Source: Bacillota bacterium (GTDB lineage Bacteria; Bacillota; Clostridia; TANB77; CAG-508). From it: DNA of 64,000 nt. The position numbers were made by a program, and so were the translations under genes. The notes beneath the pieces are model-generated. The model did no database searches and was not told where the DNA came from. It saw only the letters and a list, made by a program, of their open reading frames with translations. The stretch covers positions 10,632 through 74,631 of the forward strand of contig CAWVEX010000003.1 in assembly GCA_963928415.1 (NCBI GenBank). Reading direction: 5' to 3'. Below are positions 1-64,000 of this stretch, piece after piece (within the stretch, counting starts at the first letter, position 1; each line of letters begins with the position of its first letter).

Positions 1-460
1 AAATAAAAATTGTTAAAAGTGATAAAACATAAGTTAAAAATGTATTTCTATCAGTTTTTAACCATTTTAAGAATTTATCAAATATTTTCATCATAAAATA
101 AAATCCTTTCTAGCTTTTACATTATTGTAAAAAAGATATTTATGAAATAATTCTCTAAAAAAGAAAATTAATATTATTTAAATATTAAAAATTAGCTTAA
201 AAAGCCTAATTACTCATATATATATTATCCTACAAAATCAAGAAAAAAACAAGACTTTTAGGCAATTTTTTTGTAATAAAAAGATTAAATAAGCATATTA
301 GTAATTTATTATTATTTTTGATATAAAAATATTTAACTTATTTATCATAAAACTAATTAGTATTAAAAATTATTTATTAATAAAATTATTCAAGTTTCAT
401 ATATTTAATTAAAGTACAAAGCTAAATAGATGTGAAGGGAGTAATTATAAAAATTATATA

Positions 461-2083
461 ATGAATAATAGAAATAGTAGAAGGAAAGAAACCTTTTTTC
501 AAAGCATAGTAGCACTTATGCTTTCTCAAGTTATTGTAAAAATATTAGGTTTAATACATAAATTGTATTTGACAAATAAACAAGGCTTTGGAGATGAAGG
601 AAATGGTGTTACTAGTGCAGCTTTTCAGGTATATTCTTTAGTATTAAGCATAACATCAATAGGTGTTCCAGCAGCTGTATCTAAATTAGTTGCACAAAGA
701 GTGGGAGTTGGTGACCATAAGGGTGCATATAAAATATTTAGAATTTCATTAGGCTTATTTTCTATAATTGGTATAATTGGAAGTTATATGCTAGTTATAA
801 GTTCAAAATATATATCTAATAATATACTAGGTATGCCTGAAGTTGAGCTATCATTAATAGCATTAGCACCATCCATATTTTTAGTATCAGTAATATCAGT
901 GTATAAAGGATATTTTAATGGTAGAGAAAATATGAGAGCCACTGCAAAAGCTCAAGCCTATGATCAAATAACAAAAACAATTGTTACTATTGTAGTAATT
1001 GAATTAGCAACAGTTGTAGCTAAAATAACCAATATATCTGTAATAGTATCAATAGCAAATTTGGCAACAACTATAGCAAATATTGTAGAATTTACATATC
1101 TATATATTTTCTTTAGAAAAGAATTAAAAGAAATAAAATATGAAATATTAACTAGTGTACATGTAAGACCAGTTAGGACACTATGGGCAATTAAAGAAAT
1201 AATAATAGTTGCCATTCCTATGGCAATTACTCCATTTATAGCTACAATAGGTAGAAATTTAGATTCAACGACTATTATGAGTGGACTTCAAACGAATATG
1301 AGTTATAATGATGCTAAAATACAATATGGAATATTAAATGGAAAAGTAGATACTCTAGTAAATTTTCCATTATCTTTTAGTGGAACAATGTCAACAGCCC
1401 TAATTCCAAGTATTGCATCTGCAAATTCTAAAAACACTTTAAATGAAGTAGAAAAGAGAATAAATACTTCCTTACTTTTAGGACTTTTAATAACACTTCC
1501 AACTGCGGGTATTTACATAGCATATGCAAATGAAATATTAAATCTACTTTTTCCTAATGCATCTAGTGGAAGTATGCTTTTGCAAATAAGTGCAATTACT
1601 ATAATCTTTTTATCAATTGAACAAACAATAAGAGGAGTACTGATTGGAATAGGGGATAACAAAATCCCTATAATTAGTGTAATTATAGATGCTTTTATAG
1701 GCTTTATATTAAATAAGATTTTAATACCATTAAATAGTATTATAGGTGGAATAAATGGAGCAGCAATAGGAAATGCAATTTCTAATTTGGTTGTTACAGT
1801 AATAGGATATTACTGGATAAAAAAGAAAATAAGCATAAAAATAAGAAAGAAAAATATATTAAAGGCAGTACTATCAACGGTAATATTCATTGTTTTTTCT
1901 AAAATAATATTTAATATATTAAAAATAGGAGTAAATGAAAAGATTAGTTTATTAGTAAGTTTAGCATTTGGCACAATAATTTATTTAGTATTAATACATT
2001 TATTTAACATTTTGAATACAAAACAATTACAAACGCTGTCATTTAGGCAAAAAAAGGTAAAAAAAGCTAAAACTATTAGCTAA
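461..2083 (+). CDS. MOP-superfamily flippase, SpoVB/MurJ-like (polysaccharide biosynthesis protein family)
   Basis: 540-aa polytopic membrane ORF. The N-terminus FFQSIVALMLSQVIVKILGLIHKLYL and overall layout are typical of SpoVB/MurJ-type flippases. The SD (GAAGGGAG) is unusually far from the ATG. Confidence 0.7.
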   Translation: MNNRNSRRKETFFQSIVALMLSQVIVKILGLIHKLYLTNKQGFGDEGNGVTSAAFQVYSLVLSITSIGVPAAVSKLVAQRVGVGDHKGAYKIFRISLGLFSIIGIIGSYMLVISSKYISNNILGMPEVELSLIALAPSIFLVSVISVYKGYFNGRENMRATAKAQAYDQITKTIVTIVVIELATVVAKITNISVIVSIANLATTIANIVEFTYLYIFFRKELKEIKYEILTSVHVRPVRTLWAIKEIIIVAIPMAITPFIATIGRNLDSTTIMSGLQTNMSYNDAKIQYGILNGKVDTLVNFPLSFSGTMSTALIPSIASANSKNTLNEVEKRINTSLLLGLLITLPTAGIYIAYANEILNLLFPNASSGSMLLQISAITIIFLSIEQTIRGVLIGIGDNKIPIISVIIDAFIGFILNKILIPLNSIIGGINGAAIGNAISNLVVTVIGYYWIKKKISIKIRKKNILKAVLSTVIFIVFSKIIFNILKIGVNEKISLLVSLAFGTIIYLVLIHLFNILNTKQLQTLSFRQKKVKKAKTIS

Positions 2084-2267
2084 AAAAATGTCTGAAAATG
2101 GCTTGAAATCAACAAAAATTAAAAAGAAACTCGCCAAACCCTACAGCCACAAAGGTTCAAAAGAAAAAAGTAGAACAAAAAAGAAGGATTTTGTCATTCC
2201 TTGAAGAATAATAGTATTAGTAGATGAAGAACAATCTACACATTCGTTCTTTATAGGAGGTAATAAA

Positions 2268-2546
2268 ATGAACAAATCTGAATTAATCGCAGCTGTAGCT
2301 GCTAAAACAGGAGAAACAAAAAAGAAAGCTGAAGAAGCTGTAGACGCATTTGTAGATGTTGTTACAGAAGCTTTATCAAAAGGAGACAAAGTACAATTAG
2401 TAGGCTTTGGTTCTTTTGAAGTAAGAAAAAGAGCAGCTAGAAAAGGAAGAAACCCACAAACTAAAGAAGAAATCAAAATACCAGCAAGCAAAGCTCCAGT
2501 TTTCAAAGCTGGAAAAGCTTTAAAAGATGTTGTTAATAAAAAATAA
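2268..2546 (+). CDS. hup: DNA-binding protein HU
   Basis: 92 aa; [11 protein letters not shown]...[24 protein letters not shown] is the canonical HU/IHF fold signature. SD AGGAGG lies 7 nt upstream. Confidence 0.95.
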
Positions 2547-2587
2547 TTAAATGAGTTTTATATATTAAATATGAATTCATATAAAAA

Positions 2588-2613
2588 ATAGACTAGAAAT
2601 AGTCTATTTTTTT
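2588..2613. terminator. Bidirectional intrinsic terminator between hup and tRNA-Leu
   Basis: 8-bp stem ATAGACTA/TAGTCTAT with GAAA loop, A-run upstream and T-run downstream. Confidence 0.7.
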
Positions 2614-2666
2614 AATCGATAAAAAATTAGACAAAAAAATAGACTTATCAAGAATTGATAAATCTA

Positions 2667-2754
2667 TGGTGCAGATACCCGGAATCGAACCGGGACGGAT
2701 TATTAGTCCGCAGGATTTTAAGTCCTGTGCGTCTACCAGTTCCGCCATATCTGC
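2667..2754 (-). tRNA. tRNA-Leu (anticodon UAA)
   Basis: The reverse complement folds as a class II tRNA. Acceptor GCAGATA/TATCTGC, anticodon loop CTTAAAA, long variable arm, T-loop TTCGATT, encoded CCA. Confidence 0.9.
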
Positions 2755-2780
2755 ATAAGTTTTGTAACTGAACAATACTT

Positions 2781-2810
2781 ATTATAATATCTATATAGTA
2801 CGTTTGTCAA
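2781..2810 (-). promoter_or_regulatory. sigma-A type promoter for tRNA-Leu
   Basis: On the minus strand, TTGACA (2805-2810) then an 18-nt spacer then TATAAT (2781-2786), about 25 nt upstream of the tRNA 5' end. Confidence 0.5.
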
Positions 2811-2887
2811 GAGAAATTTAAAATTTTATAAAAAAAGTTCATCTTCTATTATTAGATGAACTCTAATTGAATTAAAATTATTGCTTT

Positions 2888-3562
2888 TTACATTACATAT
2901 AACAAAATGCAAAAAAATTGTAAAAAGCTACCTAATAAAATAAATAAGTGAAATATGGAATGTACATATTTATGTTTCTTACCAATACCATATAGTATGG
3001 AACCTATTGTATAAGATATTCCACCTGCAACTAATAATATAATGCCTGCCATATCTACAGATTTGAGTAACAAATCTAGCCTAAAGATTATACACCAACC
3101 CATTAATAAATAGCAAATCATTGAAAATACTTTAAACTTTTTTAGGTCAATTGAATTAAGGACAATTCCAATAATTGCTAAAGCCCATATTATACCAAAT
3201 ATCCACCAACCAGAAGAAGGGCTTATTTCTCTAATATTACAAAGTGCGACAGGTGTATAGCAACCTGCTATTAATAAAAATATGGTACAGTGGTCTAGTA
3301 CTTGAAATACTCTTTTTGAAAAAAGTCTAGGACTAAGTCCGTGGTAAATACTAGACATAGTATATAAAATAATTAATGAAACTCCATATATAGCTCCACT
3401 AACAACTCCATATACATTTCCATGAACAGCTGCAAAAATAATGCAAAGTACAGTTGCAACTATTCCTAAGACAGCACCTACAATATGTGATGTCATATTA
3501 AATATTTCTTCACCCTTAGTATAAGATGGAAGAATTCTATCTGCTAATTTCGTTCTCGTCAT
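2888..3562 (-). CDS. Hemolysin III / PAQR family membrane protein
   Basis: 224 aa, 7 TM. Motifs SSIYHG...VLDHCTIFLLIAGCYTP are typical of the HlyIII/YplQ family. Confidence 0.85.
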   Translation of the reverse strand: MTRTKLADRILPSYTKGEEIFNMTSHIVGAVLGIVATVLCIIFAAVHGNVYGVVSGAIYGVSLIILYTMSSIYHGLSPRLFSKRVFQVLDHCTIFLLIAGCYTPVALCNIREISPSSGWWIFGIIWALAIIGIVLNSIDLKKFKVFSMICYLLMGWCIIFRLDLLLKSVDMAGIILLVAGGISYTIGSILYGIGKKHKYVHSIFHLFILLGSFLQFFCILLYVM

Positions 3563-3595
3563 AATTTAATCCTTTCAAAAAGATTATATCCAATT

Positions 3596-4093
3596 TTAAT
3601 CAAAATAATCACTTATTTCTTGAAGATTATCAAAATTGCATTGTCTTAATATATCATAAACAACAACACAAACTGAATTTGCAAGATTTAAAGATCTTAA
3701 AGTTTTTCTCATAGGAATTCTAATGGTCTTATCTATATATTTAAGTAGCAAATCTTCTGGTAACCCCTTGGTTTCTTTACCAAATAAAACAAATACCTCA
3801 TCCATCTTTCCATAATTAGGTTCACAATATATATGCTTTCCTTTTGTTGTTGCAAAGAACATATTATGCTTTTCAGGAGGATATTTTTCTAAAAAAGCAT
3901 TTAAAGAAGAATGTTCTTCTATATCTAATTTATCCCAATAGTCTAAACCTGCTCTTTTAACAGCTTTTTCAGAAATACTAAATCCTAATGGATATACTAG
4001 GTGCAATTTAGCACCAATTGCTGCACAAGTTCTTGCAATATTACCTGTATTTTGAGGTATTTCTGGTTCAACTAAAACTACATTTAACTTCAT
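3596..4093 (-). CDS. trmL: tRNA (cytidine/uridine-34 2'-O)-methyltransferase TrmL (SpoU family)
   Basis: 165 aa; VVLVEPEIPQNTGNIARTCAA...RAGLDYW matches the TrmL/YibK N-terminus and the SPOUT knot region. Confidence 0.85.
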   Translation of the reverse strand: MKLNVVLVEPEIPQNTGNIARTCAAIGAKLHLVYPLGFSISEKAVKRAGLDYWDKLDIEEHSSLNAFLEKYPPEKHNMFFATTKGKHIYCEPNYGKMDEVFVLFGKETKGLPEDLLLKYIDKTIRIPMRKTLRSLNLANSVCVVVYDILRQCNFDNLQEISDYFD

Positions 4094-4195
4094 AATTAAA
4101 ATCCTTTCTACGGTATTTTACAAAATCAATACTTATTTTGCAATAATAGTAGTATATAAATATTAAATATATATAAAATTAATGCAAATAATAAA

Positions 4196-4217
4196 AGCCA
4201 AGAGTAAAACCTTGGCT
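4196..4217. terminator. Intrinsic terminator downstream of the XRE gene (usable on both strands)
   Basis: Stem AGCCAAG/CTTGGCT with an 8-nt loop, flanked by an A-run and a T/A-run. Confidence 0.6.
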
Positions 4218-4239
4218 TAAAAACAATGTTCATAAAGAA

Positions 4240-4506
4240 CTAATCAGCTTTAACTACCTGTGTATCTTCAGCTTCAACATCCTTAAATAGTGGATCTTTG
4301 AAAAAATCTACTAAAGTCATATGAGATCCTTCACAAAGATGTAATAATGTTGTTAATGTAAGGCTTGTACTTTTACCATTCATAAAACTACTTAATGTAG
4401 AGTATGGAACTCCAGAACTTAATGCTAGTTTATGAAGAGATACACCATTTTCAGAAGCAATATTTATTATTCTTTGTCTAACTGCTGTACAAAGTAACAT
4501 ATCCAA
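4240..4506 (-). CDS. XRE-family helix-turn-helix transcriptional regulator
   Basis: 88 aa; RIINIASENGVSLHKLALSSGVPYSTLSSFMNG is a Cro/C1-type HTH. Divergent from the TPR gene. Confidence 0.7.
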   Translation of the reverse strand: MDMLLCTAVRQRIINIASENGVSLHKLALSSGVPYSTLSSFMNGKSTSLTLTTLLHLCEGSHMTLVDFFKDPLFKDVEAEDTQVVKAD

Positions 4507-4695
4507 TCTCTCCTTTCACTAAAAGTATAACAGAAATTACGAAAAAATGATGGCGATAATACGACAAAATAAGCATTTTTATAAAATTTTACAAAAATAC
4601 TATAATTTTAAAAGTTACAAGCATCTAATAATTAAAGTATTGTTTAATTAAAAAAAGTGTGATATACTCACCAAAAAGAAAAAGGAAGGAAAGCA

Positions 4696-5871
4696 ATGGT
4701 TAATATTATCATTTTTAGTATAATATCTTTATCCATTTTTATATATACTGTAATTAAGCTAATAAAAGAAAATGATTCTAATTTTCTTATATCTTTAATA
4801 GCTGAATTTATTGGAATAATAATTAATTTTATTTGTATATTTTTTACAATAGAGCCAAGCATAACTTTATTAATTATAATGTACTTGTTTAGTGTAATAG
4901 TTCCTTTTATAATTTTTATATTAGAAAAAAAAGAAATAAATCTAATAGAAATTATAAATATAGTAAATGCTAATTATCTTGAAAAGAAAAATCAATATGA
5001 TTTAGCAAAAAAGATGCTAATAAAAAATGTAAACAAATTTCCTAATAATTATTTAAGCCATTTAAAGTTAGCAAAATGGTACGAAAAAAATGGAGAATTA
5101 GAAAAGGCGGAAGATGAATATTTAAAAGTTATAGAATTAAAACCAAGTAAATATGAGAATTATTATAAATTGGCATTAATATATAATAAAGATAAAAAAA
5201 ATCAACAAGCAATAGAAATATTAAAAGAAGTTTTAAAAAGAAAAGCAGATTATTTAGATGCAAGTATATGCTTAGGAAGCATTCTTTACGAAGCAGATAT
5301 GTTTAAAGAATCAATAATTGTTTTCCAGGATGCTTTAAAATTTCATCCTGGAGAATATAAATTGTATTATTATATGGGAATGACATATACAAGATTAAAT
5401 GATTTTCCAAATGCAAAAGAATACTACAAAAAGGCAGCTACTATAAATTCAACACTTAATGCTGCTAAACTTAATTTAGGACAAATTTCTTTAATATTTA
5501 AAGATTATGATGAAGCAGAAAAATATTTTATGGAATGTATAGAAAATGACGATGAAGAAATTCAGGCAGAAGCATATTATTATTTAGCTAAAATAAAACT
5601 TATAAATAATGATAGTAATCTTGCTATACATTATGCAAATATTGCATTAGAATTAGATCCAAATCTTATAGAAAAAATGAAAAAGGATATGTACTTTGCT
5701 ACAATTTTAGGAAAGTTAAAACCAAAAGGGGTATATCAAGCAAAAACAAAGCTTAAAGTTAAAGAAAAAAATATAATAAATTATTTAGATAAAACATTTT
5801 CAGTAGTTCAGACATTAACATCAGATAAAGAAATAAAGGAAAAGAATATTATTGAAAAAGAAAGAGAATAA
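4696..5871 (+). CDS. Membrane-anchored tetratricopeptide (TPR) repeat protein
   Basis: 391 aa with three N-terminal TM helices, then repeated A..Y...L...P......L....Y TPR-like units (e.g. AEDEYLKVIELKPSKYENYYKLALIY). Confidence 0.7.
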   Translation: MVNIIIFSIISLSIFIYTVIKLIKENDSNFLISLIAEFIGIIINFICIFFTIEPSITLLIIMYLFSVIVPFIIFILEKKEINLIEIINIVNANYLEKKNQYDLAKKMLIKNVNKFPNNYLSHLKLAKWYEKNGELEKAEDEYLKVIELKPSKYENYYKLALIYNKDKKNQQAIEILKEVLKRKADYLDASICLGSILYEADMFKESIIVFQDALKFHPGEYKLYYYMGMTYTRLNDFPNAKEYYKKAATINSTLNAAKLNLGQISLIFKDYDEAEKYFMECIENDDEEIQAEAYYYLAKIKLINNDSNLAIHYANIALELDPNLIEKMKKDMYFATILGKLKPKGVYQAKTKLKVKEKNIINYLDKTFSVVQTLTSDKEIKEKNIIEKERE

Positions 5872-5986
5872 TAGTAAATAAATAAAATTGTAATTCATAT
5901 TATAAAATAAATATTTGCTACTTAAAATTTAAGATATGTACATAGAATAAATGTGCTGAGCAAATAGGAAAGGAATAGAGATTAAT

Positions 5987-6868
5987 ATGAGTTACAATTT
6001 TTTAATTATAGGTGGAGACGAAAGAATAAGTATACTTGCTAAAGAGCTTTTAAAAGATGGAAATAATGTATATACTTTTGCAAATGAAGTAGAGAAAATA
6101 GAGGAAATTGATAAAAAAGAAAACATAAAAAACTACAAATATGATATTGTAATTAGTTCAATGCCTCTTAGCAAAGATAGTGTAAATATATATTCTCCAT
6201 TAAGTTCAAAAAAAATTACTTTAAATGAGTTAAAAGATATATCAAGAGGAAAGGTACTTATTGCAGGAAAAATTCCAAAGGAATTTTTTAAAGAATATGA
6301 CAAGTATGATAAACAAATAATAGATAAGAGTAATAATGAAAATAGCTTAATTAAATGTTATGACATATTAGAAGATGAACCAACAACTATATTAAACACA
6401 ATTCCAACTGCTGAAGGTGCAATTCAAATAGCAATGGAAGAAACTGACTATATATTAAGTAATAAAAAGGCTTTAGTATTAGGATTTGGTAAAGTTGGCA
6501 AGACTTTAGCAAATATGTTAGATAAAATAGGAATGGAAGTTTACTGTGAGGCAAGAAAAGAAACAGACTTAGCTTGGATAAAAGCATATGGATATAACCC
6601 AATTCCATTAGAGAATATGAAAAATAATTTATGTAAAATGAATATAATCTTTAATACAATCCCAATGCAAATTCTAGATAAAAGTTCATTAGTTTTATTA
6701 AATAAAAATACATTAATAATAGATTTGGCATCTTATCCAGGTGGGGTAGATTATGAAATAGCAAATAAACTAGGTATTAAGGCAATTCTAGCTTTAGCTT
6801 TACCGGGAAAAGTGGCACCAAAAACTTGCGCAGAATATTTGAAAAAATTTGTATATAAAGTAATTTAA
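5987..6868 (+). CDS. dpaA: Dipicolinate synthase subunit A (SpoVFA/DpaA)
   Basis: 293 aa; FLIIGGDERISILAKEL, NTIPTAEGAIQIAME, VLGFGKVGKTLA and DLASYPGGVDY...LPGKVAPKT parallel B. subtilis SpoVFA along the full length. Confidence 0.8.
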   Translation: MSYNFLIIGGDERISILAKELLKDGNNVYTFANEVEKIEEIDKKENIKNYKYDIVISSMPLSKDSVNIYSPLSSKKITLNELKDISRGKVLIAGKIPKEFFKEYDKYDKQIIDKSNNENSLIKCYDILEDEPTTILNTIPTAEGAIQIAMEETDYILSNKKALVLGFGKVGKTLANMLDKIGMEVYCEARKETDLAWIKAYGYNPIPLENMKNNLCKMNIIFNTIPMQILDKSSLVLLNKNTLIIDLASYPGGVDYEIANKLGIKAILALALPGKVAPKTCAEYLKKFVYKVI

Positions 6869-6933
6869 TTAATAAATCAAATAAAAATTAATATATGTTA
6901 TTTAAATAAGTATTGAATGAAAATAAAAAAATC

Positions 6934-6969
6934 AAATATTACAAATATTACAAATATTACAAATATTAC
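6934..6969. repeat. Perfect 9-bp tandem repeat AAATATTAC x4, plus a degenerate fifth unit
   Basis: Read directly: AAATATTAC at 6934, 6943, 6952 and 6961, followed by ATTTATTTTAC. Confidence 0.9.
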
Positions 6970-6996
6970 ATTTATTTTACAATACTCGACAAGTTA

Positions 6997-7024
6997 TTGA
7001 CTTTTACTAAAAAAATTATAAAAT
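6997..7024 (+). promoter_or_regulatory. Candidate sigma-A promoter of the pilus operon
   Basis: TTGACT (6997-7002), 16-nt spacer, TAAAAT (7019-7024). A near-0A box CTCGACA (6985-6991; 6/7 to TTCGACA) abuts the -35. Confidence 0.4.
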
Positions 7025-7133
7025 ATAAATAATGAAAAAGAAATAAAGACATTTATTGCATATTTATAAAAAAAATGCAAAAGATAAATAATGCATAATA
7101 AAGTACTATAAAATCAAATGAAGGAGTAAAAAG

Positions 7134-8774
7134 GTGCAAGAGAGTTTAGGAATAAGTATATCTGATAAAGTAATAAAATATGCTAAAATAACCAAAAATA
7201 ATGATCAACTTGATGTTGCATCTTTTGGCATTAAATTCTATGACAATATAGAAAGAGACATAGGGCAAATTATTCTAGAGACTAATAGCAGTAATATACC
7301 TATTTGTATAGACACACATAATGAAAAAGTTAATTATTTTAGCGTTTTCGGACTTCTTAGCAAAAATGACACAAAAAAATCAATTGCTACAGAATATGAA
7401 TCTATGTGCGCAGATAATCATATGAATTCAAATGCTTATGAAGGAAAATACTTAATTGTTAATGATGTAAATAACAAGGATAGAAATAAAGTTATTTACT
7501 TTACAGAAAGTAAAACAGATATAGAAGAAAGATTATCTTGGTTTAAAAATCAAAAGGTACATTCACTTACTCCATTACCAACATCAATATGTAATATAAT
7601 GCAAGCTCAAAAAGGTGAAAATATTTTAATTGTAAATATTGATGAGAAAACAACAGTAACAACAATATTAAATCAAAGAATATATAATATTGATATGATA
7701 CCAGCTGGAATGGGAGAAGTAATAGATAAAATAAATGAAAGAGAAAACTCTTATTCAAAAGCTTATGAGGCTTGCAAAAATACTACAATATATACGATGG
7801 AAACAACTGCAACAGATGATCCTAACAATAAGTACCTTTCATTTATAATTCCTACATTATTTAATATAGTACAAGAAGTAAAAAAAATTAAAGATCAACA
7901 TAACAAAATAGACAAAATTTATTTAACAGGTTTAGGAACAGCAATTAATAATATTGACTTATATTTCCAAGAATACTTCAATGATTCAAAATGTGAAATA
8001 CTTAAACCATATTTTGCAATAAATAATAGCAAAATAAATATTAAAGATTATATTGAAGTTAATAGTGCAATAGCACTTGCAATGGAAGGTTTAGATTATG
8101 GACTAAAGGATTTAAACTTTAGAACTAGCAATTGGAAAGAAAACTTAAATACATTATTACATTCAGATATTAAAAATTTGAAAAAGAATACAAAAAGTAG
8201 TAAAAAAACATCTTTTAGTTTTGATACTAATATGAAAGGACCACTTAAACCTACAGAAATATGGCTAGTAAGATGTTGCACAACAGTCCTTATGATAGTA
8301 GTAATATACAGTGTATGTTCAATATTATTAGGAAAACAATTAGAAGAAAAAACAGCACAAGCTCAAGGAGTAATTGATGATACAAATTCACAAATTGCAA
8401 AGCTTAATTCTAATGAAGATGATATAAACAGTAAGATATCAGATTTTCAAAGAGTTACAACAAAATTACAAAATGCAAGTTCTTCAATAGCTCTAAAGCA
8501 AGGAAGAAAAAATGAAATACCAACATTGTTGAATCAAATAGTATATACTATACCAAAAAATGTTCAACTAACTGGAATTCAAGATACAGAAAAACAATCA
8601 AATGGCGAAACAGTACAACATATATCTATAACAGCAAGATCAAAACAATATGAGCAATTAGCATATTTCAAAGCTAAATTAAGCAATAATGGATATTTGT
8701 TAAATGTTACATCAACAGAGGGAACAAAAACAGGAGAATATGTTGAAGTTACTATAGAAGGAGATTTACCCTAA
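7134..8774 (+). CDS. Type IV pilus assembly protein, PilM (actin-like ATPase fold) fused to a PilN-like TM/coiled-coil module
   Basis: 546 aa, GTG start 8 nt after AAGGAG. The N-terminal ~330 aa have a PilM-like layout. A TM helix (IWLVRCCTTVLMIVVIYSVCSILLG) is followed by a coiled coil and a PilN-like C-terminal (IPTLLNQIVYTIPKNVQLTGI...YFKAKLSNNGYLLNV). Confidence 0.7.
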   Translation: MQESLGISISDKVIKYAKITKNNDQLDVASFGIKFYDNIERDIGQIILETNSSNIPICIDTHNEKVNYFSVFGLLSKNDTKKSIATEYESMCADNHMNSNAYEGKYLIVNDVNNKDRNKVIYFTESKTDIEERLSWFKNQKVHSLTPLPTSICNIMQAQKGENILIVNIDEKTTVTTILNQRIYNIDMIPAGMGEVIDKINERENSYSKAYEACKNTTIYTMETTATDDPNNKYLSFIIPTLFNIVQEVKKIKDQHNKIDKIYLTGLGTAINNIDLYFQEYFNDSKCEILKPYFAINNSKINIKDYIEVNSAIALAMEGLDYGLKDLNFRTSNWKENLNTLLHSDIKNLKKNTKSSKKTSFSFDTNMKGPLKPTEIWLVRCCTTVLMIVVIYSVCSILLGKQLEEKTAQAQGVIDDTNSQIAKLNSNEDDINSKISDFQRVTTKLQNASSSIALKQGRKNEIPTLLNQIVYTIPKNVQLTGIQDTEKQSNGETVQHISITARSKQYEQLAYFKAKLSNNGYLLNVTSTEGTKTGEYVEVTIEGDLP

Positions 8775-8793
8775 ATTTTAAAGGAGATATGCA

Positions 8794-9444
8794 ATGAGAA
8801 GATTACTAATATCAATTTTATTAATTTTATTAATAGTCATAACAGTACTATGCATAAAAAATGGTATAAACATTGGACCATTGCATGTACTTGGAGTAAC
8901 ACAAATACAAGATGCCAATGCAAATCTTACTAGAAAAATTGCAGAAGCTAAAACTACAAATGATAATTATGCTAAAGAATTAACCAAAGTCAAAAATTCA
9001 ATATCAGACTTAGGAGATGCAAGAGCTGAATATTTACAAACAATTAATGTAAGCACTGAAAGTGAAATACGAGAGGCAACACAAACAAAGAATTATACGA
9101 TTGAATATTTGTGGAGTCAAGTAGGTAACCATGCTACTAAAGAGGGCGTAAATATTAAGATGGATGTCGTATCTGGTGTAGATGAAAATACAAGAAATTT
9201 GAATTTTACGGTTTCGGGAAACTATTTAGCAATAACAAATTTCATTACATCACTTGAAAATGACTCAGCATTACAATTTACAATAGACAGCTTTTCTATG
9301 ACACAAAATCAATGTACATTCATTGTAAGAGATGTATTTATAGATAAAGGAAGTACATCGGCAAAAACTACTACAACTAACATAGCAAATAATAAAAATG
9401 GACAAGATGATGCAAATGAAAATACTACTACAGATAATAATTAA
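8794..9444 (+). CDS. PilO-like pilus assembly protein (N-terminal TM, coiled coil, ferredoxin-like C-terminal)
   Basis: 216 aa; the architecture and the position after PilM/N fit PilO. The C-terminal motif is LNFTVSGNYLAITNFITSLEN. The tail is low-complexity and T/N-rich. Confidence 0.55.
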   Translation: MRRLLISILLILLIVITVLCIKNGINIGPLHVLGVTQIQDANANLTRKIAEAKTTNDNYAKELTKVKNSISDLGDARAEYLQTINVSTESEIREATQTKNYTIEYLWSQVGNHATKEGVNIKMDVVSGVDENTRNLNFTVSGNYLAITNFITSLENDSALQFTIDSFSMTQNQCTFIVRDVFIDKGSTSAKTTTTNIANNKNGQDDANENTTTDNN

Positions 9445-9479
9445 GAAGAAAGCACATAATAAAAATAAAGGAGTTAATT

Positions 9480-9887
9480 ATGGCAAAAACAATATTTAAA
9501 GAAGTACTAATTATATTATTAGTATGTGTTGCTATAATATTATTAATGGCAGTAATATTTTATAATTATATTCCAACAAATAAGGTAATACCTGCAAAGG
9601 TAACAGCTTATAAATTACCTCAAAATGTTGAAGATATTATAAATGAAACAACAGTTGATAGTTTAAATATGACTACTGTCAATTATACAATAGATAATTC
9701 AGACTTAAATAGATATGAAGAAGCAAAAAGCTATAATCCTGGCAAAGCAGATCCATTTTCTGAATATACAGAAAATGCTCCTGCAGTTACAAATGATACC
9801 AATTCAGGTACATCAAATGAGCCAGTTGATGAAAATGTAACTGATAATTACTACAATTCACAAAATGTAGGAACATCAGGAAAATAA
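9480..9887 (+). CDS. Hypothetical single-pass membrane protein within the pilus locus
   Basis: 135 aa, good SD (AAAGGAG), one N-terminal TM, no KG cleavage motif. Confidence 0.55.
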   Translation: MAKTIFKEVLIILLVCVAIILLMAVIFYNYIPTNKVIPAKVTAYKLPQNVEDIINETTVDSLNMTTVNYTIDNSDLNRYEEAKSYNPGKADPFSEYTENAPAVTNDTNSGTSNEPVDENVTDNYYNSQNVGTSGK

Positions 9888-9954
9888 TTTAATTTTAGGT
9901 AATATTTATTATTATATAAATATATACAAAATTTTACTAAGGAGGGAATTTTAA

Positions 9955-10182
9955 ATGTTTAAAGAAGAAAAAGGTATAACTTTAGTAGCTTTAGTAGTAA
10001 CAATTATCGTTCTACTTATATTAGCAGGTGTTGCTATTAGCTTAACAGTAGGACAAAATGGATTATTCAAAAGAGCTCAAAATGCTGCAGAAACTTGGAA
10101 CAGAGCTGAAGCTAATGAAAATTCTTGGATGACTGATTCAGTTGACAAATATGACAGTGTATACAATCAATATCTTAGATAA
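9955..10182 (+). CDS. Short pilin-like protein (75-aa precursor) with a non-canonical class III signal
   Basis: MFKEEKG|ITLVALVVTIIVLLILAGVAISL: short basic leader ending in KG, then a 20+ residue hydrophobic helix. Ala replaces Glu at +5. Strong SD AAGGAGGG and its own terminator. Confidence 0.65.
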   Translation: MFKEEKGITLVALVVTIIVLLILAGVAISLTVGQNGLFKRAQNAAETWNRAEANENSWMTDSVDKYDSVYNQYLR

Positions 10183-10232
10183 TAACTAACAAATTGCAAA
10201 TCTCTATTATTTTAAATAATAGTACTAAATAT

Positions 10233-10269
10233 GGAGGTTACCTAAATTATTCGTATTTAGGTAACCTCC
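10233..10269 (+). terminator. Strong hairpin after the mini-pilin gene
   Basis: Perfect 15-bp stem GGAGGTTACCTAAAT/ATTTAGGTAACCTCC with a 7-nt loop. The downstream T-tract is weak. Confidence 0.7.
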
Positions 10270-10334
10270 ATTATACTAATAAAATTTAATTAGCTATTAA
10301 AAAAATATTAATTTATACTAAAAGGAAAATAAAA

Positions 10335-11129
10335 ATGAACATATTTTTTTATATAATAATATTTATAATGGGAAGTGTTTTTGGAAGTTTTCTAACACTT
10401 GCCACATATAGAATACCTCTAAATCAAGATATAACTCATAAACATTCATATTGCCCAAAATGTAATCACAAACTTGGATTTTTAGATATGATACCAATCC
10501 TTAGTTATTTATTTATTAAAGGTAGATGTAGATATTGCAAATCTAAAATAAGCCCAAGATATTTTATAATAGAAATACTATGTGGCATAGCTTTTGTTTT
10601 ACTCGCTTTATCACTAAAAATAAATATCTATGAATTAAGTATATTAGATTTAATAAATTTTATACTTGGAGCATTATATATTGTATTTTTATTTTTAGTA
10701 GCAGGCATAGACATAGAACACAAGTATATTGATAAAAGAGTTCTAGCTTATGGATTTGTTATTTCTTTATTAAGTTTATTACTTGAATATATTTATGATT
10801 CAAATTTTAATGTTAATAGATTAATTATATATTTAGCAATTACTGTAATTATTTTGTTATTTAATACAAATCAGCTAAAGAAAAAAGGAAAAGATAGTTA
10901 TATAATAAATTTTATTTTATTATGTATTATAATAAATTTATTTTCTTATGAAGTAGTTACAATATATTCACTAATAATAACATTAATAACAATAATTATC
11001 TATCAACTAGTAATGAAAATTATTAATAAAAATAAGAAAAAGCAGGAAAACGAAATGTTACCTGTAGCATTTTGCTTATGTATTTATAATTGCTTAACAA
11101 TATTTTTGGCAAATTTTATGATTATATAG
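10335..11129 (+). CDS. pilD: Prepilin peptidase (A24 family, PilD)
   Basis: 264 aa with an N-terminal Cys box (CPKCNHKL...CRYCKSKI), polytopic. First Asp motif VAGIDIEHKYID; the second active-site region is divergent (KKGKDSYI instead of GxGDxK). Confidence 0.85.
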   Translation: MNIFFYIIIFIMGSVFGSFLTLATYRIPLNQDITHKHSYCPKCNHKLGFLDMIPILSYLFIKGRCRYCKSKISPRYFIIEILCGIAFVLLALSLKINIYELSILDLINFILGALYIVFLFLVAGIDIEHKYIDKRVLAYGFVISLLSLLLEYIYDSNFNVNRLIIYLAITVIILLFNTNQLKKKGKDSYIINFILLCIIINLFSYEVVTIYSLIITLITIIIYQLVMKIINKNKKKQENEMLPVAFCLCIYNCLTIFLANFMII

Positions 11130-11140
11130 TAGGTGATTAA

Positions 11141-11569
11141 ATGAGAAAAAAAAGATTTAATTTTAAAGGAGAAAAAGCAGCAACATCAATAGATATTGTA
11201 ACAGGTGTGTTTATTTTTATGATGTTTACATCACTTATATTCGCTTTATATATTCAAATATATAAGCAATCTTCTATTATAAAAATACATCAAGATGCAA
11301 TGGGATATATTATACAAATTTGTGAAGACATAGATATGGAAGACTATGAAACTACTGATGACTTAAATGAATATAAAAAAGATATCATATCAAAGATTAA
11401 TTTACCAGAAGACAGATATACTTTAACTTTGCAACAAGAAAAATATATAGATACCAATAAAGATGCAAAAGATATCTTAAAAAAAATTGTGATTAACATA
11501 AAATATACTTTTGACAATGAACAAAGAAGTATTGAAGTTAAAAAAATTAAAGTAAAAGAATTAATTTAA
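11141..11569 (+). CDS. Hypothetical membrane-anchored protein, possible minor pilin
   Basis: 142 aa; basic leader MRKKRFNFKG, then a hydrophobic helix (IVTGVFIFMMFTSLIFALYI). The motif is less clear than in the KGITL proteins. Confidence 0.45.
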   Translation: MRKKRFNFKGEKAATSIDIVTGVFIFMMFTSLIFALYIQIYKQSSIIKIHQDAMGYIIQICEDIDMEDYETTDDLNEYKKDIISKINLPEDRYTLTLQQEKYIDTNKDAKDILKKIVINIKYTFDNEQRSIEVKKIKVKELI

Positions 11570-11605
11570 GGCATACTAAAAATATGGAAGGAATGAATAT
11601 TAAAA

Positions 11606-12067
11606 ATGAGAAATCAAAAAGGTATAACTTTAATTGTATTATCTATATATATTATTGCATTTACTATTGTAATTACTCTTTTAGCAAATTTAAGTAGTTA
11701 TATATATAGTAACATCCATAATATAAGTGATAGTGCTATTGATTTATCTGAATTTAATAAATTTAATATGTACTTTATAGACGATATAAAAAATAACAAT
11801 GAGGCCTTAGTAAATAAAAATTTAACAGATGAAAATGGAAATAAATATATTCAAATAGCTTTTGCAGATGGTGATGTATATAGTTATACAATCGGAGATG
11901 ATAGTATATATAAAAATAATCAAAAAATTGCTAAAGATATAGTAAATTTTAATGCAGAATTATTAGAAAATAATAATAAAAAATATATTGAAATATCACT
12001 AAGAGTTGGAACAAATGACAAGACAAATTACGCAAAAACAATTAATTATGTATTAAAATATTGGTGA
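11606..12067 (+). CDS. Pilin-like protein with KG|ITL leader
   Basis: 153 aa; MRNQKG|ITLIVLSIYIIAFTIVITLL, Val at +5. Confidence 0.6.
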   Translation: MRNQKGITLIVLSIYIIAFTIVITLLANLSSYIYSNIHNISDSAIDLSEFNKFNMYFIDDIKNNNEALVNKNLTDENGNKYIQIAFADGDVYSYTIGDDSIYKNNQKIAKDIVNFNAELLENNNKKYIEISLRVGTNDKTNYAKTINYVLKYW

Positions 12068-12084
12068 TTTGAAAGGAGAGAATT

Positions 12085-13713
12085 ATGGCGACAAATTTAA
12101 GACAACCATTAGGTATTGAATTAGTAAGAAGAGGAATAGTAAAGCAAGAAGATATAACTACAGCTTTAGATTATCAAAGAACTCATCCTAAGGAAAAATT
12201 AGGAGATATAATAAATGATTTAAAACTTGCTGATTCAAAACTATTGCTAACAGCAATGGGGGAAATATTAGGAGAAAAAGTTATTTATTTAACTGATACA
12301 GATGTTAAAGTAGATATAACAAAATATATATCTATAGATATTGCAAGAGAATCTAAGGCAATACCTTTTGAAATTGAAGACGGTACAATCAAAGTTTGCT
12401 TTGCAGATATTAGTAATAAACAACAAGTAGAAACAGTTAGATTATTAATGCTTAATAAAGGTTTAGTAATGGAAAGATACATTACTTTTAAATCTAATAT
12501 AGATAAAGTATTAAATACACTATCATCTGTATCTACAGAATCTATAGATACAGAAGCAACTGGAACTACAATTGTTGATAATATAATAAGAAGTGCAATG
12601 GCAAAAAGAGCAAGTGATATACATGTAGAGCCAATGGATGACTGTGTAAGAGTTAGATACAGAATAGATGGTGAATTATACACAGTAGCAAAAATAGATA
12701 AAGAAAAACAATCTCAAATTATTGGTAGATTAAAAGCAATATCAAATATGCACCAAGAAAAACAAGAACCTCAAGATGGTAGAATTATAATGTACCCAGA
12801 ATATAATATTCGTGTATCTTCACAAAGAAATATACACGGAGAAAAATTTGTTCTTAGACTTTTGAAAAAAGATACAGATATTAAAAGTTTATTTGAACTT
12901 GGTTACCCAGAAGATGAAAAACTTTTAAAAAATGCATTTGATAAAAGAAATAGTATAACAGTAATTGCAGCACCAACTGGAGAAGGTAAAACAACAACAC
13001 TATATAGTGTAATTAATTATCTAGATAGACCAGAGATTAATATAACAACAATAGAAGATCCAGTAGAAATTCGTATACCAGGATTAAATCAAATAGAAAT
13101 AGATAATAAAACAACTTTTGCCGGTTCACTTAGAACAGTTTTAAGACAAGACCCAGATATCATACTAGTTGGTGAAATAAGAGATGAAGAAACAGCTGAA
13201 ATTGCAATGCAAGCTGGACAAACAGGACATTATGTTTTATCAACAATTCATACAATAAATGCAATAGAAGTAATATCTAGATTAAGAAAAATGGATGTAT
13301 CAAATTATGATATATCAAGTACACTTGCAACATCTATTTCACAAAGATTAATTAGAAAATTGTGCCCACATTGTAGAAGAGAAAGAGATTTTACAGAAGA
13401 GGAAAAAAATATAATACAATCTATTGGACAAAAATATGGAGTAAACTTTGATTTAACTAATGCTAAAACTTATGATGCAGTAGGATGTGAACAATGTAAT
13501 CAAAGTGGATATTTTGATAGAATAGCAATTTTTGAAACTTTACTTATATCAGAACCTATAAAAGACTTAATAGTAAAAAATGCATCAACATTAGAAATAA
13601 GAGAAGAAGCATATAAAGAAGGATATAAGCCAATGATTATAGAAGGAATTAATAAGGTTATTAAAGGAATAACTACTTTACAAGAGTTAAATAGTAAATT
13701 ATTATTCTATTAA
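12085..13713 (+). CDS. pilB: Type IV pilus assembly ATPase PilB (GspE family)
   Basis: 542 aa with an N-terminal T2SSE_N-like domain. Walker A AAPTGEGKTTT, Asp box, Walker B ILVGEIRD, His box, tetra-Cys CPHC...CEQC. Confidence 0.9.
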   Translation: MATNLRQPLGIELVRRGIVKQEDITTALDYQRTHPKEKLGDIINDLKLADSKLLLTAMGEILGEKVIYLTDTDVKVDITKYISIDIARESKAIPFEIEDGTIKVCFADISNKQQVETVRLLMLNKGLVMERYITFKSNIDKVLNTLSSVSTESIDTEATGTTIVDNIIRSAMAKRASDIHVEPMDDCVRVRYRIDGELYTVAKIDKEKQSQIIGRLKAISNMHQEKQEPQDGRIIMYPEYNIRVSSQRNIHGEKFVLRLLKKDTDIKSLFELGYPEDEKLLKNAFDKRNSITVIAAPTGEGKTTTLYSVINYLDRPEINITTIEDPVEIRIPGLNQIEIDNKTTFAGSLRTVLRQDPDIILVGEIRDEETAEIAMQAGQTGHYVLSTIHTINAIEVISRLRKMDVSNYDISSTLATSISQRLIRKLCPHCRRERDFTEEEKNIIQSIGQKYGVNFDLTNAKTYDAVGCEQCNQSGYFDRIAIFETLLISEPIKDLIVKNASTLEIREEAYKEGYKPMIIEGINKVIKGITTLQELNSKLLFY

Positions 13714-13769
13714 GATTAGTAAAAATAAAAAAATATTAAAATTATAGATAAGAGGAAGGAAATTAGATT

Positions 13770-14900
13770 ATGGACGTAAATGCAATATTAAGAGAGGCAA
13801 AAGAAAGAAAGGCATCAGATGTTCACTTTATACCTGGGATAAAACCAAAACTAAGAGTAAATAGAGATTTAATTGAACTTGAACAATTTGATATAATTTC
13901 TAAAGATGATATATTAGAAGTATATGATTATTTCTTAAAAGGAAACGTTGATAAAGATGCATATTTTAGGGAACATAAAGTTTTAGACACATCAGCTGTA
14001 TTTGAAGATATACGTTTAAGAGTTAATATTTCAAATTCTGATGGCTTACCAGTTGTTACAACAAGACTTATTAGAAATGAATTACCAACTTATGAAGAAT
14101 TAGGAGTACCAGATATAGTAAGAAGGATGACAAGCCAACCACAAGGATTAATACTAGTTACTGGTAAAACTAACTCAGGTAAATCAACAACCTTAAATGC
14201 ATTAATTAATTATATAAATGATAATGAAAATAAAAAAATATTAACACTAGAAAGCCCAGTAGAGTATAAGCATAAATGTAAAAAATCAATTATTGTTCAA
14301 AAAGAAGTAGGTGTTGGCGGTGATGTTCCAGCATATAGTATTGGTACAAAAAACTCTTTAAGAGAGGATTGTGATATACTAGTAATAGGAGAGATAAGAG
14401 ATAAAGAAACCATGGAAGCTGCAATTGAAACAGCAGAATCTGGACACTTAGTAATAGGTACACTTCATACTAAATCATGTGCAGAAACTGTGGATAGAAT
14501 GATTAACTTCTATGAAGTAGGAGATCAATCACAAGTAAAATACTTAATTGCATCATTATTAAAACTTGTTATATCTCAAAGATTAATAAAGAACAAAAGG
14601 GGAACACTATCATTAGTACCAGAAGTTATGGTTGTAGATAATGTAGTTTCAGGTTTAATTAGAAAAGAAAAGCTTACAACTTCTGAAATAGAAGATGCAA
14701 TACAAAGTGGTTCAAATAATGGAAGTATAGGACTAATTAATTCTCTTGCAAGATTATTTACAGAAGATGTAATTACTTTAGATCAAGCTAAGGCACAAGT
14801 AGAAGAAAAGAATATTGAAGTATTAAATAGAACAATAATGCAAATGAAACTAAAGAAAGAGGAAGCAGAAGGACAAAATCAAAATTCATATAATATATAG
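13770..14900 (+). CDS. pilT: Twitching-motility retraction ATPase PilT
   Basis: 376 aa; ASDVHFIPG, Walker A GKTNSGKSTT, ILVIGEIRD, AETGHLVIGTLHT. Has a ~40-aa charged C-terminal extension. Confidence 0.9.
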   Translation: MDVNAILREAKERKASDVHFIPGIKPKLRVNRDLIELEQFDIISKDDILEVYDYFLKGNVDKDAYFREHKVLDTSAVFEDIRLRVNISNSDGLPVVTTRLIRNELPTYEELGVPDIVRRMTSQPQGLILVTGKTNSGKSTTLNALINYINDNENKKILTLESPVEYKHKCKKSIIVQKEVGVGGDVPAYSIGTKNSLREDCDILVIGEIRDKETMEAAIETAESGHLVIGTLHTKSCAETVDRMINFYEVGDQSQVKYLIASLLKLVISQRLIKNKRGTLSLVPEVMVVDNVVSGLIRKEKLTTSEIEDAIQSGSNNGSIGLINSLARLFTEDVITLDQAKAQVEEKNIEVLNRTIMQMKLKKEEAEGQNQNSYNI

Positions 14901-14930
14901 CTAAAGAATAAAAAGAAGGAGGAATAAGTT

Positions 14931-16280
14931 ATGCCAGAGTATGTGTATAGAGCGGTTGATGAAAATGGCATAGTAGTAAAAAATAGGGTACAAGATAAAA
15001 GCAAATTAAGTCTAGTAAAAAAATTAAAAATAAATGGACTTATGCCTATTAGTGTTACTCAAGTAAGTTTTGGTAAATACAAAAAAAGCGGATTAAAGAA
15101 AAACATAACTAATGTAGATGAAATAATGCAACTTGCAAATTCAGCAAACATAGCTCCTAAAAAAGAAGGAAGAAAGTTTTCTACAGTTGAAAAAATAAAT
15201 ATGGCTTTATCTAAAACAGAGAAAGTAACAAGTAGAGATTTAGTTATATTTACACAAAACTTATATCTACTAAAAAAAGCCGGATTTAACAATGTTCATG
15301 CTTTAGGAACTATAATACAATCAACTGAAAATCCAACATTAAAAGGAATATTAGAAGATATATTAGCTGGTGTTGAATCAGGAGATTATATGTACACAAC
15401 AATGGAATACTATTCAGATATATTTCCTTATATTTATATAAACCTAATTAAAGTTGGTGAATTATCTGGATCTCTTGAAGATTCATTAAAACAAGCTGTT
15501 GAATATTTGGATTCAGCAGATGATTTAACAAGAAAATTAAAAAAGATTTTAATACCAAATATAGTACAGTTTGTTGTACTTCTAGTAATATTATTCTTTG
15601 GTAGCTTATATGTAGTACCAATTATTCAAGATATATTTGCACAAGTTGGAACAACTGATCAACTACCTTGGTATACAATAGCTTTCTCAAATATTTTAAA
15701 TAAAATACAACAGAATTGGTTTATACCAACAGCAATAATAGCTGTCATAATTGCTGGTATTGCTGCATATATTAGAACTCCAAGGGGGAAATATAGGTGG
15801 GATTATTTTAAATATACCATGCCTATATTTGGACAACTTATATTTGCAATTGATTTTTCAAGATTAACAAAAGCAATGGTTCTTAATTTAAAAAATGGTA
15901 TGAGAATTCAGGAGTCATTAGAAGTAAGTAAAAACGTTGTAAAAAACTTAGTTATGTTATCAATTATTGAAACAGCAATAAATAACATAATTGTTGGTGA
16001 CTCATGGGTTGAACCATTCGAAAAATCTGGATTAGCAGAACCTATGATAACAGAAATGTTAAAAATAGGTATGCAAACTGATTTACCTGCAATGATGGAA
16101 AAATTGGTAGAATATATGGATATTGATATAGACCAAATAATTGAAAGAATAGTAAAAATATTACCACAAATATTATATTCAATTATTGGTATTATAATTA
16201 TATTAGTAACAATAGTTGTATTAGTTCCTTGTATTCAAGTTTATATGGGTACATTCTTATTCGCAGCAGCAGGATTCTAA
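14931..16280 (+). CDS. pilC: Type IV pilus platform protein PilC (GspF family)
   Basis: 449 aa with two GspF-type repeats and three TM segments (e.g. LIKVGELSGSLEDSL, MLKIGMQTDLPAMMEKL). Confidence 0.9.
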   Translation: MPEYVYRAVDENGIVVKNRVQDKSKLSLVKKLKINGLMPISVTQVSFGKYKKSGLKKNITNVDEIMQLANSANIAPKKEGRKFSTVEKINMALSKTEKVTSRDLVIFTQNLYLLKKAGFNNVHALGTIIQSTENPTLKGILEDILAGVESGDYMYTTMEYYSDIFPYIYINLIKVGELSGSLEDSLKQAVEYLDSADDLTRKLKKILIPNIVQFVVLLVILFFGSLYVVPIIQDIFAQVGTTDQLPWYTIAFSNILNKIQQNWFIPTAIIAVIIAGIAAYIRTPRGKYRWDYFKYTMPIFGQLIFAIDFSRLTKAMVLNLKNGMRIQESLEVSKNVVKNLVMLSIIETAINNIIVGDSWVEPFEKSGLAEPMITEMLKIGMQTDLPAMMEKLVEYMDIDIDQIIERIVKILPQILYSIIGIIIILVTIVVLVPCIQVYMGTFLFAAAGF

Positions 16281-16297
16281 AATTAAAGGAGTTGTTT

Positions 16298-17209
16298 ATG
16301 AAGATTGGAATTGATATTGGCGGAAGTCATATTGCTACTGGTTTAGTTGATAAAAATGGTAACCTTATTTCTAAAGAGAGTAGAGATATTAATATTACAA
16401 ATATTAATGATGAAAAAAGAGTAGAAAATCTTCTTTTAGAGATTATTGAAAATGAAATAAATATGCTTTTAGAAAAAAATGATTATACTATAGGAGATAT
16501 TTCTAAAATTGGAATAGCAGTGCCTGGAAGTCCTAAAGGCACTTGCATTCGTAATTTAGTAAATTTACATATTAAAGAATTTGATTTAGGAATAAAGTTA
16601 AAACAAGTATATAATGTAAATGTAAAAATTAAAAATGACGGAAAATGCGCAGGCTTAGCAGAAAAAAAGTTTGGTTCACTAAAAAAATATAGAGATTGCG
16701 TATTTCTATGTATAGGTACTGGTGTAGGTAGTAGTGTATTTTTAGATGATGAACTATTAGAGCCTAGGCAAAATCCAGGATTTGAATTTGGTCATATGAT
16801 TATAGACAAAGAAGGAAGAAAATGTAATTGCGGAAAGTTTGGCTGTTTTGAAACATATGCTTCAATGAAAAGATTTAAAGCTGAAGCAATAAGCACATTT
16901 AAAATGAGTGATACAACAGAAGCTGAAGAAGTTCAAAGATTTATAAGAGAGAATATAGAAAAAAAGAAAGTAAGAGAATTTGTCTATGATTATTTAGATA
17001 ATGTAAGTATAGGGTTATCTAATATTATAAATATATTTGAACCACAAGCAATAAGCTTTGGGGGAAGCTTTTCATATTACTGTGATATATTTATTCCTAT
17101 ATTAAATGAAAAATTAGATAAATTAAAATTTAATAATGACACTAAAACAGAATTAGTAATAGCCAAACTAAAAAATGATGCTGGCATAATAGGGGCAACA
17201 GAAATATAA
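16298..17209 (+). CDS. glcK: ROK-family glucokinase
   Basis: MKIGIDIGGSHIATGLV with SD AAGGAG 7 nt upstream; ROK Zn motif CNCGKFGCFETY. The track start at 16229 overlaps pilC and lacks an SD. Confidence 0.8.
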   Translation: MKIGIDIGGSHIATGLVDKNGNLISKESRDINITNINDEKRVENLLLEIIENEINMLLEKNDYTIGDISKIGIAVPGSPKGTCIRNLVNLHIKEFDLGIKLKQVYNVNVKIKNDGKCAGLAEKKFGSLKKYRDCVFLCIGTGVGSSVFLDDELLEPRQNPGFEFGHMIIDKEGRKCNCGKFGCFETYASMKRFKAEAISTFKMSDTTEAEEVQRFIRENIEKKKVREFVYDYLDNVSIGLSNIINIFEPQAISFGGSFSYYCDIFIPILNEKLDKLKFNNDTKTELVIAKLKNDAGIIGATEI

Positions 17210-17217
17210 ATAAAAAG

Positions 17218-17241
17218 CTCAGTTAATAAACTGAGTTTTTT
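17218..17241. terminator. Bidirectional intrinsic terminator
   Basis: CTCAGTT/AACTGAG stem with AATA loop, A-run before and T6 after. Confidence 0.75.
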
Positions 17242-17461
17242 ATTGGTTATAAGAATTATTATCACTTTTTTCTTCAGGAGTTTCGACATTCTCAGGAATA
17301 ACTATATTTTGCTTTATATTTTCTTCAGGTTTTTCAATTATTAATCTATCTTTAACATTAGATATATTTAAATCTTTAGAATTTCCTTGAATAATTTTAA
17401 TTTTCTTTGGTTTGTTTCCATTTTGATTATTTTCTTCTATCATAATATTAAATAAATCCAA
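17240..17461 (-). CDS. Hypothetical K/N/E-rich small protein (uncertain)
   Basis: 73-aa ORF ending at the bidirectional terminator. TTG start without a well-spaced SD; low-complexity composition. Confidence 0.3.
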   Translation of the reverse strand: MDLFNIMIEENNQNGNKPKKIKIIQGNSKDLNISNVKDRLIIEKPEENIKQNIVIPENVETPEEKSDNNSYNQ

Positions 17462-17715
17462 TTAATTTATTATTGGATTAACCTCCTTCTTTTTTATTTG
17501 GCTTTTGGTAAAACCACAAACTTTATATATTTTAATAAAATTATTTAATTAAATCTATAAGAAATATATCATAAAAAAACTTATGTTACAAGGTTTTTTA
17601 TTTATAAAATTATATTTTGATAATAAAATAATTATTTGAATATATAAAATATAAAAAATAAATAAAAAACAAATTATCAATGTATAAATAATATAAATAA
17701 AGAAAAAATAAAGTT

Positions 17716-18078
17716 ATGAATAATAAAAAAAAGATAAAAATTGGAATTGTAGGAGTATTAACTGGCCTTCTTTGTGGTTTATTTGCTTCAGGAGGAGGAT
17801 TAATTTTAGTTCCTGCATTTGTATATATTTTTAGGCAAAGTGAGAAAAAAGCAAGAGCGATGTCTGTATTTTGCATATTACCAATGGTATTAGCTAGCTT
17901 ATTTTTTTATAACAAAGCAGAATATATAGATTGGAAACTAGGAATAATATGTGGAATTGGTGGAATAATAGGAGGAGTAATCGGAGCTAATTTAATGAAA
18001 AAAATAAACGACAAATACTTGATACTTATATTCATAGGCTTTTTAATTTATGCTTCAATATCAATACTTAGAATGTAG
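17716..18078 (+). CDS. TauE/SafE-family anion exporter, half-size subunit 1
   Basis: 120 aa, 4 TM, G-rich helices (GVLTGLLCGLFASGGGLILVP). Confidence 0.7.
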   Translation: MNNKKKIKIGIVGVLTGLLCGLFASGGGLILVPAFVYIFRQSEKKARAMSVFCILPMVLASLFFYNKAEYIDWKLGIICGIGGIIGGVIGANLMKKINDKYLILIFIGFLIYASISILRM

Positions 18079-18103
18079 TAATGTGAGAAATTTATAAAAA
18101 GTT

Positions 18104-18150
18104 ATTAAAAATATTAAGAAAATTAAAAATATTAAGAAAATTAAAAATAT
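18104..18150. repeat. 18-bp tandem repeat ATTAAAAATATTAAGAAA, about 2.6 copies
   Basis: Read directly between the two TauE half-genes. Confidence 0.85.
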
Positions 18151-18181
18151 ATAAAGATATTATTTGCAAAAGGAGAAGACC

Positions 18182-18550
18182 ATGTTAGAAGCAATAACTG
18201 GTGTAATTTCAGGAATAGTTAGTGGTATGGGAATGGGTGGAGGAACAATATTAATTACAATATTAGTTTGTTTTTTGTCTATAGACCAAAAAGTAGCACA
18301 GGCCACTAATCTTGTATTTTTTATACCAACTTCAATAGTAGCAACAATTGTAAATATAAAGAACAAACAAATAGAATGGAAACTTGCTATACCAATAGCA
18401 ATATTAGGTGCAATAGGAGCATTTATAGGAGCATTTATAGCGACAAAAATTGAAGTAGGTATGCTAAGAAAGTTATTTGCAATATTTTTATTAATAATAG
18501 CAATATTTGAATCATATTCTTGGTATAAAAAGTATGTAAAAAAGGCATAA
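18182..18550 (+). CDS. TauE/SafE-family anion exporter, half-size subunit 2
   Basis: MLEAITGVISGIVSGMGMGGGTILI after SD AAGGAG, 4 TM. The track TTG start at 18164 lies inside the SD region. Confidence 0.7.
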   Translation: MLEAITGVISGIVSGMGMGGGTILITILVCFLSIDQKVAQATNLVFFIPTSIVATIVNIKNKQIEWKLAIPIAILGAIGAFIGAFIATKIEVGMLRKLFAIFLLIIAIFESYSWYKKYVKKA

Positions 18551-18631
18551 TAAACATAGAAAAGCTAATATGTTATGAAAAGCATATTAAGATAGTAAGC
18601 TATCTAATATTTGTTACGAGGAGGTATATTT

Positions 18632-18772
18632 ATGAAATTTGTTAAAGGAATGATTGCAGGGATGGTAATAGCAGTTGGAGCTACAATGATGTGTAATGAA
18701 ATACAATGTTATGGACCTAATAAGATGTTAAAACAAGGAAAACGTATGATGAAAAAAATGGGAATAATGTAG
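18632..18772 (+). CDS. Small membrane protein (46 aa), not in the ORF track
   Basis: SD GAGGAGG 8 nt upstream. MKFVKGMIAGMVIAVGATMMCNEIQCYGPNKMLKQGKRMMKKMGIM: one TM plus a basic tail. Confidence 0.45.
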   Translation: MKFVKGMIAGMVIAVGATMMCNEIQCYGPNKMLKQGKRMMKKMGIM

Positions 18773-18826
18773 TAACTAAACAAAAAAATATTTCATATTA
18801 TATATAAGAAAGGCAGGTTATATAAT

Positions 18827-19288
18827 ATGAAATATGATAAAAAAGTATGCCCAATCATAGATGTTGATGGAGTTTTAGCAGCTGGAAAACAATATGATTT
18901 AGATATAACAATATCAAAGGATAGAAGAACTGTTATTTACGGAATAGTAAAGGATGAATGTGGTGATCCAATTGAAGATGCAGTTGTAAAATTAGTTGAA
19001 GTTGATTGTGACTGCAATGATGAAAGGAAACCAGTTTCTCACACTTTTACAGATAAAAATGGAGAATTTGTTTTCGGACCACTTTGCCCAGATAGATACT
19101 ATTCAATAGAAATTTGGGCAAATAAAGTAAAACATTCAAAAATATGTGCTAAAGTGGAAAAAGATTTTAAATGTTTAAAAGGTGAAAAAATAGATTGTGA
19201 TTGTAAAATGGATTGTAAACCTGAAAAACCAGAATGTCCAAAACCACCAAAGCCAGATGAATGTAATTATTGCGACATAGACAAATAA
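18827..19288 (+). CDS. Cysteine-rich protein with a carboxypeptidase-regulatory-like (transthyretin-like) domain; possible spore coat component
   Basis: 153 aa with 13 Cys. The core YGIVKDECGDPIEDAVVKLV...TDKNGEFVFGPLCPDRYYSIEI matches the CarboxypepD_reg pattern. C-terminal CDC/CKPEKPECPKPPKP tail. Confidence 0.55.
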   Translation: MKYDKKVCPIIDVDGVLAAGKQYDLDITISKDRRTVIYGIVKDECGDPIEDAVVKLVEVDCDCNDERKPVSHTFTDKNGEFVFGPLCPDRYYSIEIWANKVKHSKICAKVEKDFKCLKGEKIDCDCKMDCKPEKPECPKPPKPDECNYCDIDK

Positions 19289-19483
19289 CTCAAGGAAAAA
19301 GTCAATTTACTTTATTAATAAAGCAAATTGGCTTTTTTGATGATAAGATTTATATAGCTAAAATTAATATAAATGGAATATAGAGTTTAAAAACTAATTT
19401 ACTATTGCATAATAATAATTGAAATTTCTTATAAAAAATGTTAATATAATAAAGTAAAAATTATTTAAAGGAAGGCGAATATT

Positions 19484-20320
19484 ATGGATGATAGACCAAT
19501 AGGTATGTTTGACTCAGGTGTAGGAGGCCTTACAGTATATAAAGAAATCAAAAAAGCAATGCCAAATGAAAAAATAATTTACTTAGGAGATACTAAAAAT
19601 TTTCCATATGGTTCAAAGTCTAAACAAAGTATAATTGAATTGTGCAAAAAGAATATAGACTTTTTGTTAAAACAAAATGTAAAGATAATAGTTATAGCTT
19701 GTGGAACTGCAACAAGTCAAGCATTAGAAGAAGTTAGAAGAATATATAAAGTTCCTATAATTGGAATTATACAACCAACAATAGAGTACATAAAGAGCAA
19801 AGAGAACTTAAGAACTATTGGAGTTATAGCTACAAGGGGTACAATAAGAAGTAACTCTTGGAAAATAAATTTAAAAAAGCAAATTAAAGATGTAAATGTT
19901 TATAATAAAGAATGTCCACTTTTAGCACCTATGGCAGAAGAAGGCTGGATAGATAATGAAATTGCTAAACTTACTATACAGGAATATATAAAAGATTTTC
20001 CTAAGCTTGATGCACTTATACTAGGATGTACACATTATCCATTATTTAAAAAAATAATTAAAGAGCAAATGCCAGATACAGAAATAATTAATACAGGTGA
20101 GCAAATTGCTAAATATATCAGAAAAAATATGAATAGGATTGAAGAAATAGTAAGCAATGTAGATGAAAAAGATATAGAGAATATTAAAGAAAATAATAAA
20201 ACTATAACAAATAGTAAAATGCAAGATGAAATATATTTAACAGATACAGAGTGCAATTTTGTAAATGTATCATACAAATTATTAAATGAAAAAATAGAAT
20301 TAAAAAAAGCAGATATTTAA
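19484..20320 (+). CDS. murI: Glutamate racemase
   Basis: PIGMFDSGVGGLTV, FPYGSKS, IACGTAT and GCTHYP motifs. Confidence 0.9.
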   Translation: MDDRPIGMFDSGVGGLTVYKEIKKAMPNEKIIYLGDTKNFPYGSKSKQSIIELCKKNIDFLLKQNVKIIVIACGTATSQALEEVRRIYKVPIIGIIQPTIEYIKSKENLRTIGVIATRGTIRSNSWKINLKKQIKDVNVYNKECPLLAPMAEEGWIDNEIAKLTIQEYIKDFPKLDALILGCTHYPLFKKIIKEQMPDTEIINTGEQIAKYIRKNMNRIEEIVSNVDEKDIENIKENNKTITNSKMQDEIYLTDTECNFVNVSYKLLNEKIELKKADI

Positions 20321-20393
20321 TAAAAAAATAATTACAGGAAAAAATATTACAAATATTGACAAACTACTATTATAAAAGAAGGGAATATAAAAA

Positions 20394-20816
20394 ATGAAAC
20401 AAAAAATAAATGTGGATAAAATAAAAACAAGGGAAGTAAGTCAAGAAGAAATTAAGAAAAATGAATTGGAAACCAAGAAAAAAACGTGGCTTTTTTATAG
20501 AGTGCCAATTGTATTAGTTATAATATTGGCCTTAATATATATAGCAACTTATCAAAATTTACTTTTAATTCCAATAGCAATTATATTTGTAGTAGTTCTA
20601 TATGGATGGGACTGCCATAGTAGAATTTGTCAAAATTGTAAAAAATGGAATGCAACAGTAACTTTAGATGCAAAAACAGTTCTTAGAAAAGACCAAATAA
20701 TAAAGAAAAATTTATTTGGAAAAGATAAAACAAAGGAAAAAAGAAATATTGTAAATAAAACCAAAATAAAATGCTTAAACTGTGGACATATAGAGGAAAT
20801 AGAAAAGATTAAATAA
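20394..20816 (+). CDS. Hypothetical 2-TM protein with C-terminal zinc-ribbon (CxxC...CxxC)
   Basis: 140 aa; CQNCKKW...CLNCGH. Confidence 0.55.
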   Translation: MKQKINVDKIKTREVSQEEIKKNELETKKKTWLFYRVPIVLVIILALIYIATYQNLLLIPIAIIFVVVLYGWDCHSRICQNCKKWNATVTLDAKTVLRKDQIIKKNLFGKDKTKEKRNIVNKTKIKCLNCGHIEEIEKIK

Positions 20817-20869
20817 TAAAAGTCATAACCTCTAGTAAGGTGCATATACATTAACTGGAGGTACTTTTT

Positions 20870-21095
20870 ATGTTTGTAGTATTCAATAAAGAAAAAATAT
20901 ACTCTTATTTAGTATCAATTCGGAACTGTAGTAATCTTATTTGTCATGGCAATAGCAATTACAAATCGTAATGAAAAGATAATAGAAACTTCAACAAACA
21001 GTATAATTTCAAATAAAATTGAGCAAAATGAATATATAAAAGCTGAAGAATCTAAGGAAAATAATACAAATATTACAAAAATGTTACAAAAATAA
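20870..21095 (+). pseudogene. Possible frameshifted small membrane-protein gene
   Basis: SD GGAGGT plus ATG at 20870 gives MFVVFNKEKIYSYLVSI, then a stop after 33 codons. The +1 frame continues as a TM helix FGTVVILFVMAIAI... to a stop at 21095. Confidence 0.25.
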
Positions 21096-21220
21096 AAGAA
21101 AATCAACTTTTTATGTAGACAAATTAAAAAATATGTTGTATAATAGGTTATAGCGCATAGGTATTCTAAAATTTTATTAGATAAATAAGATACACAAGAA
21201 TAGTTAAGGAGGAAAGGAAA

Positions 21221-21967
21221 TTGGAAACAAATTTTGCTGACAACAACCGCATTACATTGGTTGGAAAGATAACAGATGATAAGAAATTTAGCCATGAAAT
21301 TTATGGAGAAAAATTTTACATTTTTGATTTAAGTGTACCACGTTTAAGTGGAAACGCAGATGTAATACCAGTTACTATATCTGAAAGATTATTTAGAGAT
21401 GAAGACTTAGTTATTGACAAAAAAGTAAAAATAACTGGTCAATTCAGATCTTATAACAGTTATGAAAATGAAAAGAACAAATTAATCTTAACTGTGTTTG
21501 CAAAAGATATTGAATTTTTACCAAATCAGGAAGAAGAAATAGTTGCAAGCAAAGACTTAATTTCAAATGAAGTTATTTTAACAGGATATATCTGTAAGCA
21601 ACCTATTTACAGACAAACACCTTTTGGTAGAGAAATTGCAGATATTCTTTTAGCAGTAAATAGAGCATACAATAAGTCAGATTATATCCCTTGTATTACT
21701 TGGGGGAGAAATGCAAGATATTGCTCTAAAATGCCTGTAGGAACAGAAGTAAAGGTTGTAGGTAGAGTTCAATCAAGAGTTTATGAAAAGAAACATGAAG
21801 ATGGAACTGTAGAACAAAAAGTTGCTTATGAAGTTTCTATATCTAATTTAGAAGTTATGGATGAAAAGAAAAAACCAGAAGAATCTGAGAGCCAAAACGA
21901 AAGCTCAAATATTCAAACTGAAGATTCTGCAACAATTAGCGAAAATAACGAAACTGTGCAAGCATAA
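21221..21967 (+). CDS. SSB-like protein with two tandem OB-fold-like halves
   Basis: 248 aa, TTG start after AGGAGG. Both halves show the pattern N.V.L.G.I...P......G......F.L.V.R......D.I....W, and the second half resembles short clostridial SSBs. There is no acidic DDD(I/L)PF tail. Confidence 0.5.
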   Translation: METNFADNNRITLVGKITDDKKFSHEIYGEKFYIFDLSVPRLSGNADVIPVTISERLFRDEDLVIDKKVKITGQFRSYNSYENEKNKLILTVFAKDIEFLPNQEEEIVASKDLISNEVILTGYICKQPIYRQTPFGREIADILLAVNRAYNKSDYIPCITWGRNARYCSKMPVGTEVKVVGRVQSRVYEKKHEDGTVEQKVAYEVSISNLEVMDEKKKPEESESQNESSNIQTEDSATISENNETVQA

Positions 21968-22043
21968 TAAAAAATATAAACCTTAGTAAAAGTATGGTAC
22001 TTTGCAAAGCAAGGTACTATATTTTTTACTTATATAAATATTT

Positions 22044-22060
22044 TGTCGAATTTTGTCTAA
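22044..22060 (+). promoter_or_regulatory. Tandem Spo0A-box-like sites (TGTCGAA + TGTCTAA, 10-bp register)
   Basis: A perfect 0A box TGTCGAA at 22044-22050 and a 6/7 copy at 22054-22060, about 40 bp upstream of a candidate -35. Confidence 0.4.
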
Positions 22061-22090
22061 GAAAAAATAAAAGAAAAATGGAAAATTATG

Positions 22091-22119
22091 TTTACAGAAA
22101 ATTGTAAGAATGATATAAT
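22091..22119 (+). promoter_or_regulatory. Candidate promoter placing the transcription start at or near the ATG (leaderless)
   Basis: TTTACA, 17-nt spacer, TGA-TATAAT (22114-22119). The ATG at 22126 is 6 nt after the -10 and has no SD. Confidence 0.4.
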
Positions 22120-22125
22120 CACTTT

Positions 22126-22824
22126 ATGAAAATAAACTTTAATAGAAAAAACATTAATTTTATATCATTTTTTGTTTCTTTAATAATATTTATAGTTATT
22201 ATCTTTATCTTAAATCTAATAAAAACTTCCCAAAACAATATACAATATTCCTTAAAAGACAATACTAATATTTATCAAAATGAAAATAACAAAACTAATT
22301 TAGATGAAAATACTTACTTAGATTTACAACAAGCTAATTTAGATATTTCATTATCTGAAGTAAGTAATTGGAAAATAGAAATAGAAAAATTAAATATTTT
22401 AGCAGATATTAAAGATGGTACAAGTACTAATATTTTAGAAAAGTCAGTAGGGCATTATACAAACACAAATATTCTAAATGGAGAAATAGCCCTTAAAGCA
22501 TATAATACAGGTCATAATAATAATTATTTTGCAAATCTAAAAGAGCTTGAGATAGGTGATGAAATAAAATATATGGTAAATGAAAATGAAAAAATATTTA
22601 AGGTGGTATCAAATAAAATAATTAATTCTGCTAAGCAAGTTGAAGAAAAAGAAGAACTAGAAGGAATAAATAAAGAAATAAATGAAGAAATCAAGCAAAG
22701 TGATAATGAGGAAGAATATAATTTGGAAAAAAATGATATACTAATTTTAATTACATATGTAAAAGATATGCCTAATAAATTTAGGTGTGTTATTGCTGAA
22801 AATCAATTGACATTTAACCTTTAA
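22126..22824 (+). CDS. Sortase-fold protein with Tyr in place of the catalytic Cys
   Basis: N-terminal TM. IEKLNILADIKDGTS..LEKSVGH, LKAYNTGH, FANLKELEIGDEI, LILITYV (versus L.L.TC) and FRCVIA parallel sortase motifs. There is an acidic low-complexity insert. Confidence 0.6.
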   Translation: MKINFNRKNINFISFFVSLIIFIVIIFILNLIKTSQNNIQYSLKDNTNIYQNENNKTNLDENTYLDLQQANLDISLSEVSNWKIEIEKLNILADIKDGTSTNILEKSVGHYTNTNILNGEIALKAYNTGHNNNYFANLKELEIGDEIKYMVNENEKIFKVVSNKIINSAKQVEEKEELEGINKEINEEIKQSDNEEEYNLEKNDILILITYVKDMPNKFRCVIAENQLTFNL

Positions 22825-22875
22825 AAAATATATAATTAAAATGTTAAAATTGATGTAGAAAGAGGTTTGAACTTT

Positions 22876-24594
22876 ATGAACAAAAAGAAAAGAAATATAA
22901 TAGTTTTTTTATTAATTTTAGTTTTAATTATAGCAGGAATAGTAGGAATTTCAATTTACTTAAACAATTTAAAATATAAATATGAATTATCCACAATACA
23001 AGATAGCCAAATACAGTATTATAAATTAGAACAAGATGGAAAATATGGTGTAATAGATAAAAATGGAAATATTGTATTACAGCCAACTTATGCTAAAATA
23101 GATATTCCAAATCCAACTAAAGCTATATTTATAAAATCAGATGATGGACAAAATTATTCAGCAGTAGATGCAAATGGAAGTCCTCTATTTACTGAATATG
23201 ATAGTGTTGAAGCAATACCAATTAATAGTATAACAAGCAATATTCCTTATGAAAAGTCAGTCTTAAAATATAAACAAGGTGGACTTTATGGAATAATGGA
23301 TTTTGATGGAAATAAAATAACTGAAAATATATATAATTCTATTACTAATATAGACTATAAAGAAGGAAATTTAAGAGTAGAACAAAATGGCAGTTTTGGA
23401 GTAATAAATATTAAGGGAACAACAATCTTAAATCCAGAATATGATGCAATTATGGCAGATGGCTATTATAATGATGAGACAAAATATGAAGATGCAGGTT
23501 TTGTACTTAGAATAGTAACAGATGAAGGTTACAGATTTGGTTATGCAGATAGAACAGGAAAAATTATATTAGATACATTATATAATGAAATTACACGTAT
23601 AAATGAAATTACTAGTAAAGATGTATATCTAGTTACAAGTACAAACGGCAGATATGGATTATATAAAAATAATAAAGAAGTATTAGCAAATGAATATACA
23701 AATATTGAATATGATTCAAACAATAATTTATTAATAGTACAAAAAGATCAGGCAGAAGGTGTTGTTGATTTAGATGGTAATAATATAGTGCCAATAGATT
23801 ATGATAATATTATAGTTGGTGGTAAATATATTGATGCTCAAAAAGGAGAAGATACTGTTGTATTTGATGCAAGTGGCAACAATTTAGATACAGATATTAT
23901 TAGTTATAATCAAGTAAACGATTTAGCAATAGTTATCGATAGAAATAATAATTATAATATTGTAGATCAATCTGGAAATAAAAAGCTTAAAGAAAATTAT
24001 ACGTATATAGAATATTTTAAAGATAATTATTTTTTAGTTACTAAAGACGGAAAAACAGGAGTAATTGATGGAAATGGCAATGTTGTTATAAAATTAGAAT
24101 ATGATGCAATACAAGCCATAGATGGTACAAGTGTTTTACAAGCAATTAAAACTAATGATAATAAAACTGATATAATAGATAGCAATATGAATATTCATGA
24201 AGGAATAGTAAATGCAAATGTTCTAAAAAAGGACAATTATATTAAAATATATTCAGAAACAGATATGAAATATTTTGACTTTGAAGGAAATGAAATAACT
24301 TACAAATCATTATTTGCAAATAATTCATTATATGCAAGCAAAAATAATGGAAAATGGGGATTGGTAGATGCAAATGGTAAAGTAGTAGTACCTTATGAAT
24401 ATGATATGGTAACAGAACAAAATGGAAATGTAGCAGGAGTTAAAAAAGATGGTTTATGGCAAGTTGTAGATTCTACAGGTAAAGTTATAAGCCAAAATAA
24501 GTATAATTTATCTTGGCTTGATGTTACATTCCTAGGACAATATTATAAAGTAAATAATTCTACAAATGGAACAGTATACAGTGGAACTGTTTAA
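22876..24594 (+). CDS. Membrane-anchored WG-repeat (KWG) protein
   Basis: More than 10 repeats of the type GKYGVIDKNGNIVLQPTYAKI / GLYGIMDFDGNKITENIY / GKWGLVDANGKVVVPYEYD. The ATG at 22876 is preferred over the TTG at 22867. Confidence 0.8.
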   Translation: MNKKKRNIIVFLLILVLIIAGIVGISIYLNNLKYKYELSTIQDSQIQYYKLEQDGKYGVIDKNGNIVLQPTYAKIDIPNPTKAIFIKSDDGQNYSAVDANGSPLFTEYDSVEAIPINSITSNIPYEKSVLKYKQGGLYGIMDFDGNKITENIYNSITNIDYKEGNLRVEQNGSFGVINIKGTTILNPEYDAIMADGYYNDETKYEDAGFVLRIVTDEGYRFGYADRTGKIILDTLYNEITRINEITSKDVYLVTSTNGRYGLYKNNKEVLANEYTNIEYDSNNNLLIVQKDQAEGVVDLDGNNIVPIDYDNIIVGGKYIDAQKGEDTVVFDASGNNLDTDIISYNQVNDLAIVIDRNNNYNIVDQSGNKKLKENYTYIEYFKDNYFLVTKDGKTGVIDGNGNVVIKLEYDAIQAIDGTSVLQAIKTNDNKTDIIDSNMNIHEGIVNANVLKKDNYIKIYSETDMKYFDFEGNEITYKSLFANNSLYASKNNGKWGLVDANGKVVVPYEYDMVTEQNGNVAGVKKDGLWQVVDSTGKVISQNKYNLSWLDVTFLGQYYKVNNSTNGTVYSGTV

Positions 24595-24618
24595 AATTAA
24601 TAAAATAAGAGGTAATGT

Positions 24619-25863
24619 ATGTATAAAGAATATGGTATTAGTGAAGAAACATTAAATTTAATAAATAAATGTGAAGAAGAAGTTAAAGAAGAATTTGAAA
24701 AAGTAAATAAAATATGTGAATATAATTCTTTAAAAGTGTTAAAGGCTTTTCATGACAATAATTTATCAGAAGTTCATTTTAATGAAAGTACTGGTTATGG
24801 ATATGATGACATAGGTAGAGAAACTATTGAAAAAATATATAATGAAATATTTGGAGTAGAAGATAGTTTAGTAAGGGGTCAATTTATATCTGCTTCACAT
24901 GCTTTGAATGTAACTTTATTTGGACTATTAAGACCAGGAGATACTATGATAAGCATATGTGGCAAGCCTTATGATACTCTAGATGAAGTAATAGGCCTTA
25001 GAGAAAATCCAAGTTCACTTAAATCATTTGGAGTAAAATATGAACAAATAGATTTAATAGATAATGATTTTGACTATGAAAAAATAAAGACAAGATTAAG
25101 CGAGAAAAATGTTAAGCTAGTAGAGATTCAACGTTCAAGAGGATATGCCTTAAGAAATAGTATAACATTAGATAAAATAAAAAAGGTTATAAAATTAATA
25201 AAAGAAGTAAATCAAGATGTAATAATTATGGTAGATAATTGTTATGGAGAATTTACAAATACAGAAGAGCCATCAAACTATGGAGCAGACGTATGTGTGG
25301 GCTCTTTAATAAAGAATTTAGGTGGAGGTATAGCACCTAATGGAGCATATGTTGTAGGAAGAAAAGATTTAATACATTTAGTAGGTGAAAGATTAACTTT
25401 GCCAGGTGAAGGAAAAGAAGTAGGACCAACACTAGGAATGAATAAAAAAATTCTTCAAGGATTATTCTTTGCACCAAGTGTAGTAGCAAGTAGTTTAAAA
25501 ACAGCAATACTTACAAGTAAAGTAATGGAAAATCTAGGATATAAAGTACAACCAAGATATAATGAGAAAAGGACAGATATAGTTCAAACAATAGAATTCA
25601 ATGATAGAGAAAAATTAATAAAATACTGTCAAGGAATACAAATGGGATCACCAGTAGACTCTAATTCAATACCAGTTCCGGGAGATATGCCAGGATATGA
25701 TGCACAGGTTATAATGGCAGCAGGAGCCTTCACACAGGGTTCATCAATAGAACTAAGTTGTGATGCTCCTTTAAGAGAACCATATCTAGCATTTCAACAA
25801 GGTGGGCTTACTTATGAATATGGGAAAATAGGACTAATGAAAGCAGTAGAAAATCTAAAATAG
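24619..25863 (+). CDS. YnbB / 'aluminium resistance' family PLP enzyme (Met-gamma-lyase-like)
   Basis: STGYGYDDIGRE...LVRGQFISASHAL...LRPGDTM...GKPYDTLDEVIG pattern. Confidence 0.8.
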   Translation: MYKEYGISEETLNLINKCEEEVKEEFEKVNKICEYNSLKVLKAFHDNNLSEVHFNESTGYGYDDIGRETIEKIYNEIFGVEDSLVRGQFISASHALNVTLFGLLRPGDTMISICGKPYDTLDEVIGLRENPSSLKSFGVKYEQIDLIDNDFDYEKIKTRLSEKNVKLVEIQRSRGYALRNSITLDKIKKVIKLIKEVNQDVIIMVDNCYGEFTNTEEPSNYGADVCVGSLIKNLGGGIAPNGAYVVGRKDLIHLVGERLTLPGEGKEVGPTLGMNKKILQGLFFAPSVVASSLKTAILTSKVMENLGYKVQPRYNEKRTDIVQTIEFNDREKLIKYCQGIQMGSPVDSNSIPVPGDMPGYDAQVIMAAGAFTQGSSIELSCDAPLREPYLAFQQGGLTYEYGKIGLMKAVENLK

Positions 25864-25873
25864 GAGAAAAATT

Positions 25874-27184
25874 ATGAATATAGTAATAGTAGGAGGAGGT
25901 CCTGCTGGAATGCTTGCAGCATATAGTGCAAGCTTGCAAGGAAACAAAGTAACAATACTAGAAAAAATGAATACTTTAGGTAAAAAACTTTGCATAACAG
26001 GAAAAGGTAGATGTAATATAACAAGTAGTTTACCTATGGATGAATTTATAAAAAATATACCTGGAAATGGAAAATTTTTATATAGTGCTTTTAAAAATTT
26101 TACTAATCAAGACATTATAAACCTTTTACAAGAAAACGGATTAAAAACAAAAGAAGAAAGGGGAAACAGAGTATTTCCTATTACAGATAGAGCATCAGAT
26201 GTACGAGATGCTCTTATTCATATTTTAAAAAAGCAAAATGTAAGAGTAATTACTAGTGCAAAAGTAGAAAATATTGCAGTTAATGAAGGGAAAGTTACAG
26301 GTGTATATTATAAGTCAGAAAAAAATGATGAATCTAATTTCTTAAATGCAGATAAGGTTATTCTAGCAACTGGAGGAAAAAGTTATCCTTTAACTGGTTC
26401 AACAGGTGATGGATATAAAATGGCACAAAAATTAGGGCACACTATTACTAAAATAAGACCATCTTTAGTTGCACTTAAGGCAAAATCTGAAAATGGATTA
26501 AATTTAGAAAATAATTTATTAGATAATACATTGAATAAAAATATAAATGGAATTAAATGTTATGGATTAGAAACTTGCCAAAAATTACAAGGTTTAAGTT
26601 TAAATAATGTAGGGCTAAAAATATATAGAGAAAATAAAGTTATATATGAAGACTTTGGAGAAATGCTATTTACTCATTTTGGTGTATCAGGTCCAATAAT
26701 TCTAAGTGGTTCAGCACATTTAGTAAGAGGAGATATTAAAAATGTGTTTATAAGTATTGATTTAAAGCCAGCATTAGATGCTGCAAAACTAGATGAAAGA
26801 ATATTAAGAGATTTTTCATCAGAAAAAAATAAAGAGTTTAAAAATAGCCTAGATAAATTATTACCTCAAAAAATGATACCAGTTATAGTCGAAAAAATGA
26901 ATATAAATAAAAAAGTTAATGAAATTACAAAAGAAGAAAGACATAAATTAGTAGAAGTGCTAAAACATTTTAATATTGCAATAGATGATTTTAGACCAGT
27001 AGAAGAAGCTATAGTTACTGCTGGAGGAATTAATATTAAAGAAATTAATCCTAAAACAATGGAATCAAAGATTGTAAAAGGATTATATTTTGCTGGAGAA
27101 ATTATTGATGTGGATGCATATACAGGAGGCTTTAATTTACAAATAGCTTATTCAACAGGATATACTGCTGGATTAAATAGTTAA
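25874..27184 (+). CDS. HI0933/BaiN-family FAD-dependent oxidoreductase
   Basis: IVIVGGGPAGMLAA dinucleotide fold, GKGRCNIT, and C-terminal GLYFAGEIIDVDAYTGGFNLQIA. Confidence 0.8.
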   Translation: MNIVIVGGGPAGMLAAYSASLQGNKVTILEKMNTLGKKLCITGKGRCNITSSLPMDEFIKNIPGNGKFLYSAFKNFTNQDIINLLQENGLKTKEERGNRVFPITDRASDVRDALIHILKKQNVRVITSAKVENIAVNEGKVTGVYYKSEKNDESNFLNADKVILATGGKSYPLTGSTGDGYKMAQKLGHTITKIRPSLVALKAKSENGLNLENNLLDNTLNKNINGIKCYGLETCQKLQGLSLNNVGLKIYRENKVIYEDFGEMLFTHFGVSGPIILSGSAHLVRGDIKNVFISIDLKPALDAAKLDERILRDFSSEKNKEFKNSLDKLLPQKMIPVIVEKMNINKKVNEITKEERHKLVEVLKHFNIAIDDFRPVEEAIVTAGGINIKEINPKTMESKIVKGLYFAGEIIDVDAYTGGFNLQIAYSTGYTAGLNS

Positions 27185-27286
27185 TAATAGGTAAAAAATA
27201 ATTTAAAATTATTAAATTCAATTTAATTAAATTTAATTTATTTTAATTTATTTTATTTATAATTAGATTAGACAAAGGAAGGAAAA

Positions 27287-27940
27287 ATGTTTCAATCAAT
27301 AGAAAGTGAATCAATTGCAGAAATCATAGAAAAAAAATCTAAGTTTATAGCAATACTTTGCAATGTAAATAGTAAAGAAGAAGCGGAAAAAACTATTCAA
27401 GATATAAGGAAAAAGTATTATGATGCAAAACATCATTGCTATGCATATATTGTAAATGAAAAAAATGATGAGGATAATAAAGAAAGTTTAGAAAAAGTAA
27501 ATAACTTTACTCAAATAGAAAAATGTAGTGATGATGGTGAGCCATCAGGTACAGCAGGAGCACCACTTTTATCTCTCTTAAAAGCAAGTAATCTATCAAA
27601 TGTTATAATAATTGTAATAAGATATTTTGGTGGTATATTGCTTGGAACAGGAGGATTAGTTAGGGCATATACTGAATCTGCACAAAATGCTATAAATAAT
27701 GCAAAAATAGTAAAAAAGGATTATGGAATTAGATATAAAATAGAAATAAAGTATGGCAATTTGAAAGAAATACAATATATTTGTAAAAATTTAAAAATAA
27801 ATATAGTAGATATAGAGTATAATGTCAATATAAAACTAACATTAGAGTCTAACATTAAGGCAAAAGAAGATTTAGAAAAAGAAAAAAGTAAAATAATAAA
27901 TTTAGAGTTAATTTGTTCCAAAATTATAACTATACAATAA
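27287..27940 (+). CDS. YigZ / IMPACT-family protein
   Basis: KSKFIA...HHCYAY...DDGEPSGTAG.P...VIRYFGGILLGTGGLVRAY. Confidence 0.8.
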   Translation: MFQSIESESIAEIIEKKSKFIAILCNVNSKEEAEKTIQDIRKKYYDAKHHCYAYIVNEKNDEDNKESLEKVNNFTQIEKCSDDGEPSGTAGAPLLSLLKASNLSNVIIIVIRYFGGILLGTGGLVRAYTESAQNAINNAKIVKKDYGIRYKIEIKYGNLKEIQYICKNLKINIVDIEYNVNIKLTLESNIKAKEDLEKEKSKIINLELICSKIITIQ

Positions 27941-27969
27941 CAAAAAATACAAAAATATGGTAAAAACTA

Positions 27970-27998
27970 TTGCACTATTTTGTAAAATCATATATAAT
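27970..27998 (+). promoter_or_regulatory. Candidate sigma-A promoter upstream of spo0A
   Basis: TTGCAC, 17-nt spacer, TATAAT. Confidence 0.45.
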
Positions 27999-28044
27999 GA
28001 AGTGGTAAAATTTTACAAAAGAATGAATTAGGAGGTAAAAGGTA

Positions 28045-28863
28045 GTGAGTGAAAAAATCAAGGTGCTAATAGCAGATGATAATTATGATTTTGGAATGAC
28101 TTTAAAAAATTATTTAGTAAATGATGAAGAAATGGAAATTGTAGGAATAGCCAGAGACGGAGAAGAAGCATATTCTAGTGTACTTAGGCTAAAACCAGAT
28201 GTATTATTACTAGATGTAATAATGCCACATCTAGATGGTATTGGAGTTTTAGAAAAACTTAATAAAACTAAGCTTGAAAAAAATCCAATTAAAATAATGG
28301 TTTCAGCAGTTGGACAAGATAAAATAACACAAAAAGCAATAGCTTTAGGAGCAGATTACTACATTGTAAAACCTTTTGACATAGAATTATTAACCCAAAG
28401 AATAAAAGAAATAAGAAATGATGACCCAGAAAGTCTAAAAGATGTTATTATAAATCATGAAATCAAATCTCCATATATTTCAATAAAGAAATATGAAGAA
28501 AGTAATAAAGCAGACTTAGAAGCAGCTGTTACTAATATTATTCATGAAGTTGGTGTTCCAGCACATATTAAAGGATATCAATTTTTAAGAGAAGCAATAA
28601 TAATGTCTGTTAAAAATGCTGAAATGATTAATCAAGTAACAAAGCTATTATATCCGGATATTGCAAATAAGTATGGAACTACTCCATCTAGAGTTGAAAG
28701 AGCAATACGTCATGCAATAGAAGTTGCTTGGGGTAGAGGTGATCCTAAAGTTACTGAAAGTATATTTGGTTATACAGTTTCAGCAGATAAAGGTAAGCCA
28801 ACAAACTCAGAATTTATAGCAATGATTGCAGATAAATTAAGATTAGAATTAAAGAGCGCATAA
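28045..28863 (+). CDS. spo0A: Sporulation master regulator Spo0A
   Basis: Receiver domain (LIADDN...[14 protein letters not shown]) plus the diagnostic C-terminal [16 protein letters not shown]...[20 protein letters not shown] start after AGGAGG. Confidence 0.95.
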
Positions 28864-28868
28864 ATTTT

Positions 28869-28908
28869 TCCCTTTTCAATTAAGAATAATTGAAAGGGGA
28901 CTTTTTTT
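28869..28908 (+). terminator. Intrinsic terminator of spo0A
   Basis: 13-bp stem (one mismatch) TCCCTTTTCAATT/AATTGAAAGGGGA followed by T7. Confidence 0.8.
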
Positions 28909-28949
28909 ATAAAAATTCCATTATATCAGTATTTTAATGTAAATAATAC

Positions 28950-28977
28950 TTGAAAATTGCTATAAATATAGTATAAT
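28950..28977 (+). promoter_or_regulatory. Candidate promoter of the ftsZ-like gene
   Basis: TTGAAA, 16-nt spacer, TATAAT. Confidence 0.5.
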
Positions 28978-29032
28978 ATAAATACATTTTAAATTTTAAA
29001 CATAATTATAAAAGTGCAAGGAGGAAATAATT

Positions 29033-30019
29033 GTGATAGACCACGAACCAGTAAAGAGAACAAAGGACTTAATAAAAATCAAGGTTATAGGTGTTGGTGG
29101 AGGCGGAAATAACGCAGTAAACCAGATGATAGTATCAGATGTTGATGGAGTAGAATATATATTAGTAAATACAGAAAAAGGAATATTAGAAAGAGCAAAT
29201 ACTAATGGTTGCAAAACATTGCAGATAGGCAAAGAGGTAGCACAAGGTTTAGGTGCAGGAGCGAATCCAGAAGTTGGAGAAAAAGCAGCCAAAGAAAGTA
29301 TAGATGATATAGATAAGATTTTAGATGGAACAGATCTTTTATTTGTTACAGCAGGAATGGGTGGAGGTACTGGAACAGGTGCCATCCCAGTAATTGCTGA
29401 AGAAGCAAAAAAGAAGGGTATTTTAACAATAGGAATTGTAACTAAACCTTTTGCTTTTGAAGGAAAATTAAGAAGTGTTAGAGCAAATATTGGTATAGAC
29501 AAATTAAAACCAAATGTAAATGCACTTATTGTTATTTCAAATGATAAACTTTTACAATATACAGAAACAAATGTATCTATTCTAAATGCTTTTAAAATGA
29601 CTGATGATATTTTAAGACAAGGTATTCAATCAATTACAGACATTATAAATTCTGTAGGAACTATAAATGTAGATTTTGCTGATGTTCAAACAATATTAGG
29701 ATATCAAGGATTTTCATATATGGGTATAGGAAAATCACGAGGTGAAAATAAAATAGTAGAAGCTACTTTAGATGCCTTAAATAATCCACTTACAGAAAGC
29801 GGTATTGAAGGTGCAAAAGGGGTTATATTTAATATAAAAGGTAGTGAAGATATAAGTCTAGAAGATATTAACAAAAGTGCTAGCTTAATTGGAGAAAAAG
29901 TAAGCCCTGATGCTAATGTTATATTTGGAACAGTTATAGATGAAGATTTAGGAGATGAAGTAATAGTAACAGTAGTTGCAACAGGAGTAGAACAAAAAGA
30001 AGAAAATAATAAAAAATAA
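29033..30019 (+). CDS. ftsZ: FtsZ-family tubulin-like GTPase, core domains only (no C-terminal linker or conserved C-terminal peptide)
   Basis: IKVIGVGGGGNNAVN, GLGAGANPEVG, GMGGGTGTGA, T7 loop NVDFADV. The ORF ends at ...VVATGVEQKEENNKK. GTG start after AAGGAGG. Confidence 0.85.
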   Translation: MIDHEPVKRTKDLIKIKVIGVGGGGNNAVNQMIVSDVDGVEYILVNTEKGILERANTNGCKTLQIGKEVAQGLGAGANPEVGEKAAKESIDDIDKILDGTDLLFVTAGMGGGTGTGAIPVIAEEAKKKGILTIGIVTKPFAFEGKLRSVRANIGIDKLKPNVNALIVISNDKLLQYTETNVSILNAFKMTDDILRQGIQSITDIINSVGTINVDFADVQTILGYQGFSYMGIGKSRGENKIVEATLDALNNPLTESGIEGAKGVIFNIKGSEDISLEDINKSASLIGEKVSPDANVIFGTVIDEDLGDEVIVTVVATGVEQKEENNKK

Positions 30020-30055
30020 AAAACATTTATCTAAGAAAGAGAGGCTTATCAATAA

Positions 30056-30226
30056 ATGACAATAAAAGAATTTAAATTATTGCATATATCTGTTAAAGAT
30101 GGAGATAAAGAGGTATTTAATGGTATGAGTGAAGATGCTCCTGAAGAACTTTTAGATAAGCAAATAAAAATACAAGGCATGGAAGATAAAATCATGACAG
30201 TAAAAATAGTAGATAATATTAATTAA
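30056..30226 (+). CDS. Small hypothetical protein (56 aa), not in the ORF track
   Basis: ATG 36 nt after the ftsZ-like stop, with purine-rich AAGAAAGAGAGG upstream. MTIKEFKLLHISVKDGDKEVFNGMSEDAPEELLDKQIKIQGMEDKIMTVKIVDNIN. Confidence 0.4.
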   Translation: MTIKEFKLLHISVKDGDKEVFNGMSEDAPEELLDKQIKIQGMEDKIMTVKIVDNIN

Positions 30227-30338
30227 TTCGGTGAATAAAAAGTGAATTTATAAGTGTATAAATCTTGTTTAAATGGAAATAATCTTATCAAATGAAAATT
30301 TTGCAATCTAAAGATTGAAAAAAAAAGGAGATAAGATT

Positions 30339-30542
30339 ATGGGAGATTTAAATAAAAAGTATATTATAAATAAAGCAGAAAAAATATTAGAAAAATGTGA
30401 AGAAAAATATAAAGATGAAAGCAAAAATAAGAAAAAGTTAAGAGAATTAGAAAAAGAGTGCAAAAAACTTAAAAGATATAATTTAACTTGGAAAATTCTT
30501 TTAGCTCTTGTTGCAATAGCATCTTTAATAATAGTATTTTGA
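30339..30542 (+). CDS. Small tail-anchored coiled-coil protein (67 aa)
   Basis: SD AAGGAG 8 nt upstream of the ATG at 30339. K/E-rich helix, then a C-terminal TM WKILLALVAIASLIIVF. Confidence 0.5.
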   Translation: MGDLNKKYIINKAEKILEKCEEKYKDESKNKKKLRELEKECKKLKRYNLTWKILLALVAIASLIIVF

Positions 30543-30572
30543 CTATAAAATATAATATAAAAACAAGTATAA

Positions 30573-30622
30573 AACTTTTTAATTGGTCATATATTTTAAA
30601 AGACCAGTTAAAAAGTTTTTTT
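30573..30622 (+). terminator. Intrinsic terminator
   Basis: 16-bp stem AACTTTTTAATTGGTC/GACCAGTTAAAAAGTT (one G-T pair) followed by a T-run. Confidence 0.8.
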
Positions 30623-30655
30623 CGGTTATAGGTAAGCCTAGTAAAACCTAAATAT

Positions 30656-31573
30656 ATGCAAGGGAAGAAGTATATGGAAAGAATAATAAGTGAGCAAGAT
30701 AGAATTAGACGTGCAGAAGAAATTGCAGGAAGAAGGAGAGGTACTATTTCTGCAAGAGATATAAATGTAGAACATACTAAAAAGAAGATGCCATTACTTA
30801 CAAAAGTTTTTATTCAAACAATAGTAAGTATGTGCATATTTGGAATTGCATATTTTTTGGTTCAGCACAATAATCCAGCAATTGAAAGTATAAGAAATAT
30901 TTTAGGAAAAGATGCTAATATAGGTCAAATATATAATGAATTTAATAATAAATTTCAATCATTATCTACTTGGTATAGTAGATATATAAATAATGAAAAT
31001 AATATTAATCAAAACTCGCAAGAAAATAACCAAGAAGAAAATATAAATGAAGTAAATCAGATAGAAAATGTACTTAATGAGAATAGTATAGATTCAAATA
31101 TTGTAAATTCAAATGTCGTAGGAATAGGCGGAAGTGATGAAAATCTTAATTTAAGCCAAGATGAACAGGATATAGCATATATAAAAGAAAATGCTTCAAT
31201 AATAGTACCTGTTTCAGGAACATTAACATCAGGATATGGCCTTAGAACTCCAACAGATATAATATCAGCTAATCATGCTGGCATAGATATAGGAGCTAAT
31301 GAGGGAACAGAAATAATTTGTGCAATGGAAGGAACAGTAGAACTTGTATCTGGTTATGGAGATTATGGAAATCATGTAAAAATAACAAATGGAGAAATAA
31401 GCACTATGTATGCACATTGTCAAAATATATACGTAAATCAAGGAGACTATGTAAGCCAAGGGCAAGTGATTGCAACAGTTGGAAATACAGGAAGAACTAC
31501 TGGACCACATTTGCATTTTGAAATAAGTAGGCAAGGTAGAACAGTAAATCCTCAATCAATAATTGAAATTTAA
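30656..31573 (+). CDS. Membrane-anchored M23/LytM metallopeptidase at the SpoIVFA position
   Basis: One TM, N-rich linker, LytM domain with HAGIDI (HxxxD) and GPHLHFE (HxH). The start may be the second ATG at 30674. Confidence 0.85.
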   Translation: MQGKKYMERIISEQDRIRRAEEIAGRRRGTISARDINVEHTKKKMPLLTKVFIQTIVSMCIFGIAYFLVQHNNPAIESIRNILGKDANIGQIYNEFNNKFQSLSTWYSRYINNENNINQNSQENNQEENINEVNQIENVLNENSIDSNIVNSNVVGIGGSDENLNLSQDEQDIAYIKENASIIVPVSGTLTSGYGLRTPTDIISANHAGIDIGANEGTEIICAMEGTVELVSGYGDYGNHVKITNGEISTMYAHCQNIYVNQGDYVSQGQVIATVGNTGRTTGPHLHFEISRQGRTVNPQSIIEI

Positions 31574-31668
31574 ATAGCTATAAGCATATTGTTTAAAAAG
31601 TTAAAAGATAAATAAAATTGTAACAAATATAGATAGTTATATGCTATGTAAAACAGAAGAAAGGAGAT

Positions 31669-32352
31669 TTGTATAAATTATTTTATACAAAAAAGCTTAT
31701 GCAGATAAAAATAGATTTTAAAATATTTGCAATAATAATAATATTTTTAATTACAAAGAATATTGGAATTTATGCTACATTAATGCTATTTGCATTAATA
31801 CATGAATTAGGACATTTAGTTTGTGGAATACTACTTGGATTTAAACCTCAATCAATAAGCATAATTCCATTTGGTTTTAAATTAGGATTTAAAGTTGAAT
31901 GTGATGATTATAATATAAAGATAAAAAAAGCAAATAGATTAACTTTGAAAAAAATATTAATAGCTATATCAGGTCCTCTTACTAATGTAATATGTATATT
32001 AGTATTAATTCTGATAAAAAATAAAATAAGCATTGAAGAGTTTCAAAATTCAATTTATGCAAATATTCTACTTATATTGTTTAATTTAATACCAATTTAT
32101 CCTCTAGATGGTGGAAGAATAGTGCAAGGCTTAATACATATATTTATTGGGTTAAAACAAAGTTATTCATATGTAAAAACAATTACAAATATAAATGTAA
32201 TTTTACTTACAGCTATTTCAAGTATACTAATACTTTATTATAAAAATATAGCAATATTATTAGTTATAATATATTTATGGATGATGGTATATAAGTGTAA
32301 TAAAGAATATAGTTTAAAAGAAAAGATATACAATCAGATAAATATTAAATAG
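31669..32352 (+). CDS. spoIVFB: M50 site-2 protease, SpoIVFB-like (no CBS domain)
   Basis: HELGHLVCG and NLIPIYPLDGGRIV motifs. The likelier start is the ATG at 31699 (MQIKIDF...). Confidence 0.75.
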   Translation: MYKLFYTKKLMQIKIDFKIFAIIIIFLITKNIGIYATLMLFALIHELGHLVCGILLGFKPQSISIIPFGFKLGFKVECDDYNIKIKKANRLTLKKILIAISGPLTNVICILVLILIKNKISIEEFQNSIYANILLILFNLIPIYPLDGGRIVQGLIHIFIGLKQSYSYVKTITNINVILLTAISSILILYYKNIAILLVIIYLWMMVYKCNKEYSLKEKIYNQINIK

Positions 32353-32389
32353 AATATTGATAAAATATGAAATATTTTACGTAAACCTC

Positions 32390-32418
32390 TTGCGCTTTCT
32401 AACATTTTATGGTATACT
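32390..32418 (+). promoter_or_regulatory. Candidate sigma-A promoter
   Basis: TTGCGC, 17-nt spacer, TG-extended TATACT. Confidence 0.5.
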
Positions 32419-32504
32419 TATTATATTAGTGATGATGAATAGCCACTTATTAGCTTTTAGCTAAAATTGAAAAATGGCAAAAAAAGAGAGGAGTCACAAT
32501 ATAA

Positions 32505-32822
32505 ATGAGTAAAATAATGGATAAAATAAAAAAATTAAGTCATACAGCAGTTGATTTTTTCAGAGAAGATAGTGAGGATGATTTAGAAAATATAGATCCT
32601 AAATTAGAAGAAGCTATGAAACCTGCTGTAGATAGGATTAATGCGCTAGAGGCTAGAAGAGCTAAAGAGCAAAAATCTTTAGCTGATAGGTTAAAAAATG
32701 ATGAAGGAAGAGATATATCTGGTTCTAATAGTACTTCAAGTATTAAAAAAGTACAATCTAGAGGTAGTAGTCATATAAAGGAACAAAAAGAACAATCATC
32801 TGTAGATAGAGGAGATAGATAA
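32505..32822 (+). CDS. Hypothetical charged, probably disordered protein
   Basis: 105 aa, SD GAGAGGAG, no recognisable domain. Confidence 0.55.
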   Translation: MSKIMDKIKKLSHTAVDFFREDSEDDLENIDPKLEEAMKPAVDRINALEARRAKEQKSLADRLKNDEGRDISGSNSTSSIKKVQSRGSSHIKEQKEQSSVDRGDR

Positions 32823-32987
32823 ACTTATAAAAGTTTATGAAAATAAAATAGCAAAAAATAATAACCGTAGGTTAACTATAGGTTATTATTTTTTATTAAA
32901 ATCAATTTATAAACAATTTAAAAACTATTGAAAAAAATAAAAAAATAGTATATAAATATAGTAAATAATAGATAAAGGAAGATGAAA

Positions 32988-33725
32988 ATGCAAAAGATTA
33001 AAAGCGAAAAAGGTATAACTCTACTTATATTAATTGTTACACTTATAGTATTAGCTCTAATTAGTGTGCCAATTATAGTGAATACAACAGATATAGCAGA
33101 ACTACAAAAATACACATATTTTAAAGCAGATATAGATAAGCTTAGAGAATCAATAGAAACAACTTATGGAGATATGGATGACTTATCATCAATAGGACCT
33201 GTATATACTGGTAGTATGCTATTCTTAGATAATATTCAAGGAGAAGATATAGTAAGAAACCCTAATGATGGAAATGTATATTATGTAATAAGCTTAGAAA
33301 ATTTGAATTCATATATGAATTCACAAATAAGTTTAAAATATGGCTCAGGAAATAAAGAAGAAAATTATCAGAATAACCAATATAGTGGATCAGATGTATA
33401 TATAATTAATGAACAATCGAAAACTATTTATTATACAACTGGTGTAGAATATAAAGGAGTAACATATTATAGATTACCAGAAAGTTTCACTGAGCAAACT
33501 CAAACTTTGATAGTATCTTATGATGCAAATGGTGGAGAAAATGCACCCAATATGCAAACTTTAGATAATGGAAATAAAACAATAGTTATAGGAAATGCAC
33601 CAACAAGAAAAGGATATACATTTAAAGGTTATCTAGATGAAAATACTAAAGAAATTCATCAACCTGGAGCAGTATATACTGTAACTAAAAGTGTAGTATT
33701 TGTTGCTCAATGGGAAGAAAATTAA
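32988..33725 (+). CDS. Pilin-like protein (KG|ITL leader) with C-terminal Listeria-Bacteroides repeat (Flg_new) domain
   Basis: MQKIKSEKG|ITLLILIVTLIVLALI. The C-terminal YDANGGENAP...TRKGYTFKGYLDENT...GAVYTVTKSVVFVAQWE matches the Flg_new repeat pattern. An alternative ATG is at 32982. Confidence 0.6.
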   Translation: MQKIKSEKGITLLILIVTLIVLALISVPIIVNTTDIAELQKYTYFKADIDKLRESIETTYGDMDDLSSIGPVYTGSMLFLDNIQGEDIVRNPNDGNVYYVISLENLNSYMNSQISLKYGSGNKEENYQNNQYSGSDVYIINEQSKTIYYTTGVEYKGVTYYRLPESFTEQTQTLIVSYDANGGENAPNMQTLDNGNKTIVIGNAPTRKGYTFKGYLDENTKEIHQPGAVYTVTKSVVFVAQWEEN

Positions 33726-33782
33726 CTTTACTTGTTAAAAAATATAAATTTGCGACTTATAATGAAAAAATCATATTAGTGC

Positions 33783-33811
33783 TTGACAACAAGGCTAACA
33801 TATTGTATAAT
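33783..33811 (+). promoter_or_regulatory. Consensus sigma-A promoter for the tRNA
   Basis: TTGACA, 17-nt spacer, TATAAT, 19 nt before the tRNA 5' end. Confidence 0.7.
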
Positions 33812-33829
33812 ACTAAATGTCGCAGATAT

Positions 33830-33906
33830 GGCGAAGTAGCTCAGTTGGCTAGAGCATCCGGTTCATACCCGGCAGGTCAAGAGTTCGAATCTCCTCTTCG
33901 CCACCA
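33830..33906 (+). tRNA. tRNA with CAU anticodon (elongator Met or lysidine-dependent Ile2)
   Basis: Acceptor GGCGAAG/CTTCGCC, D-arm GCTCAGTTGGCTAGAGC, anticodon loop TTCATAC, T-loop TTCGAAT, encoded CCA. One A-C mismatch in the T stem. Confidence 0.85.
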
Positions 33907-33943
33907 CGTGAGTAAAAACTCACTTTCATTTGTTTAATAAAAG

Positions 33944-33976
33944 CTAGTGTATATCAAAATGGTATACACTAGTTTT
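33944..33976 (+). terminator. Intrinsic terminator after the tRNA
   Basis: CTAGTGTATA/TATACACTAG stem followed by TTTT. A second small hairpin GTGAGT/ACTCAC lies at 33908-33923. Confidence 0.7.
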
Positions 33977-34024
33977 ATATTATCTATATAACAAAATATT
34001 AAATAAAAAATAAAATTATTAATA

Positions 34025-35056
34025 TTATAAATTAAAATTAAACATAGGTATTTGAAGTATAACAAAAGTATAAGCTGTAGCAAAAATTGCTTGTAATATT
34101 TTACCTATTATATATGGCTTAATAGATAATTTTTCTTTAGAAATAACACTTAATATTTGAAGCATAACAGAAAAACCACCAAAACCTAGTAAAAAAGCAC
34201 ATAATAATATATTAGTAGATATAGCTTTTATATGAATATTAGATACTGCATATAAGCCATTAGTAAGTTCTATAATACCAGACAAGGTGCCAGATATAAA
34301 GGTAGTATTTCCAAGTAAAGGAGATAAAAAATTAGCAATAATATTTAGTAAACCTGAGTTTTTTAATATAGAAATTATTACAGAAAATATTACAACAAAA
34401 CCTCCAATCATTAAAATAGTTTTAATACTATTTATTATACTATTAGAAAGCACTTCTCCTAGATTTGAAAAACTAACATTTTTAGAAGGTATTTTAACAT
34501 AATCTTTATTTAATTCTTTATATTTATTTCCAATTTTTTTACCAAAGACAATACCAACAGAAAGAGAAGCTAAAATGTGTGTAAAAAGTAAAATTAGACC
34601 AATAGTTGTACTTCCAAACATAGATATACCAACTGTTCCTATAATAAAAAGTGGACCTGAATTATTGGTATATGCAAGCATTAGCTCTGCCTCTTTTTTT
34701 GTGCATAAACCTTGTTTATATATTTGACATACTGTTTTGGCACCTACAGGATAGCCACTTAGCATACCTAGTATTAAAGGATAAGCACTAGCTCCTGGCA
34801 TATTAAATATAGGGCGCATTAAATTATCTAATTTTTTACTTATAAAGTTTACAACATTTGTATAGCTTAAAAGTTCAGTTGCAACTAAAAAAGGAAAAAG
34901 TGAAGGAACAACTGAATTAGCCCATAGATTAAGCCCGGATTTTGTTGCAGTTAAATTACTAGCAGAAAAAATGACTAGGCTAAATAAAAATAAAATAAAA
35001 ATAATTGGTAAAATATTTCTTTTTAAAGAAAAACAATAAAACTTAAAACTTCTCAT
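34025..35056 (-). CDS. ylbJ: Sporulation integral membrane protein YlbJ (nucleoside-recognition domain family)
   Basis: 343 aa polytopic; GLNLWANSVVPSLFPFLV...LSGYPVGAK pattern. Confidence 0.85.
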   Translation of the reverse strand: MRSFKFYCFSLKRNILPIIFILFLFSLVIFSASNLTATKSGLNLWANSVVPSLFPFLVATELLSYTNVVNFISKKLDNLMRPIFNMPGASAYPLILGMLSGYPVGAKTVCQIYKQGLCTKKEAELMLAYTNNSGPLFIIGTVGISMFGSTTIGLILLFTHILASLSVGIVFGKKIGNKYKELNKDYVKIPSKNVSFSNLGEVLSNSIINSIKTILMIGGFVVIFSVIISILKNSGLLNIIANFLSPLLGNTTFISGTLSGIIELTNGLYAVSNIHIKAISTNILLCAFLLGFGGFSVMLQILSVISKEKLSIKPYIIGKILQAIFATAYTFVILQIPMFNFNL

Positions 35057-35193
35057 AAAATAAATATATGCTTGTATTATTAAAATATGATTTTACTATA
35101 ATTGAAAAAATTATAAAAATATGTTAAAATAATAATATTAGGATATAATCTTAAATAAAATAAAGTAAGCCAACAAATAAAGGGAGAAAAAAT

Positions 35194-38100
35194 ATGAATT
35201 ATATATTAAGAAATTTGGCTTCAACACAAAAATATAAGGAACTAAAAAATAAAATACAAAATAAGTTATACCCGGTAGAAATATCGGGTCTTGTTCCTGT
35301 TGCGAAAACTGAGGTAATAGGAACATTATATGAAGAAGAAAGAATGCCTGTTTGTATAATTACATATAATGAAATGCAAGCTAAAGAAATAGTTAAAAAT
35401 TTAGGCTATTTTACTGATAATGTAGAATATTTTCCTAAAAGAGAAATTTCAATATATGATTATGATGCAGAAAGTAATGATATAGAATATGCTAGAATTC
35501 AAGTTTTAAACAATATTTTCAAAGGCAAGACTAAGCTTATAGTTACAACAATTGAAGCAATTATGCAAAAAATGATTTCAAAAGATATTTTATATAATAC
35601 TGTACTAAAACTTAAACTTGCAGATACTATCAGTCACGAAGAATTAAAAAAATATTTAATTGATATGGGATATAAAAGAGTTGATCTAATTGAAAACAAA
35701 GGTGAATTTAGTATTAGAGGAGACATATTAGATATTGGCTTGAGTGACAGTGAAGGAGTAAGAATTGAGTTTTGGGGAGATGATATTGATTCAATTAGAA
35801 AATTTAAAATCTCATCACAAAGATCCACAGATATGCTAAAAACTGTGGAAATTTACCCTGCAACAGAGTTTATATTAGAAGATAATATTCAAAATGTTGT
35901 TAAAAGAATAGAAAATTTAGATAATTATTCTTTAGAAGATTTAGAAATAATACAAAATGGAGATTATACAACAAGGATAGACAAATATTTTAATGAATTT
36001 TATACAAAACCAGTTTCGTTTTTAGATTATTTAAAAGATTTTTATATTTTTCTAGATGAACCAGAAAAAATAAAGCAAAGAGTAGAAGCAATACAAAATG
36101 AAAATGAAAATTTAATTAAAGCATTAATAGAAAAAGAAAAGCCAGTTCCAGAATCTTTAAGCAATTTAAATGATTATAAATTGGACTTTAAAGAATATGT
36201 AAGTTTGCTTGAACAAGATACATTAAAAAATGATTTCAATACAAAAGAAATAAATTTAAATAAAGGCGATGTAAAAGACTTAGAAGAACGTATAAATGAA
36301 TATACGCTAAATAAGAAAAAAGTCATTATTTTAGCAGGAGATAAAGAAAATACAGATAAAATATTAAGAGCTTTAAATAACAGAGTAAGTTATGCTGATT
36401 CACTAGATAATGTTAATTTAAAACCAGGTGAAGCGGTAATAAGCCAGGGAGCTCTAACTACAGGATTTGAGGATAAAGATACAGATTTAATAGTACTTAG
36501 TAGTGATGAATTCTTTTATAAAAATGTAAGAAGAAAAAAAGTATCAGATACTTTTAAAAGTGCTGAAAAAATAGTTTTTGCTGATCTTAAAGTTGGAGAT
36601 TATATAGTACATAAAAATCATGGTATTGGTATTTTTACTGGTGTTAATACAATAAAAGTAGATGGAGTAACTAAAGATTTTATTCAATTAAAATACAAAG
36701 ATGGGGATATATTATATGTTCCAACAGAAGACTTAGATAATGTACGTAAATATATTGGTACAGAGGGAAATTTACAATTAAATAAACTAGGAACTAAGGA
36801 CTGGGAAAAAACTAAAGCTAAAGTTAAAGGAAATTTAAGAGCAGTTGCTAAAGAGCTAATTGAACTTTATGCTAGAAGAGAAAAAGCAAAAGGATTTGCT
36901 TTTTCAAAAGATACTGTATTCCAAAAACAATTTGAAGATAGTTTTGAGTATACAGAAACAAATGACCAGCTAAGATGTATTGAAGAAGTAAAAAAAGATA
37001 TGGAAAGTCCAAAACCTATGGATAGACTTCTTTGTGGAGATGTTGGATATGGAAAAACAGAAGTAGCAATAAGAGCTGCATTTAAAGCAGTTATGGATAG
37101 TAAGCAAGTAGCTTACCTCGCACCTACTACAATTCTAGCCAGTCAGCAATACCAAGAATTTAAAGAAAGAATGAAGGAATATCCAATAAAAATAGAGCTA
37201 TTAAATAGGTTTAAAACAAAAAAAGAGCAAAAAGAAATAGTAGAAAAATTAAAACAAGGAAAAGTAGATATTGTTATTGGAACACATAGAATTTTAAGTA
37301 AAGATGTTGAATTTAAGGATTTAGGGTTACTTATTATAGATGAAGAGCATAGATTTGGTGTTAAAGATAAAGAAAAAATAAAGCAATATAAATCAACAAT
37401 AGATGTATTAACTATGACTGCAACCCCAATTCCTAGAACACTTCAAATGTCTGTTGTAGGAATTAGAGATATGTCAGTTATATATGAACCACCACAAAAT
37501 AGAAAACCAATCCAAACATATGTATTAGAATATGATAAAGAGGTAATAAAAGAGGCAATAACAAAAGAATTAGAAAGAAATGGGCAAATATTTTACATAT
37601 ATAATATAGTAGAATCAATTGCTAGAAAAGCAGATGAAATAAGTAAGTTAGTACCTGAATCTAGAGTTGCATTTGCACATGGAAAAATGACTGGTAGTGA
37701 AATTGAAGATATTATGCAAGACTTTATAGATGGAAAAACTAATGTCTTAGTTTGTACTACAATACTTGAGTCAGGTATAGATATACCAAATGCAAATACT
37801 ATTATAGTAGAAAATGCAGATAGATTTGGTTTAGCTCAACTTTACCAAATAAGAGGAAGAGTAGGTAGAAGTGATAAGCAAGCTTATGCATATATAACAT
37901 ATAAAAGAGATAAGATGCTTTCAGAAGATGCTACTCAAAGATTAAAAGCAATTAAGGAATTTACAGAGTTTGGTTCAGGATTTAAAATAGCTACAAGAGA
38001 CCTTCAGATAAGAGGTGCAGGTAGTATATTTGGAGAAATGCAACATGGACATATTGAACAAATAGGTTATGATATGTATAATAAACTATTAAATGAAGTT

Positions 38101-38556
38101 GTAAAAGAAATGAAAGGTGAAAAAGGAGAAGAAGAGGAAGAAATCTCAATAGATTTAAATATTTCATCATATATTCCGGAAGAATATATAGAAGATTCTA
38201 GTCAAAAAATAGAGATTTACCAAGATATTGCTGGAGCAAAAACAGAAGAAGATATACAAAATATTATAGATGAAATAATAGATAGATACGGAGAAATGCC
38301 AAAAGAGGTATATAACTTGTTAGAAATTGCAAGAATCAAGAATTTGTGTAGAAAAGACAAAGTAAATAAAATGCAGCAAAAACAAAATGATGTAGTAATA
38401 TTCTTCAAAACGTTAAGTGATGAAAATTTAAGAGATATTATATTAAAATATAAGACTAAAGTTAGATTTTCACCAGGTGAAAAGCCATACATAACTCTAA
38501 GAATTGAAAAAGACGTAGTTAAAGAATTAAAAGAATTTTTAGAGAGTGTGAAGTGA
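35194..38556 (+). CDS. mfd: Transcription-repair coupling factor Mfd
   Basis: 1120 aa; CarD-like RID (GDYIVHKNHGIG), helicase motifs GDVGYGKTEVA, DEEHRFGV, TATPIPRT, QLYQIRGRVGRS, TRG/D7 region. Confidence 0.95.
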   Translation: MNYILRNLASTQKYKELKNKIQNKLYPVEISGLVPVAKTEVIGTLYEEERMPVCIITYNEMQAKEIVKNLGYFTDNVEYFPKREISIYDYDAESNDIEYARIQVLNNIFKGKTKLIVTTIEAIMQKMISKDILYNTVLKLKLADTISHEELKKYLIDMGYKRVDLIENKGEFSIRGDILDIGLSDSEGVRIEFWGDDIDSIRKFKISSQRSTDMLKTVEIYPATEFILEDNIQNVVKRIENLDNYSLEDLEIIQNGDYTTRIDKYFNEFYTKPVSFLDYLKDFYIFLDEPEKIKQRVEAIQNENENLIKALIEKEKPVPESLSNLNDYKLDFKEYVSLLEQDTLKNDFNTKEINLNKGDVKDLEERINEYTLNKKKVIILAGDKENTDKILRALNNRVSYADSLDNVNLKPGEAVISQGALTTGFEDKDTDLIVLSSDEFFYKNVRRKKVSDTFKSAEKIVFADLKVGDYIVHKNHGIGIFTGVNTIKVDGVTKDFIQLKYKDGDILYVPTEDLDNVRKYIGTEGNLQLNKLGTKDWEKTKAKVKGNLRAVAKELIELYARREKAKGFAFSKDTVFQKQFEDSFEYTETNDQLRCIEEVKKDMESPKPMDRLLCGDVGYGKTEVAIRAAFKAVMDSKQVAYLAPTTILASQQYQEFKERMKEYPIKIELLNRFKTKKEQKEIVEKLKQGKVDIVIGTHRILSKDVEFKDLGLLIIDEEHRFGVKDKEKIKQYKSTIDVLTMTATPIPRTLQMSVVGIRDMSVIYEPPQNRKPIQTYVLEYDKEVIKEAITKELERNGQIFYIYNIVESIARKADEISKLVPESRVAFAHGKMTGSEIEDIMQDFIDGKTNVLVCTTILESGIDIPNANTIIVENADRFGLAQLYQIRGRVGRSDKQAYAYITYKRDKMLSEDATQRLKAIKEFTEFGSGFKIATRDLQIRGAGSIFGEMQHGHIEQIGYDMYNKLLNEVVKEMKGEKGEEEEEISIDLNISSYIPEEYIEDSSQKIEIYQDIAGAKTEEDIQNIIDEIIDRYGEMPKEVYNLLEIARIKNLCRKDKVNKMQQKQNDVVIFFKTLSDENLRDIILKYKTKVRFSPGEKPYITLRIEKDVVKELKEFLESVK

Positions 38557-38652
38557 AGAGAATAATACTTTAAGTATTAGAGAGTTATTAAATACAATAT
38601 ATAAAATTCATAAAGTTTTAAATAAAGATATAGAAAATTGAATAAAAAAAGA

Positions 38653-38674
38653 ATGCCATGGAAGACCACGGCAT
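38653..38674 (-). terminator. Intrinsic terminator for the minus-strand 65-aa gene
   Basis: ATGCCATGG/CCACGGCAT stem (8 of 9 bp). The A7 run on the + strand gives a U-tract after the hairpin on the minus strand. Confidence 0.6.
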
Positions 38675-38706
38675 CAGGATTGTTGATTGAAACCTCATCT
38701 CTTTTA

Positions 38707-38904
38707 TTAAAGAAAAGAAGTCTGTTCCCAATTGGGAACGTCTGCAACTGGATTAGTCCCATTTTTTTCAATGCGATTGTTCGGAATGTCTATTCTCTGA
38801 CCATCAATGGTAACATAATGGTCGGGATATGGAGGCTTATATTTTTGAGGCGATTTACAATTGGCCTTTTTACGACAATTGCTACAAATTTGTCTCATAT
38901 CCAT
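38707..38904 (-). CDS. Small Cys/Pro-containing hypothetical protein in a GC-richer islet
   Basis: 65 aa (MDMRQICSNCRKKANCKSPQKYKPPYPDHY...). Own TTGTAA-17-TGgTATAAT promoter (38939-38967, minus strand), purine-rich SD and terminator. Visibly higher GC than the flanks. Confidence 0.45.
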   Translation of the reverse strand: MDMRQICSNCRKKANCKSPQKYKPPYPDHYVTIDGQRIDIPNNRIEKNGTNPVADVPNWEQTSFL

Positions 38905-38990
38905 AAAACATCAGTCCTTTTCACACAGATTAAAAATAATTATACCACAAAAATGAATAAATTACAAATTTTAGTTAGGAGAAAGATTTT

Positions 38991-39749
38991 ATGATTATTT
39001 CAAGTAAAGATAATGAAATAGTAAAAGAAATAAGAAAGCTAAAGGAAAAAAAGTTTAGAAAAGATAAATTTCTTATTGAAGGAATAAAAATGCTAGAAGA
39101 GGCAATAAATGAAAATGCAGATATTGATTTGATAGTACTAAGAGAAGGAACAGCTATTCAAAAAGATATATCTAGATTTAATAGTATAGTTGTAACAGAA
39201 AAAGTTTTTGATACATTAACTGATGTTGTTTCTCCTCAAGGAGTTTTAGGTATAATAAATAAAAAAAGTGATATAAAAATAGATGAATCAGCAGATTATA
39301 TCTTAGCATTAGATGGAATTCAAGACCCAGGAAATTTAGGAACAATTATAAGAACCGCAGATTCGGCAAACTTAAAACAAATAATAGTTTCAAAAAATAC
39401 AGTAGATAGCTTTTCTCCAAAAGTAATTAGGTCTACAATGGGAGCAATATATAGAGTAAATATAGTTGAAGTAGAAAATTTAGTAGAAACTTTAAAGAAC
39501 TTACAAAAAAATAACTTTAATATAATTACTACGTCACTAGATACAAATAACAGTATTTATGATATTTCTTACAATAAATCAGTTGTTGTTATAGGAAATG
39601 AGGCAAATGGAGTAAGTAAAGAAGTTCAAAATATAGCAGATTATAAAGTTAAAATACCTATGCTTGGAAAAACGGAAAGTTTAAATGCTTCAGTTGCAAC
39701 AGGAATAATGATTTATGAATATGTTAGGAGAATTATAAAAAATGATTGA
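38991..39749 (+). CDS. TrmH/SpoU-family RNA 2'-O-methyltransferase (RlmB-like)
   Basis: 252 aa; GIQDPGNLGTIIRTA, VVIGNEANGVS, ESLNASVATGIMIYE. Confidence 0.85.
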   Translation: MIISSKDNEIVKEIRKLKEKKFRKDKFLIEGIKMLEEAINENADIDLIVLREGTAIQKDISRFNSIVVTEKVFDTLTDVVSPQGVLGIINKKSDIKIDESADYILALDGIQDPGNLGTIIRTADSANLKQIIVSKNTVDSFSPKVIRSTMGAIYRVNIVEVENLVETLKNLQKNNFNIITTSLDTNNSIYDISYNKSVVVIGNEANGVSKEVQNIADYKVKIPMLGKTESLNASVATGIMIYEYVRRIIKND

Positions 39750-39819
39750 CATTATTGGTAAATAATAGTATAATTATTTTAGTATCAAATACCACGTTAT
39801 TCAAATGGACACAAAAAAA

Positions 39820-39839
39820 CTAGGAGTTGCAGCTCCTAG
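39820..39839. terminator. Bidirectional intrinsic terminator
   Basis: CTAGGAG/CTCCTAG stem flanked by A7 and T5. Confidence 0.75.
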
Positions 39840-39854
39840 TTTTTCTCTTTAGAT

Positions 39855-39926
39855 TTAGTCCTTTTCATTGTTAGATACAATTATGTATAAAATAATAAGA
39901 ACTAATATCTTTACCACTTCATTCAA
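39855..39926 (-). CDS. 23-codon hydrophobic peptide ORF (type I toxin-like), not in the ORF track
   Basis: AGGAGG, 8 nt, then TTG. (M)NEVVKILVLIILYIIVSNNEKD. The promoter is TAGACT-17-TGgTATACT (39965-39993). A 5' hairpin at 39938-39957 overlaps the SD. The terminator lies 15 nt after the stop. Confidence 0.4.
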   Translation of the reverse strand: MNEVVKILVLIILYIIVSNNEKD

Positions 39927-40052
39927 TATAGGCACCTCCTTTCTACCTATAGAAAGGTTTACATAGTATACCATAAAATGGAAACAAAGTCTATATATTT
40001 ATATAACTTTTAATATAATAATTATTAAAAAATTGCAATTATGGGGGGAAAA

Positions 40053-40496
40053 ATGAGATTAGTAGTACAAAGAGTAAAAAATGCAAAAGTAGAAGTTGAA
40101 AATAAAGTTGTTGGGAAAATTAATCATGGTTTTATGGTTTTAGTTGGAATAGGATTAAATGATACAGAAAAAGAAGCGGATTATTTAGCTAAAAAGTTAG
40201 TAAACTTAAGAATATTTGAAGATGAAGCAGGAAAAATGAATTTAAATATAAAAGATGTAAAAGGAGAACTTTTATTAATTTCTCAATTTACTTTGTATGC
40301 TGATTGTACAGGGGGAAATAGGCCATCATTTATAAATGCAGCAAAACCAGATAAAGCAAATGAACTTTATGAATATTTTTGCAAAAAATGTAGTGAAACT
40401 GTAACTGTTCAAAAAGGAATATTTAGAACACATATGGAAGTAACTCTTCAAAATAGTGGACCAGTAACTATATTATTAGAAAAGAATGCTTTATAG
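40053..40496 (+). CDS. dtd: D-aminoacyl-tRNA deacylase
   Basis: MRLVVQRV...GFMVLVGI...SQFTLYAD...GNRPSF. Confidence 0.9.
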   Translation: MRLVVQRVKNAKVEVENKVVGKINHGFMVLVGIGLNDTEKEADYLAKKLVNLRIFEDEAGKMNLNIKDVKGELLLISQFTLYADCTGGNRPSFINAAKPDKANELYEYFCKKCSETVTVQKGIFRTHMEVTLQNSGPVTILLEKNAL

Positions 40497-40736
40497 AGTA
40501 TAAATTAACCGAAAAGATAACTAAAATAAAAAGCAAAACTATAAATAGCACAAAATCAAATTAAAATTAAATAAAAAATTAAAAATAATAAAAACTCTCA
40601 AAAGTCTTGAAATTACCATAAAAACTGAGTATAATATAATATATTGAAAATAAAAAGCAGAAAGGAGAAAGCTATCAAAAAAATATAGTAATTTAGTTAA
40701 TTATTTACTAGATTTTAAGTTAGCTTAGCAATAAAA

Positions 40737-42494
40737 ATGTATAGAGATCATAATTGTGGAGAATTAAATATAAAAAATGTTGGAGAAAAAGTAATTTTAG
40801 CTGGATGGGTACAAAGAATTAGAAACTTAGGTTCTATGCAATTTGTAGATTTAAGAGATGAAAAAGGAATTACTCAACTTGTTATTTCTGATGAAGATTT
40901 AAAAAAGCAAATGTCAGAGATAAATCCAGAATCAGTTATAAGCATAGAGGGAAAAGTTGTAGAAAGATCAAATAAAAATCCTAAGATGCCAACTGGTGAA
41001 ATAGAAATAGAAACAAGTAAAATTACATTACTTGGAAAATGTAAGAGTACTTTACCTTTTGAAATAAACTCAGAAAAAATAGATATTAATAATGTAAGAG
41101 AAGATTTAAGACTACAATATAGATATTTAGACTTAAGAAATGATAGATTACACAAAACTATTTTATTACGTTCAAAAGTTATGAAATCTATTAGAAATAA
41201 AATGGATGAATTAGGATTTACTGAAATTCAAACACCAATTTTAGCTAATTCATCACCAGAAGGAGCAAGAGATTATTTAGTTCCAAGTAGAATTCATGCA
41301 GGAAAGTTTTATGCACTTCCACAAGCACCTCAACAATTTAAGCAACTTTTAATGGTATCAGGTTTTGATAAATATTATCAAATAGCTCCTTGTTTTAGAG
41401 ATGAAGATCCAAGAGCAGATAGAGCACCTGGAGAATTTTATCAATTAGATTTTGAATTATCTTTTGCTACACAAGAAGATGTTTTCAAAGTTATAGAAAA
41501 AGTAGCACCATATGTATTTAAAGAACATACAAATTGGAAAGTTAATGAGGGAGAATTTTTAAGAATTCCATATAAAGAAGCAATGGAGAAATATGGCATA
41601 GATAAACCAGATTTAAGAAATCCACTTATTATTCAAGATGCTACAAATTTATTTAAAAATACAGAATTCAATGCTTTTAAAAATAAAACAATTAAAGCAA
41701 TTGTAGTACCAAAAGGTGCTTCTCAGGGTAGAAAATTCTTTGATAATATGACAGAATATGCTGTAAATGAAGCAGGAGCTAAGGGCTTAGCCTGGGTTAA
41801 AGTTGATGAAGAAAATAACTTAACTGGAGGAATTTCTAAATTTATTACAGATGAAATAAAAACTGAACTTGGTGCTAAAGCAGGAGATAGTATTTTCTTT
41901 ATAGCAGATGAATTTAAAACTGCTCAAAAAATAGCAGGACTAGTTAGAATAGAATTAGGTAAGAGATTAGACTTAATTGAAAAAAATGTATATAAATTCT
42001 GCTTTATAGTAGATTTTCCAATGTATGAATATAATGAAGATGAAGAAAAAATAGACTTTAATCATAATCCGTTTTCTATGCCACAAGGAGGAATGGAAGC
42101 TTTAGAAAGCAAAGATCCTTTAGATATACTTGCATATCAATATGACTTGGTATGTAATGGCTATGAAATGGCATCTGGAGCTGTTAGAAATCATGATCCA
42201 GAAATAATGAAAAAAGCATTTGAAATAGCAGGGTATACAGAAGAAGATGTTAAACAAAAATTTGGAGCTTTATATACAGCATTCCAATATGGTACTCCAC
42301 CACATGCAGGTGCTGCACTAGGACTAGATAGAATGGTAATGCTTATTGCAGATTCAGATAATATAAGAGAAGTTATAGCATTCCCTAAAAACAAAAAAGC
42401 AAGAGACGTAATGATGAATGCTCCAAGCAAAGTTACAGAACAGCAATTAAAAGATGTACATATTAAAGTAACTGAATTTGAGGAAGATGAATAA
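40737..42494 (+). CDS. aspS: Aspartate--tRNA ligase (bacterial type)
   Basis: 585 aa; N-terminal OB, motif 1-3 regions (FYALPQAPQQFKQ, FRDEDPRADR, GLDRMVML), GAD insertion. Confidence 0.95.
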   Translation: MYRDHNCGELNIKNVGEKVILAGWVQRIRNLGSMQFVDLRDEKGITQLVISDEDLKKQMSEINPESVISIEGKVVERSNKNPKMPTGEIEIETSKITLLGKCKSTLPFEINSEKIDINNVREDLRLQYRYLDLRNDRLHKTILLRSKVMKSIRNKMDELGFTEIQTPILANSSPEGARDYLVPSRIHAGKFYALPQAPQQFKQLLMVSGFDKYYQIAPCFRDEDPRADRAPGEFYQLDFELSFATQEDVFKVIEKVAPYVFKEHTNWKVNEGEFLRIPYKEAMEKYGIDKPDLRNPLIIQDATNLFKNTEFNAFKNKTIKAIVVPKGASQGRKFFDNMTEYAVNEAGAKGLAWVKVDEENNLTGGISKFITDEIKTELGAKAGDSIFFIADEFKTAQKIAGLVRIELGKRLDLIEKNVYKFCFIVDFPMYEYNEDEEKIDFNHNPFSMPQGGMEALESKDPLDILAYQYDLVCNGYEMASGAVRNHDPEIMKKAFEIAGYTEEDVKQKFGALYTAFQYGTPPHAGAALGLDRMVMLIADSDNIREVIAFPKNKKARDVMMNAPSKVTEQQLKDVHIKVTEFEEDE

Positions 42495-42499
42495 TAAAA

Positions 42500-42530
42500 G
42501 GGCGGTGGGCCTTAAATGGCACCACCGCCC
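42500..42530 (+). terminator. GC-rich hairpin after aspS (probable terminator, weak U-tract)
   Basis: GGGCGGTGG/CCACCGCCC stem. Confidence 0.55.
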
Positions 42531-42665
42531 ATATAACTATAAAAAATGAAATGGTGTTATACAAGCTTATTTATGCAAAATTATATAAAATACTAAATAC
42601 TATAAATCTTTCAAATAATCTTGAAATATAAAAAATATTGTGGTATAAAATAATAGGAGAAGTAT

Positions 42666-43688
42666 ATGAAAAATATAAAAGACTACAATTTAGAAGAATT
42701 AAAACAAGAATTAATATCGTTAGGAGAAAAGCCATTTAGGGCAGAGCAAATATTTAAATGGTTATATATTGAAAAAGTTCATAGTTTTGATGAAATGACT
42801 AATTTATCTTTAGAATTAAGAGAAAAATTAAAACAAAATTATGATATTTGTAATTTTAGTATAGTAAAGAAACTTGAATCAAAAGATGGTACTAAAAAAT
42901 ATCTATTCGGTTTAAGGGATGGTAATGCAATAGAATCAGTTCTTATGCAATATCACTTTGGTAAAACTGTTTGTGTATCTTCACAAATAGGATGTAAAAT
43001 GGGATGCAAATTTTGTGCATCAACAGGAATTGCGTTTGTTAGAAGTTTAACGTCAGGAGAAATTGTAGAGCAAATAATTGCTATTGAGCAAGATATAGGT
43101 GAAAATATTTCAAATGTTGTTTTTATGGGAATAGGAGAACCTTTTGATAATTATGATAATGTAATGAATGCTATTAAAATATTAAATAATCAAAAGGGAT
43201 TAAATATAGGAGCAAGACATATAAGTGTTTCTACTAGTGGATTAGTTCCAAAGATTTATCAGTTTGCAGATGAAAATATTCAATGTACATTATCAATTTC
43301 ACTTCATAGTGCAAATAATGAGACAAGAAGTAGTATGATGCCAGTAAACAATGCATATAATATACAAGAGTTAATAAAAGCTTGTAAATATTATATTAGC
43401 AAAACAAATAAAAGAATTTCATTTGAATATGCATTAGCAAAAGATAATAACGATAACAAAAAAGCAGCTGATGAACTAGTAGCACTATTACATGGAATGT
43501 TATGCCACGTAAATTTAATTCCTATAAACAAAATTGAAAACGGAAAATACATAAAAAGTTCTAATGAAAACATAATAAAGTTTAGAGATTACTTAAATAG
43601 TAAAGGAATCACAGCAACTATTCGTAGAGAATTGGGATCAGATATTGAAGCGGCATGCGGACAATTAAGAAGAAAGAATTTGAAATAG
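42666..43688 (+). CDS. rlmN: 23S rRNA/tRNA A2503-C2 methyltransferase RlmN (radical SAM)
   Basis: FRAEQIFKWLY, radical-SAM CKMGCKFC, C-terminal AACGQL. Confidence 0.95.
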   Translation: MKNIKDYNLEELKQELISLGEKPFRAEQIFKWLYIEKVHSFDEMTNLSLELREKLKQNYDICNFSIVKKLESKDGTKKYLFGLRDGNAIESVLMQYHFGKTVCVSSQIGCKMGCKFCASTGIAFVRSLTSGEIVEQIIAIEQDIGENISNVVFMGIGEPFDNYDNVMNAIKILNNQKGLNIGARHISVSTSGLVPKIYQFADENIQCTLSISLHSANNETRSSMMPVNNAYNIQELIKACKYYISKTNKRISFEYALAKDNNDNKKAADELVALLHGMLCHVNLIPINKIENGKYIKSSNENIIKFRDYLNSKGITATIRRELGSDIEAACGQLRRKNLK

Positions 43689-43765
43689 AAAAATTTTACG
43701 TTGGGGACGGACCTTTTCGTAAAATATTAAAAAGGTCTGTACAAATTGTAAAATAGGAGGAAAAT

Positions 43766-44494
43766 ATGATACAAGCTTTTGCAACTTCAGATATAGGAAA
43801 AGCTAGACAACTAAATGAAGATTCATATTTTGCATCTAAACCAGATGATGAAATAAAATTATTTATTGTAGCAGATGGTATGGGTGGATATAAAGGCGGA
43901 GAAATTGCAAGCAGTTTAGCAGTTAATTCAGCCAGAAATTACATCTTAAGCAATTTTGAAAAGTCTAAAATAGACAAAGAAACATTACTTAGCTTAGTAA
44001 AAAGTAGTAGCCAATATGCAAATATGGTGGTGTATGAAAAGTCTAAAGAAAATGAAGAGCTAAAGAATATGGGAACCACTTTAGATGTTTGCTTAATATA
44101 TGAAAATAAAGCTTTTATATCTCATATTGGAGATAGCAGAATATATAGAATTAGAAAAGAATTTATGAGAAAACTTACAAAAGACCACAGTTATGTTCAA
44201 CAATTAGTAGATGAAGGAAAGATAACAAAAGAAGAAAGTATAAATCATCCAAAAAAGAATATGCTTATAAAAGCATTAGGATGTACAGAATTTATTGAAC
44301 CAGATAGTATGATAAAAGGATTTATTAAAGGTGATATAATTTTAATGTGCACAGATGGTTTAACCAATATGGTAAGTGAACAGGAGATTTTCAATATATT
44401 AAAAACAAATTTAGTAAACCCATCTGAAGAGCTTATTAATAAAGCAAATGAAAAAGGTGGACTCGATAATATTACAGCATTAATCATAAAGTAA
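43766..44494 (+). CDS. prpC: PP2C-family Ser/Thr phosphatase (PrpC/Stp)
   Basis: NEDSY...VADGMGG...GTT...HIGDSR...TDGL motifs, in the conserved position before prkC. Confidence 0.9.
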   Translation: MIQAFATSDIGKARQLNEDSYFASKPDDEIKLFIVADGMGGYKGGEIASSLAVNSARNYILSNFEKSKIDKETLLSLVKSSSQYANMVVYEKSKENEELKNMGTTLDVCLIYENKAFISHIGDSRIYRIRKEFMRKLTKDHSYVQQLVDEGKITKEESINHPKKNMLIKALGCTEFIEPDSMIKGFIKGDIILMCTDGLTNMVSEQEIFNILKTNLVNPSEELINKANEKGGLDNITALIIK

Positions 44495-44507
44495 GGAGAA
44501 TGTGATT

Positions 44508-46499
44508 ATGAATTTGATAGGAAAGATAATAGGAAATAGGTATGAAATTCTTGAAGAAGTTGGCCTTGGTGGAATGGCGACTGTGTACAAAGCAAAAGAC
44601 CATGTATTAAATAGATTAGTTGCAGTAAAAGTCCTAAAAGATGAATTTACAACAGATACAGAGTTTATAAAAAGATTTAATACTGAAGCGCAAGCAGCCG
44701 CAAGTCTTTCACATCCCAATATAGTATCAATATATGATGTAGGGCACGAAGATGAAAATAATTTATACTATATAGTAATGGAACTTGTACAAGGTAAAAC
44801 ATTAAAAGAAATAATTCATAGTGAAGGTGTACTTTCTTGGAAATGGGCTGTTAATATTGCTATGCAAATTGCATCAGCATTAGAATTAGCACACAAAAAT
44901 GGAATAATTCATAGAGATATAAAGCCACATAATATAATAATTACTGAAGATGGTATTGCAAAAGTTACAGACTTTGGTATTGCTAAAGCAGTTTCTAATT
45001 CTACAATAACAGCATTTGGAACAACGATAGGCTCAGTACATTATTTTTCACCAGAACAAGCAAAAGGTGGATTTACTGATGCTAAATCAGATTTATATTC
45101 TTTAGGTGTTGTAATGTATGAAATGCTTACTGGAAAAGTACCATTTGATGCAGATACACCAGTATCAGTAGCTCTAAAACATATGCAAGAAGAACCAAAA
45201 GAACCAATAGAATTAAATCCAGAAATACCAACTGCAGTAAATCAAATAGTTATTAAAGCAATGCAAAAAGAACCATCAGCTAGATATCAAAATGCAACAG
45301 AAATGCTTCATGATTTAAGTAAAGCATTAAAAGACCCAGATGGAGATTTTGTCATTATAGAAAATAAAGATGGCGGTTATACAAGAGTAATGCCAGCAAT
45401 ATCTGATGATCAAATAAAGCAAAATAAAAAGGAAGAAGTTAAAACAAAAACGAATTTCTTTACTGAACATCCAAAAGCAAAAATTGCAATTATAATATTA
45501 AGCTTAGTTTTATTATTTGTTGTAGTATTCTTAATTACTAAAATTGTAATAGATGGCGGAATTAAGTCAAAAGTAGATATGCCTAACTTAGTTGGAAAAA
45601 CATTAGAAGAAGCACAGAATACAGCAGATGATTTAGGACTAACTTTAGAGTCAACTGAAGTTGCAAGTAGTGATGTAGAAGAAGGAAAAATAGTATCACA
45701 AGATCCAGAATATTCTGAAACAAAGATTGAAAAAGGTTCAACAATTAAAGTAAATGTAAGTAAAGGACCTGAACAAAACGAACTTCCAAAATTAGAAGGT
45801 ATGAAAATAGAAGATGCTAGAAAGACTGCTGAAACTTTAGGTATAACATTAAAAGAAGAAACAGAAAATAGTGATACTGTTGAAGCAGGAGTAATAATAA
45901 AGCAAGATACAACAGTAGGAACATTGGTAAAATCAGGAGATACAGTAACAGTACATGTAAGTGCAGGAGTAGAGAAAGTAAAAGTTCCAACAGTAGTAGG
46001 AATGGATGAAGGAACAGCCTTAGCAACACTTAAAAATGCAGGATTAAATCCAAAAGTTACTTATGAAAGTAATGAAGAAAAAGAAGATGGAAAAGTAATT
46101 TCTCAAAGTATAGAAGAAAATACTGAAACAGCTAAAAATTCAGAAATTACTATAGTTGTAAATAAAATAGTTAAAGAACAAAAAACAGTGAATGTAATTG
46201 TTGATGTTAAATCTATTGTAGGAAGCAGTTCATCACAAAATACTAATACAAGCAAAAATGAAACAAATGAAATTGCTGATACAGTTAATGTAACTATTTC
46301 AATTGACGGAGTTGAAAAAACACAAAATAAAGCAAGTATTACTGATTCTTCATTTAAAGCATACTCATATACATCAACAGGAACTCATGAAATAACAGTA
46401 AAAGTTGGTTCATCATATACAAGAACAAGAAAAATAAATTTTGATGAATCAGATAATAATAGAAATGTAATATTTGATAAAAATACAGCAAGTGATTAA
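44508..46499 (+). CDS. prkC: Ser/Thr kinase PrkC with three PASTA repeats
   Basis: GGMATVYKA, HRDIKPHN, DFGIA, one TM, PASTA units (VDMPNLVGKTLEEA..., LPKLEGMKIEDA..., VPTVVGMDEGTA...). The ATG at 44508 is better spaced from the SD than the GTG at 44502. Confidence 0.9.
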   Translation: MNLIGKIIGNRYEILEEVGLGGMATVYKAKDHVLNRLVAVKVLKDEFTTDTEFIKRFNTEAQAAASLSHPNIVSIYDVGHEDENNLYYIVMELVQGKTLKEIIHSEGVLSWKWAVNIAMQIASALELAHKNGIIHRDIKPHNIIITEDGIAKVTDFGIAKAVSNSTITAFGTTIGSVHYFSPEQAKGGFTDAKSDLYSLGVVMYEMLTGKVPFDADTPVSVALKHMQEEPKEPIELNPEIPTAVNQIVIKAMQKEPSARYQNATEMLHDLSKALKDPDGDFVIIENKDGGYTRVMPAISDDQIKQNKKEEVKTKTNFFTEHPKAKIAIIILSLVLLFVVVFLITKIVIDGGIKSKVDMPNLVGKTLEEAQNTADDLGLTLESTEVASSDVEEGKIVSQDPEYSETKIEKGSTIKVNVSKGPEQNELPKLEGMKIEDARKTAETLGITLKEETENSDTVEAGVIIKQDTTVGTLVKSGDTVTVHVSAGVEKVKVPTVVGMDEGTALATLKNAGLNPKVTYESNEEKEDGKVISQSIEENTETAKNSEITIVVNKIVKEQKTVNVIVDVKSIVGSSSSQNTNTSKNETNEIADTVNVTISIDGVEKTQNKASITDSSFKAYSYTSTGTHEITVKVGSSYTRTRKINFDESDNNRNVIFDKNTASD

Positions 46500-46507
46500 T
46501 AAACAAA

Positions 46508-46546
46508 CTTCATAATATGCTAAAAAAGTATATTATGAAGTTTTTT
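46508..46546 (+). terminator. Intrinsic terminator of the prkC operon segment
   Basis: Perfect 11-bp stem CTTCATAATAT/ATATTATGAAG followed by T6. Confidence 0.8.
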
Positions 46547-46691
46547 CTAAATAAAAAACTTGTGTATATAAAGAAATTTATTATTATAATTATTTTTAAT
46601 AAATCATAATTTATATAAAAAACAAGAATGTTTAATTATTTATAAATATATGATATAATTATTATGTTATAAAAAATATAGAGGAGTATTA

Positions 46692-47621
46692 ATGAAAGCA
46701 ACAATTATACAAAATATTTCAAATCAATATAAAGTAATAGATGAAGAAGATAAAGTGCATATTTGCATAGCTAGAGGAAAATTAAAAAATAATAATAAAG
46801 TTTTAAATAAAAGAGAAGAATCTGCTTTAAAACTTGCAACTAATAATGGAAAGATTAATACAATTTCTCCAGTTGCAGGAGATAAAGTAGAAATAGAAAA
46901 TGAGGCTATTACTAAAATATATGAAAGAACAAATTATATCAAAAGACCTAAAATTGCAAATGTAACACAGGTCGTATTTGTAGTATCATTAAAAGAACCA
47001 GAGCCAGATATATTAATGCTAGATAAACAATTAGCTTTTGCAGAAAATATGTGGATAAAAAGTATAATTGTGCTTAATAAAAGTGATTTAGCTGATGGAA
47101 CTTATTTAAAAAATATATATGAAAAAATAGGCTATACAGTTTTAGAGATGCAAGCTAAAAATAATATTGGAGTAGAGAACTTAAAAAAGTATCTAAAAGA
47201 CAATATTACTGTATTTTCAGGAAACTCGGGAGTAGGTAAATCTACAATTATCAACAACTTATTTGGAAGAAATATTACTGAAGAAGGTTTTATTAGTGAG
47301 AAAAATAAAAGAGGTAAAAATACTACAACAGCAGTAACCTTATATGAATTAGAAAAAAATACATATATTGCAGACACACCAGGATTTAGTACATTTGATA
47401 TCAATGAAATAGATTATAGAAATTTAGATAAAGAGTTTATTGAGTTTAATAAACATATTGAAGAATGCAAATATATTGGCTGCAGTCATATTTATGAAGA
47501 TGAAAAAGAATGTGGAATAAAAAGAGCAGTAAGCAAAGGCAATATTTCAAAATCTAGATATGATAACTTTTGCAAGATATATAAAGAATTAGAAGAAAAA
47601 TATAAAAGGAGATATAACTAA
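46692..47621 (+). CDS. rsgA: Ribosome small-subunit-dependent GTPase A
   Basis: Circularly permuted GTPase: NKSDL, GNSGVGKST, DTPGF, Zn knuckle CKYIGCSH...C. Confidence 0.9.
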   Translation: MKATIIQNISNQYKVIDEEDKVHICIARGKLKNNNKVLNKREESALKLATNNGKINTISPVAGDKVEIENEAITKIYERTNYIKRPKIANVTQVVFVVSLKEPEPDILMLDKQLAFAENMWIKSIIVLNKSDLADGTYLKNIYEKIGYTVLEMQAKNNIGVENLKKYLKDNITVFSGNSGVGKSTIINNLFGRNITEEGFISEKNKRGKNTTTAVTLYELEKNTYIADTPGFSTFDINEIDYRNLDKEFIEFNKHIEECKYIGCSHIYEDEKECGIKRAVSKGNISKSRYDNFCKIYKELEEKYKRRYN

Positions 47622-48277
47622 TGGAAGTATCAACATCATTATTAAGTGTAAAGAAAGAGGATATAATTCAAACAATATATAATCTAGAAGTAGCAAAAAC
47701 AGATTATTTTCATATTGATGTAATGGATGGAAGATTTGTAGAAAATGATACATCAGAAACAATGAGAATATATTGTGAGTATTTAAATCAAATAACAAAT
47801 GTTCCAATAGATGTACATTTAATGGTTACTAATGTAAAAGAATATATAGAAAGTTATTCAATATTTAATCCTAATATAATTTCTTTTCATTATGAAGCGT
47901 GCAAAGATAAAGAAGAAGTAAATAAATATATAAATCAAATAAAAGAAAGAGATTGCAAAGTAGGATTAGCCATAAAGCCTAATACAAGTGTAGAAGATAT
48001 AATCGAATTTTTACCAAAAATAAATTTACTATTAATTATGTCAGTAGAACCTGGAAAAGGAGGACAAGAATTTATTGCTTCTACTTTAGAAAAAATAAAA
48101 TATGCAAAAGAAAAAATAGAAGAACTAGGTTTAGATACAGAAATAGAAGTAGATGGTGGAATAAATATAGAAAATGCAAAAGATATAGAAGAAGCGGGAG
48201 CAACAATAGCTGTTTCTGGAACTGCAATTATTAATTCAAAAGATTATAGTTATACCATAGGAAAAATGAAAGAATAA
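47621..48277 (+). CDS. rpe: Ribulose-phosphate 3-epimerase
   Basis: FHIDVMDG.F, DVHLMV, MSVEPGKGGQ.F, VDGGIN. TAATG overlap with rsgA. Confidence 0.9.
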   Translation: MEVSTSLLSVKKEDIIQTIYNLEVAKTDYFHIDVMDGRFVENDTSETMRIYCEYLNQITNVPIDVHLMVTNVKEYIESYSIFNPNIISFHYEACKDKEEVNKYINQIKERDCKVGLAIKPNTSVEDIIEFLPKINLLLIMSVEPGKGGQEFIASTLEKIKYAKEKIEELGLDTEIEVDGGINIENAKDIEEAGATIAVSGTAIINSKDYSYTIGKMKE

Positions 48278-48326
48278 TAAAGTAAATAATGAATTTAATT
48301 AAAATATAACATTAAAAGGAATGAAT

Positions 48327-48962
48327 ATGAACCAAAAAAAAGCAGTAAAAATAATTAAAAAATTAAAAGAAATGTATCCAGATGCTACATGCAGTCTAGA
48401 TTTTTCTACACCTTTTCAAATGCTAGTTGCAGTATGTTTATCTGCACAATGTAATGATGAAAGAGTAAACAAAACAACACCAGAAATTTTTGAAAAATAT
48501 CCAACAGTTTTTGATTTTAATAATATGGATATAAAAGTATTAGAAGAATTAATACATCCTTGTGGATTTTATAAAAATAAAGCAAAAAATCTAAAAGCTG
48601 CAAGTAAGATGATAGTAGAAAAGTTTAATGGAGAAGTTCCAGATAATATGAAAGACTTAACATCTATTCCTGGAGTGGGGAGAAAAAGTGCAAATGTAAT
48701 AATGCTAGAAGCTTTTCATAATCCACAAGGAATAGCAGTAGACACACATGCAAAAAGAATTTCAAATAGAATAGGATTTTCAAAAGAAACAGATCCACTA
48801 AAAATAGAGCAAGATTTATTAAAAGTTATACCTAAAGAATATTATTATGATGTAAATCATTTATTAGTATGGCATGGAAGAAAAACATGTACTGCTAGAA
48901 ATCCTAAGTGTGAAGAATGTGCATTAAATGATTTATGTGAAAGTTATAAAATGCAAAAATAA
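48327..48962 (+). CDS. nth: Endonuclease III
   Basis: HhH-GPD (LTSIPGVGRKSANV, VDTH) and the 4Fe-4S cluster C-x6-C-x2-C-x5-C at the C-terminus. An alternative ATG is at 48321. Confidence 0.9.
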   Translation: MNQKKAVKIIKKLKEMYPDATCSLDFSTPFQMLVAVCLSAQCNDERVNKTTPEIFEKYPTVFDFNNMDIKVLEELIHPCGFYKNKAKNLKAASKMIVEKFNGEVPDNMKDLTSIPGVGRKSANVIMLEAFHNPQGIAVDTHAKRISNRIGFSKETDPLKIEQDLLKVIPKEYYYDVNHLLVWHGRKTCTARNPKCEECALNDLCESYKMQK

Positions 48963-49057
48963 ATTTATAAATTGTATTAGAATATTATTGGTTATTAAAT
49001 AAAAACTAGTAGAAAAAGACTATAAGGTATGATATAATATAATTGTGAGGTGATTGA

Positions 49058-49408
49058 ATGAAAAATAAAATTCCAGAAAAAATAGAAAAGTCTATTCAAA
49101 AATTTGTATTAGAAGCAAATAAAATGTTTGGAAATAGAATAAAAAAAATTATACTATATGGTTCTTATGCTAGAGGCGATTATAAAGATAATTCTGATAT
49201 AGATATTATGATATTAACAGATATGACAGACAAGGAAATAGTTGAATATAGTGAAAAAATATGGGATTTTGCTTATGATATAGAATTAGAAAATGATGTT
49301 TTAATTTCACCAACAATAAAAAATATAGATAAATTTAATTATTGGCTAAAGGCATTACCTTTTTATATGAATGTTCAAAAAGAGGGAGTGATATTGAATG
49401 GAAAATAA
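49058..49408 (+). CDS. Minimal nucleotidyltransferase (MNT) antitoxin-type protein
   Basis: GSYARGDYKDNSDIDIMILTD (GSxxRG...DxD). Confidence 0.8.
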   Translation: MKNKIPEKIEKSIQKFVLEANKMFGNRIKKIILYGSYARGDYKDNSDIDIMILTDMTDKEIVEYSEKIWDFAYDIELENDVLISPTIKNIDKFNYWLKALPFYMNVQKEGVILNGK

Positions 49409-49793
49409 AGTTTCAAAAGAATTAGCTTGGCACAGATTAGAACAAGCTAAAGAAGATATTTTAGCATGTGAATTATTATATAATGGAAAATTATATAAAT
49501 CTGCTAATAATAGAGCTTATTATGCTATTTTTCATTCAATTAGAAGTGTTCTAGCACTTGAACCTATAGATTTTAAAAGACATAAAGATGTTATAGCATA
49601 TTTTAATAAAAATTATGTAAATACAGAGATTTTCCCTAAGAGTATAGGAAGAAAAATTGCAAGGGCAAATCAAGTAAGAGAAGATAGCGATTATGATGAT
49701 GAATTTATTGTAGATCCTAATAATACATTAGTACAAATAAATACAGCCAAAGAATTAATAGATTTAGTAGAAAAGTACTTGAATAGAAATTAA
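49398..49793 (+). CDS. HEPN-domain protein (toxin partner of MNT)
   Basis: 131 aa, all-helical. NNRAYYAIFH and REDSDYD motifs typical of the HEPN family paired with MNT. 11-nt overlap with the MNT gene. Confidence 0.8.
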   Translation: MENKVSKELAWHRLEQAKEDILACELLYNGKLYKSANNRAYYAIFHSIRSVLALEPIDFKRHKDVIAYFNKNYVNTEIFPKSIGRKIARANQVREDSDYDDEFIVDPNNTLVQINTAKELIDLVEKYLNRN

Positions 49794-49815
49794 TTAATTA
49801 GATAAATAATAAAAG

Positions 49816-49844
49816 TTGAAAGATAGTATTTTTTATATTATAAT
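49816..49844 (+). promoter_or_regulatory. Consensus-like sigma-A promoter
   Basis: TTGAAA, 17-nt spacer, TATAAT. About a 100-nt leader before the small ORF. Confidence 0.45.
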
Positions 49845-49954
49845 ATAGAAATCTAGAAGATAGTGATTTAAAAGCAACTGCTAGAGAATTACTAAATAAA
49901 ATAAAGTATTAAGCTATCTGATTGTATTCTTGCGATATAGTAGGAGTGATGAAA

Positions 49955-50122
49955 ATGGATGTTGTTCCTAAACCTAAAAGTATAACTCGTAAAACTATGG
50001 ATATACATATATCCAAAAGAAAAATTGCAGAAGTATCCAAAAGACTTGGAATGAAAATTAATGAAGTTGATAGTCGACTTGAACAAAGTTTTGAGGATGC
50101 AAAAAAACAATATTTCAAATAG
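49955..50122 (+). CDS. Small hypothetical protein (55 aa) with HTH-like segment
   Basis: SD TAGGAG 8 nt before the ATG at 49955. MDVVPKPKSITRKTMDIHISKRKIAEVSKRLGMKINEVDSRLEQ... Promoter and terminator are in the same orientation. Confidence 0.4.
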   Translation: MDVVPKPKSITRKTMDIHISKRKIAEVSKRLGMKINEVDSRLEQSFEDAKKQYFK

Positions 50123-50159
50123 TTGATATTGCAATCAGATTGTAAAACACTTTATTTTA

Positions 50160-50198
50160 CAGCCATTGTGGAAATAATTATCCATGATGGCTGATTTT
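50160..50198 (+). terminator. Hairpin terminator
   Basis: CAGCCATTGTGGA/TCCATGATGGCTG stem (two G-T pairs) followed by TTTT. Confidence 0.6.
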
Positions 50199-50209
50199 AA
50201 AAAAAATAG

Positions 50210-50237
50210 TTGACATATTATTTTTTCGTGATATAAT
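50210..50237 (+). promoter_or_regulatory. thrS promoter
   Basis: TTGACA, 16-nt spacer, TGA-TATAAT (extended -10). Confidence 0.7.
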
Positions 50238-50244
50238 AAGTATT

Positions 50245-50478
50245 GTAAAAGCAGTAAGAGAAAAAGTAAAATAAAGGTTGCTTAAAGAGAGAATTAGTCA
50301 TAGGCTGAAAGCTAATTCAAGTAAACATATTTGAAAAACTACCTCTTCAAGCCTCTAGCGAATAAGCTAGACGTCAGGTGCGTTATAGCCTAAAATGAAG
50401 TGAAATATCCGGGTGGAACCGTGCTTATATAAGTACCCCAGAACATAATTTATAGTTATGTTTTGGGGCTATTTTTTA
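50245..50478 (+). promoter_or_regulatory. T-box riboswitch leader (threonine specifier)
   Basis: Stem I base GCTTAAAGAG/CTCTTCAAGC with an AGAGA motif, distal hairpin GAATTAG...CTAATTC, specifier region AAAACUACC (ACU/ACC at 50338-50343). T-box CGGGTGGAACCGTGC at 50410-50424. Terminator CCCCAGAACATAA/TTATGTTTTGGGG followed by T6. Confidence 0.85.
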
Positions 50479-50504
50479 CCTCAAAACATAGAAAGGAAGT
50501 ATTT

Positions 50505-52436
50505 ATGATTAAAGTAACTTTAAAAGATGGCTCTATAAAAGAAGTAGAGCAAGGAATTAGCATTTATGATTTAGCTAAACAAATTAGTGAAGGATTAGCT
50601 AGAAACGCTACATGCGGAAGAGTAGATGGCAAAGTAGAAGATTTAAGATATGAATTAAAAAATGATTGCCATTTAGAAATATTAACATTTGATAGTGATT
50701 TAGATGGAAAAAAGGCTTATTGGCATACAACATCACACATAATGGCACAAGCTGTTAAAAGATTATTTCCAAATGTAAAATTAGCAATTGGTCCAGCTAT
50801 TGATGATGGTTTTTATTATGATTTTGATGTAGAAAATAATTTTACAGATGAAGACAAAGAAAAAATAGAAGCTGAAATGAAAAAAATTATAAAAGAAGAT
50901 TTACCAATAGAAAGATTTTCACTTCCTAAAAAAGAAGCATTAGAGCTTATGAAAGATGAACCATATAAACAAGAATTAATCAATGATTTAGCAGAAGGAG
51001 AAGAAATATCTTTCTATAAACAAGGTGAATTTACAGATCTTTGTGCAGGTCCTCATTTAATGAGTACAGGAAAAATAAAAGCTGTAAAAATATTAAATAA
51101 TTCAGGTGCATATTGGAGAGGAAATGAGCATAATAAAATGCTACAAAGAATTTATGCTATATCATTCCCTAAGGCATCTTTACTAGAAGAACACTTGAAC
51201 TTACTAGAAGAAGCTAAACAAAGAGACCACAGAAAAATAGGTAAAGACCTAAATTTATTTATGACACATAAATTAGTAGGTTCAGGACTTCCTATGTACT
51301 TACCAGATGGTGCAACAATAAGAAGATTGCTTGAAAGATATATTCAAGATAAAGAAATAAAACTTGGTTATCAACATGTTTATACACCATGCTTAGCAAA
51401 TACAGAATTATATAAAATAAGTGGACATTGGGATCATTATAAAGATGATATGTTCCCTATAATGAAAATGGATAATGAAGAAATGGTATTAAGACCAATG
51501 AACTGTCCACACCATATGCTAATATACAAAAATAGCCTACATTCATATAAAGATTTACCAATTAGAATAGGTGAACTTGCTCATGATTTTAGATATGAAG
51601 CAAGTGGTAGTGTTTGCGGACTAGAGAGAGTTCGTGAAATGTGTCAAAATGATGCTCACTTATTTGTAAGACCTGATCAAATAAAAGAAGAAGTAGGAAG
51701 AGTATTAAATTTAATTAAAGAAGTATATCAAAAAGACTTTGGATTCCCAGCATCTAACTTTAAATATAGATTATCTTTAAGAGATAAAGATAATAAGGCA
51801 AAATATATAGATAATGATGAAATGTGGGAAACAGCTGAAAGTCAACTTCGCGAAATCTTAACAGAACTTGGAATAGATTTCTATGAAGCAAAAGGTGAAG
51901 CTGCATTCTATGGTCCAAAAATAGATATACAAATTAAAACAGCACTAAATCATGATATTACAATTCCAACTTGTCAATTAGACTTTGCACTTCCAGAGAG
52001 ATTCCAATTAACATACATTGGAGAAGATGGAAAAGAGCATAGACCAGTTGTTATACATAGAGCAATACTAGGTTCTTCAGATAGATTTATGGCATTCTTA
52101 ATAGAAGAAACAAAAGGAGCATTCCCAGTATGGCTATCTCCAAAACAAGTTAAGATATTACCTATTACAGATAAACATGTTGAATATGCAAATAAAATAA
52201 AAGAAGAATTACAAGAACAAGGTATAAGAGTAGAAGTAGATGACAGAAATGAAAAAACAGGATATAAGATTCGTGAAGCTCAATTATCTAAAGTTCCATA
52301 TATGCTTATAGTAGGAGATAAAGAAGTAGAAAGTAATACTGTTTCTGTAAGAGACAGAAAAGATGGAGACTTAGGAAGTATTAAAATAGAAGACTTTATT
52401 AATAGAATTGTAAAGGAAGTAAACGAATATAAATAA
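50505..52436 (+). CDS. thrS: Threonine--tRNA ligase (full length: TGS, editing, catalytic and anticodon-binding domains)
   Basis: MIKVTLKDGS (TGS), HTTSH/editing domain, RPMNCPHH, FRYEASG...GLERVREMCQNDAH, HRAILGSSDRF. The track start at 50463 lies inside the T-box terminator. Confidence 0.95.
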   Translation: MIKVTLKDGSIKEVEQGISIYDLAKQISEGLARNATCGRVDGKVEDLRYELKNDCHLEILTFDSDLDGKKAYWHTTSHIMAQAVKRLFPNVKLAIGPAIDDGFYYDFDVENNFTDEDKEKIEAEMKKIIKEDLPIERFSLPKKEALELMKDEPYKQELINDLAEGEEISFYKQGEFTDLCAGPHLMSTGKIKAVKILNNSGAYWRGNEHNKMLQRIYAISFPKASLLEEHLNLLEEAKQRDHRKIGKDLNLFMTHKLVGSGLPMYLPDGATIRRLLERYIQDKEIKLGYQHVYTPCLANTELYKISGHWDHYKDDMFPIMKMDNEEMVLRPMNCPHHMLIYKNSLHSYKDLPIRIGELAHDFRYEASGSVCGLERVREMCQNDAHLFVRPDQIKEEVGRVLNLIKEVYQKDFGFPASNFKYRLSLRDKDNKAKYIDNDEMWETAESQLREILTELGIDFYEAKGEAAFYGPKIDIQIKTALNHDITIPTCQLDFALPERFQLTYIGEDGKEHRPVVIHRAILGSSDRFMAFLIEETKGAFPVWLSPKQVKILPITDKHVEYANKIKEELQEQGIRVEVDDRNEKTGYKIREAQLSKVPYMLIVGDKEVESNTVSVRDRKDGDLGSIKIEDFINRIVKEVNEYK

Positions 52437-52442
52437 GTATAA

Positions 52443-52469
52443 AGAGTTCACTTAAAAGTGAGCTCTTTT
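52443..52469 (+). terminator. thrS terminator
   Basis: AGAGTTCAC/GTGAGCTCT stem followed by TTTT. Confidence 0.7.
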
Positions 52470-52578
52470 AAAATGTTCTTTTGTGAATAATTTTTAGACT
52501 AAAAATATTATATAAATAGAGTGTCAAATTTTGTAGAAAAATGTCGACGAAAGATAAGCAAAAATAAAAGAAAATATA

Positions 52579-52607
52579 TTGACATATATAAGAAAACATA
52601 ATATACT
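52579..52607 (+). promoter_or_regulatory. Near-consensus promoter with no adjacent ORF
   Basis: TTGACA, 17-nt spacer, TATACT. The next ORF starts about 215 nt downstream. Confidence 0.4.
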
Positions 52608-52823
52608 TAAAACAATTAAAAAATCAATTGATTTAATTCATTAATTTTTTTATCAAATATTCTTATACATTTTCAAAAATACGTATTTTAAATGTTTCCA
52701 AACGAAAGAAGAAAAATTTCAATTTTATAAATTTAACTTACCTAATATAATGCGTAGGTTTAATAATTATACATAAAAAACTTGACGAAATATAATAAAA
52801 GAAGTATAATCAAGGAGGAAAGA

Positions 52824-53897
52824 ATGAAAATACATATAATTGAAAATGATGATTTAGAAGAAGATGAAAAATTAAGTAATAAGCCTAAACTAAGGTTAAT
52901 AACAAATGATTATTATAAAGTAGCAGAAGAAGAATCTAAATATTCATATACCAAAAATTACACTAATAATTTTAATGATAAAATAATGAGAAAAATATTA
53001 AAAGATAAAGTTCAAGCATCAATATACTTAAATGAATGGCTTAAGATAAAAAAGGGATTTGAAATAAAACCTGAAGAAATAGAAGAGGTTACAGAGAGTT
53101 ATATAACTAAAAGTTGGAAAAATAGAGAAACAGATATAGTATATAAAGATAAAAAATACGAAGGGGTATTTTATTTAATAGAGCATCAGACAAAAGTAGA
53201 TTATTTAATGGCAAAAAGAATACGAGAATATAAGAATGAAATAGAAAATCATTATGAATTAAATAGTTCTAGTAAAGATATAAGAAGAATTGCAAATGTC
53301 ACAGCTTTAGTTATATATATTGAAAATAGAAAATGGAAGGCAAAAACAAATATAGAAGAATTAAAAATAAAAAATCCAAGGCTAAAGGAAAAACAAAAAG
53401 ATGACTATGAAATAATAAGTATTAATGATTATACATTAGAAGTGCTAGAAGAAAAAGTTAAAGAAAATGAGGAAAATATAATACTAAAATTAGCTTTAAT
53501 AAATAAACTAGGAAAGATGAAAAATGAAGAAATAATGATAAAAGTAATGAAAGATATAAAAATAAATTCTACTCAAATAGATTATGTAGCATCATATATA
53601 AATGAAAGAATAAGTAAAAAATGTGGCAAAGAATTTGCAAAACTAATGATAAAAAATATAGAAGAAAAATTAGAAAATAGGGAGGAAAAGAATATGTTAG
53701 AAGCATTTGTGGACAGATTTTTAGATATTGCAGATGAAAGGGAAAAGCGTGGAGAAAAACATGGCATTGCTCAGGGAATAAGCCAAGTAGCAATTAATAT
53801 GCTTAAAGCAAAGTGTGACAAAAAAATTATAAAAAAATGTACAGGGCTAAGTGATGAAAAAATAAAAGAACTAGAAAAAACATTGCAAAATGCATAA
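52824..53897 (+). CDS. Rpn-family (YhgA-like) PD-(D/E)XK recombination-promoting nuclease / putative transposase
   Basis: ETDIVYKDKKYEGVFYLIEHQTKVDYLMAKRIREY core and C-terminal EKRGEKHGIAQGISQVAINMLKAK...TGLSDEKIKEL tail. ATG after AAGGAGG. The track start at 52782 coincides with a TTGACG -35 element. Confidence 0.8.
   Translation: MKIHIIENDDLEEDEKLSNKPKLRLITNDYYKVAEEESKYSYTKNYTNNFNDKIMRKILKDKVQASIYLNEWLKIKKGFEIKPEEIEEVTESYITKSWKNRETDIVYKDKKYEGVFYLIEHQTKVDYLMAKRIREYKNEIENHYELNSSSKDIRRIANVTALVIYIENRKWKAKTNIEELKIKNPRLKEKQKDDYEIISINDYTLEVLEEKVKENEENIILKLALINKLGKMKNEEIMIKVMKDIKINSTQIDYVASYINERISKKCGKEFAKLMIKNIEEKLENREEKNMLEAFVDRFLDIADEREKRGEKHGIAQGISQVAINMLKAKCDKKIIKKCTGLSDEKIKELEKTLQNA
53694..53897 (+). 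CDS. Candidate in-frame internal ORF (67 aa) within the rpn gene, RpnS-like
   Basis: GGGAGG at 53680-53685, 8 nt before an in-frame ATG at 53694. It encodes exactly the C-terminal helical tail MLEAFVDRFLDIADEREKRGEKHGIAQGI... Confidence 0.3.
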   Translation: MLEAFVDRFLDIADEREKRGEKHGIAQGISQVAINMLKAKCDKKIIKKCTGLSDEKIKELEKTLQNA

Positions 53898-53920
53898 TCT
53901 TTATTTATAAAAAAATAAAA

Positions 53921-53949
53921 CAGTATTTTGAAAAAAATACTGTTTTTTT
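53921..53949 (+). terminator. Intrinsic terminator after rpn
   Basis: CAGTATTT/AAATACTG stem followed by T7. Confidence 0.8.
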
Positions 53950-53989
53950 ACTTTCTTAATGATATAATAATTAAAACTAAGGAGGACAA

Positions 53990-55165
53990 ATGGAATACAG
54001 TAAATTAGGTAAAGAATTAGAAATATATACAAATGTAGATTATATTGGAAAAGGCTTCCCTATAATTCTTCCAAATGGCGCTAAAATGATGAAGATTTTA
54101 CAAGAGATGGTAGAAGATGAAGAAGAAAAAAGAGGCTACTCAATAGTTAGAACGCCAAGTTGCTCGAGAGCTGAAATATATATGATTGAAGACAGATGGG
54201 AACAAGAAAAAGATGAGATATTTACAATAGAAGATGAAGAAGAACAAAATTCAATTGTATTAAGACCTTATGTAAGACCATTCCATTGTAGTCTTTATGC
54301 TACTAAACCTCACAGTTACAAAGAATTGCCAGTAAAATTAAGTGAAACTTCTACTGTATTTAGAGATGAACCTACTAGTAAAATAAGAGGGCTTACTTGT
54401 ATGAGGCAGTATTCTTTTTCAGATGCAAGTATATTTACTTCTCCAGAGCTATTAGAAAAAACATTAAAAGAATCTGTAGAAATAGAAAAATATTTTATGG
54501 ATAAGTTAAACTTAAATGTTGAGTATAGAATATCTACATGGAATACAAATAAAAAAGAAGAATACATAGGTACTATAAATGAGTGGAACATGGTAAGAGA
54601 TGCAATGGAAAAAGTCTTAAAAGATAGCAATATAACTTATATAGAAAACCAAGATGCTAAAATGTATGGACCAAGTATACAAGTTTTTTATAATAGTAAA
54701 TTACTAGCAAAAATAGAGATAGATTTTGAAATAACACATAGATTTGATTTAAAATATACAGATAAAGATGGATTAGAAAAATTTCCAATATATATACATA
54801 GGCAAGATTTAGGAAGTTATGAAAGCATGCTTGCTATATTAATTGAAAAGTATCAAGGAGAATTTCCTACATGGATTGCACCTGTTCAATGTTGTATAAT
54901 TCCTGAATATGATGAATATATAGATTATGCAAATAAGTTAAAAGAAAAATTAAGAGATAGAAGAGTAAGAGTTTCAGTAGATTTTACAAATAAAAGTACA
55001 GAGGAAAAAATAGCTAAAGCTCAAAAGTTTAAAATACCATATATTGTTCTTATTGGTAAAGAAGAATATAATAGCAATGAAATATCAGTTTTAAGATATG
55101 GAAATAAAGAAACAAAACATTATACATTAGATGAAGTAATGAATATGTTTGATAGAAGAAGATAA
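53990..55165 (+). CDS. Truncated ThrRS paralog (class II catalytic core plus anticodon-binding domain only) with substituted active-site residues
   Basis: 391 aa, collinear with thrS residues ~250-643 (e.g. FPTWIAPVQ, IPYIVLIGKEE, YGPSIQV). Lacks the TGS and editing domains. RPYVRPFHC versus RPMNCPHH, FSDASIF versus QNDAHLF, GSYESM versus GSSDRF. Confidence 0.85.
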   Translation: MEYSKLGKELEIYTNVDYIGKGFPIILPNGAKMMKILQEMVEDEEEKRGYSIVRTPSCSRAEIYMIEDRWEQEKDEIFTIEDEEEQNSIVLRPYVRPFHCSLYATKPHSYKELPVKLSETSTVFRDEPTSKIRGLTCMRQYSFSDASIFTSPELLEKTLKESVEIEKYFMDKLNLNVEYRISTWNTNKKEEYIGTINEWNMVRDAMEKVLKDSNITYIENQDAKMYGPSIQVFYNSKLLAKIEIDFEITHRFDLKYTDKDGLEKFPIYIHRQDLGSYESMLAILIEKYQGEFPTWIAPVQCCIIPEYDEYIDYANKLKEKLRDRRVRVSVDFTNKSTEEKIAKAQKFKIPYIVLIGKEEYNSNEISVLRYGNKETKHYTLDEVMNMFDRRR

Positions 55166-55209
55166 AAATCTAAAGTTTTAATAATTAAAATTATGAAAGG
55201 AGAAATATT

Positions 55210-64000: not shown

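Follow-up and report, generated by a model that had tools for sequence, protein, structure and literature searches.

What does a second, truncated relative of threonyl-tRNA synthetase (ThrRS) do in a genome that already carries a complete thrS gene close by? The question is raised by a 64,000-nt stretch of DNA from a Bacillota bacterium (hereafter, the window), in which the initial annotation had noted a 391-aa ThrRS-like protein with substitutions at positions that are needed for catalysis.

A truncated ThrRS-like gene under purifying selection

The genes in question and the start signal of the shorter one are as follows:

50505..52436, + strand: bona fide full-length threonine--tRNA ligase gene thrS, type A (TIGR00418, 749 bits against a cut-off of 383.65; Pfam domains TGS, tRNA_SAD, tRNA-synt_2b and HGTP_anticodon)
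53980..53985, + strand: ribosome-binding site of the paralog, AGGAGG, read in the sequence 4 nt 5' of the ATG
53990..55165, + strand: degenerate ThrRS-core paralog (pseudo-synthetase), 391 aa (ORF, BLASTP, Pfam, alignments and dN/dS)

Every peptide quoted in the initial annotation is present in this reading frame, which encodes a catalytic-fold domain (residues ~1–296) followed by an anticodon-binding-fold domain (~297–391). When aligned by BLASTP with the product of the window thrS (34% identity over 378 aa, E 2e-76), the paralog begins at thrS residue 241, and its sole Pfam domains are tRNA-synt_2b and HGTP_anticodon (PF03129, E 1.5e-16), with neither TGS nor tRNA_SAD, in agreement with the original observation that the TGS and editing domains are missing. 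Among NCBIfam models, its score to TIGR00418 (297.7 bits) fell below the cut-off of 383.65, and no aminoacyl-tRNA synthetase (aaRS) family model outscored ThrRS: The HisZ model (TIGR00443) yielded 26 bits (cut-off 271.65), and the model of the Ser-tRNA(Thr) hydrolase ThrRS-ed (NF011500) yielded 58.2 bits (cut-off 362), which came from the anticodon-binding domain only.

The paralog family occurs in uncultured low-GC gut Clostridia (human, rabbit and chicken). Disrupted copies are encountered occasionally: two are frameshifted (L013 and L104), and another (L111) is 298 aa long with a TECSMF variant. The ORF is intact, at 390–426 aa, in >160 sequence clusters, and 79 columns are invariant among 15 family members whose identity is as low as 47%. 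The dN/dS ratio of the paralog is 0.07–0.12 (vs. 0.05–0.10 for thrS), and it is therefore a working gene under strong purifying selection that is not decaying.

Loss of catalytic and anticodon-recognition residues

We aligned the paralog to S. aureus ThrRS (1nyq) with phmmer and to E. coli ThrRS, whose numbering we use, with MAFFT, and took a census of residues in 115–167 members of the family. Both alignments agree, and place four residues at positions that had initially been matched by eye, confirming that register:

54275..54277, + strand: codon of R96, at the position of zinc ligand Cys334 (alignments; never Cys in 167 members)
54428..54430, + strand: codon of S147, at the position of zinc ligand His385 (Ser in 166/167 members)
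54797..54799, + strand: codon of H270, at the position of zinc ligand His511, which is kept (His in 153/167 members)
54824..54826, + strand: codon of S279, at the position of motif-3 Arg520 (Asn in 102, Ser in 47 and Arg in 6 of 167 members)

Instead of the ThrRS zinc triad Cys334/His385/His511, the window paralog carries R96, S147 and H270. The losses originally reported for this single protein (Cys to Arg and His to Ser at two zinc ligands, and Arg to Ser in motif 3, with the third ligand His kept) extend to the family of 167 members. Arg363 of motif 2 survives, as R125, in the window paralog (Arg in 159 and Lys in eight of the 167 members), and the motif-3 Arg is missing in 161/167, leaving the class II pair of motif-2 and motif-3 arginines incomplete. 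Also lost in the family are His309 (the transfer-step residue), Met332, Arg354, Arg375, Gln381, Lys465 and Thr482; the adenine-stacking position 379 is variable, and of the 87 columns of the catalytic domain in which 67 true ThrRS show >=95% conservation, the family keeps only 40. The motif-1 Pro, motif-2 R363 and E365, D383, Y462 and, in most members, H511 are retained, and the former active-site region has been remodeled, with Y94, F98-H99-C100, E67-D68-R69, K116, S147 and S229 invariant in the family. Strong support for the earlier suspicion that this is probably no threonyl-tRNA synthetase comes from the additional residue losses, the 40/87 columns and the TIGR00418 score below cut-off.

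The anticodon-binding domain is slightly basic (pI 8.9). Within the ThrRS-invariant anticodon loop (R574-x-E576-K577-x-G579-x-K581-I-R583), only K581 has not been lost or become variable: R574, E576, K577, G579 and R583, and likewise R609 and R611, are replaced by variable residues in the paralog family, and E600 is retained in 155/167 members. Conservation over columns 567–591 is 0.69 in true ThrRS and 0.43 in the paralog family. With these seven residues replaced, the initial proposal that the protein may retain tRNA-Thr anticodon binding finds no support in its sequence. Because two of the three zinc ligands are gone, together with residues for holding ATP and threonine, residues that promote transfer and the canonical anticodon-recognition loop, the paralog, on the evidence of its sequence, does not make Thr-tRNA.

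Descent from type B ThrRS

ThrRS of type A bear the signatures PMNCPHH, QNDAHLF and GSSDRF, and those of type B, which are carried by Clostridium neonatale, C. beijerinckii and C. butyricum, bear PMTCPFQ and GCYERTL. In a neighbor-joining tree, all 100 bootstraps united the paralog family with type B ThrRS and none with type A, and the mean identity of the family to type B ThrRS is 36%. Both the tree and the signature motifs rule out a tandem duplicate of the adjacent thrS; the gene had been introduced as a paralog of its neighbor, a description to be amended in that it descends from another ThrRS type. These relationships identify the paralog as the core of a type B ThrRS, stripped of the TGS and editing domains. 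Possibly, type B was the ThrRS with which this Clostridial lineage began, and the paralog is what was recycled from it once a type A enzyme had taken over translation.

Control signals and neighborhood

Upstream of the paralog, we located the following features:

50245..50443, + strand: T-box leader of the real thrS (Rfam RF00230, 65.5 bits against a gathering score of 93, E 1e-12 to 3e-14, full-length model match)
50436..50468: terminator-like hairpin at the thrS T-box (hairpin search)
52782..53897, + strand: Rpn-family/Transposase_31 gene (PF04754, E 1e-12; TIGR01784, E 1e-12)
53917..53949, + strand: A+T-rich intrinsic terminator hairpin and T-run, 5' of the paralog (13-bp stem; z-score -3.9, 95-nt region)
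53960..53968, + strand: extended -10 element TGATATAAT, putative promoter of the operon formed by the paralog and the downstream gene p750 (read in the sequence)

The T-box ahead of thrS is the only one that Rfam detected in 48000..60500, such that thrS, but not the paralog, is under T-box control; that the paralog is without a T-box had been stated at the outset. Its specifier, read by eye, looks like ACU (Thr). The description of the paralog's upstream region as a terminator plus an extended -10 also proved accurate, and both elements are conserved in relatives: An equivalent hairpin is present in loci L009, L010, L015 and L018, and TG(A/G)TATAAT (TGnTATAAT) occurs at the matching place in these four and in L016.

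The paralog gene is usually beside thrS, and the Rpn-family gene that lies between them in the window is an insertion, missing there in relatives (e.g., L009, L015 and L019), and is outside the paralog system. The neighboring genes spoIVA, gpr and a polysaccharide deacetylase suggested sporulation-specific expression; the conserved promoter element, however, has the look of a housekeeping extended -10. We rejected the possibility of a defense system or phage gene, there being zero PADLOC matches, a sole PHROG match to a generic phage ThrRS family, and no plasmid match at a locus that is chromosomal and syntenic.

Coupling to an orphan downstream gene

The strongest functional clue is the invariant, coupled downstream gene for a 750-aa protein, which was absent from the initial annotation:

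55198..55202, + strand: ribosome-binding site of p750, AGGAG (sequence)
55210..57462, + strand: p750, an orphan 750-aa protein and constant downstream partner (ORF; AF2 model)
57548..57573, both strands: G+C-rich bidirectional terminator closing the paralog-p750 operon (11-bp stem, eight GC pairs)

The p750 gene is immediately downstream of the paralog in 24/24 distinct loci, an adjacency that is in part inherited synteny among related genomes. No terminator-like sites were found between the two genes, the terminator after p750 is a strong one, and in two loci (L093 and L094) the pair occurs together with neither thrS nor spoIVA nearby. Several divergent loci have an 18-nt overlap between the two ORFs, with GGAGG 6–7 nt before a TTG or GTG start; in these relatives, the GGAGG that serves p750 sits within the last codons of the paralog. 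At the level of gene structure, this arrangement demonstrates that the paralog is translationally coupled to p750.

Among 80 GTDB loci, 69 species loci were scorable, of which 54 carry p750 but no paralog, and the p750 proteins with and without a paralog are distinguished by 12 clade-specific substitutions only, with zero domain gain or loss, ruling out that p750 strictly needs the paralog. Because the p750 family is wider than, and mostly without, the paralog, the latter is an add-on that a sub-lineage of uncultured low-GC gut Clostridia gained on a single occasion.

The AF2 model of p750 (pLDDT 79.3 overall, 92.1 in the N-domain) comprises an N-terminal alpha/beta domain (residues 1–272), a long helical hairpin (301–360 and 407–456) with a basic-aromatic tip CKKSFFKKISYFFKTKKF, the motif HKKSIFEFWKF, and a C-terminal alpha/beta region (496–750). 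The model of the N-domain (pLDDT 92) matched no fold in the PDB (best E 0.44), which rules out p750 as a TGS/editing domain acting in trans. Pfam searches with single sequences, with distant members or with all 34 alignment members returned no domain, and searches of NCBIfam, PHROG, PADLOC, PDB sequences and BFVD returned no matches. As for the C-terminal part, the top six PDB matches in Foldseek are ADP-ribosyltransferases (Certhrax, C3bot1, C3lim and C2-I), a lead to toxins of this class that is weak (probability 0.51–0.97; E 6.6e-3 to 0.15, none <1e-3; TM <=0.44); there was no Pfam match to an ADP-ribosyltransferase, and no ExE or STS motif among the conserved columns.

Proposed role of the paralog

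By analogy with HisZ and SLIMP, the paralog, a non-catalytic pseudo-synthetase, may serve as an accessory subunit of p750, a proposal to which we give about an even chance. With a constitutive-looking extended -10 promoter of its own in place of a T-box, it would keep the class II dimer fold (predicted from conserved motif-1 columns), might sense a small ligand in its old active site (a pocket predicted from conserved columns), and would assist or regulate p750, whose translation is coupled to its own, as a subunit without catalytic activity. Such a synthetase-derived dimer, binding a ligand or RNA, could direct or gate p750 as an effector of a new kind, with an N-domain without a solved structural relative, a coiled-coil tip that could bind membranes or nucleic acid, and a C-terminal region that the model makes faintly ADP-ribosyltransferase-like. 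If true, a cell-structural or modifying activity would in this way be tied to the status of threonine/tRNA or to a new ligand. The full combination, in which the paralog dimer and the effector p750 form a new two-component module and the paralog is also a recycled ancestral type B ThrRS, is quite unlikely.

Other roles can be weighed against the same evidence. A regulator directed at tRNA(Thr) or ThrRS independently of p750 would sequester or present tRNA(Thr) through the anticodon-binding domain, or form inactive heterodimers with ThrRS. The retained fold of this domain, its E600 and its basic pI, and the usual position of the gene beside thrS are in line with such a role, as is the finding that Anabaena ThrRS paralogs can hetero-oligomerize (PMC4787780) and that SLIMP heterodimerizes with SerRS. 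However, we consider it unlikely, given that the ThrRS-invariant anticodon-domain residues are lost and variable, that the paralog is of the other ThrRS type than the resident enzyme (~32% identity), that it is without a T-box and parted from thrS by a terminator, and that in L093 and L094 it is away from thrS yet still with p750.

The remodeled pocket might instead belong to a stand-alone binder of a small molecule (e.g., an amino acid or nucleotide sensor) whose link to p750 is only operonic. Histidine is a ligand of the vestigial site in HisZ (PMC9437257), and both the retained R363, E365, D383 and Y462 and the new invariants Y94, H99, C100, S147 and S229 are at former active-site positions; but the ORF overlap and the joint relocation with p750 argue for stoichiometric co-production, and the sequence points to no ligand, making this role improbable.

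That the paralog still forms aminoacyl-tRNA or an aminoacyl-adenylate, by altered zinc-independent chemistry or with a new amino-acid substrate, is very improbable: Most members do retain the Arg and Glu of motif 2, D383, Y462 and H511, and six even have the motif-3 Arg, but this Arg is missing in all others, as are K465, R375, Q381, T482 and the transfer-step His309 family-wide, position 379 is variable, and no other aaRS model beats the ThrRS score. A decaying pseudogene or annotation artifact without function, as the occasional disrupted copies might suggest, is hardly credible in the face of intact ORFs in >160 clusters, a dN/dS of ~0.1, and a conserved ribosome-binding site, promoter and coupled downstream start.

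Comparison with known systems

To our knowledge, non-catalytic descendants of aaRSs are rare in bacteria, HisZ being the textbook case. Full-text literature searches brought up no bacterial ThrRS copy described as truncated and catalytically dead, and the ThrRS paralogs covered in a 2022 review are catalytically active ones only. The family offers a clean natural example of a repurposed synthetase fold, and a way to approach p750, a widespread orphan protein the N-domain of which has no solved structural relative. Pipelines can label these paralogs "threonyl-tRNA synthetase", a label that would make ThrRS duplications seem more numerous than they are and could lead inferences about metabolism or antibiotic targets in gut MAGs astray.

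The paralog resembles ThrRS itself (TIGR00418; 1QF6, 1NYQ) in its class II catalytic and HGTP anticodon-binding folds, which are collinear over ~385 residues, but is without TGS/editing domains, Cys334, His385, the motif-3 Arg, His309, Lys465 and the anticodon-loop motif, falls below the family cut-off, lacks a T-box, and is always paired with p750. The crenarchaeal ThrRS-ed (NF011500) is likewise a ThrRS paralog that has an anticodon-binding domain and whose catalytic domain is degenerate; however, its function is that of the editing domain, which our paralog is without. Anabaena ThrRS T2 and vertebrate ThrRS-L (TARSL2) are also products of duplicated ThrRS genes with specialized roles, but are full-length, zinc-dependent and active, whereas the paralog is truncated and without the catalytic residues. 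POLG2, the accessory subunit of DNA polymerase gamma, combines a class II synthetase-like fold with a domain like the anticodon-binding one and is a dimeric, non-catalytic subunit of a larger protein; unlike the paralog, it is eukaryotic, of other descent, and has a known polymerase partner.

[quoted passage not shown] Together with SLIMP, HisZ, a HisRS-like regulatory subunit of the ATP phosphoribosyltransferase HisG, sets a precedent for non-catalytic aaRS paralogs as subunits (PMC9437257). HisZ derives from HisRS, is without an anticodon-binding domain and has a known enzyme as its partner, whereas the paralog has a ThrRS parent, keeps the anticodon-binding fold, and would join the orphan p750 in a proposed complex. 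HisZ is a non-catalytic subunit without adenylation activity (PMC9437257), as we predict for the paralog, and both are bacterial class II synthetase paralogs encoded next to their partners; in the paralog, descent from an aaRS is accompanied by loss of catalytic residues under purifying selection and by conserved coupling to a partner gene.

Truncation and loss of catalytic residues

The locus comprises the following features, in window coordinates.

Features of the thrS-paralog-p750 locus
50245..50443, T-box in front of the real thrS (Rfam, 65.5 bits, E about 1e-12, full-length match)
52782..53897, Rpn-family recombination-promoting nuclease/Transposase_31 gene, inserted between thrS and the paralog
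53960..53968, TGATATAAT element upstream of the paralog
53990..55165 (+), paralog ORF, ATG start, 391 aa (ORF listing)
55210..57462 (+), p750 gene (orphan protein of ~750 aa), directly downstream of the paralog
about 56287..56343 and 56581..56625, conserved p750 motifs (residues 360-378 and 458-472)
57548..57573, strong bidirectional terminator after p750

The paralog ORF has an AGGAGG 4 nt 5' of its ATG, and its product is 34% identical over 378 aa to that of the neighboring full-length thrS (BLASTP, E 2e-76), with which it is collinear from thrS residue 241 through to the C-terminus. Pfam detects only PF00587 (class II core) and PF03129 (HGTP anticodon-binding domain, ABD) in the paralog and additionally TGS and tRNA_SAD in thrS, and the NCBIfam ThrRS equivalog TIGR00418 gives the paralog 297.7 bits, short of its 383.65 cut-off, versus 749 for thrS. 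ORF listing, BLASTP and Pfam thus bear out the initial annotation of a 391-aa truncated ThrRS without TGS and editing domains.

We set the register by phmmer against S. aureus ThrRS 1nyq and by MAFFT against E. coli ThrRS (whose numbering is used here), and both agree with the earlier by-eye placement of the zinc ligands and motif-3 Arg: Cys334 is replaced by R96, His385 by S147 and motif-3 Arg520 by S279, while His511 (H270) and motif-2 Arg363 (R125) are present. The proteins retrieved by homology search form a closed family (390-426 aa, identity down to 47%), and the proposed replacement of two zinc ligands and the motif-3 Arg holds across its 167 members: none has Cys at position 334 (Q, R, K, S, M, Y or E instead), 166 have Ser at 385, and at position 520 there are 102 with Asn, 47 with Ser and only six with Arg. 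The third ligand was likewise correctly described as kept, with His511 in 153/167. Position 309 (His in ThrRS) is Arg in 166/167, and position 465 (Lys in ThrRS) is Ser or Ala in 158/167. In ThrRS, the zinc ion binds the amino and hydroxyl groups of threonine, ATP is held by the motif-3 Arg and Lys465, and transfer is promoted by His309; because all of these except the third zinc ligand are lost, the paralog, judged by its residues, cannot be expected to charge tRNA(Thr), and the evidence weighs against a residual enzyme.

Among columns at least 95% conserved in 67 genuine ThrRS, the family keeps 40/87 in the catalytic domain and 12/23 in the ABD, where R574, E576, K577, G579, R583, R609 and R611 are among those lost and E600 is kept; conservation over columns 567-591 is 0.69 in type B ThrRS (see below) versus 0.43 in the family. 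A regulator directed at tRNA(Thr) or ThrRS is also a reading against which the evidence weighs.

The ThrRS paralogs described in a 2022 review and in full-text literature searches are all catalytically active (T2 and ThrRS-L); none is a truncated, catalytically dead bacterial one. One family member is labeled 'threonyl-tRNA synthetase' by JGI, probably a misannotation. All carriers are uncultured MAGs, labeled Clostridium sp. or Clostridia bacterium (e.g., CAG:793) by NCBI; G+C content of the window is 26%.

Selection and origin

Nei-Gojobori dN/dS between the paralog and four relatives is 0.07-0.12 (thrS gives 0.05-0.10 for these pairs), with synonymous sites near saturation. Across 15 members with identity as low as 47%, 79 columns are invariant, including new residues at former active-site positions (Y94, F98-H99-C100, E67-D68-R69, K116, S147, S229) that would form a pocket or surface, remodeled yet under constraint. 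The paralog is evidently a functional gene, and the evidence weighs against a pseudogene. An aberrant copy (locus L111, 4634..5509), in which TECSMF replaces SDASIF, ends at 298 aa without the ABD, and another (L013/L104) appears frameshifted; these lineages may be losing the paralog.

The recovered full-length ThrRS genes fall into two sequence types: A (PMNCPHH, QNDAHLF, GSSDRF), to which thrS of the window and its relatives belong, and B (PMTCPFQ, LSDxH, GCYERTL), found in many Clostridia, e.g., C. neonatale, C. beijerinckii and C. butyricum. The paralog shares VEDEEEKRGY, ETST(V/L)FR, xSD and G(S/C)YE...LIEKY with type B, and in a distance-based neighbor-joining tree its family forms one clade whose sister is type B in 100/100 bootstraps, and it never groups with type A. 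These signatures and the tree position rule out a tandem duplication of the adjacent thrS, and place the paralog's apparent descent in a type B ThrRS, whether that gene was acquired or is ancestral. A third type (PMSCPNA) occurs in L120 (2769 upstream); the types are clearly distinct and unevenly distributed among Clostridia loci (L020-L088, L120), which suggests thrS replacement or transfer within the class.

The upstream region

As initially annotated, the paralog has no T-box: the sole one detected by Rfam precedes thrS. Its specifier appears to be ACU (Thr), and its score is well under the Rfam gathering score of 93, so a default scan would miss it. Upstream of the paralog lies a 13-bp A+T-rich hairpin with a T-run, and the arrangement of terminator and TG(A/G)TATAAT is kept in relatives, where thrS, terminator and promoter are followed directly by the paralog; the Rpn-family insert occurs in the window genome only. 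In some relatives the thrS-paralog interval contains structured, G+C-rich insertions (150-300 nt) that bear long inverted repeats (L010, 7760..7900; L016, 7690..7850), which suggests that small mobile elements target this region.

Coupling to p750

In 17 GTDB species loci thrS is followed by the paralog and the ~750-aa gene, and spoIVA comes next on the opposite strand. Among all loci collected, p750 lies directly downstream of 24/24 distinct paralog genes, starting -21 to +102 nt from the paralog stop codon in 23; in divergent members p750 initiates at a TTG or GTG 18 nt within the paralog ORF, and a GGAGG precedes this start by 6-7 nt. In L093/L094 the pair adjoins gpr, far from thrS and spoIVA, with the ORFs still overlapping. 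No terminator separates the two genes in the window. The evidence weighs against a stand-alone ligand binder.

Between p750 and spoIVA lies a 223-aa protein gene (57587..58258, -) without family match; some relatives (L003, L005, L008) carry one or two diverged copies of it and others lack it. The interval from spoIVA to the next gene contains a perfect G+C-rich inverted repeat of 31 bp (about 60112..60209; MFE -67.8 kcal/mol, z -10.2), the source of spurious plant-miRNA Rfam matches; it could be an element of the MITE or REP kind, or a strong terminator acting in both directions.

p750 matches nothing in Pfam, NCBIfam, PHROG, PADLOC or PDB sequences; an exhaustive HMMER search found about 340 representatives among 1.8 billion proteins. 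Its AF2 model, called confident (pLDDT 79.3, pTM 0.66), predicts an alpha/beta N-domain (1-272; pLDDT 92.1 modeled alone), a pair of helices, each 50-60 residues long, whose tip is basic-aromatic, then the conserved motif HKKSIFEFWKF and a C-terminal alpha/beta region. The two most conserved motifs, CKKSFFKKISYFFKTKKF at the hairpin tip and HKKSIFEFWKFxNKDE, are basic-aromatic and resemble amphipathic membrane- or nucleic-acid-binding segments. The N-domain model has no PDB structural neighbor (best E 0.44), and a BFVD search with p750 returned nothing. ADP-ribosyltransferase toxins fill the first six places among PDB matches to the full-length model, with none reaching significance (E 6.6e-3 to 0.15, TM <=0.44), and their catalytic signature is not conserved in p750, making this modeled likeness a weak lead only.

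p750 is found far more widely than the paralog (GTDB representatives contain at least 501 stretches with it) and lacks the paralog in 54/69 scorable loci. In these, the gene upstream of p750 is the true thrS in 13 loci, a membrane polysaccharide deacetylase in 16, and a holA-like or other gene elsewhere. p750 domains do not differ between genomes with and without the paralog; the two groups share 98 conserved columns, against just 12 that are clade-specific. Because p750 is wider in distribution and unchanged in domains without it, the paralog is best read as an add-on, acquired once, inserted between thrS and p750 and thereafter inseparable from p750.

In L139 and 15 other paralog-less loci (16 species), p750 begins only 4-59 nt after the deacetylase gene; recN or phosphopentomutase often lies downstream in paralog-less genomes. 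The two most distant p750 members (L095 and L096, 6001..8655) follow a DNA polymerase III delta-like gene, which RuvC precedes. In two independent assemblies (L089 and L090, 9179..11438) overlapping 216-aa and 552-aa ORFs replace the single p750 homologue, which could reflect a real N-domain split, a frameshift or programmed frameshifting.

A candidate accessory subunit

Taken together, sequence comparisons show a selected, non-ThrRS protein of ThrRS fold, co-produced with p750. We infer that it would serve p750 as an accessory or regulatory subunit that lacks catalysis, is probably dimeric and may bind a ligand in its former active site. In this proposed subunit role it would resemble HisZ and SLIMP, precedents for non-catalytic synthetase-derived subunits (PMC9437257).
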